DNA of 64,000 nt. It comes from an uncultured Bacteroidota bacterium (lineage in GTDB: Bacteria > Bacteroidota > Ignavibacteria > UBA10030 > UBA6906). The stretch is taken from NCBI GenBank assembly GCA_963700635.1, contig CAVOYH010000003.1:896001-960000 (forward strand), read 5' to 3'. The translations under genes and the position numbers were made by a program. A model generated the notes under the pieces. The model saw only the letters and a program-made list of their open reading frames with translations. It ran no database searches and had not been told where the DNA came from. Every line of letters begins with the position of its first letter. Position 1 is the first letter of the stretch. Positions 1 through 64,000 of the stretch are shown in pieces.

Positions 1-324
1 GGACTGTTTCCGTCCCGGACTCTTGAAATCAAACAATCTGTCCAACATCGAAATTTTCAGCAGACTCAACACCTTCTGATTAGCCTTGAACAGGCATACT
101 CTCCCGCCGTGTTCTTTCATCTTCCGTTCCGCAATCAACAACGCGCTCAGCCCGCTGCTGTCGCAAAACTCCACCTCATGAAGATCAATCACCAGAGTTT
201 CCACTTTCGGCTTGCAGAGAATGAGAAACTCGCCCTTGAGCTCAGAGGCGATGGTGGAATCAAGTTTTTTCTCCTTCAGCGTCAGTGTCACCGACGCCCC
301 GTCTTTCTGTACGTCGAATTTCAT
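1..324 (-). CDS. STAS-domain anti-sigma-factor antagonist (3' end runs off window; not in ORF track)
   Basis: Manual translation from ATG at 324 with GGAGGAA RBS: MKFDVQKDGASVTLTLKEKKLDSTIASELKGEF...LVIDLHEVEFCDSSGLSALLIAER...KVLSLLKISMLDRLF; DSSGL phosphorylation motif of RsbV/SpoIIAA. Confidence 0.9.
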   Translation of the reverse strand, partial: MKFDVQKDGASVTLTLKEKKLDSTIASELKGEFLILCKPKVETLVIDLHEVEFCDSSGLSALLIAERKMKEHGGRVCLFKANQKVLSLLKISMLDRLFDFKSPGRKQS

Positions 325-370
325 GCGACCTTCCTCCATTCACACGCTGTCCGGTGTGATACCGTTGTGC

Positions 371-904
371 TTAGAACATTTTCAGACACGCTGCAAGCCG
401 ATCGTACACCGCCGTGGTGCTTGACCCGTCAACCTGAATCTGCAGGTTATAAAAAAGATCACCCCCCGGGCGCGCAAAGCCAACGCGGATGCGCGCGTTG
501 CTGGCTTTACAAATATAGCCCGAGGGGAGAAGGAAGTCAAGGTTCAGGTCAATCGCAACGTCATGCCGCCGTTCCTTTACGCGTTGCAGGACATCACCGG
601 GCGGATGAAAAAGTCGTGTGACCTGCTCACTGTGCATCCGGATAATCTCGCTACGTGGAAGCGTGGCAGCAATACTCGTGTCCTGTGCGTCGGTGATAAC
701 CGTGAGCTTTTCCTCTCCGTAGCGTGTGCGGAACAACTGCAGAATCGGTCCGGTCGGATGCGGTGACGGCGTCAGCGGAAGAATAAGGAGAACACGATTT
801 CCGCTCGACAGGGACCCGGTAAAGCTCGTGACGCTATCGGGTTGTTTTCGGAACTGCAGGCGGGCAAGACTGTACCCGAGAGAACGTCGGAATGATTCCA
901 GCAT
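371..904 (-). CDS. Conserved hypothetical protein resembling the N-terminal domain of glycosyltransferase family 9
   Basis: DVAIDLN...ASNARIRVGF...YNLQI motif; co-oriented 6 nt after ligA. Confidence 0.6.
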   Translation of the reverse strand: MLESFRRSLGYSLARLQFRKQPDSVTSFTGSLSSGNRVLLILPLTPSPHPTGPILQLFRTRYGEEKLTVITDAQDTSIAATLPRSEIIRMHSEQVTRLFHPPGDVLQRVKERRHDVAIDLNLDFLLPSGYICKASNARIRVGFARPGGDLFYNLQIQVDGSSTTAVYDRLAACLKMF

Positions 905-910
905 ATGCTT

Positions 911-3725
<2,815 letters not shown>

Positions 3726-3729
<4 letters not shown>

Positions 3730-5975
3730 GGTGCCGATGCCGGTTCTTCGTGAAACGTTCGTTGGTCAAGAACCTTGCGCACCTTCAGCGCAAGGGTATC
3801 CAGTTGAAAGGGTTTTTGGACGAACCCATTGACCTCGCTGGAAAATCGTGGTGTTTCGATTACGCCCTTACCGTACCCGGAGACGATAAGAACGCGGACA
3901 TGCGGGTTGATACCCCGCAGCAGTTCAAAGGCCTCGATGCCGGACATGACCGGCATATTGATGTCAAGCAGGATGAGATCAATCGAAGCCTGGCGCGTGC
4001 GATAGAAATCCAGGCCTTCCCGTCCGTTATGAGCGACATACACGGTGTAGCCGAGGCTCCTGAGCAAATCCCTCGCAATTTCGCAGACAGACGGTTCGTC
4101 GTCAATGACCAGGATGTGTTCTGTACCATGCGGCAAGCGGGGGCGTCGTTTCCGCACTTCCGGATGAAGCCCTGCGGTGTGCGGGAAGTAGAGAGAAAAG
4201 CTTGTTCCCTTTCCTTCAGTCGTTTTCAGATCGATGAAGCCTTTGTGATTCTGTACCACGCCATACACCACCGATAGACCAAGACCGGTGCCGTTGTCTT
4301 TGGTGGTGAAAAAAGGTTCAAAAATCCTGTCCTGTATCGATGGGGGCATGCCGCGCCCGGTATCCGTTACACGAATTTCCACAAACGGCCCGGGGCGGAC
4401 GGATGAGAATCTGTTGGTCGTGGTGGCATCAGCGACGATGATGCTGGTGGAGATGGTCAGGGTGCCACCATCGGGCATTGCGTCGCGTCCGTTCAGAAAA
4501 AGATTCAACAACGCCTGCTGAATTTGCCCGTCATCCCCGTTTACCGTCAGCCGCTCATCGGCCAGATTCGTCTTCACCGCAATGTCCTTGGACACACTGC
4601 GCTGATAAAGGTCGAGGGTCTCCTGGATCAGCGAGTTGATATCGACCGGTGATGCGATGGTTTCCGTCTTCCGTGCAAAGGTGAGAAGTTGCCGTGTAAG
4701 AGAGGAGCCCCTTCGCGCGGACGATTCAATAATCTCAACATACTTGGCCAGCTTATTCCGTTCGCTGATGTGGCGGCGCATGATGGACGCAGAACCAAGA
4801 ATCGCGGCAAGAATATTGTTGAAGTCGTGAGCGATGCCCCCGGCCAGATTTCCTATGCTGTCAATCTTCTGCGCGTGCAGGAGTGCGTCCTCCATCCGCT
4901 TACGTTCCGAAATATCGCGGGCGACAAGACGGGCGGTGATGGTGTGTCCGGTGTCATCAAACACGAGGGAGGCATTCAGATGGACAAAAAATTGCCGTCC
5001 TGCAGACGTGACCATCTGCTCCTCAACGTCCTTGAGTCCCCGCCCCTCCTCAAACATTCTTTCCAGCATCGCCTGTATCGCCTCCCCACGCTCTGGCGGA
5101 CACAGTGCGGTGAACGGTTGTCCGATGATCTGCGGGGGGGTGGAGTCCAGAATCGTCGCGCCGTGTCTGTTACAGCCGATGATGACATGCTGGCGGTTCA
5201 CGCTCAGGTAGATATCCGGGGCGTTTTCAAACAGATCGGCATACTGTTGTTCCGACTTCCGGAGACGGTCGAAGAGTCGGGCATTGTGAACGGCGACACT
5301 GATATGATTCGCAAACGCTTCAACAAGTTCAGCTTGTTTTGGCGTCAGCATATTGTGGGAGGGTCCCGCAATCACCAGGACCCCTGCAATCGTGTCCTTT
5401 GTGCGCAGCGGCATGGAAGCCCAGAATTGTATGCCGCGCTGCTTCAGCGGCTCGGGAATCTTTCCCTGACGTTTGTTCCGCGGTTCCCGTTCCGCCCGCG
5501 GCTGGTTCAGCCATAGATGGGGTGATACGGGTGCCGGACTAATTTCGGCCAGGATATCAAGATCGCTCCCGGCAGCACAGGTCAGCGACAGCGAATCCCC
5601 TTCCTCAAGATAGATCCAACCGTACGGGGTGTTCAGCAATTCTGAGATTTTGGCGAGGGCTGTGTGCAGCACATAGTCCCGGTCTGCGACGCGATTGATC
5701 GCCTCGGCCACGGCGTTGAGAGCAATCATCTGACGCCGCTGTTCGTCGATACGCCGGCTGTTGAGAAGAGAAAAATAGACACTGGTGAACCCGAAAATCC
5801 CGACCGTTACGATACTGACAAAATCCATAAACCGGGGGATCTGATCCGTTGCGGCCATGACGCTGATGATCGTTGCCATCGTCACCACGACGGCCGTGGA
5901 AGCAACCACCTGCGCCTGCTCGACGGGTCCGAGACCGCGAAGGAACATACGGAATGCTTTGACCGGGTTGACCAT
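3726..5975 (-). CDS. Hybrid sensor histidine kinase (2TM-GAF-PAS-HisKA-HATPase-REC)
   Basis: GIAHDFNN H-box, NGRDAM, DTGRG, FFTTK, GTGLGL, receiver ILVIDD...LLDINMP...QKP; start moved to ATG 5975 just after a promoter. Confidence 0.95.
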
Positions 5976-5981
5976 ACAGAA

Positions 5982-6010
5982 AATGTACGAAACCGGACGT
6001 TGAGTTACAA
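5982..6010 (-). promoter_or_regulatory. sigma70-type promoter of the hybrid kinase, probably leaderless
   Basis: TTGTAA-17 nt-TACATT, then 6 nt to ATG; no SD. Confidence 0.6.
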
Positions 6011-6048
6011 AAGAGCGATCAAAAAATGGAGAAGGAATGGGATGGAGG

Positions 6049-6093
6049 AAAGAAGAAAAAGACAATCCCGCCGGGAGAACTGACGGGACTGCC
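6049..6093 (-). terminator. Intrinsic terminator after hup
   Basis: GGCAGTCCCGTC/GGCGGGATTGTC stem with G-U pairs, followed by TTTTTCTTCTTT. Confidence 0.7.
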
Positions 6094-6126
6094 TTTTACA
6101 TTTGTACAACCTGAGGGATTTCGGCC

Positions 6127-6414
6127 CTATTTCTTCGCGAGCACCGCTTCCTTACAGGCTTTGGCCACGCGGAACTTCACGACGGTCTTGGCCGGAATCG
6201 TGATCGTCTCGCCGGTTTTGGGATTGCGTCCCAGGCGTTCCTTCCGGTTCACAAGCACCAGCTTGCCGATCCCGGGCAGCGTGAACGTGTTCCTGGCTTC
6301 CTTGTACGCCAGCTTCGCGAGTTCTTCAAACACTGCGACCACGTCCTTCTTCTTCATATCAAACTTGGTGGCAAAGTGGGCGATGATCGCCGTTTTCGAC
6401 ATTGCCTTAGCCAT
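6127..6414 (-). CDS. hup: HU family DNA-binding protein
   Basis: LPGIGKL...GRNPKTGETITIPAKTVVKFR; GGAGG RBS. Confidence 0.95.
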   Translation of the reverse strand: MAKAMSKTAIIAHFATKFDMKKKDVVAVFEELAKLAYKEARNTFTLPGIGKLVLVNRKERLGRNPKTGETITIPAKTVVKFRVAKACKEAVLAKK

Positions 6415-6513
6415 TGATCCTCCATGATGTTGTTGTTGATACCTACAGGTATGGGGATGAAGATAGCATATTTCCGCCCAAATTCAAACAGGAAAATGAA
6501 GATGGTACATGTC

Positions 6514-8517
6514 TTACCACTCCTCCCTCTCCAGAGGGCGGGAGTCGCCCGAGAGTGTTATGAGCTCCACCGGACACCGGGGAAGCGCCTCAAGCAACAC
6601 TTTTCCGTATCTGCGACGCACAACCCTCGTGTCGAGTATGCTTACAATACCCTTGTCGGAGGTCGTGCGGATAAGCCGGCCAGCTCCCTGCCGGAGTTTA
6701 AGCGCAGCTTCAGGCAGAGAATACTCAAAAAATGGGTTTCCTCCCCGGTTTTCAATGTCTTCAAGCCTTGCCTCCACCAGTGGATGCGTTGGAACCGCGA
6801 AGGGGAGGCGAGTTATGATTACATGCTCCAGTGCCTCCCCCGGCACGTCGATTCCCATCCAGAAGCTGTCGAGGCCGAACAACACGGAATGTATGTCTCT
6901 CCTGAACGCCTCGAGCAGCGCATGGCGCGAGAGATCTTTTCCCTGCACCAACAACTGAATTCCCGTTGCGGCGAGCTCTTCTTTAACTGCTTCTGCCGTG
7001 GCCCGCATGACGACGGTGCTGGTGAAGAGCACCAGCGCTTTTCCATGAGTGCGCCGGATACAGGAAAGCACCGCCGCAGGGAGCACCTCAATGTAACCGG
7101 GCGTCTCCGGCTCGGGGACATCCTCGGTGATCCAGACCCGCATCTGCCGGATGTAGTCAAAAGGAGAATCCACAGCGAGAGTATCCGCAGACTGTGCGCC
7201 CAGCCGTTCTTGTATGTACGTCATCGTGCCGCCGACTGAAAGCGTGGCACTTGTCAGGATAACCGGACCGTGTCCGCCAAAAAGTTTTGGACCGAGTGAA
7301 CGCCCGACATCAAAGGGCGCCATACAGAGGGTGACATTCTCATGCGGCCCCTGCTGTGATTCAATCCAATACGCATGATCGGTGCTCTCCAGCGTCAGAA
7401 ATTCTTCCAGGGTCCGGAGATCGACGGTGAGGGCGGCGCGCATGGCAGTCACCTCCCTGGCCAGGGCCTCATCCTCCATGCTCGCCTCCGCAGCCTGGAC
7501 TGTTGCGAGTAAATCCTGAAGCGGCAGGGAGAGCGTGTCCACGACGAAGGACCGGTGTTTCACCCGCACCTGGCGGGTATCGCGTGCTTGTGGAGACCGT
7601 TGAGTGGTTTGAACCGGCATCACGCGTACCAGCGTATCGAAGAACAAGTCCACGAGTTCTTCCATGCCTTTGAATGCGTTTTTGACCGGCCGTTTTTCGT
7701 GCGCAAGGAGGCCGCGCCTGGTGCGGGGATGATAGAGGCGGCGTAGCGTTGCAAGAAGGCCGCGCCGGGAGAGGCGCCGGCTTAATCCCTCCGATGCAAT
7801 GGCTTCCAGGGTGTGCGCCTCGTCGAAGATGACAAAGTCGTTGCTGAAGAGAAACTGGTCTTCCGTCTGAAGAAAGGGAAGAAGCGAGAAGAAGAGGGAG
7901 TGGTTGACGACGAGGAGTCGGGCACGTCGGGCCTGTTCCTTTGCTCGTTGGAAGAAACAGTCGCTCCCGCATGTCTTGGTGGTGCAGATACCGGGTTCGG
8001 AACAGACCGCGTTCCACACTCCTGCGGACGGGGCAAACGGGAGTCCATGCACATCGCCGTCAGCCGTTGTCGTTGCCCATGCAGCAATATCTCGAAGTTC
8101 ACCCGACTCTGATTCCGGGAAAAGTCCTCCGAGAGACTGCAGTGCGGTGTGTAATCGGCTGATGCAGAGATAGTTACGCCGTCCCTTCAGCGTTACTGCG
8201 CCGAAATCGAGCTGAAGGATCGAACGGCAGAGGGGAATATCGTTATGGAGCAGCTGCTCCTGAAGGTTCTTTGTGTGGGTTGAGACGATGGCTTTACGGT
8301 TGTGCCTGACGGCATAGAGAACTGAAGGGAGGAGATAGGCGAGTGTCTTTCCAACACCGGTGGGCGCCTCCACAATAAGATGGCGTTCTTCCTCGAGAGC
8401 GCGGCATATCGCCTGTGCCATCGTGTGCTGTTGCGGCCGGTGCGAGAATCCCGGCTGCTGATCCATGGCACCGCCCGGACAAAAAACCCGGTCGATGCTT
8501 TGTACGAGTGTGTCCAT
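6514..8517 (-). CDS. dinG: DinG/YoaA family Fe-S DNA helicase
   Basis: APTGVGKT, KGRRNYLC, Fe-S cysteines, DEAH, LTSATL, QGAGRLIR; start taken at ATG 8517 (uncertain). Confidence 0.93.
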   Translation of the reverse strand: MDTLVQSIDRVFCPGGAMDQQPGFSHRPQQHTMAQAICRALEEERHLIVEAPTGVGKTLAYLLPSVLYAVRHNRKAIVSTHTKNLQEQLLHNDIPLCRSILQLDFGAVTLKGRRNYLCISRLHTALQSLGGLFPESESGELRDIAAWATTTADGDVHGLPFAPSAGVWNAVCSEPGICTTKTCGSDCFFQRAKEQARRARLLVVNHSLFFSLLPFLQTEDQFLFSNDFVIFDEAHTLEAIASEGLSRRLSRRGLLATLRRLYHPRTRRGLLAHEKRPVKNAFKGMEELVDLFFDTLVRVMPVQTTQRSPQARDTRQVRVKHRSFVVDTLSLPLQDLLATVQAAEASMEDEALAREVTAMRAALTVDLRTLEEFLTLESTDHAYWIESQQGPHENVTLCMAPFDVGRSLGPKLFGGHGPVILTSATLSVGGTMTYIQERLGAQSADTLAVDSPFDYIRQMRVWITEDVPEPETPGYIEVLPAAVLSCIRRTHGKALVLFTSTVVMRATAEAVKEELAATGIQLLVQGKDLSRHALLEAFRRDIHSVLFGLDSFWMGIDVPGEALEHVIITRLPFAVPTHPLVEARLEDIENRGGNPFFEYSLPEAALKLRQGAGRLIRTTSDKGIVSILDTRVVRRRYGKVLLEALPRCPVELITLSGDSRPLEREEW

Positions 8518-8598
8518 ATTCTTTACAAAGTACCGAAAAGCCTGCACGGTTGCCAGCGCACTGTCTTTTTTGGCCAATTTGCAGTATCATCGAAACAT

Positions 8599-9420
8599 AT
8601 GCGAATGCAAATACTTCTTCTTGTGGCTGTCCTCGGCCTGGGTGAAGCGCGCGGTCAATCCGATACGCTTGCTGCCGCACCCCGGTGGTCCGAAGTGGTC
8701 GGGCATGATCTTCACACGTTCTGGCGTGCCGGGTTGCATCTCGGCAGCGCTCCTGCCCGCTGGGATTTCCATGACGTAGCACATGCCGGCATAATGATCG
8801 GACTCACCGGGATTGCGTCGTTTGGCGACAATGACGGACGAGAGACCGCAGACCGGATGAGAAGCACGACAGCCGACAGGGTAGAGTCCGTGGCAAGGCA
8901 ATATGGCGACGTATGGGTGCTCACCGTGCTCACGGGAGGCACCTATGTGGCAGGTTTGGTCTTTGAAGATACCTGGTTGCGTGAGACAGCCCTCCTTGCC
9001 GGCACAAGTCTTCTTCTGACCACAGCAGCAACGCGTATCTTGAAGATCACCATTGGGAGAGGACGGCCGTACTCCACCACAGACCCCCGAAAATTCCGAA
9101 TGTTCTCTGTAGCCGATGCATACAGTTCGTTTCCTTCAGGACATGCCGTTGCCGCATTCTCCATCTCCGCCGTTCTTGCGTACCGCATCGATAATGACTG
9201 GGCCACGGCGGGTTTGTACGGGCTCGCTACCCTCACGGCTCTTTCAAGAATCTACTCTTATGAACACTGGTTTTCCGACATTGTATTTGGCGCATTGTTT
9301 TCCACCGCCATGACGAGGACCCTGATACGCTGGTATGACGGCCAGGATACGGCCACGACAACATCGGGATTCAGACTGGTTCCTACGACCGGCGGGATCA
9401 TGGTCACGTACACATTTTAG
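8599..9420 (+). CDS. PAP2 family membrane phosphatase
   Basis: KITIGRGRP, FPSGH, SRIYSYEHWFSD; signal peptide from ATG 8599. Confidence 0.92.
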   Translation: MRMQILLLVAVLGLGEARGQSDTLAAAPRWSEVVGHDLHTFWRAGLHLGSAPARWDFHDVAHAGIMIGLTGIASFGDNDGRETADRMRSTTADRVESVARQYGDVWVLTVLTGGTYVAGLVFEDTWLRETALLAGTSLLLTTAATRILKITIGRGRPYSTTDPRKFRMFSVADAYSSFPSGHAVAAFSISAVLAYRIDNDWATAGLYGLATLTALSRIYSYEHWFSDIVFGALFSTAMTRTLIRWYDGQDTATTTSGFRLVPTTGGIMVTYTF

Positions 9421-9520
9421 CTACAGCGTACACCGTTCCGTACCGGAACAAACTCACGCAGGGGAATGCGCCTGAACGCGCCGCTGCCCTGCATCGTCCC
9501 CAAAAACGTATAGGAAACTC

Positions 9521-9985
9521 ATGACCCATCTCCGTCATGTACTACTTTCCTGCATACTTGCAGCGGGCTTCCTGCATGTTGCTTCGCCGGTCTGGAGCCA
9601 GCAGGCTCTTCCCGAAGCCGACCGGATCATCGGTGTGTGGCTCACTGCTGACGGCAAGGCGCACATCGAAGTGTCCAGAACCGGTGAGCAGTATTCAGGA
9701 AAAATCATCTGGCTTGCGGAGCCGGAAAAGAACGGAAAGCCGGTAGTTGATGACAAGAATCCTGATGAGGCGCTCCGCGGGCGGCCCATTCTTTTGATGG
9801 AGCTGATGTTCGGGTTTGTCTATGATGGAGACAACACCTGGGTGGATGGAAGGGTGTATGATCCGGAGGATGGGGACGAATACCGGGGTAAGGTACAGCT
9901 GGTGGATGATTCCACCATGGAACTGCGCGGGTACGTTCTGATTCCGTTATTTGGCCGGACTGAAACCTGGACCCGGGTGCGGTGA
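9521..9985 (+). CDS. DUF2147 exported protein
   Basis: Signal peptide; IIGVWLT, YSGKIIWL, DKNPD, GRVYDPEDG, LRGY, FGRTETWTR. Confidence 0.9.
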   Translation: MTHLRHVLLSCILAAGFLHVASPVWSQQALPEADRIIGVWLTADGKAHIEVSRTGEQYSGKIIWLAEPEKNGKPVVDDKNPDEALRGRPILLMELMFGFVYDGDNTWVDGRVYDPEDGDEYRGKVQLVDDSTMELRGYVLIPLFGRTETWTRVR

Positions 9986-10057
9986 ACCGGTCCATTCCGC
10001 TCGAAGGGAGACAGTTGTGTGAAGGATCGCGCCGCGTTGTCGCGAGGTATTTCGTAG

Positions 10058-10096
10058 AAAAGAAAGAAGGGCATCAGAGTTCCTGATGCCCTTTTT
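10058..10096. terminator. Bidirectional intrinsic terminator between DUF2147 gene and tRNA-Pro
   Basis: Perfect stem AAGGGCATCAG-AGTTC-CTGATGCCCTT with T-rich tails on both strands. Confidence 0.85.
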
Positions 10097-10098
10097 AG

Positions 10099-10172
10099 TC
10101 GGAGCGGGGGGATTTGAACCCCCGACCCCTTGAACCCCATTCAAGTGCGCTACCGGGCTGCGCTACGCTCCG
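10099..10172 (-). tRNA. tRNA-Pro(GGG), CCA not encoded
   Basis: CGGAGCGTAGCGCAGCCCGGTAGCGCACTTGAATGGGGTTCAAGGGGTCGGGGGTTCAAATCCCCCCGCTCCGA; cloverleaf with GGG anticodon; promoter TTGCGT-17-TACATT at 10184-10212. Confidence 0.97.
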
Positions 10173-10287
10173 TTACCCCGATAAATGTACAGAGATCTCC
10201 AATAAAACGCAAATACACAGGGGCGACGGCTGGATTGTACGATGAAGAATGAGTCTTTGCGGGAAGGGTGAACCGGTATGTGGGACG

Positions 10288-10671
10288 CTAATTCAGCTTC
10301 TTCAGGAGATCTTCCAAAAACTGCTTCACCTCCAGCACATCCGCACGGAGCTGATCGTCTTTGATCTTGGGGCGGGGCTTCGGGGGGTCCATCAACTCCA
10401 ATTGCTCGCCAGTGTCCACCTCGGGTGTGAAGGTCTTCAGCACCTGCTTTGCTCCCTCGATGGTGTACCGTTCGTCCCGCAAGAGCTTTTTGATGTAGAG
10501 GATGAGCTTGATTTCACGGTTGGTATAAATCCGGTTGCCAGCCCGGTTTTTGGCCGGCTTGAGCTGGTCAAATTCCGACTCCCAGTACCGCAGCACGTAC
10601 TGCTCCAGATCGGTGATTTTACTCACCTCGCTAATGGAGTAGTACAACTTCTTTATGCCGAGAGATTTCAT
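10288..10671 (-). CDS. MerR family transcriptional regulator
   Basis: KLYYSISEVS...VLRYWESEF...RYTIEGAK; merR-tRNA-Pro arrangement; promoter TTGCAT-17-TATTTT at 10692-10720. Confidence 0.92.
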   Translation of the reverse strand: MKSLGIKKLYYSISEVSKITDLEQYVLRYWESEFDQLKPAKNRAGNRIYTNREIKLILYIKKLLRDERYTIEGAKQVLKTFTPEVDTGEQLELMDPPKPRPKIKDDQLRADVLEVKQFLEDLLKKLN

Positions 10672-10729
10672 GCTGAACCGTGTCCGTGAAGAAAATACGG
10701 ATTCCCTCGAAGAGATGCAATTCGCCCCG

Positions 10730-11344
10730 TCACCGGCCCTGTCGCGATCGTGAGAGGTTGATGTCGACTTCCTTGAGCTTCTTCAGTTCATTTCGTGCCG
10801 AGGCCACCTCCCGCTCCATAGCCTGAAGTCGCTCCATATCCTGAAGCCGCTCCTGGAGCCGTTCCTGGAGCCGCCGGGTCTGGGAGAGGATTGTTCCTGC
10901 CTGGCGTCGTACGGTCAATTCCACACTGTCGACAATCACACGTTGCCGCCTGGCTTCACGGGCGCGGACCAGGAGCCGATCCAGGAGTGCAATACTCACC
11001 TCTGCCTGGAGCTGTTCATCCGGCGATTTGGTGCGGGCGATGGTATTACGGAACCAGAGAATCGCCAGGGAGTCGTTTCGGGATGGATTCCGCGGACTGC
11101 TGAGCAGCAGGGCCGTCTTGTGCGTGGCAGTGGCTCCCCATTCTGTTTCCGGAAAGTTTTCCGCGACGATCGAGAACAGATGGATCGCTCTGGGAAAATC
11201 GCCGCTCTGCGCCAGGGTGTTGGCCAGCCGCAATTGCCGTTCGGGTTCCGACGGTAGAGGAGAGGATCGCGCTCCCGGTGGAGGGTCACAGGTAGCGCCG
11301 ATAAGGGCCAGAGGGAGCAACAGTGTGAAGAGAATCCGTTTCAC
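10730..11344 (-). CDS. Putative lipoprotein with TPR-like helices and C-terminal coiled coil (QseG/YfhG-like)
   Basis: Signal ending IGATC; TPR-like segment; ends ELKKLKEVDINL; directly follows a HAMP kinase. Confidence 0.6.
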   Translation of the reverse strand: MKRILFTLLLPLALIGATCDPPPGARSSPLPSEPERQLRLANTLAQSGDFPRAIHLFSIVAENFPETEWGATATHKTALLLSSPRNPSRNDSLAILWFRNTIARTKSPDEQLQAEVSIALLDRLLVRAREARRQRVIVDSVELTVRRQAGTILSQTRRLQERLQERLQDMERLQAMEREVASARNELKKLKEVDINLSRSRQGR

Positions 11345-11355
11345 GATACCCCCCC

Positions 11356-12810
11356 CTAATGCGTGAATATTGGCTGGTTGATGGGCTTGTCAGGCACCGC
11401 GGGCAGTTCGACCGTGAAGGTTGAACCCAGACCCGGGGTACTGTTCGCGTAGACTTTTCCGCCGTGGCCGTCGACGATAGCCTTTACAAGAGCCAGTCCG
11501 ACGCCCGTCCCCTTCACGTTGATCTGCGAAATATTTTTTGCCTGGAAAAACTTTGTAAAGAGTTTTGGGAGATCATCCGGCGCAATCCCTACTCCCGAAT
11601 CCTTCACCGCTATCCGGGCGCCTCCATCACACGCACCGATGGTCACGGTGATGTTGCCCCCCTTCTGCGTAAACTTGACGGCGTTGTTCAGCAGATTGCT
11701 CAACACGGTCGTGACCTTGTCGGGATCGGCTTCCACAAAGGGGACTGCCTGTGCAGCGAGGCCGATCGTGATGTCCTTCTGGGAAGCAACAAGTCGGGCG
11801 TTGTTGATGACCGGTGTGATAACAGAAAGCAGATCGATGGAGCGGGGATGGAACTCCATCATGCCTGCCTCAATCTTGGCCAGATCGAGGAATTGATTGC
11901 TGAATGTTGAAAGCGCGTCGATGTTATCGCGGATTGTCGTGAGCAGAGTCCGCTGTCGGTCGTTAAGCGGACCGGCGATCTGTTCGGCAAGCATGTAGTA
12001 CGCAGCATGCATTGCCTGAAGGGGTGTCCGCAGTTCGTGCGAGATCTGCTGCATCATGTCCGCTTTATATTCATCGATCTTCTTGAGCCGCGCACTCATG
12101 GAATTAAAGGCGCGCAGGACCATCCCGACTTCATCTTTTGAGTGCACGGGAATTGTATGGAACTCGCCCCGCGCAATCCGTTCCGTACTCTGACGGAGCA
12201 GTGTCAGAGGCGCCGAAATCGCATGGGTGATCATGAATGCCACGCCGATTGTTGCGAGTAACGCGCCGAGAACAAGGAAGATACCAACGTGGAGGGACTC
12301 CGTGGCTTTCTGTTCTACCTGTGAGAGAGCGAGCCCGATAGAATTCTGGTTAAGCAGCACAAGGCGCTCCAGACCGGTATGCGCGACATCCATGCTGTCC
12401 ATAATCTGACCGCTCCGGATCATCGGGCGTGCCTCCCGTGCGCGAATTGCGAGCGGGAGCCAATCGTGCACACGCCGCACGCTCTGAAAAACCCGCTGCT
12501 CCTCGCGTCCCGGAAGCACCGTTTCCAGGGAATCCAAGCGGGAGAGTGTTTTCGCGCGTGCTTCACTGAAGAGCCGGTTGTAGAGAGGATCGCCGGTCAC
12601 GAGGAATTTTTGCGCGTACCGTTCCTCTTCATTCAGAAATGCATGTAATCGTTGCGCATTGTCAATGGCAACGACATCGGCTGTGAGTGATGTGGTGACG
12701 GCGGTGGACACCGAATTAAGATTTACAAGGGTATATCCGTGCACCACGATCAGTGCAGCGATAATCAGACCGAATCCCAACACCAGTTTCCAATAGAGCG
12801 AGATTCTCAT
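11356..12810 (-). CDS. Membrane sensor histidine kinase (periplasmic helical domain, HAMP, HisKA, HATPase)
   Basis: Two TMs, HAMP DEVG, ISHELRTPL, NAVKFT, DSGVG, GTGVGL. Confidence 0.95.
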   Translation of the reverse strand: MRISLYWKLVLGFGLIIAALIVVHGYTLVNLNSVSTAVTTSLTADVVAIDNAQRLHAFLNEEERYAQKFLVTGDPLYNRLFSEARAKTLSRLDSLETVLPGREEQRVFQSVRRVHDWLPLAIRAREARPMIRSGQIMDSMDVAHTGLERLVLLNQNSIGLALSQVEQKATESLHVGIFLVLGALLATIGVAFMITHAISAPLTLLRQSTERIARGEFHTIPVHSKDEVGMVLRAFNSMSARLKKIDEYKADMMQQISHELRTPLQAMHAAYYMLAEQIAGPLNDRQRTLLTTIRDNIDALSTFSNQFLDLAKIEAGMMEFHPRSIDLLSVITPVINNARLVASQKDITIGLAAQAVPFVEADPDKVTTVLSNLLNNAVKFTQKGGNITVTIGACDGGARIAVKDSGVGIAPDDLPKLFTKFFQAKNISQINVKGTGVGLALVKAIVDGHGGKVYANSTPGLGSTFTVELPAVPDKPINQPIFTH

Positions 12811-13181
12811 CGGGAATCCTCAATCACTGCCATTGCCACCACGTGGGAGTCGGCATGCGACAGGGAGATCAGGATGCGGGAAGCTCCCAGATGCTCTCTG
12901 AGCCGACCGTAGACGGATATCCGGGGTTGACCGGAGGGATCGTTGGTCACTTCGATATCCTTCCAGCGAAAGTCACCGGCCCAGCCGGTGGCGAGTGCTT
13001 TGCTCACCGCTTCCTTTGCGGCAAACCGTGCCGCAAAATGCTGAAAGCGGTTATGTTTGGCGTTACAATAGGTGATTTCCGTATGGGTGAACACTTTTTC
13101 CAGAAACCGCAGCTCTTCACTCTCCACCAATCGCCGGATACGACCCGTGTCCACGATATCGACGCCGATGCCCCGGATCAT
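12807..13181 (-). CDS. acpS: Holo-ACP synthase
   Basis: GIGVDIV, AARFAAKEAVSKA, ISLSH. Confidence 0.97.
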   Translation of the reverse strand: MIRGIGVDIVDTGRIRRLVESEELRFLEKVFTHTEITYCNAKHNRFQHFAARFAAKEAVSKALATGWAGDFRWKDIEVTNDPSGQPRISVYGRLREHLGASRILISLSHADSHVVAMAVIEDSR

Positions 13182-13885
13182 GGGTGTTCTCCCCGGCTTG
13201 CGTGAAGGGCATTCTCACGATCAATGACGTCGAGCAGCTCCGATACATCATTCAATTCGTAGCGCGCGTGTGATTCGACGGTACCGAACGTGTCGCCGTA
13301 CCGGGCAAACACTGTTGTAATGCCGACCTGGGCGGCGCCGACCATATCCCGTTCGGCCCAATCACCCACCATGAGCGTCTCATGAGGCTTCACCTTGAGC
13401 AGGGTAAGTGCCCGGAGGAATGGGGCGGGGCTTGGTTTCCGCTCGCCCGTGTCTTCGAATGTGATCACGGAGTCAAAGAGATGATGAAAACCAAGATAAC
13501 AGAGTCGCAACCATGCCTCCCGGCCGGGTGCGTCGGATACCACGGCGAGCCTGACGCCCCGTTTGATCAGGGCAACCAGCGTCATGTTCACATGGGGATA
13601 GGGCACAAGAGCCGCCTCGCGCGCCCGCCGGTACGCAATGATGCCGGCTGAGAGGATTTTGTAATCCACCTTCTGAAACACGTCATACAGAAGCTGATCA
13701 AACACGTTTTGAAATTCGATGCCCCGTTCTTTGTATATGGCATCGATACGCTCCTGTGCTTGAGCGACGGTGAGTCCGAGGCCTGCGTCGATCATGGCTG
13801 TAATGGCGGCAGTGACAGCCTGCCGCTTCATGCTCATAAAATCGACGAGTGTGTTATCGAGGTCAAAGATTACCGCTTTGATCAT
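13178..13885 (-). CDS. HAD-IA family hydrolase
   Basis: FDLDNTL, VVSD, RKP, MVGD...DM motifs. Confidence 0.92.
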   Translation of the reverse strand: MIKAVIFDLDNTLVDFMSMKRQAVTAAITAMIDAGLGLTVAQAQERIDAIYKERGIEFQNVFDQLLYDVFQKVDYKILSAGIIAYRRAREAALVPYPHVNMTLVALIKRGVRLAVVSDAPGREAWLRLCYLGFHHLFDSVITFEDTGERKPSPAPFLRALTLLKVKPHETLMVGDWAERDMVGAAQVGITTVFARYGDTFGTVESHARYELNDVSELLDVIDRENALHASRGEHP

Positions 13886-13889
13886 ACGT

Positions 13890-14162
13890 TCACTGTGCGG
13901 TGTGCGTGCTTCTGGCTGCTTCGTCTTCCACGAAGGCCCGCACTGCGGGCTTCAGATAGACGTTGTCCAGACCGATCCCGTGCAGCGCTGTCGCGAGGAC
14001 AGACGCTTTGCGGGTTGGCATCAACCTCTTGTTGATCAGCAGCAGCTTTTCGTCGCGCAGAATACAATACCCACCCTCGAAATCACCACGTTCAAAACGG
14101 ATGGTGACGCCGATCTGCGCGGCTGCGGACTGCAATTCCTGCATAAGGTCTTCGTGCTTCAT
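13890..14162 (-). CDS. Small conserved hypothetical protein
   Basis: MKHEDLMQEL...RFERGDFEGGYCIL...INKRL; ATGA-coupled to the upstream gene. Confidence 0.75.
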   Translation of the reverse strand: MKHEDLMQELQSAAAQIGVTIRFERGDFEGGYCILRDEKLLLINKRLMPTRKASVLATALHGIGLDNVYLKPAVRAFVEDEAARSTHTAQ

Positions 14163-15112
14163 CGGGTGCCACCTGTGCGCTGCCGGAACGGCTGGACGAC
14201 CGCAAGGAGGATGATGGTATAGTAACACAGGACACCGACAAGCGGGGCTCCTGCCAGAGCGCTCACACGCGCGAGGAAAATCTCGCGGAGTGCAAACAGG
14301 TTTCCACCATCACCCAGCGCCATCATAATCATCCGCAGATCAAGCACCATGGTAAACACCTCCACCGGTACAAAGACATACAGAAGGATGGCAGCCGTCA
14401 TGAGCCAGCCATGCTCCCGCAGGCGAAACGGTGAACGTGCGAGGAACACGACGCTGCCCAGGAGGACAAGCAGATACCCCACGATCATCACGATACCCAG
14501 ATACGACAGTTGACGGTATACGTGGTATTCGACTGCAGAGGGTATGTTGGGATCCAACGCCACTGTTCCCGGGACGAGAAGGTCGTTGGCCAGCACTGCA
14601 CGGGCGAAAATCGCGCCCAGCCAGAAAATCGCGCCGATGAGCAACACGAAGAGCGCACCGCGCCAGACGGCCGATGAAACGTTGTGGAGGGCGCGCCGCG
14701 GGCTTGTATCCAACAACCAATTCTTGTACCAGCGTAGATCAGAACAGAGAGCAAACACATTCTGCAATGCTTCAGGCGTGAGCCGGAAATATTCCGCGTC
14801 AAACGTTGCGCGCTGTTCATCCGTACCGTGACGCAACACTTCGCCGGTAAGTGTCTTTACTCTCTCGATCCCTTTTTGCATCTCGGCTGCAAGAACATCT
14901 GCCCCTTCAGCGCCGGGACCAATCCTCTGTAATGTGCGCGAACTGTTTGCAACAAACTTGGCGTGGAAACTGAGATCGGCAAGTACATCGTCACATTGCG
15001 CTTGCCGGGCAAGTTCGATCAACGTTAAAAGATCCCGACGCCGGATCAGCTTGCCTCCGGAGAGTGTCTCGAGGGCGAGCATAACATCGGCAGGAGGGGG
15101 GTTGGTGTTCAT
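14159..15112 (-). CDS. Hypothetical protein: soluble helical N-domain plus 4-TM C-domain
   Basis: 317-aa ORF leading an operon; promoter TTGATA-17-TATATT at 15137-15165; hydrophobic C-terminal half. Confidence 0.75.
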   Translation of the reverse strand: MNTNPPPADVMLALETLSGGKLIRRRDLLTLIELARQAQCDDVLADLSFHAKFVANSSRTLQRIGPGAEGADVLAAEMQKGIERVKTLTGEVLRHGTDEQRATFDAEYFRLTPEALQNVFALCSDLRWYKNWLLDTSPRRALHNVSSAVWRGALFVLLIGAIFWLGAIFARAVLANDLLVPGTVALDPNIPSAVEYHVYRQLSYLGIVMIVGYLLVLLGSVVFLARSPFRLREHGWLMTAAILLYVFVPVEVFTMVLDLRMIMMALGDGGNLFALREIFLARVSALAGAPLVGVLCYYTIILLAVVQPFRQRTGGTR

Positions 15113-15210
15113 CCAGTGCAGAATTCGGTTGAAGGGAATATACGAAATCCTTTAAGGACTATCAATTAATTGCTTCTCTTTTCCTTATTTTCGATATTCG
15201 GTATAGACCC

Positions 15211-17574
15211 ATGCTCCCCTCATTGATAACAGACGGACGGCTCCGATCCAGGCTGGACCGGATCCTACAGTCCCTGCGGATTCCAGGTTCTCTGGCGGTC
15301 AAGGTCCTTCTGGCGGTGGGACTGCTCGGGACGCTGGCCCTGATGTTCCCCCGGGGCGAGTCTCTGGAGCTCGAGTTCAAAGTAGGGGCCATCTGGGCCC
15401 AGAAAGACCTGATTGCCCCCTTTTCATTCCCCATTTTCCGTGACGAGAGGGAGTATCAGAGTGATGTAAACGAGGCCAAAGAAAGGGTCTTGCAGGTTTT
15501 CGAGCGTGATACGCTCGTTGTCACCCGCCAACTCAGACGACTTGATGAGTTTTTCCAAAGGGTATCCGAGGCGGTCAAGGTCGACCGGCAGTTCAAACGG
15601 GGCCTGCGCCGCGGGGACTCTGCTGCGTCAGAAGATTCACTGCTCTTCGTCCAACTTGCTTCTTCCCTGGATATACCGTTTAACCCCCGTGAATGGGCCC
15701 TTCTGGATATACTTTCCAGCAGCGGCGGCCTCAGTCGCATGCATGTCCTGATTGCCGGTGGCCTGCGCGACCTCCATGCTGTGGGTATTCTGGACCGGAG
15801 TAAGGGCACCATTATCCCTTCCGAGCTGGCGCAGCGTAATGGCAACATTGAAGAAATTCTCCCCGCAGCACGTTTTTACGACCATGCGGACGTCGTCGGG
15901 CAGCTCGAAACGAAATTGCTGGTGTTTTACGGAGGGGACAATGATACGGTAAACCTTGCCTACAAGATCGCCGTGATGCATGTTGCCCCGAACGTTAAAT
16001 TTAGCGAAGAAGCGACGGCTCAATCAATTGCAGCGGCCGCTGACGCTGTCCCGAGAACCCTCGGGTACGTGCAGGAAAATGAACGAATCGTCAGCAAGCA
16101 CGAGCGGTTGACACCCGAGACTCGGCTGAAACTGGAGTCCCTGCGGCGCGTTAAAGTCGAACGTGGACCTGCCTCCGATAGTGTGCTGCAATTATTCGGC
16201 ACGGCGCTGCACGCGACGATTGTGATTGCTCTCTATGCGATCTATCTCTACCTCTTCCGAAAACGGATTTGGAATAGTAACCGTCGCCTTGCGCTCATTG
16301 CGCTTTTGATTTTGATGGAAGGATTTTTTGCGTACCTGTCGCGCGAGCTCGACGTGACCACGCCCATCGAGTATCTTATCGCAGTCCCTGCGGCGGCCAT
16401 GCTGCTTACGATCATCTTTGACTCCCGCGTCGGGTTTTATGGCACCGTGATCATCGCCCTTGTCGTCGCGGGCATCCGTGGCAACGATTATTCTATCGCG
16501 CTTGCATCGGTGGTGGCGGGAGCGCTTTCGGTGTACTCGGTCCGTGACATGAAGAACCGGACCCAGCTCTTCCGGTCACTGGGATTTATCTTCGTCGGCT
16601 ACGCCGCTTCCATCGTCTCACTCGGTATGGAACGGTATGAGCCTGTTTCTGTAATTTTTGAACAAATATCATTTGCCATGGTCAATGCCATCGTTTCGCC
16701 GGTTCTGACCTATGGCCTGCTGATCTTCCTCGAACGGGTGTTCAAGGTTACGACCGATCTCACGCTGATGGAACTGGCCCATTTTAATCATCCGTTGCTC
16801 CGCATGCTTGCCGAGAAGACGCCCGGGACGTATCATCACAGCATGACCATTGTGAGTCTTGCGGAGGCCGCGGCCGTGGCAATCGGTGCCAACGAAGTGC
16901 TGGTCAGAGTCGGCGCACACTTCCATGACATTGGAAAGGTTGTTAAACCGACCTACTTTGTTGAAAACCAGAAGGGGTCCCGGAACCGGCACGATAAACT
17001 CTCGCCGCGAATGAGTTCTCTCATCATCGCCGCGCACGTGAAAGACGGGATAGCGCTGGCACGCGAGTACAGACTGCCGGAAGAAGTTGTAGATTTTATT
17101 CCCATGCATCATGGGACAACCCGAATCGACTACTTCTACAGCAAAGCTCTGAAGCTGGCGGAGAGTTCTGACGACGAGACGAAACTTGACGAAATCAACG
17201 AGCAGGATTACCGGTATCCGGGTCCGAAGCCGCAGACCAAAGAGACAGGGATCATGATGCTGGCGGATGCGGTGGAAGCCACAGTGCGCACTATTGAGGA
17301 ACCGACTCCACAGCGGCTTGCCGACGCAATTGATGAATTGGTGAAACGACGGCTCGATGAAGGCGAACTGGACGAATGCCCGCTCACGCTCAAAGAGATT
17401 ACAAAAGTCAAAGCGGCATTTCTTAACGTCCTTGTGGGTATCTACCACACACGCGTGAAGTACCCAACCTTGCCTCTCACCCGTCTCCGCCAGACGCGAC
17501 AGAAGACGGTGTCTGTGCCCCCGGACGGATCGCGGTCCCAATCGGGATCTACGCCGGATGGTGATCAATCATGA
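15211..17574 (+). CDS. pgpH: 7TM-HD (PgpH-like) cyclic-dinucleotide phosphodiesterase
   Basis: TM, large extracytoplasmic domain, 7TM, PGTYHHS, FHDIGK, MHHGT, YRYPGPKP, MLADAVEA. Confidence 0.88.
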   Translation: MLPSLITDGRLRSRLDRILQSLRIPGSLAVKVLLAVGLLGTLALMFPRGESLELEFKVGAIWAQKDLIAPFSFPIFRDEREYQSDVNEAKERVLQVFERDTLVVTRQLRRLDEFFQRVSEAVKVDRQFKRGLRRGDSAASEDSLLFVQLASSLDIPFNPREWALLDILSSSGGLSRMHVLIAGGLRDLHAVGILDRSKGTIIPSELAQRNGNIEEILPAARFYDHADVVGQLETKLLVFYGGDNDTVNLAYKIAVMHVAPNVKFSEEATAQSIAAAADAVPRTLGYVQENERIVSKHERLTPETRLKLESLRRVKVERGPASDSVLQLFGTALHATIVIALYAIYLYLFRKRIWNSNRRLALIALLILMEGFFAYLSRELDVTTPIEYLIAVPAAAMLLTIIFDSRVGFYGTVIIALVVAGIRGNDYSIALASVVAGALSVYSVRDMKNRTQLFRSLGFIFVGYAASIVSLGMERYEPVSVIFEQISFAMVNAIVSPVLTYGLLIFLERVFKVTTDLTLMELAHFNHPLLRMLAEKTPGTYHHSMTIVSLAEAAAVAIGANEVLVRVGAHFHDIGKVVKPTYFVENQKGSRNRHDKLSPRMSSLIIAAHVKDGIALAREYRLPEEVVDFIPMHHGTTRIDYFYSKALKLAESSDDETKLDEINEQDYRYPGPKPQTKETGIMMLADAVEATVRTIEEPTPQRLADAIDELVKRRLDEGELDECPLTLKEITKVKAAFLNVLVGIYHTRVKYPTLPLTRLRQTRQKTVSVPPDGSRSQSGSTPDGDQS

Positions 17575-18530
17575 AACACCTTATAGAAGAGTACCTGCAC
17601 CATCTGCAACTGGAGAAAAACGCATCTGCGAACACGATCACATCCTACAGGCGCGATCTCGAACGGTACCGGGATTATGTGCAATCCGCAGGCATAGAGG
17701 CCCCTCAACAGATTACCACCGATCGGGCTGCACGATTTCTTCAGGGGCTCCAGGCCGATGGACTTGCCGCCACCTCGGTGATGCGCTGTCTGTCAGCCGT
17801 GCGCGGATTTCACCGGTTTCTGATGGCTGACGGTATCACGACGCACAACCCGACCGAGACGCTGGATTCGCCACGCCGGCGGCGGACACTGCCGGGTGTT
17901 CTGACCCGCGAGGAAGTTGAGTTGATCATGGCTCAGCCTGCACCCTCACCCGCAGACTCCAAGAATCTCTGGGTGCGCGACAGGGCTATTCTCGAAGTGC
18001 TGTATGCGACGGGGATCCGGGTATCGGAATTGATCACCCTCCCGCAGGCGCATCTGTATGCCGAAGAGGGGATGGTGAAGGTTTTCGGGAAGGGATCCAA
18101 GGAACGGCTGGTTCCCATTGGACCGGCGGCACTTCACTGGGTGGCGCGCTACAAAGCCGAATCCCGTTTTCTTCTGCAGAAACGCCTCGCAACACACGAT
18201 ATGCTCTTCTTGAATACACGTGGTACCCCTCTTACACGGGTGGCCATATGGCAAACGGTACATCACCATGCCCTCAAGGCAGGGATTTCCCAGAGGGTGC
18301 ACCCCCACACATTCCGGCATTCCTTTGCAACCCATTTGCTGGAGGGAGGGGCCGATCTGCGTGCTGTTCAGGAAATGCTCGGACACGCCGATATCTCAAC
18401 AACCCAGGTTTATACACACATTGACCGCACCTATCTGAAACAGGAATACGACAAATACCACCCCAGGAGCGGAGTCGAAGAGTACCATGCACAAGTCCAA
18501 TCAAGTAAGGGCGTTCAGACACCTGGATGA
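17571..18530 (+). CDS. xerD: Tyrosine recombinase XerD
   Basis: LYATGIRVSEL, GKGSKERLVP, HPHTFRHSFATHLL, MLGH, TTQVYTH. Confidence 0.95.
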   Translation: MKHLIEEYLHHLQLEKNASANTITSYRRDLERYRDYVQSAGIEAPQQITTDRAARFLQGLQADGLAATSVMRCLSAVRGFHRFLMADGITTHNPTETLDSPRRRRTLPGVLTREEVELIMAQPAPSPADSKNLWVRDRAILEVLYATGIRVSELITLPQAHLYAEEGMVKVFGKGSKERLVPIGPAALHWVARYKAESRFLLQKRLATHDMLFLNTRGTPLTRVAIWQTVHHHALKAGISQRVHPHTFRHSFATHLLEGGADLRAVQEMLGHADISTTQVYTHIDRTYLKQEYDKYHPRSGVEEYHAQVQSSKGVQTPG

Positions 18531-19971
18531 CGTTCTCCCTCTGACCCTGGCCGATGTCCGCCGGGATATCGTGGGCATCTCCACCCCCGTGCCGCTGCTG
18601 GATGGGACAGAGCGTCCGTACGTCTTCCTGGACAACGCCGCAAGCACGCCCTCCTTCGGCAGCGTCCTCCGGTGTGTCGAAAATTTTCTTCCATGGTATT
18701 CTGGCGTGCATCGGGGGACGGGTTTCAAGTCGTTGCTGGCCACCGAAGTATTTGACGCTGCCCACGATGTTGTCGGCAGATTTGTCGGTGCCGATCTTTC
18801 CCGCAATACCGTCATCTTCGCGAAGAACACTACGGAGTGCGTCAACAAGCTCGCCAACCGCGCGGGCCTCCGTCCGGATGACATCGTGGTGAGTACCCTC
18901 CAGGAACATCATTCCAACGACTTGCCCTGGCGGAAACACTGCACCGTCATCCATGTTGGTGTGCTGGAGGATGGCCATCTCGATCTTGACCAGCTCCGGG
19001 CGGTACTTCAGAAATATCGTGGACGGATAAAATTTGTTGCGATCACCGGGGCGTCAAACATTACGGGTCTGTGCGCGCCTGTTCACGATATTGCGGAGTG
19101 GACCCATGCAGCGGGTGCCCGGTTGTTTGTGGATGCCGCCCAGCTTGCGCCGCACCGGCCCATCAGCATGCTTCCTGATGATGATCCGCGCCACATCGAC
19201 TTCCTCGCGCTCTCAGCCCACAAGATGTATGCTCCGTTCGGAACGGGCGCACTGGTTGGTCCCAGAAGTTTTTTTGATGAAGGCGAACCCGATATGGTCG
19301 GCGGTGGAGTGGTGGAGATTGTGACTCTGGAAAGTGCGCACTGGAATCGTCCGCCGCACAAGGAGGAAGCAGGAACCCCCAACGTCATCGGGGGTGTGGC
19401 CCTTGCGGCTGCTATCGCGGTGCTTGAGTCGGTGGGGATGGAAACGATCGCCGGCCACGAGACGAAGTTGCTGACGTATGCCTATGGCAAACTCCGCCGC
19501 ATGCCGGGGATTGTTTTATACGGACCAACAGAGCACTTCGACGACAAAGTCGGCACGATCACCCTCAACGTCGAAGGAAAACATAACGGTCTTGTTGCCG
19601 CCATACTCGGGATCGAAGGCGGCATCGGCGTGCGGAATGGTTGCTTCTGTGCGCACCCGTATGTCAAGCACCTCCTGAAGATTACGCCTGAGGAAGACCG
19701 GGTTCTGACCGAAGAGGTGCGGACAGGGAACAAGAGTCGCATGCCCGGCATGGTCCGGGCAAGTCTTGGATGTTATTCGAATGAGAGTGACGTCGATGCG
19801 CTCATCGAAATGCTCGAGCGGGTGCTCCGTGGTGACATACAGGGAACATACACGCAGGATCGCACTACCGGGGCATTTCACGCAGAAGGATACCGTCCGG
19901 ATTTCTCGCAATTCTTCCGGTATGCTCTGCCGGGAGCTCAAGGAAGAAGTCACACTTCAGAAGCATCATGA
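18487..19971 (+). CDS. Class V PLP aminotransferase / cysteine desulfurase-like
   Basis: LDNAAST, VHRG, EHHSN, DAAQ, SAHKMY, EAGTPN, RNGCFCAHP. Confidence 0.9.
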   Translation: MHKSNQVRAFRHLDDVLPLTLADVRRDIVGISTPVPLLDGTERPYVFLDNAASTPSFGSVLRCVENFLPWYSGVHRGTGFKSLLATEVFDAAHDVVGRFVGADLSRNTVIFAKNTTECVNKLANRAGLRPDDIVVSTLQEHHSNDLPWRKHCTVIHVGVLEDGHLDLDQLRAVLQKYRGRIKFVAITGASNITGLCAPVHDIAEWTHAAGARLFVDAAQLAPHRPISMLPDDDPRHIDFLALSAHKMYAPFGTGALVGPRSFFDEGEPDMVGGGVVEIVTLESAHWNRPPHKEEAGTPNVIGGVALAAAIAVLESVGMETIAGHETKLLTYAYGKLRRMPGIVLYGPTEHFDDKVGTITLNVEGKHNGLVAAILGIEGGIGVRNGCFCAHPYVKHLLKITPEEDRVLTEEVRTGNKSRMPGMVRASLGCYSNESDVDALIEMLERVLRGDIQGTYTQDRTTGAFHAEGYRPDFSQFFRYALPGAQGRSHTSEAS

Positions 19972-19992
19972 ACAGTCAGAGGATGTCCTGCC

Positions 19993-21255
19993 GTGAGCGC
20001 CTACACATACCGCGATAACGCTTTGTATGTTGAAGAAGTCCCCTTTGCGCAGCTCGTTCAGGAGTACGGGTCACCACTCTACGTGTACAGCAAGAAGACA
20101 ATTCTTGACGACATGCGGCGTATTGAAGCTGCATTTGACGGGACACCGCACGTAACATACTACGCGGTGAAGGCCAACGCAAATCCGCATATTCTGCGGA
20201 TGCTTGCCGCAGAAGGGCTCGGGGCCGACGTCGGGTCAGGAGGAGAGTTATTCCTGGCGCTCCGTGAAGGGTTTCCGCCTTCCAGGATCACGTTCAGCGG
20301 TGTTGGGAAGCGAGATGACGAAATTACGTACGCTCTTGAACAGGATATCTCGGCGTTTTATGTTGAATCCGCACAGGAGATAGAAGTACTGAATGACATT
20401 GCGGGGAAGATGGGGAAACGGGCACGGATTCTTGTGCGGGTGAACCTGGATATCGATGCCGGCGGGCACGCATACGTCTCCACGAGTCTGCGCCACAACA
20501 AATTCGGGCTGTCCCACGCGAAAGCACTGGCGGTGCTGAAAACAATCCGATCCTTCCCCCATATAGAAGTCCGTGGCATCCATAGCCACGTCGGATCCCA
20601 GATCACAAAATCGGCGATCTTCGTGAAAGCGGCCGAAGCCGTGGTCGCGCTCGTCCAGGATCTCCGCGAAGCAGGCATACGGGTTGATGATCTGGATTTC
20701 GGCGGGGGGTTCGGTATTCAGTATCACGGCTTCATACGGCAGAAGGGACTTCCCGTTGAGCATGCTGAAGAGTCCCGCCTGACAAGCACAGATCTCCTTC
20801 GTTCCGCCCTTCCGATTCTCCGCACGCTCGGCTGTGCACTTTCCATCCAACCCGGTCGCGCCATCGTTGCCCATGGCGGGGTGCTGGTCACACGGGTTCT
20901 CTACCGGAAAGAAACTGAGGAAAAGACGTTTCTTATTGTGGACGGAGCAATGACGGATCTGATCCGGCCGGCCCTTTATCATGCACACCATCAGATTGTG
21001 CCGGTACACCTGACGGGTGCGGCCTTTGAACCCGTTGACGTGGTAGGACCGGTGTGTGAGTCAGGAGATTTTTTTGCCCATGACCGGCGGATGCCCAGGA
21101 TGCAGCGCGGCGACCTGATGGCCCTGATGTGTACCGGTGCATACGGTTATGTGCAGGCTTCAAACTACAACGCACGTCCCCGTCCCGCGGAGATCATGGT
21201 GGACGGCCACAACCATATGGTCATACGCCCGCGGGAAACAGTTGAAGATCTGTAG
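19993..21255 (+). CDS. lysA: Diaminopimelate decarboxylase
   Basis: YAVKAN, KFGL, HSHVGSQ, FGGGFG, RPALY, GPVCESGD, GAYG...SNYN. Confidence 0.96.
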   Translation: MSAYTYRDNALYVEEVPFAQLVQEYGSPLYVYSKKTILDDMRRIEAAFDGTPHVTYYAVKANANPHILRMLAAEGLGADVGSGGELFLALREGFPPSRITFSGVGKRDDEITYALEQDISAFYVESAQEIEVLNDIAGKMGKRARILVRVNLDIDAGGHAYVSTSLRHNKFGLSHAKALAVLKTIRSFPHIEVRGIHSHVGSQITKSAIFVKAAEAVVALVQDLREAGIRVDDLDFGGGFGIQYHGFIRQKGLPVEHAEESRLTSTDLLRSALPILRTLGCALSIQPGRAIVAHGGVLVTRVLYRKETEEKTFLIVDGAMTDLIRPALYHAHHQIVPVHLTGAAFEPVDVVGPVCESGDFFAHDRRMPRMQRGDLMALMCTGAYGYVQASNYNARPRPAEIMVDGHNHMVIRPRETVEDL

Positions 21256-21280
21256 CAAGTCAGGCTCGGGAGAACGTACC

Positions 21281-21829
21281 ATGACAGTCCTACTAAAACT
21301 GCGGTTTATGCTGCCCGGAATCCTGGCGGGAATTCTGCTGGTACCCGGATGTATCCTCATTCGTACCACGGAACACCGGATCACCATCAACGAAGACGGG
21401 AGTGGCGATGCGGTATTACGCCTGATCGATTTGCGTTCCGATGAGACCGTGGATTCTCTTATCCAGCGGGACTTCCGGATCATGCTCTCGTCGTATGAAA
21501 GCGAGGGCCAAGAAAAATTCGAACGTGACGGGCGGAGAATTTCCGAAAAGAGGCTCTACGCGCGCGCCGACACACTCTATGCGGAAATCTCGTATTCATT
21601 TGCTTCCCTGATGGATATCGACGGTCTGCATGTGACCGAAACCGAATTGTATGTAGTCGTTCCCGATGGCCGGGAGGTCGTCCGTACAAACGGACGGGTT
21701 GCTCCCTGGCGCGGTGAGGATCGTCGCATCGTCTGGAAACGGGATTCACGCCGCCTTCTGTTTCAGATCCGGGAAAAGAACCTCCCACCATCCACATCAC
21801 TCGCGCGTCTGTATCGCGAACTTGAATAG
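21281..21829 (+). CDS. Hypothetical lipoprotein
   Basis: Lipobox-like LVPGC; GGAG RBS before ATG 21281; lies between lysA and ddl. Confidence 0.7.
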
Positions 21830-21842
21830 GAATTTCCAGCGT

Positions 21843-22970
21843 ATGGCGACAGGAAGAATCCGTGTCGGCGTTATCTTTGGCGGACGTTCCGGTGAGCATG
21901 AGGTGTCGCTGGTATCGGCCGCGTCCGTCATGGACGCGCTCGATCCGTCCCGCTATCAGGTTGTTCCCATCGGGATATCGCGTGAAGGACGGTGGCTGAG
22001 TTCACCCCGGGTCTTGCAGCTTCTTCGAGACCGGGCAGGTCTGGAGAATGAAACAGAATGCGTGCTCGTGCCTGAGCCGGGACGGCAGGGATTGATGGTG
22101 GTTGCGGGCGGAGGTGATCCTGTGACCCCTCTGGATGTCGTGTTTCCGTTGATCCACGGGACGTTTGGCGAGGATGGCACGCTGCAGGGACTGCTGGAGC
22201 TGGCCGATATTCCGTACGTCGGTGCAGGGGTGTTGGGTTCTGCTGCGGGTATGGACAAGATTATTCAGAAACAATTGTTTGCTCAGGCCGGACTACGTGT
22301 GCCCAAATACACCTGGGCGCTCTCTTCACACTGCAACGCCAATACCCGGAAGACCGTCACAAACGTCGAACGATCCCTGCGATATCCCGTTTTTGTGAAA
22401 CCGGCCAACACCGGATCAAGCGTGGGAATCGTCAAAGCCCACAATCGAGAAGAACTTCTCGCAGGCATATCGACTGCGGCTGCTTATGACCGCAAGGTGC
22501 TCTTCGAACAGGGAATTCGTAACGCCCGGGAGATCGAGTGTGGCGTTCTCGGGAACGATGACCCGCTTGTTTCGGCTCCCGGGGAGATTATCCCCTCGAA
22601 TGAGTTCTATGACTATGATGCAAAATATGTGGACGGAAAATCGGAAGCCATTATCCCGGCCCGACTGCCACGCCATACCGTGACGCAGGTACAACGTATG
22701 GCCCGTACTGCCTACCAGGCGATTGATTGTGCGGGGATGGCGAGAGCAGATTTCTTCGTCGGACGAAAAAGCGGCACCGTCTATATCAACGAACTTAATA
22801 CCATTCCCGGCTTCACATCCATCAGCATGTACCCGAAACTCTGGCAGGCATCCGGGATGTCATTTTCCGCTCTATTGGACAGGCTTATCACGCTCGCGCT
22901 GGATCGCCAAACGCAGAAGAACGGCTTACGCCGGTTTTACGATCCACGCGAAGAGTGGTACCGTCGCTGA
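21843..22970 (+). CDS. ddl: D-alanine--D-alanine ligase
   Basis: [39 protein letters not shown]. Confidence 0.98.
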
Positions 22971-22980
22971 TGTAGCGCCT

Positions 22981-23064
22981 TTCGTCCCGTGTCTCTGCAG
23001 TTCGTCGCACTACACACCACATTCGTCGCACTTCCCAAACCCTGCCTCCCTGGTTCCGTACATA
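22981..23064 (+). promoter_or_regulatory. Three phased direct repeats (TTCGTCSC) plus -10 element; candidate activator operator
   Basis: TTCGTCCCGT at 22981, TTCGTCGCACT at 23001 and 23022; CG-TACATA at 23057-23064 with no good -35. Confidence 0.55.
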
Positions 23065-23119
23065 CAAGCAGATACGGGGACCATCTCGTTTCAAGCACAC
23101 ATTCAAAGGGAGGTCAGTC

Positions 23120-23572
23120 ATGAGAACCGGAATAGTCATACTCGCAGCCGTTGTGTTGGTAAGTGTGGCAGCAACCGGCGCACTGGCGTCGGATCAGGCA
23201 GGGTCGTTGACTCCCGAGCAATATCTCCGTGCCGAACAGACGCTTCTGAACGGCCTGCAGGAGAGCAACCTCGGAGTAAAGGAAGGTTCTGCGTTTATGC
23301 TTGGTCAGCTTAAGTCATCCAGGGCGGTGATTCCGTTGATGAAGCTGCTCCGTGACGGTGAACAGGAAACCACCCGCATTGTCGCTGCCCTTGCGCTGTG
23401 CCGGATCGGCGATGCCCGGGGTCTCTATGCGGTGAAACGGGCAACCCAGTTTGATGAAAGTGAACGTGTGTCCCAGCGGTGTGCCTGGTTCTATAACTCG
23501 TATGTGAAAGCCGGAGCGTTCGAATTCGCATCGGTGGGATCTCCGGATGCGACAGAAATGGCCCGGCGATAA
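23120..23572 (+). CDS. Exported HEAT-repeat protein
   Basis: Signal peptide; SAFMLGQL..RAVIPLMKLL..RIVAALALCRIGD; GGAGG RBS. Confidence 0.85.
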   Translation: MRTGIVILAAVVLVSVAATGALASDQAGSLTPEQYLRAEQTLLNGLQESNLGVKEGSAFMLGQLKSSRAVIPLMKLLRDGEQETTRIVAALALCRIGDARGLYAVKRATQFDESERVSQRCAWFYNSYVKAGAFEFASVGSPDATEMARR

Positions 23573-23625
23573 AAACAGGCGGATTCCGGACCCCGCCAGG
23601 CAGTACCCAAAGGTGTGTACACGAA

Positions 23626-23657
23626 AACGGAGCAGCCGAAAGGCTGCTCTGTTGTTT
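23626..23657 (+). terminator. Intrinsic terminator
   Basis: AACGGAGCAGCC-GAAA-GGCTGCTCTGTT followed by GTTT. Confidence 0.8.
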
Positions 23658-23782
23658 CCGGTATCCGGGTGGGAACGGGATCAAGAGGCAGGAGCCTGAA
23701 TCGGATATGCGGGCATTCTGGTGCATTGACAAGCGGAATCGCATTTGAGCTTTCTCCGTTTTCCTCGTACATTGGACGGTAC

Positions 23783-24127
23783 ATGGATGAGTCCTTTTAT
23801 AGAAAGCGGAAGAGGCGGTTTAACCCCAGGGAAACCCTTCGCCGCATCCTGCGCAACAAACGCCTTGTCGCGGCCCTCGTGCTGGGCTCCGTGATCGCCG
23901 GTATCGCCCTTTTCGGAAACCGGGGATTCGTTCAGCGAATTCGGCTGGAACAGCAGAAATCGGAACTGGAACAGAAGATCCGGGAAGCGGAAGCAGAACA
24001 GAAACGCCTCCAGCGGGAATCCCTCAGCCTCGACACCAGCAGCAGGGCGATTGAGAAAGTTGCCCGGGAAAAGTATGGCATGAAACGTCCCGGGGAGAGT
24101 GTCTATCGAACACCCCCGGAACGGTGA
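23783..24127 (+). CDS. ftsB: FtsB/DivIC septum formation initiator
   Basis: TM, FGNRG, coiled coil, IEKVAREKYGMKRPGE; promoter TTGAGC-17-TACATT at 23745-23773. Confidence 0.88.
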   Translation: MDESFYRKRKRRFNPRETLRRILRNKRLVAALVLGSVIAGIALFGNRGFVQRIRLEQQKSELEQKIREAEAEQKRLQRESLSLDTSSRAIEKVAREKYGMKRPGESVYRTPPER

Positions 24128-25443
24128 TGGATCTCTTTGACGGCACTATGCCCGCCCCGCAGGCGCGTGAGGATGCCCCTCTTGCAGAGCGCGTGCGACC
24201 AGGGGTCCTTCCGGACTTTGTCGGTCAGGATCACCTGCTCGGTGAGGGGAAACCACTTCGTATACTGATCGAACGCGACCAGGTTCCTTCCATGATCCTC
24301 TGGGGACCTCCCGGGAGTGGCAAGACCACGCTGGCACGTCTGATCGCGCGGCACACGCACGCCGCTTTTATACAGCTCAATGCAGTATCATCCGGGGTGA
24401 AAGATGTCCGGGCGGTGCTCGAGCGCGCAACCGCGCACCGCCACCGTCAGCGGACAATCATGTTTATCGATGAAATCCACCGATTCAACAAGGCGCAGCA
24501 GGACGCATTGCTGCACAGTGTTGAAGAAGGCCTTGTCACGCTGATCGGCGCAACGACGGAGAATCCGTCGTTTGAAGTCATCGCGCCCCTCCTTTCCCGT
24601 TGCCGGGTCTATGTTCTCCAGATGCTCGGCGCTGATCATCTGCGGACAATTCTGGATCACGCCCTGAGCACGGATGTACATCTGAGTAGTCGGGACATTA
24701 CGGTCAACGACCGCGACCGCCTGATCATGCTTTCCGGCGGCGATGCACGGATGCTTCTGAACGGACTCGAAACTGCGATACGGATCGCCGGGAGCGCAGG
24801 CGATGGGCCCGTCACCGTAGGACAGCATGAATTTGACGAAGCATTTCAACGTAAGAGGCAGCGTTACGACGACGGCGGGGAAGAACACTACAATATCATC
24901 TCTGCATTCATCAAGAGTATTCGCGGGGGCGACCCCGATGCGGCGGTGTACTGGCTGGCGCGAATGCTGGACGGCGGTGAAGATCCCAAATTCATCGCGC
25001 GTCGGCTTATCGTTCTTGCGTCCGAGGACATCGGAAACGCAGACCCGTACGGTCTAACGCTCGCGGTTTCCACGTTTACAGCGGTAAACTATGTGGGAAT
25101 GCCGGAAGCGCGGATTATTCTTTCCCAATGCACGACCTACCTTGCATCGGCGCCAAAAAGTAACGCCGCCTACGTTGCCATTAGCGAGGCGATGGAAGAT
25201 GCACAAAAGGGTCCGGATGCCCCTGTTCCATTACATCTCAGGAATGCCCCCACGGGTCTTCTGAAAGATCTGGGATACGGGGGCGACTACAAATATGCCC
25301 ACGACTTTGCCGGAAATGTTGTTGATCAGCAATACCTCCCTGATACCCTCAAGAACAACTGCTACTATCGTCCGACGGAAAACGGAAGAGAAAAAGATAT
25401 CCGGGAACGACTGAAGCGCTGGTGGCCGGAGAGGGGACGGTAG
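24124..25443 (+). CDS. rarA: Replication-associated recombination protein A
   Basis: PLAERVRP, GPPGSGKTT, DEIHRFNKAQQD, ASEDIGNADP, VPLHLRNAP. Confidence 0.97.
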   Translation: MMDLFDGTMPAPQAREDAPLAERVRPGVLPDFVGQDHLLGEGKPLRILIERDQVPSMILWGPPGSGKTTLARLIARHTHAAFIQLNAVSSGVKDVRAVLERATAHRHRQRTIMFIDEIHRFNKAQQDALLHSVEEGLVTLIGATTENPSFEVIAPLLSRCRVYVLQMLGADHLRTILDHALSTDVHLSSRDITVNDRDRLIMLSGGDARMLLNGLETAIRIAGSAGDGPVTVGQHEFDEAFQRKRQRYDDGGEEHYNIISAFIKSIRGGDPDAAVYWLARMLDGGEDPKFIARRLIVLASEDIGNADPYGLTLAVSTFTAVNYVGMPEARIILSQCTTYLASAPKSNAAYVAISEAMEDAQKGPDAPVPLHLRNAPTGLLKDLGYGGDYKYAHDFAGNVVDQQYLPDTLKNNCYYRPTENGREKDIRERLKRWWPERGR

Positions 25444-25447
25444 AGGA

Positions 25448-28216
25448 ATGAACGACCGGCAGCGTTTTTTGAGGGCACCGCGCATGGTCAGCGGGAGACG
25501 GACCGGATCGGTTCCACAGATTGCGCGAGCTCTTCGCCTGCTTGCAGGTTGCGTGTTACTTGTGCCTCCTGCGGCTGGCTTTTCTCAGGTTCCATACATC
25601 CCTCCCGCACAGCACACTCCGCAGGTGCCCGATACCTCGCACACCTTTCAGGCCACCGGTTCGCCACGCACTCCGCGGATCCCTGACACACTGTCCGCCT
25701 CGCAGACACCCGCCGCGGTGCGTGATTCGATCCTTGCTTCGGCTGATACCGTCCTGGCCCGCGGCGACACTGTGTCGCGGCAGACCCCCTCCGGGATAGA
25801 CTCCGTGGTGACGTATACCGCATCCGATTCCATCACATACGACATCTCCCGCCGAACGATGTATTCACGCGGGAAAGCAACCATCGACTACAAGGAACTC
25901 GGATTAAAGGCCGACCAGGTGGACATCAACTGGAATACGGCAGTTCTCAATGCGCGCGGGTCTGTTGATTCCTCTGACACCACAGGTCAGAAGATGAAAG
26001 GTCTGCCTGATCTGATTGACGGGGCAGAAACATATTCCGGTTCCGAAATTTCCTACAACTTCAGAACCAAAAAAGGGCGGATCGATCTCGGTAAGACGGA
26101 GATCGAGCGCGGACTCTACTACGGCAAGGCAATCAAAAAAGTTGAGAGTGATGTGTTGTATGTTGACCACGGAGGATTTACCACGTGCGAGCTGGAGCAC
26201 CCGCACTACTACTTTGCCAGTCCAACAATGAAGGTCCAGGTGCGGGACAAGGTGATTGCACGTCCCATCTATCTCTACATCGCGGATGTACCGGTATTTG
26301 CCCTGCCCTTCGGGGTGTTCCCGAGCGAACGGGGAAGAAGATCCGGCCTTATCGCCCCTGCCTATGGAGAAAGCGCGCGGGGCCGTTACCTGCTCCATCT
26401 CGGCTACTACTGGGCGATTAATGACTATATGGACTGGAATGTCCGGGTAGACGGATACACAAAAGGGAGCTACACACTTTATTCCGATTTCCGGTATGCG
26501 TTACGCTATAACTTCACCGGTTCGATCAGCGGCTCATTCGGACGTGTGGTGAGCGGCGAGACAGCGGATCCGGGTTTTACGGACCAGCAGGTGTTTAACC
26601 TCCGTCTTGGCCACAATCAGGAGTTTGATCCGACGACTCGTCTTGTGGTTGACTTCACATTCACCAGCGGTTCGTACTATCAGAACACGAGTAACCAGCT
26701 CAATGACCTTCTCCGGCAGAATGTTGTGTCGAACGCGACCCTTACGAAATACTGGGAAGGGACGCCGAACAGCATGACGATCAACCTGCAGCGGGACCAG
26801 AATCTCCAGCCCACACCGGGCAGTGTCGAACTCAGCGAGGTGCTCCCGAGTCTAAGTTTTAGCAGAAGTCAGAGTTATCCATTCCGTTCCAAACGGTCCG
26901 GTGACGGCGGCAGCGCACAGCGGTGGTATGAATTGATCGGGTATTCCTACAGCGGCCAGTTGCTCAACACGCGGACGACAACACAGCAGACAGAAGGAAC
27001 ATCGCGCGATGAGCGTCGCGGCGTACAACACAGCGTGACCGTCAATGCGGCCCCGAAGCTCGGCTACTTCACCATTACGCCCTTCTTTAACTATTCAGAG
27101 AAGTGGTACGACAAACAGATTGCCAGGGACTTCTCGACCATTGACAGCTCGGTGACAACCCGTGATGTTCACACGGTGAAGGCGGTACGATACTTTGATC
27201 TGGGTGTGTCCGCAAATACGCGCTTTATTGGGATCGTCCAACCCAACATTCTCGGCATCAAAGGGATCCGGCATCAGGTGTTGCCGAGTATATCGTACAC
27301 GTACCAGCCGGATTTTTCCAAGGACCGGTACGGGTATTACGGTTCGTACCGTGATGAGGATGGGATCACGCAGCAGTACAGCCTGTTTGAGCGGGAGGTC
27401 TTTGGCGGAGCGCCGTCCGAGGAGCGGCAGGCGATCTCCATGCGAATCGGCAACGTGTTCGAAATGAAAACAGCTGCGGATGACACTTCCGACAGGGAAA
27501 ACAAATTCCAGCTGTTGAATCTGGACCTCTCCACATCATACAATTTTGCACGCGACAGCCTGCGCTTTGATGAGGTCTATATGGGGTTCAGGACGAGTAT
27601 CGGTCAATGGCTCAATATCGGTGGGAACGCGCGCTACAATCTGTACAAGTTCGAACCGGATCCAAAGAGTTCCGTCGGAGGCCGGCGCGTCAACAAGTTT
27701 CTTATCAATGAAACCGGACGGCTGGCGGACCTTACGGGGTTTTCCATCAGTCTGGGCACGCGGATCAGCGGCGAGAAGAAGAGCACGACGGCGGGACCGG
27801 TACGGACGGCGGAGGATTCACTGGCGGAGCGGGAGCGTGCAGGGTACATCGGTCTCTACGATCAACAGGCTCCCGATTTTAGCATACCCTGGAATCTGGA
27901 TCTCACCTGGAATTTTTACCAGAGCCAGCCGGGGGACCCGAGGCTCCTCTTCCGGAGCTCGACCATCGGGGGAGCGTTGGGATTCAACCTGACAGAACTC
28001 TGGAAGATCACGATGACGGCGAGTTACGATCTTATCAACAAGACGATCGCAGCACCGCAGGTCACGGTCTATCGGGACTTACATTGCTGGGAGATGAATT
28101 TCTCGTGGGTGCCGACGGGGTTCTACCGGAACTTCAAACTGGAAATCCGGCTTAAGGCGCCGCAACTGCAGGATGTGAAGCTGACAAAACAGGCGAGTGC
28201 GAGAGATATTTTTTAG
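25448..28216 (+). CDS. lptD: LptD-like LPS assembly outer-membrane protein (start uncertain)
   Basis: [40 protein letters not shown]; beta-strand-rich. Confidence 0.85.
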
Positions 28217-28220
28217 ACTT

Positions 28221-29480
28221 TTACGCCGACTGTTTCTGTTCTTCGTACTTGTACAGGGGCTCCTTTTTCCGGAGGATGACGTCTTTCGTGATGGTGCAGC
28301 TGCTGACATTCCGTTTCTCGGGAAGCCCATACATGATGTCCAGCATCACTTCCTCCAGGATCGATCGGAGGGCCCGTGCACCCGTCCCGCGTTCCATTGC
28401 CTTCTGCACGACCGCCTTCAGCGCTGCCTCTTCAAAGACCAGATCCACACCATCCACCCGGAAGAGTCGTTTGTACTGTTTCACGATTGCATTTTTGGGT
28501 TCGGTGAGAATGTTCAGCAATGCTTCCTCACTCAGGGCGTGCAGGGATGAAATCAGGGGCAGGCGTCCGACAAATTCCGGAATCAATCCGAATTTGATAA
28601 GGTCCTCCGGCTGCACCAGCTGGAGGTATTCATCAGGGTGAGCGTCTTTCTTTCCCTTGATTTCAGCGCCGAATCCCATCGGATTCTTGTTCACCCGCCG
28701 TGCAACGATCTTGTCCAGCCCTTCGAAAGCCCCGCCGCAGATAAACAGAACATTGCGGGTGTTGATGTTGATCAGACTCTGCTCCGGATGTTTTCGTCCG
28801 CCTTTCGGAGGCACGCCGGCAATGGTTCCTTCGAGAATCTTCAGCAGGGCCTGCTGCACACCCTCACCCGATACATCACGCGTAATGGAGGCGCTTTCGC
28901 TTTTTCGTGAAATCTTGTCGATCTCGTCAATATACACGATGCCCCGCTCCGCCTTCTCGACATTGTATTCGGCATTCTGCAGGAGGTGTACGAGGATTGT
29001 CTCGACGTCGTCGCCGACATAACCGGCTTCGGTGAGGGTTGTGGCATCGGCGATGGCGAACGGGAGATCGAGTATCTTCGCAAGAGTCTGGGCGAGCAAG
29101 GTCTTGCCCGTCCCGGTCGGACCGATCAGCAGGATGTTGGTCTTTTCGATATCGACGTCATCCAGCTCGAAAAGATTGTCCTTGGCGTCAATACGTTTGT
29201 AGTGGTTATACACCGAGACCGCGAGTGACTTCTTTGCGTGTTCCTGCCCGATAACATATTCGTCGAGGGCGTTTTTGATCTGGACAGGGGTGAGACCTGA
29301 TTTGGGGCCGCGCCGAGCGGTAAACGCTGCGAGGTTGTTGCGGATGATGTCGACCGAACTGGAAACACAGATGTCACAGATATACACATCCGGTCCAGCG
29401 ATGATACTCTGCACCTCTTCGGGTGTCCGTCCGCAGAACGAACAGTGTATTTTGTCGCCACTCCGGCTGCGCTGTGTCAT
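28221..29480 (-). CDS. clpX: ATP-dependent Clp protease ATPase subunit
   Basis: CSFC/ICDIC Zn finger, [32 protein letters not shown]. Confidence 0.99.
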
Positions 29481-29500
29481 GGTAGTCCCGCGATAAGTGC

Positions 29501-30142
29501 CTATTTCTTGGTGTCGCGTTCTTTCTTGACAAACACGTTGTCAATCAGGCCGTAGGTTTTTGCTTCTTCCGACGACATATACCGGTCGCGGTCCGTATCA
29601 CGTTCGATTGTGGTGATCGGCTGGTTGCAGTGGTTCGCCAGGATTTCGTTCAGCCGTTTCTTTGTTCGCAGGATTTCTTCGGCCTGGATGCTGATGTCGG
29701 ATGCGGTTCCCTGCACACCACCCCAGGGTTGGTGGATCATGATGCGGGAGTTCGGGAGGGTGGAGCGTTTTCCTTTTGTGCCTCCGGCCAGCAGCACGGC
29801 GCCCATACTTGCCGCCATACCGATACAAATCGTCGCCACATCCGGACGGATATACTGTATGGTATCATAAATAGCCAGACCCGACGATACGCTGCCTCCG
29901 GGGCTGTTGATATACACGTTGATGTCCTTATCCGGATCTTCCGATTCAAGGAACAGCAACTGTGCGATCACCAGGCTCGCAACGGTGTCATCGATCGGAG
30001 TACCGAGGAAGACGATCCGTTCTTTGAGGAGACGCGAAAAGATGTCGAATGCCCGTTCCCCGCGGCCGGTTTGTTCCACCACCATAGGGACGAGCTGGTT
30101 GTACAAATCATAGGGTTTTGGTGTGTTGTTGCTGATCGTCAT
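29501..30142 (-). CDS. clpP: Clp protease proteolytic subunit
   Basis: YINSPGG, AASMG, MIHQP, DTDRD. Confidence 0.99.
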
Positions 30143-31416
30143 GAGTCCACCCCTTCCTTCAATTCCTTGTCCGAGATCGTTGCATGCTGTTTCAAAAAAT
30201 CCATGACTTTTCCTGAGAGAATTCGGTCACGCACGGCCTCGGATCGTTTGTAATGAGGCAGCAGCTTCTCCTTTTCAAGACCCGTCCGCCCTGCCTCTTC
30301 TGTTGCGAGTTTTTCAATGTCGTCGTCGGTGACCGTCAGATTTTCGACTTCGGCAATCCGTTCCTTGATCATCATCCACTTGGCCTGCCAGATGGCCTGC
30401 GTGCGGCGCTCCTCGCGGTATTTCTTTTCATCAAATCCCGCGGGCAGGGAACGCTCACGCGAACGCTCGCGCAGTTCCGCGATATAGGAATCCAGAAGCG
30501 CTTCCACGAATGCCTCCGGCACAGGAACCTCGTGTTGCCGGACGATTTCGGATGCGATATCGTCGGCCACTTTGGCTTCCGCGCGTTCCGACCAGTATCG
30601 TTGGAGATCGGCGCGTAAGGAAGTCTTAAATTCATCAGGCGAAGTGACGGCATCGCGTGTCACCTTCTTCACCAGCGCTTCGTCAAAAGGCGGCAGCTGG
30701 ACCTTCTCAATCGTCTTCGGTGTTATGGCCAGTCGAACGGTGTCCTTGTGGTCTGCGTGTGTCGATTCGAACGTCGCCTGGACCGTTTGCCCGACTGTTG
30801 CGGACCGCAGCGAATCGCGGATTTCGGTGGCAAGAGTGTGATCCGCAAGATAAAACCGTACGCCGTTGGATTTGCGCCCGATAAGGGGAGTCCCGGCTTC
30901 ATCCAGTTCCTGCACGTCGGCGGTGACGATATGCTCGTCATCCGTAACGGTGTCAGCCGGCGCCATGGAACTGTTGGCTTTCCGGATCTGCTGGATTTCT
31001 TCTTCCACTTCTTCGTCGGGGACTGTATGGACCGGCCTGTCCACCGCAATGCCCTTGTAGGTTTTGAGTTCGACGGGTGGTTTTACCTCGTATTCGATGC
31101 GGAATTGGAACCGCTCCCCCCGTTTAAAATCCATATCAACCATTGACGGGCGGCCGAGCGGGTGAATGTTCCGTTCTTCCATCGCCTGATGGTAAAAAGT
31201 ATTGGCGATCTCATCGAGGGCCTCGTGTTCAATCGCCTCACCATACAGTTTTTTCACCATCGAAAGGGGGGCCTTGCCCTTGCGGAATCCTTTGAGCTCC
31301 ACCTTTGCCCGGTATTTGTCGTACGCCTGATCAAAATGTGATTGAAGCTCGTCATGGACGAGCTCGATGGTGGCTTCCTGTTTTACTTCTGAGAGTGTGT
31401 TAATGGTAACCTGCAA
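30139..31416 (-). CDS. tig: Trigger factor
   Basis: GFRKGKAP ribosome-binding motif; tig-clpP-clpX synteny; TTG start. Confidence 0.97.
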
Positions 31417-31472
31417 CGGACAACCTCATAACGTTATGAACTGAGCGTGAATAGCACCCTGACGATTAAGTG

Positions 31473-31554
31473 TGGGCATAGGGGGACTCGAACCCTCACG
31501 GATTTCTCCACTAGATCCTAAGTCTAGCGCGTCTACCAATTCCGCCATATGCCC
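31473..31554 (-). tRNA. tRNA-Leu(TAG)
   Basis: GGGCATATGGCGGAATTGGTAGACGCGCTAGACTTAGGATCTAG...GTTCGAGTCCCCCTATGCCCA; long variable arm; promoter TTGGAA-17-TACATT at 31626-31654. Confidence 0.97.
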
Positions 31555-31673
31555 AAAGACCACACGCGGCGGTGCGGCGCGCGGAATAGAGGAGCGCCCC
31601 GGCGGCCGATTGTTGTCAAGTGCACAATGTATACAAAAAGGAAGAAACTTCCAAGTAACGGCGCAGTAGGTCT

Positions 31674-33380
31674 TTAGGGGGCAGGTAGGGGGTAGTAAAG
31701 CCGGAAGGTGGCACCTTTTCCGGGAACGGAATCTACCTCCACGCGTCCCCGGTGGTCTTCCAGTATCTTTTTTACAATTGAGAGGCCCAGCCCTGTCCCG
31801 TGTTTCTTTCCGTATGAGAAAAAAGGCTCAAAAAGCCTGGGGCGGATCTCTTCTGGAATCCCCGGTCCGGAATCTGACACCTCGATGATGATAAATCCAT
31901 CGTGCATCCGCGTTCGAATGGTGAGTGTGCCCCCCTCCGGCATCACGTCAGCGGCGTTTCCCGTCAGGTTATACAGCACACGTGCAAGCTTGTCCACGTC
32001 CAGCGTGCAGTCTCCGGTGTACTCAAGATGGCGGACAAGGGAGATCGAGCGGGATGCCATGTCGGTTTGCAGAAAGTCCAGCAGCTGATCCAGCGTGGAA
32101 CCGAGTTGAACGGTCTCGAGGCGGAGGTGGCTGGTGCCCCGGGCAAAATCGAGCGTCTCCTGTGCCATGGTATTAAGCCGGTCAATCTGGCGGATCATCT
32201 CGTCAGCCATTTCCGCGGGCTTTTGTGAGCCGCCGCCCCGTTTGATAAGCTCGGCATAGAGCCTGACCGTGGCCATCGGATTCTTGATGTCGTGCAGGAT
32301 TGTGGAGGCCATTCGGCCGACGGCGCTCAGCCGTTCATTCTGGACCATCTCCTGTGCAATTCTCGCATTGTCCAGTGCGATTGAGGCATGGACGGATAGT
32401 GCTTCGATGAACGCCTCGTCTTCCGGCCCGAAATGCCCTATATGCTTGTTCAAAAGCTGAAACACCCCGACGATGATCCCTTCCTTGTCCCGCATGGGCA
32501 TACACAATACGGTTTGGGTGGAATATCCGCTTCTTTTGTCAATCTCAGGGTTAAACCGGGGATCACTGTAGGCATCGGTGATGTTTACAACCTCTCCCGT
32601 TCGTGCTACAAATCCGGAAAGCCCTTTTCCCATGGGAAGCCGGATTTCGACCATCCCGTCGCCCTGCGCCACCTTGGACCAGAGTTCATCGGTCTTTCGA
32701 TCCACCAGATACAGGGTACCCCGGTCAGCACCGATACTCCGTGCTGCAACATCCACGATGATGCCGAGCAGAGTATCCAGATCGATGGCGGAGTTGACAC
32801 TCTTGCTTGCCTCAATGAGCATGCTCAACTTGTCCACCTTGTTCTTCGACGCGAGCGCGTTGCGGCCAAGTTCCATGACAAACGTCTGATCCATGGTTCT
32901 GAGCCGGATGGCAAGATTGTGGAGCAGATTCAGGGCGACCTGGCGGTTCTTGTTGACCAGGGTACGGAATTCTTCCGCGGTCAGAATCAGCACCGTGCAT
33001 TCATCCAGGGCTTCAGCGCGGGCTGAACGGGGGAGGCCGTCAATCAGGGAGAGTTCCCCAAAAAAGTCCCCTGAATGCAGAACAGCGAGCAACGATTCGA
33101 CACCGAATTTCGTATATTTCTTTATCCGGACCCGGCCGCTGCACAGGAGATACAGTTCCCGGCCCTTGGAATACTCATCAAAGATGAGATCGCCCCCGGG
33201 GATGGTGCGTTGGGTAAAATGTGCAAGACTCCTGAGAATCACGCGTGGTGCGACATCGCGGAAGAGGATGTTCTGCGTAAGCGCCTCCAGCATGGGGGGA
33301 GAAACTTTTGCTGAGGGGCGCGCTGGAAGACGGCGTTTCGTCTTGCCTTTTGGTGCTTTTGAGGGTCGTGTTTTTTTCAT
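31674..33380 (-). CDS. Cytoplasmic cNMP-binding/GAF sensor histidine kinase
   Basis: GDFFGELSLIDGLPRSA cNMP cassette, GAF (DAYSDPRFN, LNK), ILHDIKNP, DSGPG, GTGLGL. Confidence 0.93.
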   Translation of the reverse strand: MKKTRPSKAPKGKTKRRLPARPSAKVSPPMLEALTQNILFRDVAPRVILRSLAHFTQRTIPGGDLIFDEYSKGRELYLLCSGRVRIKKYTKFGVESLLAVLHSGDFFGELSLIDGLPRSARAEALDECTVLILTAEEFRTLVNKNRQVALNLLHNLAIRLRTMDQTFVMELGRNALASKNKVDKLSMLIEASKSVNSAIDLDTLLGIIVDVAARSIGADRGTLYLVDRKTDELWSKVAQGDGMVEIRLPMGKGLSGFVARTGEVVNITDAYSDPRFNPEIDKRSGYSTQTVLCMPMRDKEGIIVGVFQLLNKHIGHFGPEDEAFIEALSVHASIALDNARIAQEMVQNERLSAVGRMASTILHDIKNPMATVRLYAELIKRGGGSQKPAEMADEMIRQIDRLNTMAQETLDFARGTSHLRLETVQLGSTLDQLLDFLQTDMASRSISLVRHLEYTGDCTLDVDKLARVLYNLTGNAADVMPEGGTLTIRTRMHDGFIIIEVSDSGPGIPEEIRPRLFEPFFSYGKKHGTGLGLSIVKKILEDHRGRVEVDSVPGKGATFRLYYPLPAP

Positions 33381-33489
33381 TAAACGGTCGGAGTGAAGAG
33401 AGACGGCCCCCTGAGGGTTGTTGCAAAAAAATAGACAAAAGGTCCGCCAGAGTCAAGCTGACAAGTGACGCTCACAAAGGAACCCTTGT

Positions 33490-34461
33490 ATGCATGATGA
33501 GGTGTTGCTGCAAACATCCGGATTGAGCAAGCGCTACGGGAAACGGTGGGCGGTGCATGACCTGAACCTTACAGTCCGCCGCGGCGAGGTCTTCGGATTT
33601 CTCGGTCCCAATGGAGCCGGAAAGAGCACGACCATCCGCATGCTCCTTTCACTGATCAAACCCACCGCGGGTCACATTGAACTTTTTGCCAGTCCCCTTC
33701 ACCGAAACCGGGCGTCTGTGTTAAAACGTGTCGGAGGCCTTGTCGAGCGCCCCGATTTTTATCTGTACCTTTCCGCACGGCGTAATCTCGAAATCGTGGC
33801 GGCACTCAGGGGTGACGGTTCCCACAGCGACATCAACCGTGTGCTCGACATCGTCGGACTCCAGTCCCGGGCTGATGACAACGTAAAGGTATACTCCCAC
33901 GGCATGAAACAGCGACTGGGCATCGCGCAGGCGTTGCTGGGCAAGCCGGAACTGGTCATTCTGGATGAGCCAACATCCGGACTCGATCCGCAGGGAATCA
34001 AGGAGGTTCGTGAACTGATCCAGCAGTTATCCCGTTCGGGTGCCGTCACGGTGTTTCTTTCTTCTCATCTGCTCAGCGAAATTGAACAGACGGCCACCTG
34101 CATGGCCATCATCAATCAAGGAAAGCTCGTTGTGCAGGGTGGCGTGTCGGAATTGCTCGCTGCGGGTCCCGGCATTATCCGGATAGATGCCCGGCCGCCC
34201 GGACGGGCGCTGGAGATTCTCAAAACCTCAACTCTTGTGACCGGCGCATCCATGGTGGATCCGTACATCGAATGTACGGCACCGTTCGAGGCGACCCCCG
34301 CCCTGTTGCGACTTCTCGTGGATGCGGGTATTGATGTCCATGCCCTCACCCCGCGCCGTTCTCTGGAAGAATACTTCCTCTCCATAACCGAGGGAGCTTC
34401 CGATGTGCATGCGCCGGATCTCACGGTCCAGGTTCCGGCATCAGGGGAGAGTCCGGAATGA
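33490..34461 (+). CDS. ABC transporter ATP-binding protein (BcrA-like)
   Basis: GPNGAGKST, YSHGMKQRL, LDEPT, SSH. Confidence 0.95.
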   Translation: MHDEVLLQTSGLSKRYGKRWAVHDLNLTVRRGEVFGFLGPNGAGKSTTIRMLLSLIKPTAGHIELFASPLHRNRASVLKRVGGLVERPDFYLYLSARRNLEIVAALRGDGSHSDINRVLDIVGLQSRADDNVKVYSHGMKQRLGIAQALLGKPELVILDEPTSGLDPQGIKEVRELIQQLSRSGAVTVFLSSHLLSEIEQTATCMAIINQGKLVVQGGVSELLAAGPGIIRIDARPPGRALEILKTSTLVTGASMVDPYIECTAPFEATPALLRLLVDAGIDVHALTPRRSLEEYFLSITEGASDVHAPDLTVQVPASGESPE

Positions 34462-35294
34462 GAACGATCCTCGGCAACGAAATCCTCAAGACCTCGCTCA
34501 AATGGAGGTCCTATATTTCCTTTATTACCATCGCGGTGATCATTCCCCTGGTGGATCTTGGACTCTTTCTTGAACGCGGAGGGTGGGCGCGATCGATTAC
34601 CCGCGGCCTTTCCCAGGATTTTCTGGTGATGGGGAATATCAAGAACGCATACTTTGTGACCTATTTTCTCATGAATGCGCTCTGGATCCATATTCCCTTC
34701 CTCATCACCCTCGGTGCGGGAGATCAACTGGCAGGTGAAGCAACGGGAGGAACGTTTCGCATCCTGCTGACACGACCGGCTTCCCGTTCGTATATCCTCT
34801 TTACGAAGTATATTACCACGTTGCTGTACGCAGCCGCGCTCGTGGTCTTTATGGGGGCGCTCTCGCTCGGACTCGGGGCCGTGCTGTTCGGGACCGGTGA
34901 TCTGCTGGTTCCGGGCAGAACGTTTATCGTCCATGCGGAACATGATGTGCTCTGGCGCATGGCTATCAGCTTCGCGCTTGCAACGTGGGGTATGTGGACG
35001 GTTGCCTCGCTCGCGTTTCTCTTTTCTTCGCTTGTGGAGAACGGTATCGGCCCGATCATCGGGACGATGGCCATCATCATCGGTTCGTACATCATCGGTA
35101 ATGTTCCGGTGGATCTGTTTGCCTCGATCAAACCGTATCTCTTCACCACATATCTTGATCTGTGGGCGAAGGTCTTTGAAGATCCCGTGCCGTGGGATAC
35201 CCTGCTCCATTCAATCCTTGTCCTTGGCGCATTCAACGTTGGTTTTTACCTTGTAACTTGGTATATTTTTCTGAAGAAAGATGTTCTGAGCTGA
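34458..35294 (+). CDS. ABC-2 type permease
   Basis: Six TMs; GEATGGTFRILLTRPASR; ATGA-coupled to the ATPase. Confidence 0.9.
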   Translation: MRTILGNEILKTSLKWRSYISFITIAVIIPLVDLGLFLERGGWARSITRGLSQDFLVMGNIKNAYFVTYFLMNALWIHIPFLITLGAGDQLAGEATGGTFRILLTRPASRSYILFTKYITTLLYAAALVVFMGALSLGLGAVLFGTGDLLVPGRTFIVHAEHDVLWRMAISFALATWGMWTVASLAFLFSSLVENGIGPIIGTMAIIIGSYIIGNVPVDLFASIKPYLFTTYLDLWAKVFEDPVPWDTLLHSILVLGAFNVGFYLVTWYIFLKKDVLS

Positions 35295-35326
35295 TTTGCC
35301 TTCCTTCATCACTCCAGGAACCCATC

Positions 35327-36499
35327 ATGGACTTGCTCCGCATCCAGGAGGCTCTCCGCCAACGGAAGATCGGCGGGTGGTTGCTCTGCGATTTTCATAA
35401 CCGCGATCATCTTGCCATTCATATTCTCGGACTTGACCCCAAACGTATGACGACGCGCCGCTGGTTTTATTATATACCGGCCCGCGGCAAACCGAAGAAA
35501 CTGGTTCATACTGTGGAGAAGGGAAAGCTCGACACTCTGCCCGGAAACAAGACCGTCTATCTGTCCTGGGAACAGCTGCATGCCTCGCTCAAGAAGATGC
35601 TCGGTCCCGCCAAACGTATTGCCATGCAGTACTCGCCGAAGAACAACATTCCGGCGGTGTCCCTGGTGGACGCCGGCACGATCGAATTAGTCCGGAGTTT
35701 CGGACACAAAGTCGTTTCCTCGGCCGATCTTGTTCAATTGTTTGAAGCCGTGATTGACGAAAAAGGATATCAGCTTCACAAGGAGGCAGCGGCGATTGTC
35801 GACCGGATTCGCGCTGAGGCATTCAGCCGTATTCGCGATGGCATCCGGACCGGGGATGGTATCTCCGAGTATGACATCACCCAGATGATCCTGCGGCGGT
35901 TCAAGGAAGAGGGGCTTACCACCGCGGATGCTCCGATCGTCGGATCGAACGAACATCCGACCGATCCACATTTTGAATCGAAGCCGGGGAATAACAGGCC
36001 GTTTGCGCCGGGCGATACCGTCCTTATCGATCTGTGGGCGAAGAAGGATGTGCCGGCGGGCATCTACTACGATATCACATGGCTCGGCTACATCGGTGCG
36101 ACGCCTCCGGCGGAATACGAAAAGATCTTTAAGGTAGTGGTCCGTGCCCGTGATGCCGCCATTACATTTGTGAAGGAACGATTTGCGTCGAATCGCCCCT
36201 GTGCGGGGTGGGAAGTGGACGAAGTTTGTCGCGGTGTCGTGAAAAAGGCGGGGTACGGCAAGTATTTTGTCCATCGCACCGGCCATTCGATAGGCGGGGA
36301 AACCCACGGGAATGGCGGGAACATCGACAATCTCGAGACACGTGACGACCGCCAGCTGGTGCCCGGCTGTTGCTTTTCCATTGAACCCGGAATCTATCTC
36401 GAAAGAATGGCGGCACGAACCGAGATTAATATCTTCATCCGCCACGACGGAGTTCCGGAAGTGACGGGGGAGATGCAGAAGGAGCTGGTGCTGCTGTAG
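35327..36499 (+). CDS. M24 (Xaa-Pro) aminopeptidase
   Basis: LIDLW, YYDITW, HRTGHSIG, SIEPGIY, RTE. Confidence 0.92.
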   Translation: MDLLRIQEALRQRKIGGWLLCDFHNRDHLAIHILGLDPKRMTTRRWFYYIPARGKPKKLVHTVEKGKLDTLPGNKTVYLSWEQLHASLKKMLGPAKRIAMQYSPKNNIPAVSLVDAGTIELVRSFGHKVVSSADLVQLFEAVIDEKGYQLHKEAAAIVDRIRAEAFSRIRDGIRTGDGISEYDITQMILRRFKEEGLTTADAPIVGSNEHPTDPHFESKPGNNRPFAPGDTVLIDLWAKKDVPAGIYYDITWLGYIGATPPAEYEKIFKVVVRARDAAITFVKERFASNRPCAGWEVDEVCRGVVKKAGYGKYFVHRTGHSIGGETHGNGGNIDNLETRDDRQLVPGCCFSIEPGIYLERMAARTEINIFIRHDGVPEVTGEMQKELVLL

Positions 36500-36564
36500 A
36501 TCCCGGACCAGTCCGGTCCGGCGCTCCGTGTCGGACGTTCTCCAACATTCATCAGAGAAAGCCT

Positions 36565-37842
36565 ATGTCCTCATCCTTCCGCCTCTCCACCGTCCGCAAC
36601 GGGTTTCATCCGACGTTCTGGGTAGCCAACGGCATGGAGCTGTTCGAGCGGCTCGCGTACTACGGGCAGCAGACCATCCTTGTAATTTATCTGCGTGACA
36701 GTCTCGGGTATACGGCGCAGGAAGTCGGCAACCTGTCCGCAATGTTCGGTGGTCTGATTTATCTCCTGCCGATCGTGGCGGGGACGATCGCGGATCGACT
36801 CGGGTTCCGGAAGGCCTTCTCCATCGCGTTCTTCATCCTTGCGGTCGGGTACTTCATGATCGGATTCACCGGGATGGCGCCGATGCAGGGCGCGCTCGGT
36901 CAGCCGCCCAGTTTCTGGCTGATGATGTTAATGATTGTTTTTACCGCCATCGGAGGCTCCTTTATCAAGCCAGCGGTGCTCGGAACGGTTGCCATCACCT
37001 CGCAACCCGAGACCAAATCGTTGGGCTTTGCAATTTATTACTGGATTGTGAACATCGGCGCAGCACTCGGGCCGGTGATTGCGTTTCTGGTTCGCGACAG
37101 CATAGGCATCCAGTACGTCTATATGGTCTCCGCCATAAGTTGCGCCCTCATGCTGATCGTGAACCTGTTGTTCTACAAGGAAGTGCGCGATGCCGCGCAC
37201 ACAGTTCAAGAGACCCTCGCCGATAAGATGCGCAATCTTGTCTTTGTGCTCGGCAATTTCAAGTTTATGATTTTCCTGCTGATCTTCTCATTGTACTGGA
37301 TCGTGTTCTGGCAGATCTTTATCCTGGTGCCATTTTATGTGAACGATTTTATTTCGCCCGACGCGCCCTATGAGATCATCATGTCTGCGGGAGCATTCGG
37401 CATTATTGTCTTCCAGCTTTCGATCAACTGGCTTACGCGCGGCCTCTCGCCGCGCACTTCGATCCTGATCGGTTTTGGAATCTCCAGCCTGCTCTGGCTC
37501 ATTGTCGCGATCCATCCCACGATCTGGACCATTGTGGCCGGGATTCTGGTCTTCTCGATCGGAGAAATGATTCAGGCGCCGCGGTATTACGAGTACATCT
37601 CCACCCTTGCGCCTCCGGGACAGCAGGGGCTCTTTCAGGGATATGCCTTCCTTCCCATTGCCATTGCGCGGTTTGTCGGTGATCCCATCGGCGCGTATCT
37701 GTACTCCACCTATGCGCATACGTCGGTCGGACCGCAGGGTGTCTTCCTTATGGTGTTTGGGATTGGCGTCGTGGCGACAATTCTTATGGCGATCTACAAT
37801 GCCGTCGTGTCTGCGGGCGAGAGGAAGGCCCAAGGGGTGTAA
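36565..37842 (+). CDS. POT/PTR-family MFS peptide transporter
   Basis: ELFERLAYYG, GGSFIKP, FAIYYWIVNIG. Confidence 0.9.
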   Translation: MSSSFRLSTVRNGFHPTFWVANGMELFERLAYYGQQTILVIYLRDSLGYTAQEVGNLSAMFGGLIYLLPIVAGTIADRLGFRKAFSIAFFILAVGYFMIGFTGMAPMQGALGQPPSFWLMMLMIVFTAIGGSFIKPAVLGTVAITSQPETKSLGFAIYYWIVNIGAALGPVIAFLVRDSIGIQYVYMVSAISCALMLIVNLLFYKEVRDAAHTVQETLADKMRNLVFVLGNFKFMIFLLIFSLYWIVFWQIFILVPFYVNDFISPDAPYEIIMSAGAFGIIVFQLSINWLTRGLSPRTSILIGFGISSLLWLIVAIHPTIWTIVAGILVFSIGEMIQAPRYYEYISTLAPPGQQGLFQGYAFLPIAIARFVGDPIGAYLYSTYAHTSVGPQGVFLMVFGIGVVATILMAIYNAVVSAGERKAQGV

Positions 37843-37844
37843 CT

Positions 37845-38543
37845 ATGGAATACGTGTGGATCGGGCTCCTTGCCTTTTTCCTCCAGGGCACTCCTGACGG
37901 ACGCACCATCCTTTCGAAGGTAGAGGCGCAGGTCGGGAAGGTGAAGGACTACACCGTTACCCTCGATGTTGTTGCCGATATCGAAAGGCTCAAAGTTCCA
38001 CCGATGCATGCGACGATGTACTACAAACACCCTGACAAAGTATTTTTTGATACAAAGGGATTTGCCATGCTCCCGCGCGAAAGTATGGGGCTCCAGTTCG
38101 GCGGCCTCAGCCGGCGGTATGCGGTGGACAGCGTACGACGGGAGGGGAAAGGTACTCCCGTGGTGTATCGTCTGGTGATGCATCCCCGTGATGAACGGAC
38201 TGCCTTCCATACGGTATACGTGTGGATTAACGGCGACCGGTGGACGCCCGAGCGGCTTGAGATTCCCCGGAGCGGAGGCAAGTCGATGCGCGCAACATTT
38301 CGCTACGAACATGTTCAGGGATTCTGGCTGCCGACGGAGTTGACGGCTCAGTTTGATGTGTCGCTGCCCGACTCCGCTCCGGCCGCGCCGACAGATCCTT
38401 TTAGTCTCGCAGAGCCATCGACGCGCGCAACATCGAGAGGAAACCAGCGCACCGGACAGGTAACGGTGCGCTACTCTGACTACCGGGTGAACACCGGACT
38501 GCCGGACGATATTTTTATGAAGCCGGAAGGAACAAAGGAGTAG
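37845..38543 (+). CDS. LolA-fold exported protein
   Basis: Signal peptide; YYKHPDK, VYVWIN, YSDYRVNTGLPDDIF. Confidence 0.7.
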   Translation: MEYVWIGLLAFFLQGTPDGRTILSKVEAQVGKVKDYTVTLDVVADIERLKVPPMHATMYYKHPDKVFFDTKGFAMLPRESMGLQFGGLSRRYAVDSVRREGKGTPVVYRLVMHPRDERTAFHTVYVWINGDRWTPERLEIPRSGGKSMRATFRYEHVQGFWLPTELTAQFDVSLPDSAPAAPTDPFSLAEPSTRATSRGNQRTGQVTVRYSDYRVNTGLPDDIFMKPEGTKE

Positions 38544-38556
38544 GCGGATCGGTTGC

Positions 38557-38585
38557 TTGACAATGGATGCTGAGCACGGTATATT
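38557..38585 (+). promoter_or_regulatory. sigma70 promoter of riboswitch-nrdJ
   Basis: TTGACA-17 nt-TATATT. Confidence 0.8.
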
Positions 38586-38601
38586 GGCAGCAGTTCATTC
38601 T

Positions 38602-38777
38602 CAATGATGTATCCGGTCAAGGGAATTCCGTCAAAGCGGAAGCTGCCCCGCAACTGTATGTGACAACCGGCGTACGCGCCACTGACTCTGCGGATGGTCG
38701 GGAAGGCGCTACCGCAGTCCATGTCACGAGCCAGGAGACCTGCCGGTTTCATTGTCACGAAAACCTTCGCGGGAAGG
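38602..38777 (+). ncRNA. Cobalamin (AdoCbl-type) riboswitch
   Basis: AAGGGAA, P4 TTCCG/CGGAA, GCCCCGCAACTGT, GCCACTG, GGGAAGGC, B12 box GAGCCAGGAGACCTGCC, P1 CAATGA/TCATTG, P13 CCTTC-GCGG-GAAGG. Confidence 0.93.
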
Positions 38778-38820
38778 GAACTGATACACACAGGTTGGCA
38801 CCCACATCACACCTGTGTAC

Positions 38821-38854
38821 GCCCCTGTTTTCCCGCAGAAGAGAGGGGTTTTTT
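38821..38854 (+). terminator. Riboswitch-controlled attenuator terminator
   Basis: GCCCCTGTTTTC-CCGCA-GAAGAGAGGGG followed by TTTTTT; its TTCCCGC can alternatively pair with GCGGGAA in P13. Confidence 0.8.
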
Positions 38855-38873
38855 CATTTCAGGAGAGAAGCGT

Positions 38874-41399
38874 ATGGTGTTGCAGGACATGTTCGCCTTA
38901 AGAGGCAAGACGGCACGCCGCATCGGTGAAGATCGCACGGCGATGTATCAGCAACTCTATGCAGAACTCTCAGACAAAGTTGAAAACGGAACACTTCCGA
39001 GTCATCCCGACTACTTGTGCGGAAACGAACTCGCTTCCAATATCTATCGCAAAAAGTACTTCGTCAAGGATCTGGGCGGCCAGGCGGTTGAACAAAGGCC
39101 AGAAGATGTGTTTGTACGTCTCGCCTCCTTCCTCGCTTCGACGGAAAAAACCCCCGAACTCCGGACCCGCTGGGCTGAAAGCTTCTATCGTATGCTCTAT
39201 GAAGGCCGGTTCATCAGCGGCGGACGCGTGCTTGCAGGGGCCGGTGACCTGTACCGGCTCAAGACCCTGGCGAACTGTTTCGTTACCACAATCAAAGAAG
39301 ACAATATCGAGTCTATTTACCAGGCGGCATATGAATGCGCCCGGACCTACTCCTACGGCGGCGGCATCGGGGTGGATATCAGCGGACTCCGTCCGAAAGA
39401 TTCCGTGGTCCACAATGCAGCCGACAAATCTACCGGCGCTGTTTCGTTTATGGATATCTTCTCGTTGACCACCGGCCTGATCGGGCAGAGCGGACGGCGG
39501 GGAGCGCTGATGTTGACGATTGACATCAAACATCCCGACGTTCTTGACTTTGTCCGCGTTAAAAAGGTCCCGAACTGGGTCACACATCAGATTGTGGAAC
39601 AATGCCAGTGGTCCGGACGGTTTGATGATGCGCAACTACGGGAAATTGAACGGCAGGTGCGGGAAAACACGCAGGTGCGGTTTGCCAATATCAGCATCAA
39701 GGCAACCGACGAATTTATGCAGGCCGTGGATGAACAAACGCGCTACGGACCGGCCGCAATTCTGGTCTATCGAAAATTCTCCCGTCCCACGGTGTTCTCC
39801 GCGTACCAGGATCAGGACCATCATTATTCCTTTGGCATTCCCGCAAAAGACATCACCGGATACGAATTTGCCGGTGATTTTGCCACACTCGAAGGCCTGA
39901 ATAAATGGCTGGAGAAACAGGGAGGCGGCGCAGTCACGGAAGACCAGCTTGCCGACGGAAGCACCCGCGACGTCTACGGTGACGTCGTTGTGGAGCTCCC
40001 GCAGCAGAAATACGATCTGGCCGTTCGCGTTGCAGGTGATTTTATGCTGTATTTTGCCTCGGCGCAGACCGGCGAAATCCGGCGCCTGACCAAGGCCAGA
40101 GAAATCTGGGATGCCTTTATCGAAAGCAACTACCACACGGCAGAACCCGGACTCATATTCTGGACGGCGATGGCCAAGTACAGTCCGTCGAATTATGTGG
40201 GCAGGCCAATAGCCTGTACCAACCCGTGTGCGGAAGTCCCCCTGGAAGACGGCGGTGCCTGCAACCTCGGCTCCATTAATCTGAGCAGGTTTGTGGTGGA
40301 CGGGTACACGGAAAAAGCCCGGGTGGACTGGCAGGCCCTGACTGAAGTGACACACCATGCGGTGCGGTTTCTTGACAATGTGGTGCTCTGGAACGAGATT
40401 CTGAACCCCCTTGAAAAACAGCGTCGGGCTGCATCGGAGACACGGCGCCTTGGCCTCGGGGTCATGGGTATTGCGGATATGGTCAACCAGCTCGGCAAGA
40501 TGTACGATAGTGATGAAGCGGTGGAGCTGATGGAACGGGTGATGGAGACCATATGTAATGCCGCGTACCAATCGTCAGCACTCCTTGCCGCTGAAAAAGG
40601 CCCCTCCCCGATCTTTTCCTTCGAGGACTATGCGCGGTGCCCGTTCTTCCAGGAAGCGCTCAGCGATGAAACGCGGGCGCTGATACAGGAACACGGGCTG
40701 CGTAATATCGCCATCATGTCCATTGCGCCAACCGGGAGTATTTCCAATATCGTCCTGGGTTTTGCCCACCAGGGAAAAAACTATATCGGTGTGTCAGGCG
40801 GCGTCGAACCGGTCTTTGCACTGTACTACTCACGCCGATCGGAATCCTTTGGCAATCAGATCTTTCGCGTCTTCCACAGCACGGTGCAGGCGTACCTGGA
40901 GATGCACGGACTTGCGGAAGAAGCCCAGAAGAAACCGCTGGATGAATTGTTGCCGGCGCACTTCTTCCGGACAGCGCACGTTATTGCGCCGGACATGAGG
41001 GTCCAGGTCCAGGGAACATGTCAGAAGTTCGTGGATCACTCCATCTCATCAACGGTGAACCTCCCGGAGGATATCGAGCCGGAAGTGATTTCAAGAATAT
41101 ACGTGCAGGCGTGGAAGAGCGGGCTGAAGGGAATCACCGTCTATCGTGACGGAAGCAGGTATCCTATCCTCAGTGTTGACGGCAAGCACACGCCATTTCA
41201 GGAGATCAAAAACAAGAAGTATGCGCTGCGTGTACCGCAGGCGGAGGGAGAGAAACAACAGGTGCAGGAGGTTGCAGGCGAAGAGGTCATACGGATGCCG
41301 GACGGGCGGTTGACGACGGTGTATCATCTGCTGAAACGGCGCGAACAGTCCCGCGATGAGACGCCGAAGGCGACGGAAGTTATACTGAATCAGAACTGA
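38874..41399 (+). CDS. nrdJa: Class II (adenosylcobalamin-dependent) ribonucleotide reductase, large part
   Basis: LANCF, GGGIG, RRGALM, EPGLIF, TNPCAE, CNLGSINL, IAPTGSIS, SISSTVN, KGITVYRDGSR; AGGAGA RBS. Confidence 0.93.
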   Translation: MVLQDMFALRGKTARRIGEDRTAMYQQLYAELSDKVENGTLPSHPDYLCGNELASNIYRKKYFVKDLGGQAVEQRPEDVFVRLASFLASTEKTPELRTRWAESFYRMLYEGRFISGGRVLAGAGDLYRLKTLANCFVTTIKEDNIESIYQAAYECARTYSYGGGIGVDISGLRPKDSVVHNAADKSTGAVSFMDIFSLTTGLIGQSGRRGALMLTIDIKHPDVLDFVRVKKVPNWVTHQIVEQCQWSGRFDDAQLREIERQVRENTQVRFANISIKATDEFMQAVDEQTRYGPAAILVYRKFSRPTVFSAYQDQDHHYSFGIPAKDITGYEFAGDFATLEGLNKWLEKQGGGAVTEDQLADGSTRDVYGDVVVELPQQKYDLAVRVAGDFMLYFASAQTGEIRRLTKAREIWDAFIESNYHTAEPGLIFWTAMAKYSPSNYVGRPIACTNPCAEVPLEDGGACNLGSINLSRFVVDGYTEKARVDWQALTEVTHHAVRFLDNVVLWNEILNPLEKQRRAASETRRLGLGVMGIADMVNQLGKMYDSDEAVELMERVMETICNAAYQSSALLAAEKGPSPIFSFEDYARCPFFQEALSDETRALIQEHGLRNIAIMSIAPTGSISNIVLGFAHQGKNYIGVSGGVEPVFALYYSRRSESFGNQIFRVFHSTVQAYLEMHGLAEEAQKKPLDELLPAHFFRTAHVIAPDMRVQVQGTCQKFVDHSISSTVNLPEDIEPEVISRIYVQAWKSGLKGITVYRDGSRYPILSVDGKHTPFQEIKNKKYALRVPQAEGEKQQVQEVAGEEVIRMPDGRLTTVYHLLKRREQSRDETPKATEVILNQN

Positions 41400-41475
41400 C
41401 CTCCGACCGGCAGCAATCTGCCGTAACGATGCGGCGGACGTACGATAGAGCAGGAACATCTCGTAAGGATTACCG

Positions 41476-42087
41476 ATGCTGACACTTCCCACAGGTACGT
41501 ACGACATTGAAGAGATTAAACGCGAGAAAGCACTCATTCCGCGGCTGGAGGCGGGAGAGACGGTAATCGGAACGCGGCCGGATGTCACCGAGGCCCGCGT
41601 CTACCGTTTGCGGAGCGGGTTTGTTAACAATAGTGTGTTCATCACGCTGGGGTACATCCGCGAGGACGGTAAGAACCGTCCGATTGAAATCTTCATTAAC
41701 AGCAAGGACCTCACCAGAGCTGCGGAATATGCCGTCCTCACGCGGCTGATTTCGGCGATATTCCGAAAATCAACCGACCCGACATTTATTCTTGAGGAAC
41801 TCCGGGGGATCTATGATCCGAACGGCGGTTACTTCAAGGATGGTAAATATATCCATTCCTTCTACGCGGAAATCGCAAAGGTCATCGAACAGTTTTTCGA
41901 AGACATCGGAGTCACCCCTATAAAGGGCGGAGCGCAGCCGGTGAACGTGATTGTCTCCCAGGTGCCGGACGACGGCCTCAGTGCCTTGAAAATCTGTCCG
42001 AAGTGCGGCGACCGGTCGGTAAAAATCGAAAACGGCTGTCTGGCCTGTGTCAACGCAGAGTGCGGGTACAGTAAGTGTGATGATTAA
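41476..42087 (+). CDS. nrdJb: Class II RNR C-terminal subunit (TSCPD domain plus Cys-rich tail)
   Basis: RPIEIFIN, LTRLISAIFR, ILEELRGI, CPKCG...GCLAC..CGYSKCD. Confidence 0.88.
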   Translation: MLTLPTGTYDIEEIKREKALIPRLEAGETVIGTRPDVTEARVYRLRSGFVNNSVFITLGYIREDGKNRPIEIFINSKDLTRAAEYAVLTRLISAIFRKSTDPTFILEELRGIYDPNGGYFKDGKYIHSFYAEIAKVIEQFFEDIGVTPIKGGAQPVNVIVSQVPDDGLSALKICPKCGDRSVKIENGCLACVNAECGYSKCDD

Positions 42088-42117
42088 CCGGAGAGAGTGT
42101 GCGGCCCCGCCTTCGCG

Positions 42118-42146
42118 TTGACTTCATCTCTGAATCCTCGTATCAT
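42118..42146 (+). promoter_or_regulatory. sigma70 promoter of dtxR-feoB
   Basis: TTGACT-17 nt-TATCAT. Confidence 0.7.
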
Positions 42147-42198
42147 ACATACAGCAACGGAACCTCTTTCCTTCGCGATTGTTGCTCTATGGCACAGA

Positions 42199-43227
42199 AT
42201 GAATTCCCCAATCCTTACCATATCGCTGTTCTTCCTGCTTATCGCCGTGCTGGCGTTGCTTGTCTGGCCCGGAAAAGGACTGGTTTCGCGCCTGCGCGTT
42301 GCGCGTAAGGAGAAATCCCGGTCGGTCCTTGAAGACGTGCTCAAACACGCATACGACTGCCAGTACCGATCTGTCGCTTGCACGGTCGAAAGTATTGCTG
42401 GTGTACTCCAGACGTCCATCGGAAATGCGACCCATCATGCAACACGCCTGGAGTCGATGGGATTGCTGGAGCACCACGGTCCCGCCCTGCGGCTCACCGC
42501 CGATGGCACATCGTATGCGCTTCGTGTTATCCGCATACACCGGCTCTGGGAGCGGTATCTCGCGGATGAGACCAGTGTTCGTGAAGCCGACTGGCACCGT
42601 GAGGCCGAGCGGCAGGAGCATCGACTCTCACCTGCAGATGCGGATGCGCTTGCTGCCCGGCTTTCGAACCCGCAGCTCGATCCTCACGGTGATCCAATCC
42701 CGTCCGCGACCGGCGAACTTCCTTCAATCCCGGGCGAACCTCTGTCAGTCCTTCCTGAAGGAGAATTCGGGCGCATCGTACACATTGAAGATGAGCCGCC
42801 GGAAATCTACGCCCAGCTTGCAGCGTTGGGTCTGCACCCCGGCATGCAGTTGCAGATGATCCAGAACAAACCACAACATGTGCGCTTCGAAGCGCAGGGT
42901 GAGGAGATGCTGCTGGCATCCCCCCTCGCCCGTCATGTCACCGTCGTGCTGCTTCCCGAAGAACGCCGGAATCGGGGCCCGTTCAAGACACTCACATCTA
43001 TTCAAACCGGACAGACCGCGGTCGTCACCGCCATTTCACGGGCCTGCCGCGGGCAACAACGGCGCCGGATTATGGATCTTGGCATCGTGCCCGGGACACA
43101 TATTTCGGCGGAACTGGACAGTCTGACCGGGAACCCACGAGCGTATCAGGTGCGCGGAACGCTTGTGGCCCTCCGGGAGGAACAGGCCGATCACATTTTT
43201 ATTGAACCGGTTGCAGGTCACGCATGA
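42199..43227 (+). CDS. DtxR/MntR-family metal regulator with N-terminal TM and two FeoA (SH3) domains
   Basis: [34 protein letters not shown] and MDLGIVPG...[11 protein letters not shown]. Confidence 0.88.
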
Positions 43228-44051
43228 GCGACGTACCAAACGATGCCTGCGCGACATGCCCTGCGTTTAACGCCGGTCATCTCACCCGGCTGGGTATCAA
43301 CCTCGCCAACGTTGACTTTGTCATTGCTCTGGCCGGCAATCCGAATACCGGAAAGAGCACGGTGTTTAATGCCCTGACCGGACTGCGACAGCATACGGGT
43401 AACTGGCCGGGGAAGACCGTTGCACGGGCGGAAGGAGGATTCGCGTACAGAGAGAAACGATTCAAGATTGTGGATCTCCCCGGTACGTATTCGCTCCTGT
43501 CGACCAGCGCTGACGAGGAAGTAGCCCGTGATTTTATTCTCTTCGGCAAACCCGATGTCACCGTGATTATCGCGGACGCGACGCGTCTGGAGCGAAACCT
43601 CAATCTCGTCCTTCAAGTGCTCGAGATTACAGATAAAGCCGTATTGTGCGTGAATCTTATCGATGAAGCACGGCGACATAACCTGAATGTTGATGACCGC
43701 GCCCTTGCACGTGAACTGGGCATCCCTGTGGTGCTTACCGCGGCACGGCAACGCGAAGGGATTGATCTCCTTCTGAAGCAGATATTCGATGTTGCCACCG
43801 GTGCGTTTGTGTGCAAACCTCACCGGGTGCAGACAATACCACCGGCAGTCGCCAGGGCGGTAGAACGAATCACCGAGCGTGTGACCGGACTCTTTCCGGG
43901 TCTGCCCAATGCCCGTTGGGTCGCGTTACGGCTGTTGGAAGGCGACCAGCGTATGATTGATGCTGTACAGAGCGGCGAGCTGAACACACTGGTCGACGGG
44001 GCACAGGGGGTGGCGCCACGCGATCACGCGGAAGTCGATGCTGCATCCTGA
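43224..44051 (+). CDS. feoB: FeoB N-terminal GTPase part
   Basis: [32 protein letters not shown]. Confidence 0.93.
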
Positions 44052-44105
44052 GTCGTCGGATGTATTCTTGACGTTTCGCGCATCGGTACGCTCTGCAATT
44101 CATCA

Positions 44106-45551
44106 TTGAATACGATGACACAACCCACACAAGAATCGAGCCAGTCTCTCCTCGCCGAAGCCAACGCGCTGCGCTGGGAGATGGGGGAAGAATATCACGA
44201 CTCCCTCATGGAAGGCATCTACGAAGATGCCGCCCGCATAGCGGATCACTCCGTGACACGGGATGGCGAGAAAAAACGGCTCGACTACGACCGCACGATT
44301 GATCATCTCGTTACGAGCAAGTGGACCGGTTTCCCGTTCATGTTCCTCCTGCTGGCTATTGTCTTCTGGCTCACGGTTGAGGGAGCGAATGTCCCGTCAG
44401 CGTTACTTGCAGACTTTTTTCTGGACACACTTCATCCCCTCCTTAAATCAGCGCTGGAAGCTGTTGGTTCGCCCTGGTGGCTCACGGGGGTGTTGATTGA
44501 TGGCGCCTATCTGGCCGGAGCATGGGTCGTCAGCGTAATGCTTCCCCCCATGGCGATCTTCTTCCCGGTCTTTACCCTGCTCGAAGATTTTGGCTATCTG
44601 CCGCGCGTTGCGTTTAATATGGATGCGCTCTATCGCCGGGCGGGCGCGCACGGGCGGCAGGCCTTGACGATGACGATGGGATTCGGTTGTAACGCCGCCG
44701 GTGTTGTGGCCACACGGATAATCGACAGTCCGCGCGAGCGGCTGATCGCCATCATTACCAACAACTTCTCGTTGTGTAACGGAAGATGGCCGACCCAGAT
44801 CCTCATTGCTTCGATTTTTATCAGCGCCCTTGTGCCTCCCCATCTTGCCGGCATCGTTGCCGCGGGCGGAGTGGTTTTTGTCGCGGTGCTTGGGGTTGTG
44901 CTGAGTCTGGTGGTGTCGTGGTTCCTTTCCCGATCTGTGCTGCGGGGCGAAGCATCTGCCTTCAGTCTGGAGCTTCCGCCGTATCGTCCGCCCCGTCTTT
45001 TGCAGACACTGTACACATCGTTAATAGATCGTACAATCTTTGTGCTCTGGCGTGCGGTGGTGTTTGCCGTCCCCGCCGGTATGGTGATCTGGATTGTCGG
45101 GAATGTGACAATCGGTGACGTGACGGTTGCCGAACATTTTATTCGCTGGTCCAATCCGTTCGGCCTGCTGCTCGGGCTCAATGGCGTCATTCTTCTCGCG
45201 TACATTATTGCCATCCCCGCGAATGAAATTGTGATTCCGACCGTGTTGATGCTTACCGTGCTCACGTCGGCCATACCCGGTATCGGGGCCGGTGCGGGGG
45301 TGATGTTTGAGACTGATTCCGCCATTGCGGCGGCCGAGATTCTGCGGGCAGGGGGATGGACGACGTTGACCGGAATATCTCTGATGATCTTCAGTCTGCT
45401 TCACAATCCCTGCTCCACCACTATTTTTACGATCTACAAAGAAACAGGGAGTATAAAGTGGACGGTTCTTGCGACCCTGCTGCCGCTGGTGATGGGATTT
45501 GTCGCATGCTTCCTCCTGGCGCAGGGCTGGAGGGTGTTTTCCGGTGGTTAA
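44106..45551 (+). CDS. feoB: FeoB membrane (gate) part
   Basis: LEDFGYLPRVAF, GFGCNA, CNGR, ELPPYRPP, PANE, HNPCSTT; start 44106 (TTG) or 44115 (ATG). Confidence 0.93.
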   Translation: MNTMTQPTQESSQSLLAEANALRWEMGEEYHDSLMEGIYEDAARIADHSVTRDGEKKRLDYDRTIDHLVTSKWTGFPFMFLLLAIVFWLTVEGANVPSALLADFFLDTLHPLLKSALEAVGSPWWLTGVLIDGAYLAGAWVVSVMLPPMAIFFPVFTLLEDFGYLPRVAFNMDALYRRAGAHGRQALTMTMGFGCNAAGVVATRIIDSPRERLIAIITNNFSLCNGRWPTQILIASIFISALVPPHLAGIVAAGGVVFVAVLGVVLSLVVSWFLSRSVLRGEASAFSLELPPYRPPRLLQTLYTSLIDRTIFVLWRAVVFAVPAGMVIWIVGNVTIGDVTVAEHFIRWSNPFGLLLGLNGVILLAYIIAIPANEIVIPTVLMLTVLTSAIPGIGAGAGVMFETDSAIAAAEILRAGGWTTLTGISLMIFSLLHNPCSTTIFTIYKETGSIKWTVLATLLPLVMGFVACFLLAQGWRVFSGG

Positions 45552-45685
45552 TCATCGGGCATAACCGTGCTCAGGGTAACCCTCCGCGCCACCCGCTGAT
45601 TTTCCCACTTTTTCCCTTTTCATTCTCAAATATTGGAATTTTAGGGCTTCTTGGCCCCCACTTTTGCGGAATTGGGCGTTTATTC

Positions 45686-45701
45686 TGGCATGCTATTGGC
45701 A
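45686..45701 (+). promoter_or_regulatory. Putative sigma54 promoter for PFOR
   Basis: TGGCATGCTATTGGCA: GG-N10-GC. Confidence 0.55.
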
Positions 45702-45774
45702 GGGTTGCTATGGACTGCTCCTCTTAGAACATCCGGCATCTTTTTTTTCACCTCGAAACTGTCAAGGAATAACG

Positions 45775-48700
45775 ATGAAACGAGAAAAAGTCACGATTGA
45801 CGGCAATGAAGCGGCAGCATATGTAGCCCACAAGCTGAACGAGGTTATTGCCATCTATCCCATCACGCCATCCTCCAACATGGGCGAATGGGCGGATGAA
45901 TGGTCATCCATGGGACGCCAGAATCTGTGGGGGACGGTTCCTTCCGTTACGGAAATGCAAAGTGAAGGTGGAGCGGCTGGCGCGGTGCATGGTGCGCTCC
46001 AGACCGGAGCCCTTTCAACGACATTTACGGCATCACAGGGACTTCTCCTGATGATACCGAACATGTTCAAAATCGCAGGCGAACTCACTTCTACAGTGTT
46101 CCATGTTTCCGCCCGTTCGGTGGCCGCAAACGCGCTATCCATCTTCGGTGACCACAGCGATGTGATGGCCACCCGTACCACCGGGTTCGGGTTGCTGGCA
46201 TCGAACAGCATCCAGGAAATCATGGACTTTGCGCTTATCGCTCAGGCTGCCACACTCGAATCGCGTGTTCCCTTTATTCACTTCTTTGATGGTTTCCGTA
46301 GTTCACACGAGGTACAGAAAATTGAACAGCTGGCCGATGAAGACATGCGCGCGCTGGTGAACGACGACCTGGTGATTGCACACCGGCAACGGGGTCTCTC
46401 GCCTGACCACCCGGTCATGCGCGGGACGGCACAGAATCCCGATGTCTTTTTCCAGGGGCGTGAAACATGTAATCCGTATTACCTTGCCTGTCCGGACATT
46501 GTCCAGAAGGTGATGGACAAGTTTGCGAAGGTGGTTGGACGGGGATACAAGCTCTTTGAGTATGCGGGATCGCCGACGGCGGACCGGGTGATGGTGATCA
46601 TGGGGTCCGGCGCCGAAACCGCACAGGAAACAATCGACTTTCTGAACAAGGACGGTGCAAACCTGGGCCTCCTGAAAGTCCGTCTCTATCGCCCCTTCTC
46701 GGTTAAACATTTCCTCGCTGCCCTGCCGCCGAGCGTCAAGCACATCGCCGTGCTCGACCGGACAAAAGAGCCCGGCGCACTTGGCGAGCCGATGTATCTC
46801 GACATCATCGGTGCGTTGAATGAGGGGCTGATGGATGGTACTGCACCGGTAAAAACCATGCCCCGCGTGATTGGCGGACGTTACGGCCTTTCGTCAAAGG
46901 AATTCACCCCGGCCATGGTGAAGGGCGTGTTCGAAGAGCTTGCAAAACCAAAGCCCAAAAATCACTTTACGGTCGGCATCGTTGATGATGTCACACACAC
47001 CAGCCTGGACTATGATCCGTCGTTCTCCACGGAAGCTGACGACGTATTCCGGGGCCTGTTTTACGGTCTCGGCGCTGATGGTACGGTTGGCGCAAACAAG
47101 AACTCCATCAAGATCATCGGCGAAGACACGGAGTTCTATGCGCAGGGATATTTTGTATACGACTCCAAGAAGTCAGGCTCGACGACGACGTCCCATCTGC
47201 GCTTTGGCCCGCGTCCGATCCGTTCGACTTACCTTATCAGCACGGCAAAATTTGTCGCATGCCATCAGTGGTTCTTCCTGGAGAAATTTGATGTCCTGAA
47301 GACCGCGCTTCCCGGCAGCACATTCCTCCTGAACAGCATGTATGGTCCCACAGAAGTATGGGAGCATCTGCCAAAACACGTTCAGGAGCAGCTGATTCGC
47401 AAGAAGATCAAGTTCTTTGTGATAGATGCGTATAAAGTCGCCACAGAGACGGGAATGGGCGGCCGCGTGAACACCATCATGCAGACCTGTTTCTTTGCGA
47501 TTTCGGGCGTGTTAGCGCGTGACGCGGCCATTGAGGCGATCAAGAATTCGATCAAAAAGACCTACGGACGTAAAGGGGATGAGATCGTCAAACAGAACTT
47601 CGATGCGGTGGATCAGACCATAGCAAATCTGCATGAAGTCAAGGTTCCGGCAAAGGTCACCAGCACCATTGCCATGCCGCCGGTGGTATCGGAGACGGCT
47701 CCGGATTTTGTCAGGAACGTGACCGCGCAGATCATTGCCGGTTTAGGGGACAGTCTCCCGGTCAGCGCGATGCCGGTGGATGGAACATTTCCGACCGGAA
47801 CAACACAGTGGGAAAAACGGAATATAGCGCTTGAGATCCCGGTCTGGGACACGGTGACCTGTATCCAGTGCAACAAGTGCGCGATGGTGTGTCCTCATGC
47901 CGCCATCCGCACAAAGGTATACGATCCGAAGGATCTTGTCGGTGCGCCGGCGACATTCAAATCCGCGGACTACCGCGGTCCCGAATACAAGGGGATGAAA
48001 TACACGGTCCAGGTGGCGCCCGAGGATTGTACGGGCTGCGAGTTGTGCGTGGATGTGTGTCCGGCGAAGAACAAATCTGAAGTGCGGTTTAAAGCCATCA
48101 ATATGGCACCGCAGCCACCGATCCGCGAGACAGAAAGGTCCAACTATGACTTCTTCCTGAACCTCGGCGAAATCGACCGCCGTCAGGTAAAAATGGATTC
48201 GGTGAAGGGATCACAGTTCCTCGAGCCGTTATTCGAGTATTCCGGTGCATGCTCGGGTTGCGGCGAGACCCCGTATGTAAAACTGGTAAGCCAGCTGTTT
48301 GGTGATCGCACGCTTGTTGCAAACGCGACAGGATGTTCATCGATTTATGGCGGCAACCTTCCCACGACGCCGTGGGCGAAGAACAAGGATGGCCGCGGTC
48401 CTGCCTGGTCAAACTCTCTGTTCGAAGACAATGCCGAATTCGGCATGGGCATGCGGCTGACGATTGACAAGCATACCGAAATGGCCCTCGAACTGGTGCA
48501 ATTACTCGCATCCCAGATCGGTGACGACCTGGCATCGGCCCTGATCCATGCACATCAGGCCGATGAAGCGGGGATTCACGAACAGCGCCAGCGTGTTGCG
48601 GCGCTCAAAAAGAAACTCGCCACCATCTCATCGCCGGAAGCGCGGAACCTCCTTTCTCTCGCAGATAATCTTGTGAAAAGGAGCGTCTGGATCATGGGAG

Positions 48701-49353
48701 GTGATGGGTGGGCCTACGACATCGGCTTCGGCGGATTGGATCACGTGCTCGCCTCGGGCCGCAATGTGAATATTCTTGTGCTCGACACGGAAGTCTACTC
48801 CAACACCGGCGGACAGATGTCAAAATCCACGCCGAGGTCTGCAGTTGCGAAGTTTGCTGCAGGCGGAAAGCCCCTTGCCAAAAAAGACCTCGGCCGCATC
48901 GCGATGACCTATGGTGGCGTATACGTGGCCCAGGTGGCGATGGGACAAAACGATCTGCAAACGATCCGGGCATTTCTTGAAGCCGATGCACACGACGGAC
49001 CGTCGCTCATTCTGGCGTACAGCCATTGTATTGCACACGGTATCGACATGGGAAGGGGGATGGTAAACCAGAAAGCGGCGGTGGAAAGCGGTCACTGGCC
49101 GCTCTATCGGTTTAACCCGCTCCTGGCAAGCGAAGGGAAGAATCCCCTGAAGCTCGACTCGAAGCCGCCGAAGATCCGTTTCGAAGATTACGCATACCTT
49201 GAAACCCGGTATAAGATGCTCACCAAGAGCAAGCCGGAAGAGGCGAAAAGGCTTATGGCGCTGGCCGAAGAAGATGTCAAGACCCGCTGGAAGTGGTTTG
49301 AACAGGCGGCAAAGGAATGGGAAAGCAACACCCCCAAACCCGGGTCTAACTAA
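45775..49353 (+). CDS. nifJ: Pyruvate:ferredoxin (flavodoxin) oxidoreductase
   Basis: [22 protein letters not shown], two 4Fe-4S motifs, [23 protein letters not shown]. Confidence 0.98.
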
Positions 49354-49391
49354 GACTACGCACATCGAACACCCTGACAGGAATAGAGAAT

Positions 49392-50381
49392 ATGGACCTC
49401 TCAACAACGTACCTCGGTCTGCAGCTGAAAAATCCTCTCGTGCCGTCAGCGAGCCCGCTGTCGCGTACACTGGATGATATTAAACGAATGGAAGACGCAG
49501 GCGCCGCGGCCATCGTGATGTACTCACTGTTTGAAGAACAGATTCATCATGAAGCAGCAGAACTCGACCACTATCTATCGTACGGCACTCAGAGTTTTGC
49601 CGAGGCGCTTTCGTACTTTCCCGAAACGACCGAATTTAACCTCGGGCCGGATGAGTACATCGACCATATCCGAAAATCAAAAGAAGCCGTGGACATTCCG
49701 ATCATCGGGAGTCTGAACGGAATATCCACAGGCGGATGGATTAACTACGCCAGGAAAATACAGGATGCCGGCGCGGATGCGCTTGAGCTGAATGTCTACT
49801 ATATCCCGACTGATCCCAAGCTCACCGCAGAAGCCGTCGAACAACGTTACATCGATGTGCTGAAGGCTGTAAAATCGACGGTGACAATACCCGTGGCGAT
49901 GAAACTCAGCCCGTTCTTCAGTTCCATGGCCAATATTGCAACGAAGCTTGACGCAGCAGGGGTGAACGGACTGGTTCTGTTTAATAGATTCTACCAGCCC
50001 GATCTGGACATCGAGGCGCTTGAGGTGGTGCCGAATGTAACCCTGAGCACATCCCAGGCAATCCGGATTCCCCTGCGCTGGATCGCCGTGCTCTTCGGAA
50101 AGATCAAGGCAAGTCTCGCCGCAACGAGCGGCGTGCATAGCGCCCAGGACGTCGTGAAGCTGCTGATGGCCGGAGCGGATGTCACGCAAATGTGTTCGGC
50201 TTTGCTTCTGCACGGCCCGGGCCGGATCGCGGAAATTCTGGACGAACTCGACCGCTGGTTGATCGAACACGAGTATGAGTCGGTAAAACAGATGCGCGGC
50301 AGCATGAGTCAGAAATCTGTCGCCGACCCGTCAGCATTCGAACGGGCCAACTATATGAAGGCATTAAACCGCTACAAATAA
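49392..50381 (+). CDS. Dihydroorotate dehydrogenase-like FMN protein
   Basis: [48 protein letters not shown]. Confidence 0.9.
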
Positions 50382-50461
50382 CGCAAAAGTGTGCAGTATG
50401 TTTCACCGGGCCGCAGGAGAGGGACATCTTTCCTGCGGCTTCAGTTCACACAGGAGGAACT

Positions 50462-51196
50462 ATGCGAACCCACCGGTTGATGCGTGTGATGATCACCGTT
50501 GCCTTTCTCTCCCCCGCGCCGCTCGCGCTGGCACAACACGAACACGGCACACAAAACACCGAGACCAGGGCACAGGTACCTGCGCTGAACAGGTTCCATA
50601 CGCCCATCTACAAGCTCTGGCACACCGCCTGGCCCGAGAAGGATACTGCCATGATGGCCGCCCTTATCCCGGCCATCGAAACGGGTGTGGCGGGCGTCGT
50701 GGAAGCGGAACTGCCGGGAATCCTCCGGGACAAAAAGGCGCTCTGGGAGGAAAACGTGAAACAGCTCCAGGCTGTTACTGCAGAGTACCGGAAGGCCATG
50801 GAGGGATCAGAGACACAACCCAAAATGGATGCTGCGGAGAAGCTGCATATGCAGTACGAACGACTCGTCCGCATTGTGCGTCCGGTGCTGAAAGAAATCG
50901 AAGCATTCCATTCCGTCTTGTACATGTTGTATCATTACTACCTTCCCGAAAAACAGACAGAGAAGATTGCCCGCGCGGCAGTGGATCTGCAGATGTCAAT
51001 GGACTCGCTCAACGCAGCGTCGCTCCCCACCCGTCTGAAGAAAAGAGAAGAAGCGTTCGTTGCCGCACGCGCGAAACTCTCGGCCTCGGTTGCTGAAGTT
51101 CGTGCGGTCATCCCTTCGAATGACGAGAAGAAGATCACACAAGCCATCAACGCCATGCACAGCGACTATCAGGCGTTGGAGAGAGTCTTCGAATGA
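50462..51196 (+). CDS. Exported helical protein with two His-motif repeats
   Basis: AGGAGG RBS, signal peptide ALA/QHEHG, internal duplication. Confidence 0.8.
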   Translation: MRTHRLMRVMITVAFLSPAPLALAQHEHGTQNTETRAQVPALNRFHTPIYKLWHTAWPEKDTAMMAALIPAIETGVAGVVEAELPGILRDKKALWEENVKQLQAVTAEYRKAMEGSETQPKMDAAEKLHMQYERLVRIVRPVLKEIEAFHSVLYMLYHYYLPEKQTEKIARAAVDLQMSMDSLNAASLPTRLKKREEAFVAARAKLSASVAEVRAVIPSNDEKKITQAINAMHSDYQALERVFE

Positions 51197-51648
51197 CAAG
51201 CCGGGCAGATATTGAAAAGTTTTTTGAGTCCAGGGCCTATGCTGTTATCGGGGTCTCCTCGGACCGGCGGAAATTCGGCAATACGGTCTTCCGCACGATG
51301 AAAGAAAAGGGATTTACGGTTTATCCCGTGCATCCGAAAACAGATATGGTGGAAGGGGAACGGTGTTACCGATCGGTTGCCGACCTCCCTCCGGAGGTCG
51401 TCTCCATTGTCACCGTCGTTCCTCCGCTCGTTACGGAAGGTGTTGTGCGGGAAGGGGTCGCAAAAAGTGTCCGACACTTCTGGATGCAGCCGGGATCGTC
51501 CTCAGCAGCAGCTGTTGCGGCTGCCCGGGAAGCTGGTGCAACAGTGGTCGAAGGCGACTGTATTTTGATGTTCCTCGAGCCCGTGGAATCGATCCATGCG
51601 CTCCATCGGTGGATCAAGAAGATCCTGGGGCGATATCCTGCCGCCTGA
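51193..51648 (+). CDS. CoA-binding protein (YccU-like)
   Basis: AVIGVS..KFG, YPVHP, WMQPG, GDCILM. Confidence 0.9.
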   Translation: MTSRADIEKFFESRAYAVIGVSSDRRKFGNTVFRTMKEKGFTVYPVHPKTDMVEGERCYRSVADLPPEVVSIVTVVPPLVTEGVVREGVAKSVRHFWMQPGSSSAAAVAAAREAGATVVEGDCILMFLEPVESIHALHRWIKKILGRYPAA

Positions 51649-53482
51649 CATCGGATCCGGCGCTGATGATCTTCTCCACGTCGTCCATTGCTCTCTCCAT
51701 TTTCCTCAACAGCATCCTGAACGGCTCCGGGGTTGTCATGTCCACTCCGGCCCGCCGCAACAATTCTATGGGGTAATCGGAACCGCCTGCAGACAGGAGG
51801 TCCATATAGCGGCGTGTCGCATCGGTGTCGCCCGCCAGCACCATCTCGGAGAGGGCTGAGGACGCCGTCAGGGAAGTAGCATACTGGAATACGTAGAAGT
51901 TGTAATAGAAGTGCGGTACCCCGGCCCATTCCGCCTGTACACCATCATCGACGATACACACCTTCCGATCATGTCCGTAATACTCCCGTGTCAGTTCGCC
52001 ATAAAGGTCCTCGAGCGAATCGCCGGTGAGCGATTTTCCCGCTTCGGCACTTTCGTGGATACGTAGCTCAAACTCTGCGAATTGCGTCTGGCGGAACAGA
52101 GTGGCCTTAAGACCATCCAGATAGTTGACGAGAAGGGAGAGCCGGATTCGCTCGTCGCTGACGGTCTCGAGCATGTAGTCCAGCAACAGGGCTTCGTTGA
52201 AGGTTGACGCAACTTCTGCAACAAAGATAGAATACTGGGACGTGGCGTACGGTTGTTCGGTGTTCGAGAGATAACTGTGCATTGTGTGTCCGAGCTCGTG
52301 CGTCACGGTGCTGACGTCGTCGTACCTGCCGTTGTAGTTCAGAAGGATATATGGATGCACGTCGTACACTCCCCCGTTTGAGTATGCGCCTCCGATCTTT
52401 CCTTCGCTCGGATAGACGTCCATCCACCGCTCCGTAAATGCCCGGGTTGCAACATCCCGGTAGGTTTGCCCCAGCGGTGCAATGGAGTCAAGGATCAGGT
52501 TCTTTGCTTCAGGGAAATCGTATTCAGGTGCGAGATCGGGGACTACGTGCGCGTACAGATCATAGTAGTGCATCACATCCACGCCCAGCAACCGGCGCCG
52601 CTGATCAAGGTACCGGTGAAAAACAGGTAACGCCTCACGGACATTCCTGATGAGTGCCCGGTACACATCGGCGGGTATGTTGTGTGCATGCAGCGCGCTG
52701 TGCAGGCAGGATGGGTAGTTGCGCACGCGCTGGTAATACATGTTCTTTTTGACTTCGCTGTATAACTGTGCTCCAAACGTGCGGCGGTAGTCGTGAAGTC
52801 GTCCAAAATATGCCTCGAATACCTTCCTGCGATCGTCCCGGTCAGGGACGGTGCGGTAGAGCGGGAATGCAGCCCTGTCAAGTGTTACCACCTTGCCATC
52901 CCGAAGTTTCACTTCGGCGAAAGGGAAATCGGCATTCGAAAATACGGTGTAGATGGAGCCGGACGAATCCGCCATCAGGCCGGCTTCGGCAATCAGCTTT
53001 TCTTCTGTCTCCGTTCCGGTATGCTCCTTCCGGCGTAATACGTCATCCAGCATGTGGCGGTACGGTGCAAGCCCGGGGTCGGCAGCGAAGAACTCATCGA
53101 TCCTGTCCCTGCCGAGCCGGAGCAGTTCCGGTTCGACAAATGCCGTGCGGGTGCTCAGGTCCGTGCCGATCTGCACAATTTCCTGCTGATGCGCGAGGAA
53201 ACCGGCATTCTTGGTATCAATGTCGGCATGTGCCGAGGCGTAGGTGTACAGCCGCGCGAAGGATTTGCTGAGATCTGTAACAACGTCCAGACACTCACAC
53301 AGGCGGGATGCTGAGGCGCCGAGCGTTCCACGGAACGCCTCAAGCCGGGGCAGGTCCTTAAGGAGCGCCTCCTTTGCACGAAGCCATGCGGCAAAGTCCG
53401 GGAACACCGGTGTAAGGTCCCACAAAAATTCTTCAGGGATCTTTGACCGATCTCGTTCAGTGGAAAGGACCGAAGGTGACAA
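51614..53482 (-). CDS. pepF: Oligoendopeptidase F (M3B)
   Basis: WDLT, GGAYS, HPYILLN, HELGHTMH, AEVASTFNE, PHFYYNFYVFQY. Confidence 0.96.
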   Translation of the reverse strand: MSPSVLSTERDRSKIPEEFLWDLTPVFPDFAAWLRAKEALLKDLPRLEAFRGTLGASASRLCECLDVVTDLSKSFARLYTYASAHADIDTKNAGFLAHQQEIVQIGTDLSTRTAFVEPELLRLGRDRIDEFFAADPGLAPYRHMLDDVLRRKEHTGTETEEKLIAEAGLMADSSGSIYTVFSNADFPFAEVKLRDGKVVTLDRAAFPLYRTVPDRDDRRKVFEAYFGRLHDYRRTFGAQLYSEVKKNMYYQRVRNYPSCLHSALHAHNIPADVYRALIRNVREALPVFHRYLDQRRRLLGVDVMHYYDLYAHVVPDLAPEYDFPEAKNLILDSIAPLGQTYRDVATRAFTERWMDVYPSEGKIGGAYSNGGVYDVHPYILLNYNGRYDDVSTVTHELGHTMHSYLSNTEQPYATSQYSIFVAEVASTFNEALLLDYMLETVSDERIRLSLLVNYLDGLKATLFRQTQFAEFELRIHESAEAGKSLTGDSLEDLYGELTREYYGHDRKVCIVDDGVQAEWAGVPHFYYNFYVFQYATSLTASSALSEMVLAGDTDATRRYMDLLSAGGSDYPIELLRRAGVDMTTPEPFRMLLRKMERAMDDVEKIISAGSDVRRQDIAPGSS

Positions 53483-53494
53483 CGTCTCTCCTCT

Positions 53495-54211
53495 CTATCC
53501 CAGGAACTTCCTGATCATCAGCTTCCACCACCGCCAGTCGTGCTGCGTGTGGTCCCCCCAAATGTCCAGCCAATGCCGCACATGCTTGGTATCAAGTATC
53601 CGGGACAGCTGGAGAGTCGATTCCAGATGTATATCCGATTCTCCTGCGACAAGGACAAACCGGATTTTTGTACGGAACAGGTTGAGAAACCAGGGATCGG
53701 TGAGATGAGGAAGATACTCGATGGGATTATTGTAGTAGCAATCTTCGTCGAAGTACCCATCCAGCAGAGGCCGGATATCAAAAGCGCCGCTGAGACTGAT
53801 GCACACGTCCACAATGTCCGGATGGCGCAGGGTGAAATTTACAGCGTGAAAGGCGCCGAAGCCACATCCGGTGACCGTAAGTTTCAGGCTCGTATTATGG
53901 GTGTGGATGAACGGGAGGACTTCCTGGATGACGTACTGCTCATAGCGGACATGTTCGAGCACGCGGGCCTTCGGTGGGATCTCCTTGTTGAACCATGAGC
54001 CGGCATCGGTGCTGTCGACACAAAAGAGCTGAATCGTGCCCTGCTGCAAGAGGTCGGCCACGGCGTCCACCATGCCGCGCTCTTCGTACTCCGAATACCG
54101 TCCGTTGCCGGAGGGAAATACCAACACCGGTGTCCCTGCACTTCCAAACACCAGCATCTCCATCTCTCTGCCGAGGACGACACTCTGCGTGCGAATGTAC
54201 TCTCTGTTCAT
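53495..54211 (-). CDS. Putative esterase (alpha/beta hydrolase) with Gly at the nucleophile position
   Basis: REMEMLVFG..G.PVLVFP, GCGFGAFHA, HDWRWW; promoter TTGACT-17-TATGTT at 54219-54247, 7 nt from ATG. Confidence 0.85.
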   Translation of the reverse strand: MNREYIRTQSVVLGREMEMLVFGSAGTPVLVFPSGNGRYSEYEERGMVDAVADLLQQGTIQLFCVDSTDAGSWFNKEIPPKARVLEHVRYEQYVIQEVLPFIHTHNTSLKLTVTGCGFGAFHAVNFTLRHPDIVDVCISLSGAFDIRPLLDGYFDEDCYYNNPIEYLPHLTDPWFLNLFRTKIRFVLVAGESDIHLESTLQLSRILDTKHVRHWLDIWGDHTQHDWRWWKLMIRKFLG

Positions 54212-54319
54212 GCCCGCAAACATATGGATTTCCCGCCGGAGAGTCAAGGATTGACAATCTGTTGGGAAAAGTTCGTATACTGTCTGCAATACCGTATGTC
54301 CATATATTGCAGGAACGTT

Positions 54320-56149
54320 ATGAAGCCGTTTCGGGATCGACTGCAGACCGAAGTGATCGTCTTTGATGGTGGTGTCGGGACGTATCTGTATGAAAAAGGA
54401 ATTTTCATCAACACATGCTTTGATGAATTGAACCTGACCAATCCGGACCTGGTAGCCGAGATCCACAGAGAATATGTGCAGGCGGGCGCGGATGTGATCG
54501 AAACGAATACCTTCGGCGCCAACCGGTTCAAACTCGCGCCGCACGGGCTCGAATCCCGTGTGTATGACATTAACCGGAAGGGGGCCGAGCTGGCAAAACG
54601 CGCGGCAGGCGACACCGTACTTGTCGCCGGATCGATGGGTCCGCTGGGCGTGCAGATTGAACCGATAGGCAAGCTCTCGTTTGGGGAGGCACGGGAGGTC
54701 TTTGTGGAGCAGATTCAGGGATTGCTGGACGGGGGTGTTGATCTTATCATTCTTGAAACATTCTCTCTGGCAAGCGAACTCATCCAGGCGATCCGTGCCA
54801 CGCGTGAACTCCGCCCCGATATTCCGCTTATCGCACAGGTCACCGTCAATGATGATGGAATGCTGCTCAGCGGCGCGCACCTCCAAGCGTTTGTGCGGGA
54901 GATAGAGAACGAAGCGATCGATGTATTCGGGCTGAACTGTTCCGTCGGTCCGAAGGCGATGCTGGACGCACTCGAGGCCCTCAAGACCTTTACCAAACTG
55001 CCGATTGCCGTGCAACCGAACGCGGGGATTCCCCAGAATGTCGGTGGACGCAACATCTATATGACCTCGCCGGAGTATATGGCCGAGTATGCGAAGCGGT
55101 TTATCCTCACGGGCGCAACGATTGTGGGTGGATGCTGCGGGACGAATCCCGGCCATATCCGGGCCATCCGCCGGGCAGTACAGGCCCTTCAACCGGGTAC
55201 GCGGATGGACCGCCCGACCGTTCAGATGAAGATCGCCGCGCCCGAAACGGTGAAAGTTGTTCCGCAACAGGAAAAGTCGCGTCTGGGCAACAAATTGGTA
55301 AAGAAACAGTTTGTCACGCTCGTGGAACTGGTTTCTCCCAAGGGAGTCTCCCCTGCGGCACAGGTGGAGAGGGCACGGCGGCTTCACCATTTTGGCATTG
55401 ACGGTATCAACATTCCTGACGGTCCGCGCGCCTCGGCGCGTATGTCGGCGCTTGCGCTCGGCGCAATCCTGCAGCGTGACGTGGGCATCGAGGTCGTGCT
55501 GCATTTTGCCTGCCGCGACCGGAACGTGATCGGGATGCAATCGGATCTGCTCGGTGCCTGGGCTCTCGGTATTCGGAATATCCTTGCCATTACCGGCGAT
55601 CCGCCCAAACTCGGCAACTATCCCCAGGCCACGGCGGTGTTCGACGTTGATGCGATCGGGTTGACGAACATCATCAATCGTCTGAATCACGGATTGGATC
55701 TTGCCGGAAATCCGATCGGTGAACCCACTGCGATGAGCATCGGCGTTGGCGTAAACCCCGGAGCAATCAATCTTGATGAAGAATTACGCCGTCTTGACTG
55801 GAAGATCGAAGCCGGGGCGGAATACATGATTACGCAACCGGTGTTCGATCCGCGCATCCTGGAGCAGTTTTTACACCGTATTGCCGGAGTGCACATTCCT
55901 CTGATCTGCGGAATATGGCCGCTTGTTTCATTCCGCAATGCGGAGTTTATGAACAATGAAGTTCCGGGGGCAAGCGTACCTGCGGAGATTCTCGATCGTA
56001 TGCGCCGGACAACCACAAAAGAAGAAGGATTCCTCGAAGGGGTGCGCATCGCCCGGGAAACCTATGCGCAGATACGCGGTGAAGTGGCCGGAGTCCAGCT
56101 CTCCGCACCCATGGGCAGAATTGAGGGGATCTTTTCTATACTGGAATAA
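54320..56149 (+). CDS. yitJ: Bifunctional homocysteine S-methyltransferase / methylenetetrahydrofolate reductase
   Basis: DGGVGT, ETNTFG, GLNCSVGP, PNAG, GGCCGT, CRDRN, ITGDP, TQP, NEVPG. Confidence 0.93.
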   Translation: MKPFRDRLQTEVIVFDGGVGTYLYEKGIFINTCFDELNLTNPDLVAEIHREYVQAGADVIETNTFGANRFKLAPHGLESRVYDINRKGAELAKRAAGDTVLVAGSMGPLGVQIEPIGKLSFGEAREVFVEQIQGLLDGGVDLIILETFSLASELIQAIRATRELRPDIPLIAQVTVNDDGMLLSGAHLQAFVREIENEAIDVFGLNCSVGPKAMLDALEALKTFTKLPIAVQPNAGIPQNVGGRNIYMTSPEYMAEYAKRFILTGATIVGGCCGTNPGHIRAIRRAVQALQPGTRMDRPTVQMKIAAPETVKVVPQQEKSRLGNKLVKKQFVTLVELVSPKGVSPAAQVERARRLHHFGIDGINIPDGPRASARMSALALGAILQRDVGIEVVLHFACRDRNVIGMQSDLLGAWALGIRNILAITGDPPKLGNYPQATAVFDVDAIGLTNIINRLNHGLDLAGNPIGEPTAMSIGVGVNPGAINLDEELRRLDWKIEAGAEYMITQPVFDPRILEQFLHRIAGVHIPLICGIWPLVSFRNAEFMNNEVPGASVPAEILDRMRRTTTKEEGFLEGVRIARETYAQIRGEVAGVQLSAPMGRIEGIFSILE

Positions 56150-56322
56150 CCGCCATTTGTACGGTCCTCTGATGGTATACAGTTGTGACGCCGGTGTGGA
56201 CGTGGTACACACCGGGCGGCACAATTCCTCCCGTTTCATCGAAACGGTGAAGATACTACATTCGTGAGCCGCGTCACACCCGTCCCACACCCCCACCACG
56301 CTCCCGATTAACCCCCTCCGAA

Positions 56323-56338
56323 CGGCACACTGTTTGAA
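56323..56338 (+). promoter_or_regulatory. Putative sigma54 promoter for the pilin-like triad
   Basis: CGGCACACTGTTTGAA: GG-N10-GA variant; palindrome CCGTTTC-ATC-GAAACGG at 56231-56247. Confidence 0.45.
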
Positions 56339-56379
56339 TCGTCTAAGCCCTGATGGACTAGTACACACACGAGGACCGC

Positions 56380-56904
56380 ATGGGATCAGGGCATACACTT
56401 CTCACACTTGGCGCTTTCTGCCTGCTGTCAACAATCCTGATCAATTTCTACGACATGACCGGTAGTGCCGGTGATGCGATCGGCACGGGTCAGGACGGAA
56501 TTTATCTGACCTCCCTCACGGCATCGTACATCGAAATGGCCCAGGGAATGGCCTTTGACCAGATTACCGACACGATGCATATCCCCCTGGCCGACATCAT
56601 GGCACTGACGTCCCCTTCACTGCTGGGTCCCGAATCCGGAGAGGATTCAATCTCCGAATTTAACGACTTTGATGATTTTGATGGATTCAGCATCGAGAAG
56701 GAGGCAGGGACATCCAACCGGCGTTACCACACCCAGTTTTCGGTGTTCTACGTTGATATGACCGATCTGGAAAAGACATCGGCGTCGCGCACATTTGTCA
56801 AACGGCTCGACATAAAAACGTGGCGAACCTTTCCCGTATCAGATGAAGGTCGGGTGGATACCCTTACCTCTTCCTCTATTATGGGTTACTTCCATTTTGA
56901 CTAA
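56380..56904 (+). CDS. Pilin-like protein (PilV-like), no prepilin leader
   Basis: N-terminal hydrophobic helix, long alpha1, FNDFDDFDG, KRLDIK; GAGGA RBS. Confidence 0.6.
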   Translation: MGSGHTLLTLGAFCLLSTILINFYDMTGSAGDAIGTGQDGIYLTSLTASYIEMAQGMAFDQITDTMHIPLADIMALTSPSLLGPESGEDSISEFNDFDDFDGFSIEKEAGTSNRRYHTQFSVFYVDMTDLEKTSASRTFVKRLDIKTWRTFPVSDEGRVDTLTSSSIMGYFHFD

Positions 56905-56916
56905 CCGGAACCGGTC

Positions 56917-57531
56917 ATGAACGAAATATTCGATTACCTGAGCTCGGTAATGATGGGCGGCATGCTTATGATAAACGTCATCACCGCCAATGACATCGCC
57001 AGTGAAACGTATTCCGTCTATGAAGGTGAGATGTCGGTACAGGAAATGCTGGTTACCACCGTACAGTCCCTGGAGGGGGAGTTCCGGAATATGGGGTACG
57101 GGGTTCCCGAGGAAGAACAATCGGTGTTGGCTGCCGACAGTACGAGCATTACGTTTCTGATCGACCTCGACCGGAACGGAGCTCCGCTCGATACGGTGCG
57201 CTATTTCACCGGCAGTTCTGCCGAACTGAGCTACACTGAGAACGAGCGTGACCGGTTCGTATACCGGACCGTGAATGGTGCCTCAGGCTTGAAAGTCGGT
57301 GTTGTGACACTTTTCCGTCTCCAGTACATCACCATGGGCGGCGAAGTAATGACATTTCCCGTGACAACGGATCGCCTGTCTGAAATCCATGAAGTTGAAA
57401 TCACAGTCGAAGTGCAGACCCCGTATGCTGTCCATGCCGCAGGAACAGGTGGTGTCGGAGCGAGCAACATGCTTCATTCCAGCTCCTACTGGCAGCAAAC
57501 GCGGCTTGCATCCCAGAATACCCGGAGGTAA
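56917..57531 (+). CDS. Pilin-like protein (PilW-like), no prepilin leader
   Basis: EFRNMGYG, ITFLIDLDRNG..DTVRY, YRTVNG, IHEVEITV, terminal SQN. Confidence 0.6.
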   Translation: MNEIFDYLSSVMMGGMLMINVITANDIASETYSVYEGEMSVQEMLVTTVQSLEGEFRNMGYGVPEEEQSVLAADSTSITFLIDLDRNGAPLDTVRYFTGSSAELSYTENERDRFVYRTVNGASGLKVGVVTLFRLQYITMGGEVMTFPVTTDRLSEIHEVEITVEVQTPYAVHAAGTGGVGASNMLHSSSYWQQTRLASQNTRR

Positions 57532-58823
57532 TGCTCGTGGGCGGAAAAGCCGGACTCATTCTTGTCATCGGCCTGTCAGCCATTCTCGGATATATCTCGT
57601 TGAATGTGCACGAACTGGCAACCAAAGCCGTCTCCAACATGGCCATGTATAACATCATGACGGCTTCTCACAACCTCGCCCTGGCGGGGGCGAACGCCCG
57701 CCTTGCGAAGTTCTATCAGGATACCAGCAATTTCGCGACCATCAGCAAAACCTTTACCGGGAAGAATTTCACCGGATCCTATGCGGCAGGGATTGAAGTG
57801 GTGAGCAGTTCCCGGCTCCGCTTGCGCAGTGTGTCGACCTATCCGATGGGCGGGGGCTCTTCGATCCGTGATACGGTGGAAGTATTTTTCGATCGTAACA
57901 AGAAGAACAGCTTTACGCTGTTTGCATGGATGACGGATTTTGAGGGAAACGTCTTCTGGATCAGCAAGGATACTGTATGGGGACGCGTCCACTCCAACGG
58001 GAACATACACATCAACGGCAGTCCCGTGTTCATGCGAAAAGCGACCACGGCCAAAGGGTTTGATCCTCCCAAGGTCGGCACCGGCACCAACAAGGCCATC
58101 TTCAAAGATGGCTACGAAACGGGAATCGCAAAAATCACATTCCCCAATGATCTTTCCGAAATTGCCACGGCCAGCGTCTCGGGCGGGCGGAAGTATATCG
58201 GCGACATCTATGTCACTCTCTCGCCGGGAACGGGAGCAAATAACGACGGTAAAGCGTACATACGCAGCGGAAATACCTCTTCCGGCCCGCTGATAGATTC
58301 CGTCAATCTTAACGATGTGGGATTTAACGGGGTCATCCTGGGCACAGGTCAGGTTAACGTGTCCGGGACGCTGGACGGCAAGCTGACCCTCACGTCGCAG
58401 ACAAATCTCTACATCCACGATAACGTTTTGTATGAACGGAATCCGCGTTTTACCACAAGCGATGATGTACTCGGCCTGGTGGCAGAAAACAATGTGGTTG
58501 TGAAAGACAATGCTGCAAACCGAAGCAACTGTGAGATTCATGCAAGTATTTTTACACGCTCCGGGTCCTTTATGGCAGAGAACTACAATTCGCTCCCCGT
58601 TTGTGGCGAACTGGATGTGCTCGGTTCCATTGTCCAGAAGACGCGTGGTGCGGTTGGCACATTCGCAGGCGGCGTCCTCAAGACGGGGTTTTCAAAACGG
58701 TACCGTTATGATGACCGGCTGGCCGACCAGGCATTTCGTCCGCCGTTTTATCCGGGATACTACGTCAGTACGTACGCAATTACGAACTGGTGGGAAAGTT
58801 ACCGGGTGATGCAGTTCGAGTAG
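57531..58823 (+). CDS. PilX-like protein with C-terminal beta-rich domain
   Basis: GGKAGLILVIG TM, NLALAGAN, GRVHSNG, GSIVQKTRGAVG, RYRYDDRL..PPFYP; TAATG coupling. Confidence 0.6.
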   Translation: MLVGGKAGLILVIGLSAILGYISLNVHELATKAVSNMAMYNIMTASHNLALAGANARLAKFYQDTSNFATISKTFTGKNFTGSYAAGIEVVSSSRLRLRSVSTYPMGGGSSIRDTVEVFFDRNKKNSFTLFAWMTDFEGNVFWISKDTVWGRVHSNGNIHINGSPVFMRKATTAKGFDPPKVGTGTNKAIFKDGYETGIAKITFPNDLSEIATASVSGGRKYIGDIYVTLSPGTGANNDGKAYIRSGNTSSGPLIDSVNLNDVGFNGVILGTGQVNVSGTLDGKLTLTSQTNLYIHDNVLYERNPRFTTSDDVLGLVAENNVVVKDNAANRSNCEIHASIFTRSGSFMAENYNSLPVCGELDVLGSIVQKTRGAVGTFAGGVLKTGFSKRYRYDDRLADQAFRPPFYPGYYVSTYAITNWWESYRVMQFE

Positions 58824-58897
58824 CAGGCGGCACGCGTTGCTTTTCGGGTGGGTTTTGTCGTACATTATACTAAACTCAACACCACCCGCGCGTGTTC

Positions 58898-61513
58898 ATG
58901 TCCACACCCCTCATGCGGCAATATGGCGAGATTAAGGCCCGGTATCCGGACACGATTCTCTTGTTTCGGATGGGTGACTTCTTTGAGACATTCGAAGAAG
59001 ATGCAAAAATCACTGCCCGTGTTCTTGGTATTACCCTGACCCGCCGTGGAAACGGTGCTTCCGGGGAAACTCCTCTCGCCGGTTTCCCGCATCACGCCCT
59101 TGACGCATACCTCCCGAAACTGCTCAAAGCAGGTCATCGTGTCGCAATTTGCCAGCAACTCGAAGATCCCAAACTTGCCAAGGGAATCGTCAAAAGGGAT
59201 GTTGTTGAAGTTGTCACGCCGGGAGTAGCCTTCTCGGAAAAGGTACTCGATCAGAAAAGGAACAATTTCCTCGCGGCAGTTGCGTTACCGGGCCCCCTGG
59301 CGACTGGCACAGACCGGGTGGGGCTGGCATTTGTTGACGTTTCGACGGCGGAATTCCGTGTTGCGGAACTTCCGCTGAAACAACTCGCGGAGCACATCGG
59401 CGCTCTGGAGCCCTCAGAACTCCTCGTACAACGCCGCGACCAGGCCACGCTGGAACACCTTCTTCGTAAAACGTTCGACGGCCTCTACACGAAAGTCGAT
59501 GACTGGGTCTTTAACGAAGACTACGCGCGGGATCTGCTCACCGGGCACTTCCAAACCCAGTCGCTCAAAGGGTTCGGAATTCAGGAGTATGTCATCGGGG
59601 TTGCCGCCGCGGGCGTGGTCCTGCATTACCTGCAGGAAACGCAGAAAACAAATCTGCTTCACATCCGGAAACTCTCCCCGTTCGATGTTGAAGATCATAT
59701 TGTGCTGGATCCCTCAACAAAGCGTAATCTGGAAATCACGGCATCGATGGCGGGTGAAGACGCGGGGACACTGTTCGCGGTGCTGGACAAGACGCGGACG
59801 GCGATGGGGGGGCGGATGCTCAAACGCTGGATCCATCAACCGCTTAATCGTCTCAGCCCGATCCAGGAACGGCGTGACGCGGTCACGGCGTTACGTTCAA
59901 ACAGCTCTGCGCTCAAGACCATTGCGGATCATCTCGCCCGGATCGGCGATCTGGAACGGCTCAGCGGGCGAATCTGCACCGGCCGGGCGGGTCCGCGGGA
60001 TCTTAATGCCCTTATGGGCATCCTCGTTGATGTGGACAACCTGCGCTCCACAACCGCACACCTGACGGCAGCAGCTCTGGTTACAATCCATGAACAACTT
60101 CAGCCGCTTCCGGATGTGGTGGCGATCATCGCTGCTGCCATCGAACATGATCCCCCCGCGGCACTTGCCGATGGCGGTGTTATCCGCAGGGGATATCACC
60201 CCCCGCTGGACGAACTCCGGGAACTGACAACAAGCGGGAAACGATGGATCGCGGATCTGCAGGTCCGGGAGCGCGAACGGACCGCCATCCCATCACTCAA
60301 GGTCGGATTTAACAATGTGTTCGGATACTATATTGAGATTACCAATACGCATAAAGATAAGGTTCCGCCCGAATACATCCGGAAACAGACCCTCACGGGT
60401 GCAGAACGATATGTTACGCCGGCGCTGAAAGAGTACGAGGAGAAAATTCTTCATGCCGAAGAACGAATCCTCGCGCTGGAAACCGAGCTGTTTACCGGGA
60501 TCCGGCTGAAGGTTGCACAGGAAGCCGACACGATTCAGACCAATGCCTCAGCGCTGGCCCGCCTGGATTGCCTTGCCTCTCTGGCTGAGATCGCCGAAGA
60601 ATATGACTATGTGTGTCCGGAAGTGAATGAAGGAACGGTCCTCGATATCACCGATGGGCGGCATCCGGTGATCGAGCGTCTTCTCCCCCCGGGCGAACAG
60701 TATGTTCCCAACTCCGTCCACCTGGATACGGCGGCAGAACAAATCCTGATCATCACCGGCCCCAATATGAGCGGTAAATCCAGCTACCTCCGGCAGGTCG
60801 GATTGATCGTCCTGCTCGCACAGATCGGAAGCCATGTCCCGGCACACCGGGCGGTCATCGGGGTTGTGGACAGAATCTTTACGCGGGTCGGTGCGAGTGA
60901 CAACATCGCGTCAGGTGAAAGCACGTTCCTCGTCGAAATGCACGAGGCTGCCCACATTGTGAACACCGCGACCCGCAGGAGTCTGATCCTCCTTGATGAA
61001 GTCGGGCGAGGTACAAGCACATTTGACGGCATCAGTATCGCCTGGTCGCTGACCGAATACCTCCACGAAAGGGTGGGCGCGCGGACTCTCTTTGCCACTC
61101 ACTACCATGAACTCAACGAACTGGCCGATCTATTTCCGAGAATACGAAACTTCAAGGTGGATGTGCGGGAATACGGGGACAAGATCGTGTTCTTGCACAA
61201 GGTCAATCCCGGTTTTGCGGACCATTCCTACGGCATCCAGGTGGCGCAAATGGCCGGCCTGCCAGACGAAATTACCGAACGTGCGAAACAACTTCTGAAA
61301 AATCTTGAGGGAACGGATCTGTCCATTCATGACGGTGAGGGCGAGCCCGAACGGAAACGGACCGGACGGAGTCCGGCCGCAAACGTACAACTCACGCTTT
61401 TCGAAATGAAGGATGACGCGATCCGCCGGAAACTCCAGACGCTGGATATCAATTCGCTGACGCCGGTGGAGGCGCTGACGATACTGGCCGCACTCAAAGA
61501 ACAGTCATCATGA
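58898..61513 (+). CDS. mutS: DNA mismatch repair protein MutS
   Basis: TPLMRQY, FRMGDFFE, GPNMSGKS, STFLVEM, DEVGRGT, FATHYHE, SYGIQVA. Confidence 0.99.
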   Translation: MSTPLMRQYGEIKARYPDTILLFRMGDFFETFEEDAKITARVLGITLTRRGNGASGETPLAGFPHHALDAYLPKLLKAGHRVAICQQLEDPKLAKGIVKRDVVEVVTPGVAFSEKVLDQKRNNFLAAVALPGPLATGTDRVGLAFVDVSTAEFRVAELPLKQLAEHIGALEPSELLVQRRDQATLEHLLRKTFDGLYTKVDDWVFNEDYARDLLTGHFQTQSLKGFGIQEYVIGVAAAGVVLHYLQETQKTNLLHIRKLSPFDVEDHIVLDPSTKRNLEITASMAGEDAGTLFAVLDKTRTAMGGRMLKRWIHQPLNRLSPIQERRDAVTALRSNSSALKTIADHLARIGDLERLSGRICTGRAGPRDLNALMGILVDVDNLRSTTAHLTAAALVTIHEQLQPLPDVVAIIAAAIEHDPPAALADGGVIRRGYHPPLDELRELTTSGKRWIADLQVRERERTAIPSLKVGFNNVFGYYIEITNTHKDKVPPEYIRKQTLTGAERYVTPALKEYEEKILHAEERILALETELFTGIRLKVAQEADTIQTNASALARLDCLASLAEIAEEYDYVCPEVNEGTVLDITDGRHPVIERLLPPGEQYVPNSVHLDTAAEQILIITGPNMSGKSSYLRQVGLIVLLAQIGSHVPAHRAVIGVVDRIFTRVGASDNIASGESTFLVEMHEAAHIVNTATRRSLILLDEVGRGTSTFDGISIAWSLTEYLHERVGARTLFATHYHELNELADLFPRIRNFKVDVREYGDKIVFLHKVNPGFADHSYGIQVAQMAGLPDEITERAKQLLKNLEGTDLSIHDGEGEPERKRTGRSPAANVQLTLFEMKDDAIRRKLQTLDINSLTPVEALTILAALKEQSS

Positions 61514-61553
61514 CCGGTTCACCGCCGGCAGTGTGCAAGAAAGGGAGATCCTT

Positions 61554-62051
61554 ATGACGTTGCAGGAGATCAAGACTCTTCACGCGTTTAATGCATGGGC
61601 GAGCAACCGGATCTTCGAGGCAACAGCGTCGTTGCCACCCGACCAGTATATGCGAGACATGAAGAGCAGCCATGGACACATCCATGGGACACTTCTCCAT
61701 ATGGTGGGGGCGGAAAAAATGTGGCTCGCACGGTGGCAGGATAAGGCCGAACCATTTCTTGCCGCAAAGGATGCGCCTTCCCACGAAGAGCTGTTCGCCC
61801 TCTGGCAGAGGGTTGGTTTTGACATGGCCAAATTTCTTGGGACGCTTACCGACAAAAAGCTCCAGGGCACATTCGTGATGAAAATGTCGAACGGCGCAAC
61901 CTTCGAACATATTCTGTGGCAGGCGTTCCAGCATGTTGTGGATCATTCCACGTATCACCGGGGTCAGATTGTGACAATGCTCCGTCAGCTTGGTATGACG
62001 CCTCCCGCAACCGGACTTATCGTGTTCTATCGTGAAACAGGCCGTCGGTGA
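61554..62051 (+). CDS. DinB family protein
   Basis: NAWASNR, TLLHM, HVVDHSTYHRGQ. Confidence 0.92.
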   Translation: MTLQEIKTLHAFNAWASNRIFEATASLPPDQYMRDMKSSHGHIHGTLLHMVGAEKMWLARWQDKAEPFLAAKDAPSHEELFALWQRVGFDMAKFLGTLTDKKLQGTFVMKMSNGATFEHILWQAFQHVVDHSTYHRGQIVTMLRQLGMTPPATGLIVFYRETGRR

Positions 62052-62067
62052 TCCGGACAGACTGATC

Positions 62068-62628
62068 ATGCGCACGGCACTTCTTGCGTTGAAGATTCTG
62101 GTGGGCGCCTACATCCTGTACATTCTCTATGTGCTGGCTACCGCGTATGCGCCGGGGGAACGCCCCACCAACCCTCCCCTCTTCCTGTTCATACTGGACA
62201 CCATTAACCTGTTCATTCACGAGGCCGGCCACTTTTTTACCATTCCGTTCGGTCAGGTGATCTATGTCCTTGGTGGGTCACTTGTCCAGGTGGCCTTACC
62301 TGCTGCGCTGCTTGTGGTAACATTGATGCAGCAGGCTCACCAAGCGCCGTATTCGGCGTTCTGGGTTGGTGAAAGTATGATCAACGTGAGCGTCTATATT
62401 GCCGATGCGCCCTACCGGAAGCTGCACCTGATCGGCCGGGGAACAAAACACGACTGGCACTGGCTGCTCTCGAATAACCTGGAAGCCGCCGAGCCTTTGT
62501 CCGTCATCGTCTACGTCGTCGGAATGGGAATCTGTATCGGCTCTCTCGTAGCATTTCTTACGTTCGCGGTGAGTGATTACCGTAATGCCTCTCCCTCAAT
62601 GGCGGGCGGGGCAGCCCGACGGGCCTGA
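62068..62628 (+). CDS. Membrane protein with HEXXH motif (M50-like)
   Basis: FIHEAGH, LGGSLVQ, YIADA, HDW; four to five TMs. Confidence 0.7.
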   Translation: MRTALLALKILVGAYILYILYVLATAYAPGERPTNPPLFLFILDTINLFIHEAGHFFTIPFGQVIYVLGGSLVQVALPAALLVVTLMQQAHQAPYSAFWVGESMINVSVYIADAPYRKLHLIGRGTKHDWHWLLSNNLEAAEPLSVIVYVVGMGICIGSLVAFLTFAVSDYRNASPSMAGGAARRA

Positions 62629-62716
62629 ATGTGCGTTTTCGGGCTGAAATGGTCGGTTTTCGGTATTGGAATTCCCTTCCCCAATCCGTACCTTAAATGA
62701 TACACTTTTACATGCC

Positions 62717-63577
62717 ATGGGACTCTATCCTCAGCCAAATAAGTGGTCGTGCGGTCCGTTCGCGCTGAAATACGCGCTCATCATGCTCGGGAAAATTGTT
62801 GATGAAAAGGACGTATCCCGAATTGCCGGAACGCACTGGTGGGCAGGGACGGACGAAATCAAACTCGGCCGAGCCGCCCGCGCGTACAACTGTGACCTTC
62901 GTATCGTACGCCGGACCAGTTCTCTCCGCGCAAAACGTGAAATTCAGCTTGCCCTGAAAAAGGGGTATCCCTGTCTGCTCTGTGTCGACGGGTGGGAGCA
63001 CTGGATCACCGTCGTTGGGGCTGAACGCGGGAAGTTTATTTCCGTTGACAGCCGGGAGGCGCCGGTTGTGCTGATCGACACGTGGCCCATGCTCGAGAAA
63101 CGCTGGGTCTACAAGGAAGCCGACGAGGATGATTCCACGCAAGAAAAACGGCTGTACGATCTGCATACGGTTGTCCCCCGGTTTCGTATGAGAACCAGGG
63201 CACGACTTTCGTTAAAACGCGCCCGGTACCTCCGGCGCCCGGAGAACAGGGCCTTTGCAACGCACTGGGATGAATACTTCAACGATATCACCACCATATG
63301 CACTCCCCGGACGCCGCTGAGCGAAAAGGTGATGACCATGGGTGAGTTTCTTCGCCGTCACGGTTCGATGTTAAAAAGTGAGATCGCGCACTGGCACGGC
63401 TCTGTGAGTCCTGAACAGATCGGCCGCATCCTCGGAAACCTGAAATTCATCGCCGAAACGTATGATCTCGTCATACGGGAAGAGAGTGAAAAGCACGCCA
63501 TTGTGGCCATCAGCGCAAATCTCGCGCTCTGGACGGCCAGCAAATACGGCGTGAACGAGATCTACGGTAACGAGTGA
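62717..63577 (+). CDS. Papain-like C39/phytochelatin-synthase-like peptidase with C-terminal extension
   Basis: QPNKWSCGP, WEHW, SVDS; promoter TTGGAA-17-TACCTT at 62666-62694. Confidence 0.75.
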   Translation: MGLYPQPNKWSCGPFALKYALIMLGKIVDEKDVSRIAGTHWWAGTDEIKLGRAARAYNCDLRIVRRTSSLRAKREIQLALKKGYPCLLCVDGWEHWITVVGAERGKFISVDSREAPVVLIDTWPMLEKRWVYKEADEDDSTQEKRLYDLHTVVPRFRMRTRARLSLKRARYLRRPENRAFATHWDEYFNDITTICTPRTPLSEKVMTMGEFLRRHGSMLKSEIAHWHGSVSPEQIGRILGNLKFIAETYDLVIREESEKHAIVAISANLALWTASKYGVNEIYGNE

Positions 63578-63587
63578 GAGTCGTTCG

Positions 63588-64000
63588 GTGAACATCCTGC
63601 TGACAAATTCCACCGATATTTTTGCGGGTGGGGAAGATTACGTTCTTATTCTTGCAAAATATCTCCGGGCGCGCGGTCATGCCCTCTGGGTGTCCGCCCT
63701 GCCGGGGCATCTCCTTCTGGAGAAATGTGCGACAGCCGGACTTCCGACCCTTCCGATAGCGTATAGCGGTATGGACCGGGTGTTTGCCGTATCCCGCACA
63801 CTGCGCGCACATCTGCGCGCGTTGAACATCCACATTGTCCACAGTAATGCCAACTACGACCGGACCTGCGCCGCGCTGGCAGCAGGATGGTCCCGCACGC
63901 GCCACGTTGCGGGTATTCATAGCACACACTCCATTCAGCATAACCTCACACACTGGCTGCGGAACCGGTACGGCACTGCCCATTTTATCACCGACGCGGA
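63588..64000 (+). CDS. Glycosyltransferase family 4, N-terminal part (runs off window; not in ORF track)
   Basis: Manual translation from GTG: MNILLTNSTDIFAGGEDYVLILAKYLRARGH...IHIVHSN. Confidence 0.85.
   Translation, partial: MNILLTNSTDIFAGGEDYVLILAKYLRARGHALWVSALPGHLLLEKCATAGLPTLPIAYSGMDRVFAVSRTLRAHLRALNIHIVHSNANYDRTCAALAAGWSRTRHVAGIHSTHSIQHNLTHWLRNRYGTAHFITDA

Follow-up and report, generated by a model that had tools for sequence, protein, structure and literature searches.

A predicted cobalamin-responsive OFF riboswitch precedes a split class II ribonucleotide reductase in an uncultured Ignavibacteria bacterium

The window that we analyzed (64,000 nucleotides of contig CAVOYH010000003.1) includes two adjacent genes on the forward strand that encode a split ribonucleotide reductase. 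The catalytic subunit, nrdJa (38874..41399; 841 amino acids), matches PF02867, PF00317, and TIGR02504. The second gene, nrdJb (41476..42087; 203 amino acids), has a match to a TSCPD/IscU-like domain, which is followed by a Cys-rich zinc-finger tail. NrdJa scores 486.8 bits against TIGR02504 (NrdJ_Z), an equivalog model with a cut-off of 399.95, and it contains the motif KGITVYRDGSR. Its catalytic NPCxE (the NxCxE finger loop) and both redox cysteines align with NrdJ from T. maritima (1xje; the aligned motifs are TNPCAEV, ACNLGS, and LANCFV). The barrel subunit lacks the C-terminal Cys pair and the TSCPD/zinc-finger subunit is encoded directly downstream, as in the split NrdJa/NrdJb subclade described in Burnim et al. 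2022 (PMC9669993). This reductase scores as class II and of the B12 type, so it probably depends on the cofactor. The genes around nrdJab are LolA-like, MFS, DtxR-FeoA, and FeoB genes, and no radical-generating partner is encoded nearby.

By description, the pair resembles the split NrdJ of P. aeruginosa, which also pairs a catalytic barrel subunit, extended at its C terminus, with a small one that combines an IscU/TSCPD-like domain and a Cys-rich zinc finger (PMC4520616, PMC9669993). The P. aeruginosa enzyme is AdoCbl-dependent, with a K0.5 of 13-17 uM (Crona et al. 2015, PMC4520616). An orthologous pair from Caldithrix abyssi is 65% identical to the pair in the window, and it adjoins a cobalamin adenosyltransferase gene (PMC5317091). 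Relative to canonical NrdJ, NrdJa carries about 125 extra residues, in an insertion that is conserved and ungapped. The insertion domain (amino acids 225-402) had no match to any Pfam family at E values up to 10. An AlphaFold2 model of this fragment, folded outside of its barrel context, had a mean pLDDT of 72.8; comparing the model to the PDB with Foldseek gave a best E value of only 1.5, and the best hit from VIA-align wide (Z of 4.5) was limited to the first 70 residues.

Upstream of nrdJa is a leader with its own near-consensus promoter of the sigma-70 type (TTGACA-17-TATATT at 38557..38585, forward strand; 11/12 consensus matches). Both hexamers are kept in all six of the nrdJ leaders that we aligned. 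The promoter is followed by a cobalamin riboswitch aptamer with a P6 extension and a B12 box (38597..38761, forward strand). The aptamer scores 84.3 bits against the Rfam covariance model RF00174 (gathering score 31.5; E = 2.6e-19), which is far beyond chance, and it spans the full model (positions 1-189 of 189). A CCCGC segment in L5 is complementary to GCGGG in the loop of the next hairpin, P13, so that a kissing loop (L5-L13) could form, and both segments are retained across the aligned leaders. The leader ends with a ribosome-binding site (AGGAG at 38861..38865, forward strand) that lies 8 nucleotides 5' of the ATG and is conserved in the alignment.

Between the aptamer and the ribosome-binding site, three hairpins make up the expression platform, all on the forward strand. 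P13 (38764..38777; loop GCGG(G)) is invariant and 100% paired in the six nrdJ leaders, and it is nearly invariant across 18 aligned leaders from the source's bacterial family. Next is a helper hairpin (38788..38818), which was identified from folding and covariation: across the six nrdJ leaders, 5 of the 6 pairs in its stem change on both sides, yet every cell of the alignment remains paired. The last is an intrinsic terminator (38821..38854), with a hairpin at 38821-38849 and a run of six T's at 38849-38854. By itself the terminator folds at -15.8 kcal/mol (z = -3.1; 0 of 200 shuffled sequences fold equally well). A simple terminator scan missed it because the scan's loop limit was 8.

The 5' half of the terminator (38822-38841) can also pair with P13 (38765-38778), which would form an antiterminator; GCGGGAA at 38769-38775 and TTCCCGC at 38830-38836 can be read directly. 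In the full-length fold (-34.7 kcal/mol), P13, the helper, and the terminator are compatible. If the 3' arm of the terminator is removed, the antiterminator appears in the folds of 5 of the 6 nrdJ leaders. The exception, L010, does not have the P13-complementary segment. The antiterminator helix is paired in 77% of the cells of the alignment. We saw no covariation for it among the six leaders because P13 never varies. Even when no ligand is present, the fold of lowest energy is the one with the terminator, so read-through must be kinetic. All of the leader elements that a sequence-only reading had reported are present: the promoter, the full aptamer (for which it had proposed the comparison to RF00174), the complementary L5 and L13 loops, the terminator, the segment of P13 that can pair with it, and the helper stem that bridges the two. 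That reading had also identified a split class II reductase from the KGITVYRDGSR motif, the separate TSCPD/Cys-tail subunit, and the lack of an adjacent nrdB, and both the TIGR02504 score and the gene inventory of the genome (below) agree with this.

In 5 of the 6 leaders, then, the terminator fits the ligand-bound fold and the mutually exclusive antiterminator uses an element that the ligand would stabilize, which is how a transcriptional OFF riboswitch is built. We predict that when AdoCbl is bound, the kissing loop between L5 and L13 keeps the P13 hairpin closed, the terminator forms, and transcription ends short of nrdJa. Under B12 scarcity, P13 would open and base-pair with the terminator's 5' half, the helper hairpin would draw the two together, and RNA polymerase would read through into nrdJa-nrdJb.

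The history of the leader also argues for the OFF direction. The source genome has only two matches to RF00174, which are before nrdJa and before btuB (C2:205174-205337). Within the genus, the btuB leaders match the nrdJ leader in both promoter hexamers (-35 and -10), in P13, and in the arrangement of a helper followed by a terminator. At the level of the aptamer, identity to the nrdJ version is 72-74%, and the two types are neighbors in the tree. Judging from these sequence similarities, the nrdJ leader is a paralogue of the genus's own btuB leader, and it appears to have been copied from it in full, from the promoter to the terminator. The gene behind the btuB-type leaders of the genus has its best match to the model for TonB-dependent B12 receptors. 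Across the family, too, btuB leaders share the promoter hexamers, the P13 sequence, the helper, and the terminator layout with the nrdJ leader, but they control an ordinary target (the TonB-dependent B12 receptor); in the window, the target is a reductase instead. We expect btuB to be repressed by B12, so sharing its platform supports an OFF direction for the nrdJ leader as well.

The source genome (97% complete, 6.7% contaminated) contains three genes with PF02867, and two of these are canonical NrdJ, which is found in the region of C3:1674917-1676311. The split NrdJ is thus an extra paralogue beside canonical, fused NrdJ, and it is only 39-43% identical to the canonical reductases. A genome survey for other reductases had been proposed from the sequence alone; besides canonical NrdJ, it found neither NrdD nor NrdB (PF00268) in this 97%-complete genome, so the absence of nrdB extends well beyond the neighborhood of nrdJab. 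The genome also has no CbiC and no CobS, which are markers for corrin synthesis, but it does encode a PduO adenosyltransferase, and 10 matches to B12-binding domains were found. The organism therefore appears to be a B12 scavenger, and all of the reductases that we detected seem to need B12.

To see how widely this arrangement is conserved among homologs, as had also been suggested, we surveyed riboswitches and reductases across the order and cross-matched them by eye among the matches listed; we also followed up the five further genomes in which the reductase survey had two matches. The switch precedes 9 of 20 related split-nrdJ loci. These are in two genera with unlike aptamers: among the matches listed, it lies upstream of split nrdJa in 3/3 species of one genus (g1) and 2/2 species of another (g117), and the aptamers from g117 reach only about 50% identity with any of the others. 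The switch is absent from four close relatives (L008, L029, L030, and L031) whose NrdJa is 88% identical and from two sister genera (G242 and G226). In genera g110 and g111, the gene order is the same but the switch is missing. As relatives that are equally close lack it, the switch is dispensable. Three genomes (G092, G018, and G205) yielded no reductase other than the split type, which has no switch there, so in those lineages it is a general-purpose enzyme. Among these, G092 is a complete 2.4-Mb genome whose B12 receptor is under riboswitch control. In family f1, all seven species representatives with the split enzyme also retain canonical NrdJ. In the assembly with leader L010 (G204), we found no reductase besides the split enzyme under riboswitch control, which would fit poorly with the term "auxiliary enzyme." We also considered family f47 (G209, G214, and G220), where a riboswitch and nrdJ are 2-3 kb apart on the same strand, but we rejected this case as adjacency only: in G209, btuB lies between the riboswitch and nrdJ, and a separate promoter-like site serves nrdJ.

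We considered several other explanations for a B12 riboswitch before a B12-type reductase. If B12 binding blocked termination, the enzyme would be made when its cofactor is available, and there would be no paradox. Such an ON switch is extremely improbable, however, as a ligand-stabilized P13 can coexist with the terminator but not with the antiterminator, and the same platform controls the genus's B12 receptor gene, where an ON switch would make no sense. Another explanation is that the leader is a recent and near-neutral by-product: a copy of a btuB leader landed in the spacer upstream of nrdJa and is drifting towards loss or fixation. This would account for a cassette of about 330 nucleotides that relatives with 88% identical NrdJa either have in full or lack altogether, for the paralogy with the btuB leader, and for its absence from g110 and g111. 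But the leader was kept in three g1 species even as it diverged to 72% identity, and its helper stem shows compensatory changes. In a second genus, this spacer contains an aptamer that looks unrelated, which implies either two gains or long retention, so we find drift quite improbable.

The remaining explanations concern the enzyme. The pattern here, in which B12 would repress one paralogue and another depends on it, is that of B12-independent isozymes (PMC545781), so the split enzyme might be free of cobalamin and be regulated like metE, nrdAB, or nrdDG; its conserved insertion, which is unexplained, could be taken the same way. This is very unlikely given the score over the TIGR02504 cut-off, the lack of a radical-generating partner encoded nearby, the clustering of the C. 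abyssi orthologue with B12-handling genes, and the AdoCbl dependence of the P. aeruginosa enzyme; also, genomes that rely on the split type alone keep a riboswitch-controlled B12 receptor. Alternatively, the switch is OFF and the split enzyme is an isozyme for scarcity, which binds AdoCbl much more tightly or uses other cobamides or incomplete corrinoids, so that the regulation is an isozyme swap as in metal-regulated pairs of paralogues. The low identity between the split and canonical enzymes and the insertion with no family or fold match both fit with this, and the retention of canonical NrdJ in all seven f1 representatives suggests that the two types are not redundant. Against it, the split type serves as the sole reductase, with no switch, in G092, G018, and G205, and the only characterized split NrdJ has a modest affinity for AdoCbl (PMC4520616). 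We consider such an isozyme unlikely. More broadly, the split NrdJ with its insertion could be specialized for scarcity by a far higher affinity for AdoCbl, by accepting different corrinoids or incomplete ones, or even, in the boldest version, by needing no corrinoid at all. Specialization of any of these kinds is a possibility that we rate as somewhat doubtful, and its corrinoid-free extreme has at most a slim chance.

We propose instead that this leader is a transcriptional OFF switch for coenzyme B12 that controls the dosage of an auxiliary, B12-dependent class II reductase, and we think that this is probably correct. Low B12 would then relieve the repression of both the btuB receptor and an additional supply of NrdJ apoenzyme. 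Since cofactor binding by class II reductases is weak, the added apoenzyme could compete for the scarce cofactor and sustain dNTP synthesis when B12 is low. The presence of canonical NrdJ, the scavenging of B12, the btuB-type leader, and the patchy distribution of the switch all soften the paradox of B12 repressing a B12 enzyme. The sequence-only reading had predicted an OFF switch, which the competition between P13 and the terminator and the kinship with the btuB leader support. Of the options that it raised, overproduction of apoenzyme under B12 scarcity is favored by the second NrdJ, the inventory of a B12 scavenger, that same kinship, and the patchy distribution of the switch.

The cobalamin riboswitch is a known kind of element and is a real feature here, but a class II reductase is an unusual target for it. 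In the available text on the P. aeruginosa nrdJ operon (PMC4520616, PMC9669993), no riboswitch is mentioned, whereas the operon in the window has one. Full-text literature searches found no published case of a cobalamin riboswitch before nrdJ, and the regulon tables in Sun et al. 2013 mention nrdJ 0 times, so the idea that this arrangement might already be common in regulon databases is not borne out by those tables. The closest systems are the cobalamin riboswitches that repress nrdAB or nrdDG (Rodionov et al. 2004, PMC545781; RNA-seq of P. acnes, PMC3848588). These share the aptamer family and the OFF terminator logic, and in genomes that also contain nrdJ, one reductase is repressed by B12 and another is not, as predicted here. 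In the window, by contrast, the putatively repressed reductase is not from a cobalamin-independent family (metE, nrdAB, or nrdDG type), as it scores as a class II NrdJ of the B12 type, and no class I or class III reductase was found in the genome. Similarly, in cofactor-responsive switching between paralogues (of metal-regulated enzymes or ribosomal proteins; described in PMC545781), a second copy of something essential is induced when a cofactor runs short. The copies induced in those known systems do without the cofactor that is short, but the one in the window most likely remains dependent on it.

If our interpretation is correct, a B12-repressed, B12-dependent reductase would represent a fourth logic for B12 regulons, in which the cofactor is scarce, there is no substitute, and more (or better) apoenzyme is made. 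The apparent copying of the leader from btuB to nrdJ would be a clean case of the reuse of a whole riboswitch cassette within a genome. Textbook B12 regulons cover B12 synthesis, the uptake of B12 and cobalt, and B12-independent substitutes. If it is instead true that the two enzymes differ in their use of the cofactor, then the riboswitch would perform a true isozyme swap within class II. Either way, a single cell has two class II reductases as a natural pair, only one of them regulated by B12, and their cofactor affinity and cobamide range could be compared directly. B12 auxotrophs are common in soil and water communities, and this pair of reductases bears on how they share a scarce vitamin.

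[quoted passage not shown] Their leader, on the forward strand, begins with a near-consensus promoter (TTGACA-17-TATATT, 38557-38585) and a cobalamin aptamer (38597-38761). The aptamer covers all 189 positions of the RF00174 model and scores 84.3 bits (E 2.6e-19), well over the gathering score of 31.5; it is an ordinary member of this family. It is followed by a P13 hairpin (38764-38777) whose loop, GCGG(G), could base-pair with CCCGC of L5; a helper hairpin (38788-38818); a terminator hairpin with six T at its end (38821-38849; -15.8 kcal/mol if folded alone, z -3.1); and an AGGAG site 8 nt upstream of the ATG at 38874. The full aptamer, the kissing-loop complementarity, and the intrinsic terminator had all been proposed in the sequence-only reading, whose coordinates were all correct.

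That reading also held that P13 and the terminator compete, with a helper stem between them, and that this predicts an OFF switch. In the full-length fold of this platform (-34.7 kcal/mol), P13, the helper, and the terminator coexist. If the 3' arm of the terminator is omitted, which mimics the state during transcription, then the loop and 3' arm of P13 pair with the 5' arm and loop of the terminator and enclose the helper hairpin. This antiterminator fold appeared in five of the six nrdJ leaders that were folded (the window and loci L007, L028, L009, and L033), and it was not seen in L010. When the six leaders are aligned, five of the six pairs of the helper stem have changes on both sides, and pairing is always kept. 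The terminator is 83% paired, and the antiterminator helix, which is unable to covary because P13 is invariant, is 77% paired. Bound ligand would stabilise P13 via the kissing loop; since P13 and the terminator can form together, the design predicts termination with B12. The proposed competition thus agrees with the folds, and the OFF direction is a prediction.

Kinship with another leader provides an independent argument for this direction. The sole other RF00174 match in the same genome (C2:205174-205337, on contig C2) precedes a gene for a TonB-dependent receptor, btuB, whose best-scoring model is a B12 receptor. The btuB and nrdJ leaders have their -35 and -10 hexamers, P13 sequence, and helper-terminator order in common, and their aptamers share 72-74% identity. 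A tree of 20 aptamers from the host's bacterial family places those of nrdJ in genus g1 next to those of btuB in the same genus. A receptor leader would be expected to act as an OFF switch, and a copy of it in front of nrdJ should then do the same. In an alignment of 18 cobalamin leaders from the family, nearly all have a common P13 sequence, CCTTCGCGGGAAGG, and the 5' half of the terminator has a TTCCC(G)-like segment that is complementary to it. Judging from this alignment, that pairing is the platform design family-wide.

We examined 20 distinct split-nrdJ loci. (L035 and L036 contain only the 3' end of the gene and were left out; L009 and L014 are the same place, as are L011 and L015, and each was counted once.) RF00174 lies directly upstream in nine of these (the window, L007, L009, L010, L028, L033, and the loci in genomes G258, G282, and G310) and is absent upstream in 11 (L008, L029, L030, L031, L011, L016, L012, L032, L034, L073, and L074). 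At L008 and L029-L031, whose protein has 88% identity, the upstream LolA-like gene ends about 30 nt ahead of nrdJa, so a cassette of about 330 nt is cleanly present or absent. A LolA-like gene followed by nrdJab is the order kept in genera g1, g110, g111, and g117 of the family. The switch is present in g1 (3/3 species representatives) and g117 (2/2), whereas none was found in g110 and g111. The nrdJ aptamers of g117 are about 50% identical to all others compared, including g117's own second riboswitch. Together with the leader architecture described next, this points to two independent gains or to a single early gain followed by divergence.

The g117 leader has 360 nt from aptamer to start codon, with a strongly conserved block. 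In this spacer (L075 1140-1500 from G282, and L076 from G310), about 170 nt are almost identical in both species and include a promoter-like TTGATA-17-TACATT; the block may be a second promoter or some other RNA element. At L010 (2840-3000, from G204), the terminator of the nrdJ leader has no P13-complementary segment, and about 60 extra nt with their own ribosome-binding site lie ahead of the start codon. In a sister family (G209, locus L060; G214; and G220), the lone cobalamin riboswitch is in line with btuB and a 926-aa nrdJ, all on one strand, and nrdJ in G209 has its own promoter-like site after btuB.

The claim of a split class II reductase holds up. On the forward strand, nrdJa (38874-41399; 841 aa) matches PF02867 and PF00317 and scores 486.8 bits against the NCBIfam equivalog TIGR02504 (NrdJ_Z; cut-off 399.95), and the separate nrdJb (41476-42087; 203 aa) combines a TSCPD domain with a Cys-rich tail. 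As PMC9669993 describes the split class II subclade, the enzyme is an ordinary member of it. Its identity to the canonical, fused NrdJ is 39-43%, and it has about 30 and 95 residues more than that enzyme (aa 234-263 and about 286-385). The region around them in NrdJa (aa 225-402; 39546-40079) has about 125 residues that are extra relative to both canonical and T. maritima NrdJ; across the family these align without gaps at 52-84% identity, and searches gave the region neither a Pfam family nor a clear match to a fold. Immediately downstream of nrdJb (region 42097-45551) come a promoter-like site (42118-42146), a gene for a DtxR-type repressor fused to FeoA domains, and FeoB, which occupies two reading frames (43224-44051 and 44106-45551). 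The window also has two tRNA genes on the minus strand (10099-10172, 62.7 bits; 31473-31554, 57.8 bits).

In the host genome (4.2 Mb, 97% complete, 6.7% contaminated), PF02867 matches three genes, namely nrdJa of the window and two that encode canonical fused NrdJ (802 and 824 aa). The latter share 84% identity and the same flanking genes, for a TlpA-like thioredoxin and an acyl-CoA synthetase (C6:142385-143779 and C3:1674917-1676311; loci L003 and L004). Either a segment was duplicated or the bin combines two related strains. An adjacent nrdB had been reported missing, and searches of the whole genome found neither NrdB nor NrdD, nor CbiC or CobS. A PduO-type adenosyltransferase and 10 matches to B12-binding domains are present. 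Thus, the organism looks like a corrinoid scavenger, and all of its detected reductases score as cobalamin-dependent class II.

Relatives of the split enzyme at 60-89% identity are common in metagenome bins of Bacteroidota, Calditrichota, and Zixibacteria, and it was found in 4/201 genomes in a sample of the phylum (E up to 1e-100). It is the only reductase found in G092 (a complete genome), G018, and G205; G092 and G018 have one cobalamin riboswitch each, and G092's precedes a B12-receptor-like gene. Two papers support B12 dependence of this type of enzyme. In Caldithrix abyssi, the orthologous pair (65% identical) is encoded next to the cobalamin adenosyltransferase (PMC5317091), and the split P. 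aeruginosa enzyme requires AdoCbl, with a K0.5 of 13-17 uM and a cofactor that probably dissociates or relaxes every cycle (PMC4520616). The window's enzyme is therefore likely B12-dependent. All seven species representatives of the host's family with the split enzyme also have canonical NrdJ, which was not found in G204, a switch-bearing bin of no stated completeness. Across an order-wide sample, RF00174 is present in 142/151 genomes, mostly as a single copy, and PF02867 in 149/151; among the matches listed, no riboswitch lies directly before canonical nrdJ.

The unusual part is the pairing of aptamer and reductase, as each alone is ordinary. Published B12 regulons, as listed by Sun et al. 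2013 (PMC3766115), cover the synthesis and transport of B12, the transport of cobalt, and isozymes of B12-dependent enzymes; two of its supplementary files contain nrdJ 0 times, versus 11 for nrdA and 24 for nrdD. Parts of Rodionov et al. 2004 (PMC545781) and of a P. acnes study (PMC3848588) place B12 elements before nrdDG and nrdAB, not nrdJ. Full-text searches of open-access papers turned up no description of a riboswitch ahead of nrdJ. The abstract of a 2003 paper by Rodionov et al. in J Biol Chem reportedly names enzymes of B12-dependent pathways as possible members of B12 regulons, so the general idea may not be new.

We propose that low B12 would switch on two things, uptake of the vitamin and a second class II reductase. 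Class II reductases bind AdoCbl weakly. Because of this, and since no reductase independent of B12 was found, a larger supply of apoenzyme is a plausible rationale: it would allow steady dNTP synthesis and competition for the cofactor with the cell's other B12 enzymes.

Alternatively, the split enzyme might be a true isozyme for times of scarcity that binds its cofactor more tightly or accepts another range of corrinoids. A less likely alternative is that it needs no cobalamin at all. The association of the switch with nrdJ could also be a near-neutral product of leader duplication. Finally, the switch might be ON; the alternative fold and the btuB kinship both argue for OFF. If the switch is OFF, as we predict, then the main interest is why a B12 auxotroph would keep a second class II reductase that is repressed by B12, which is a testable question.
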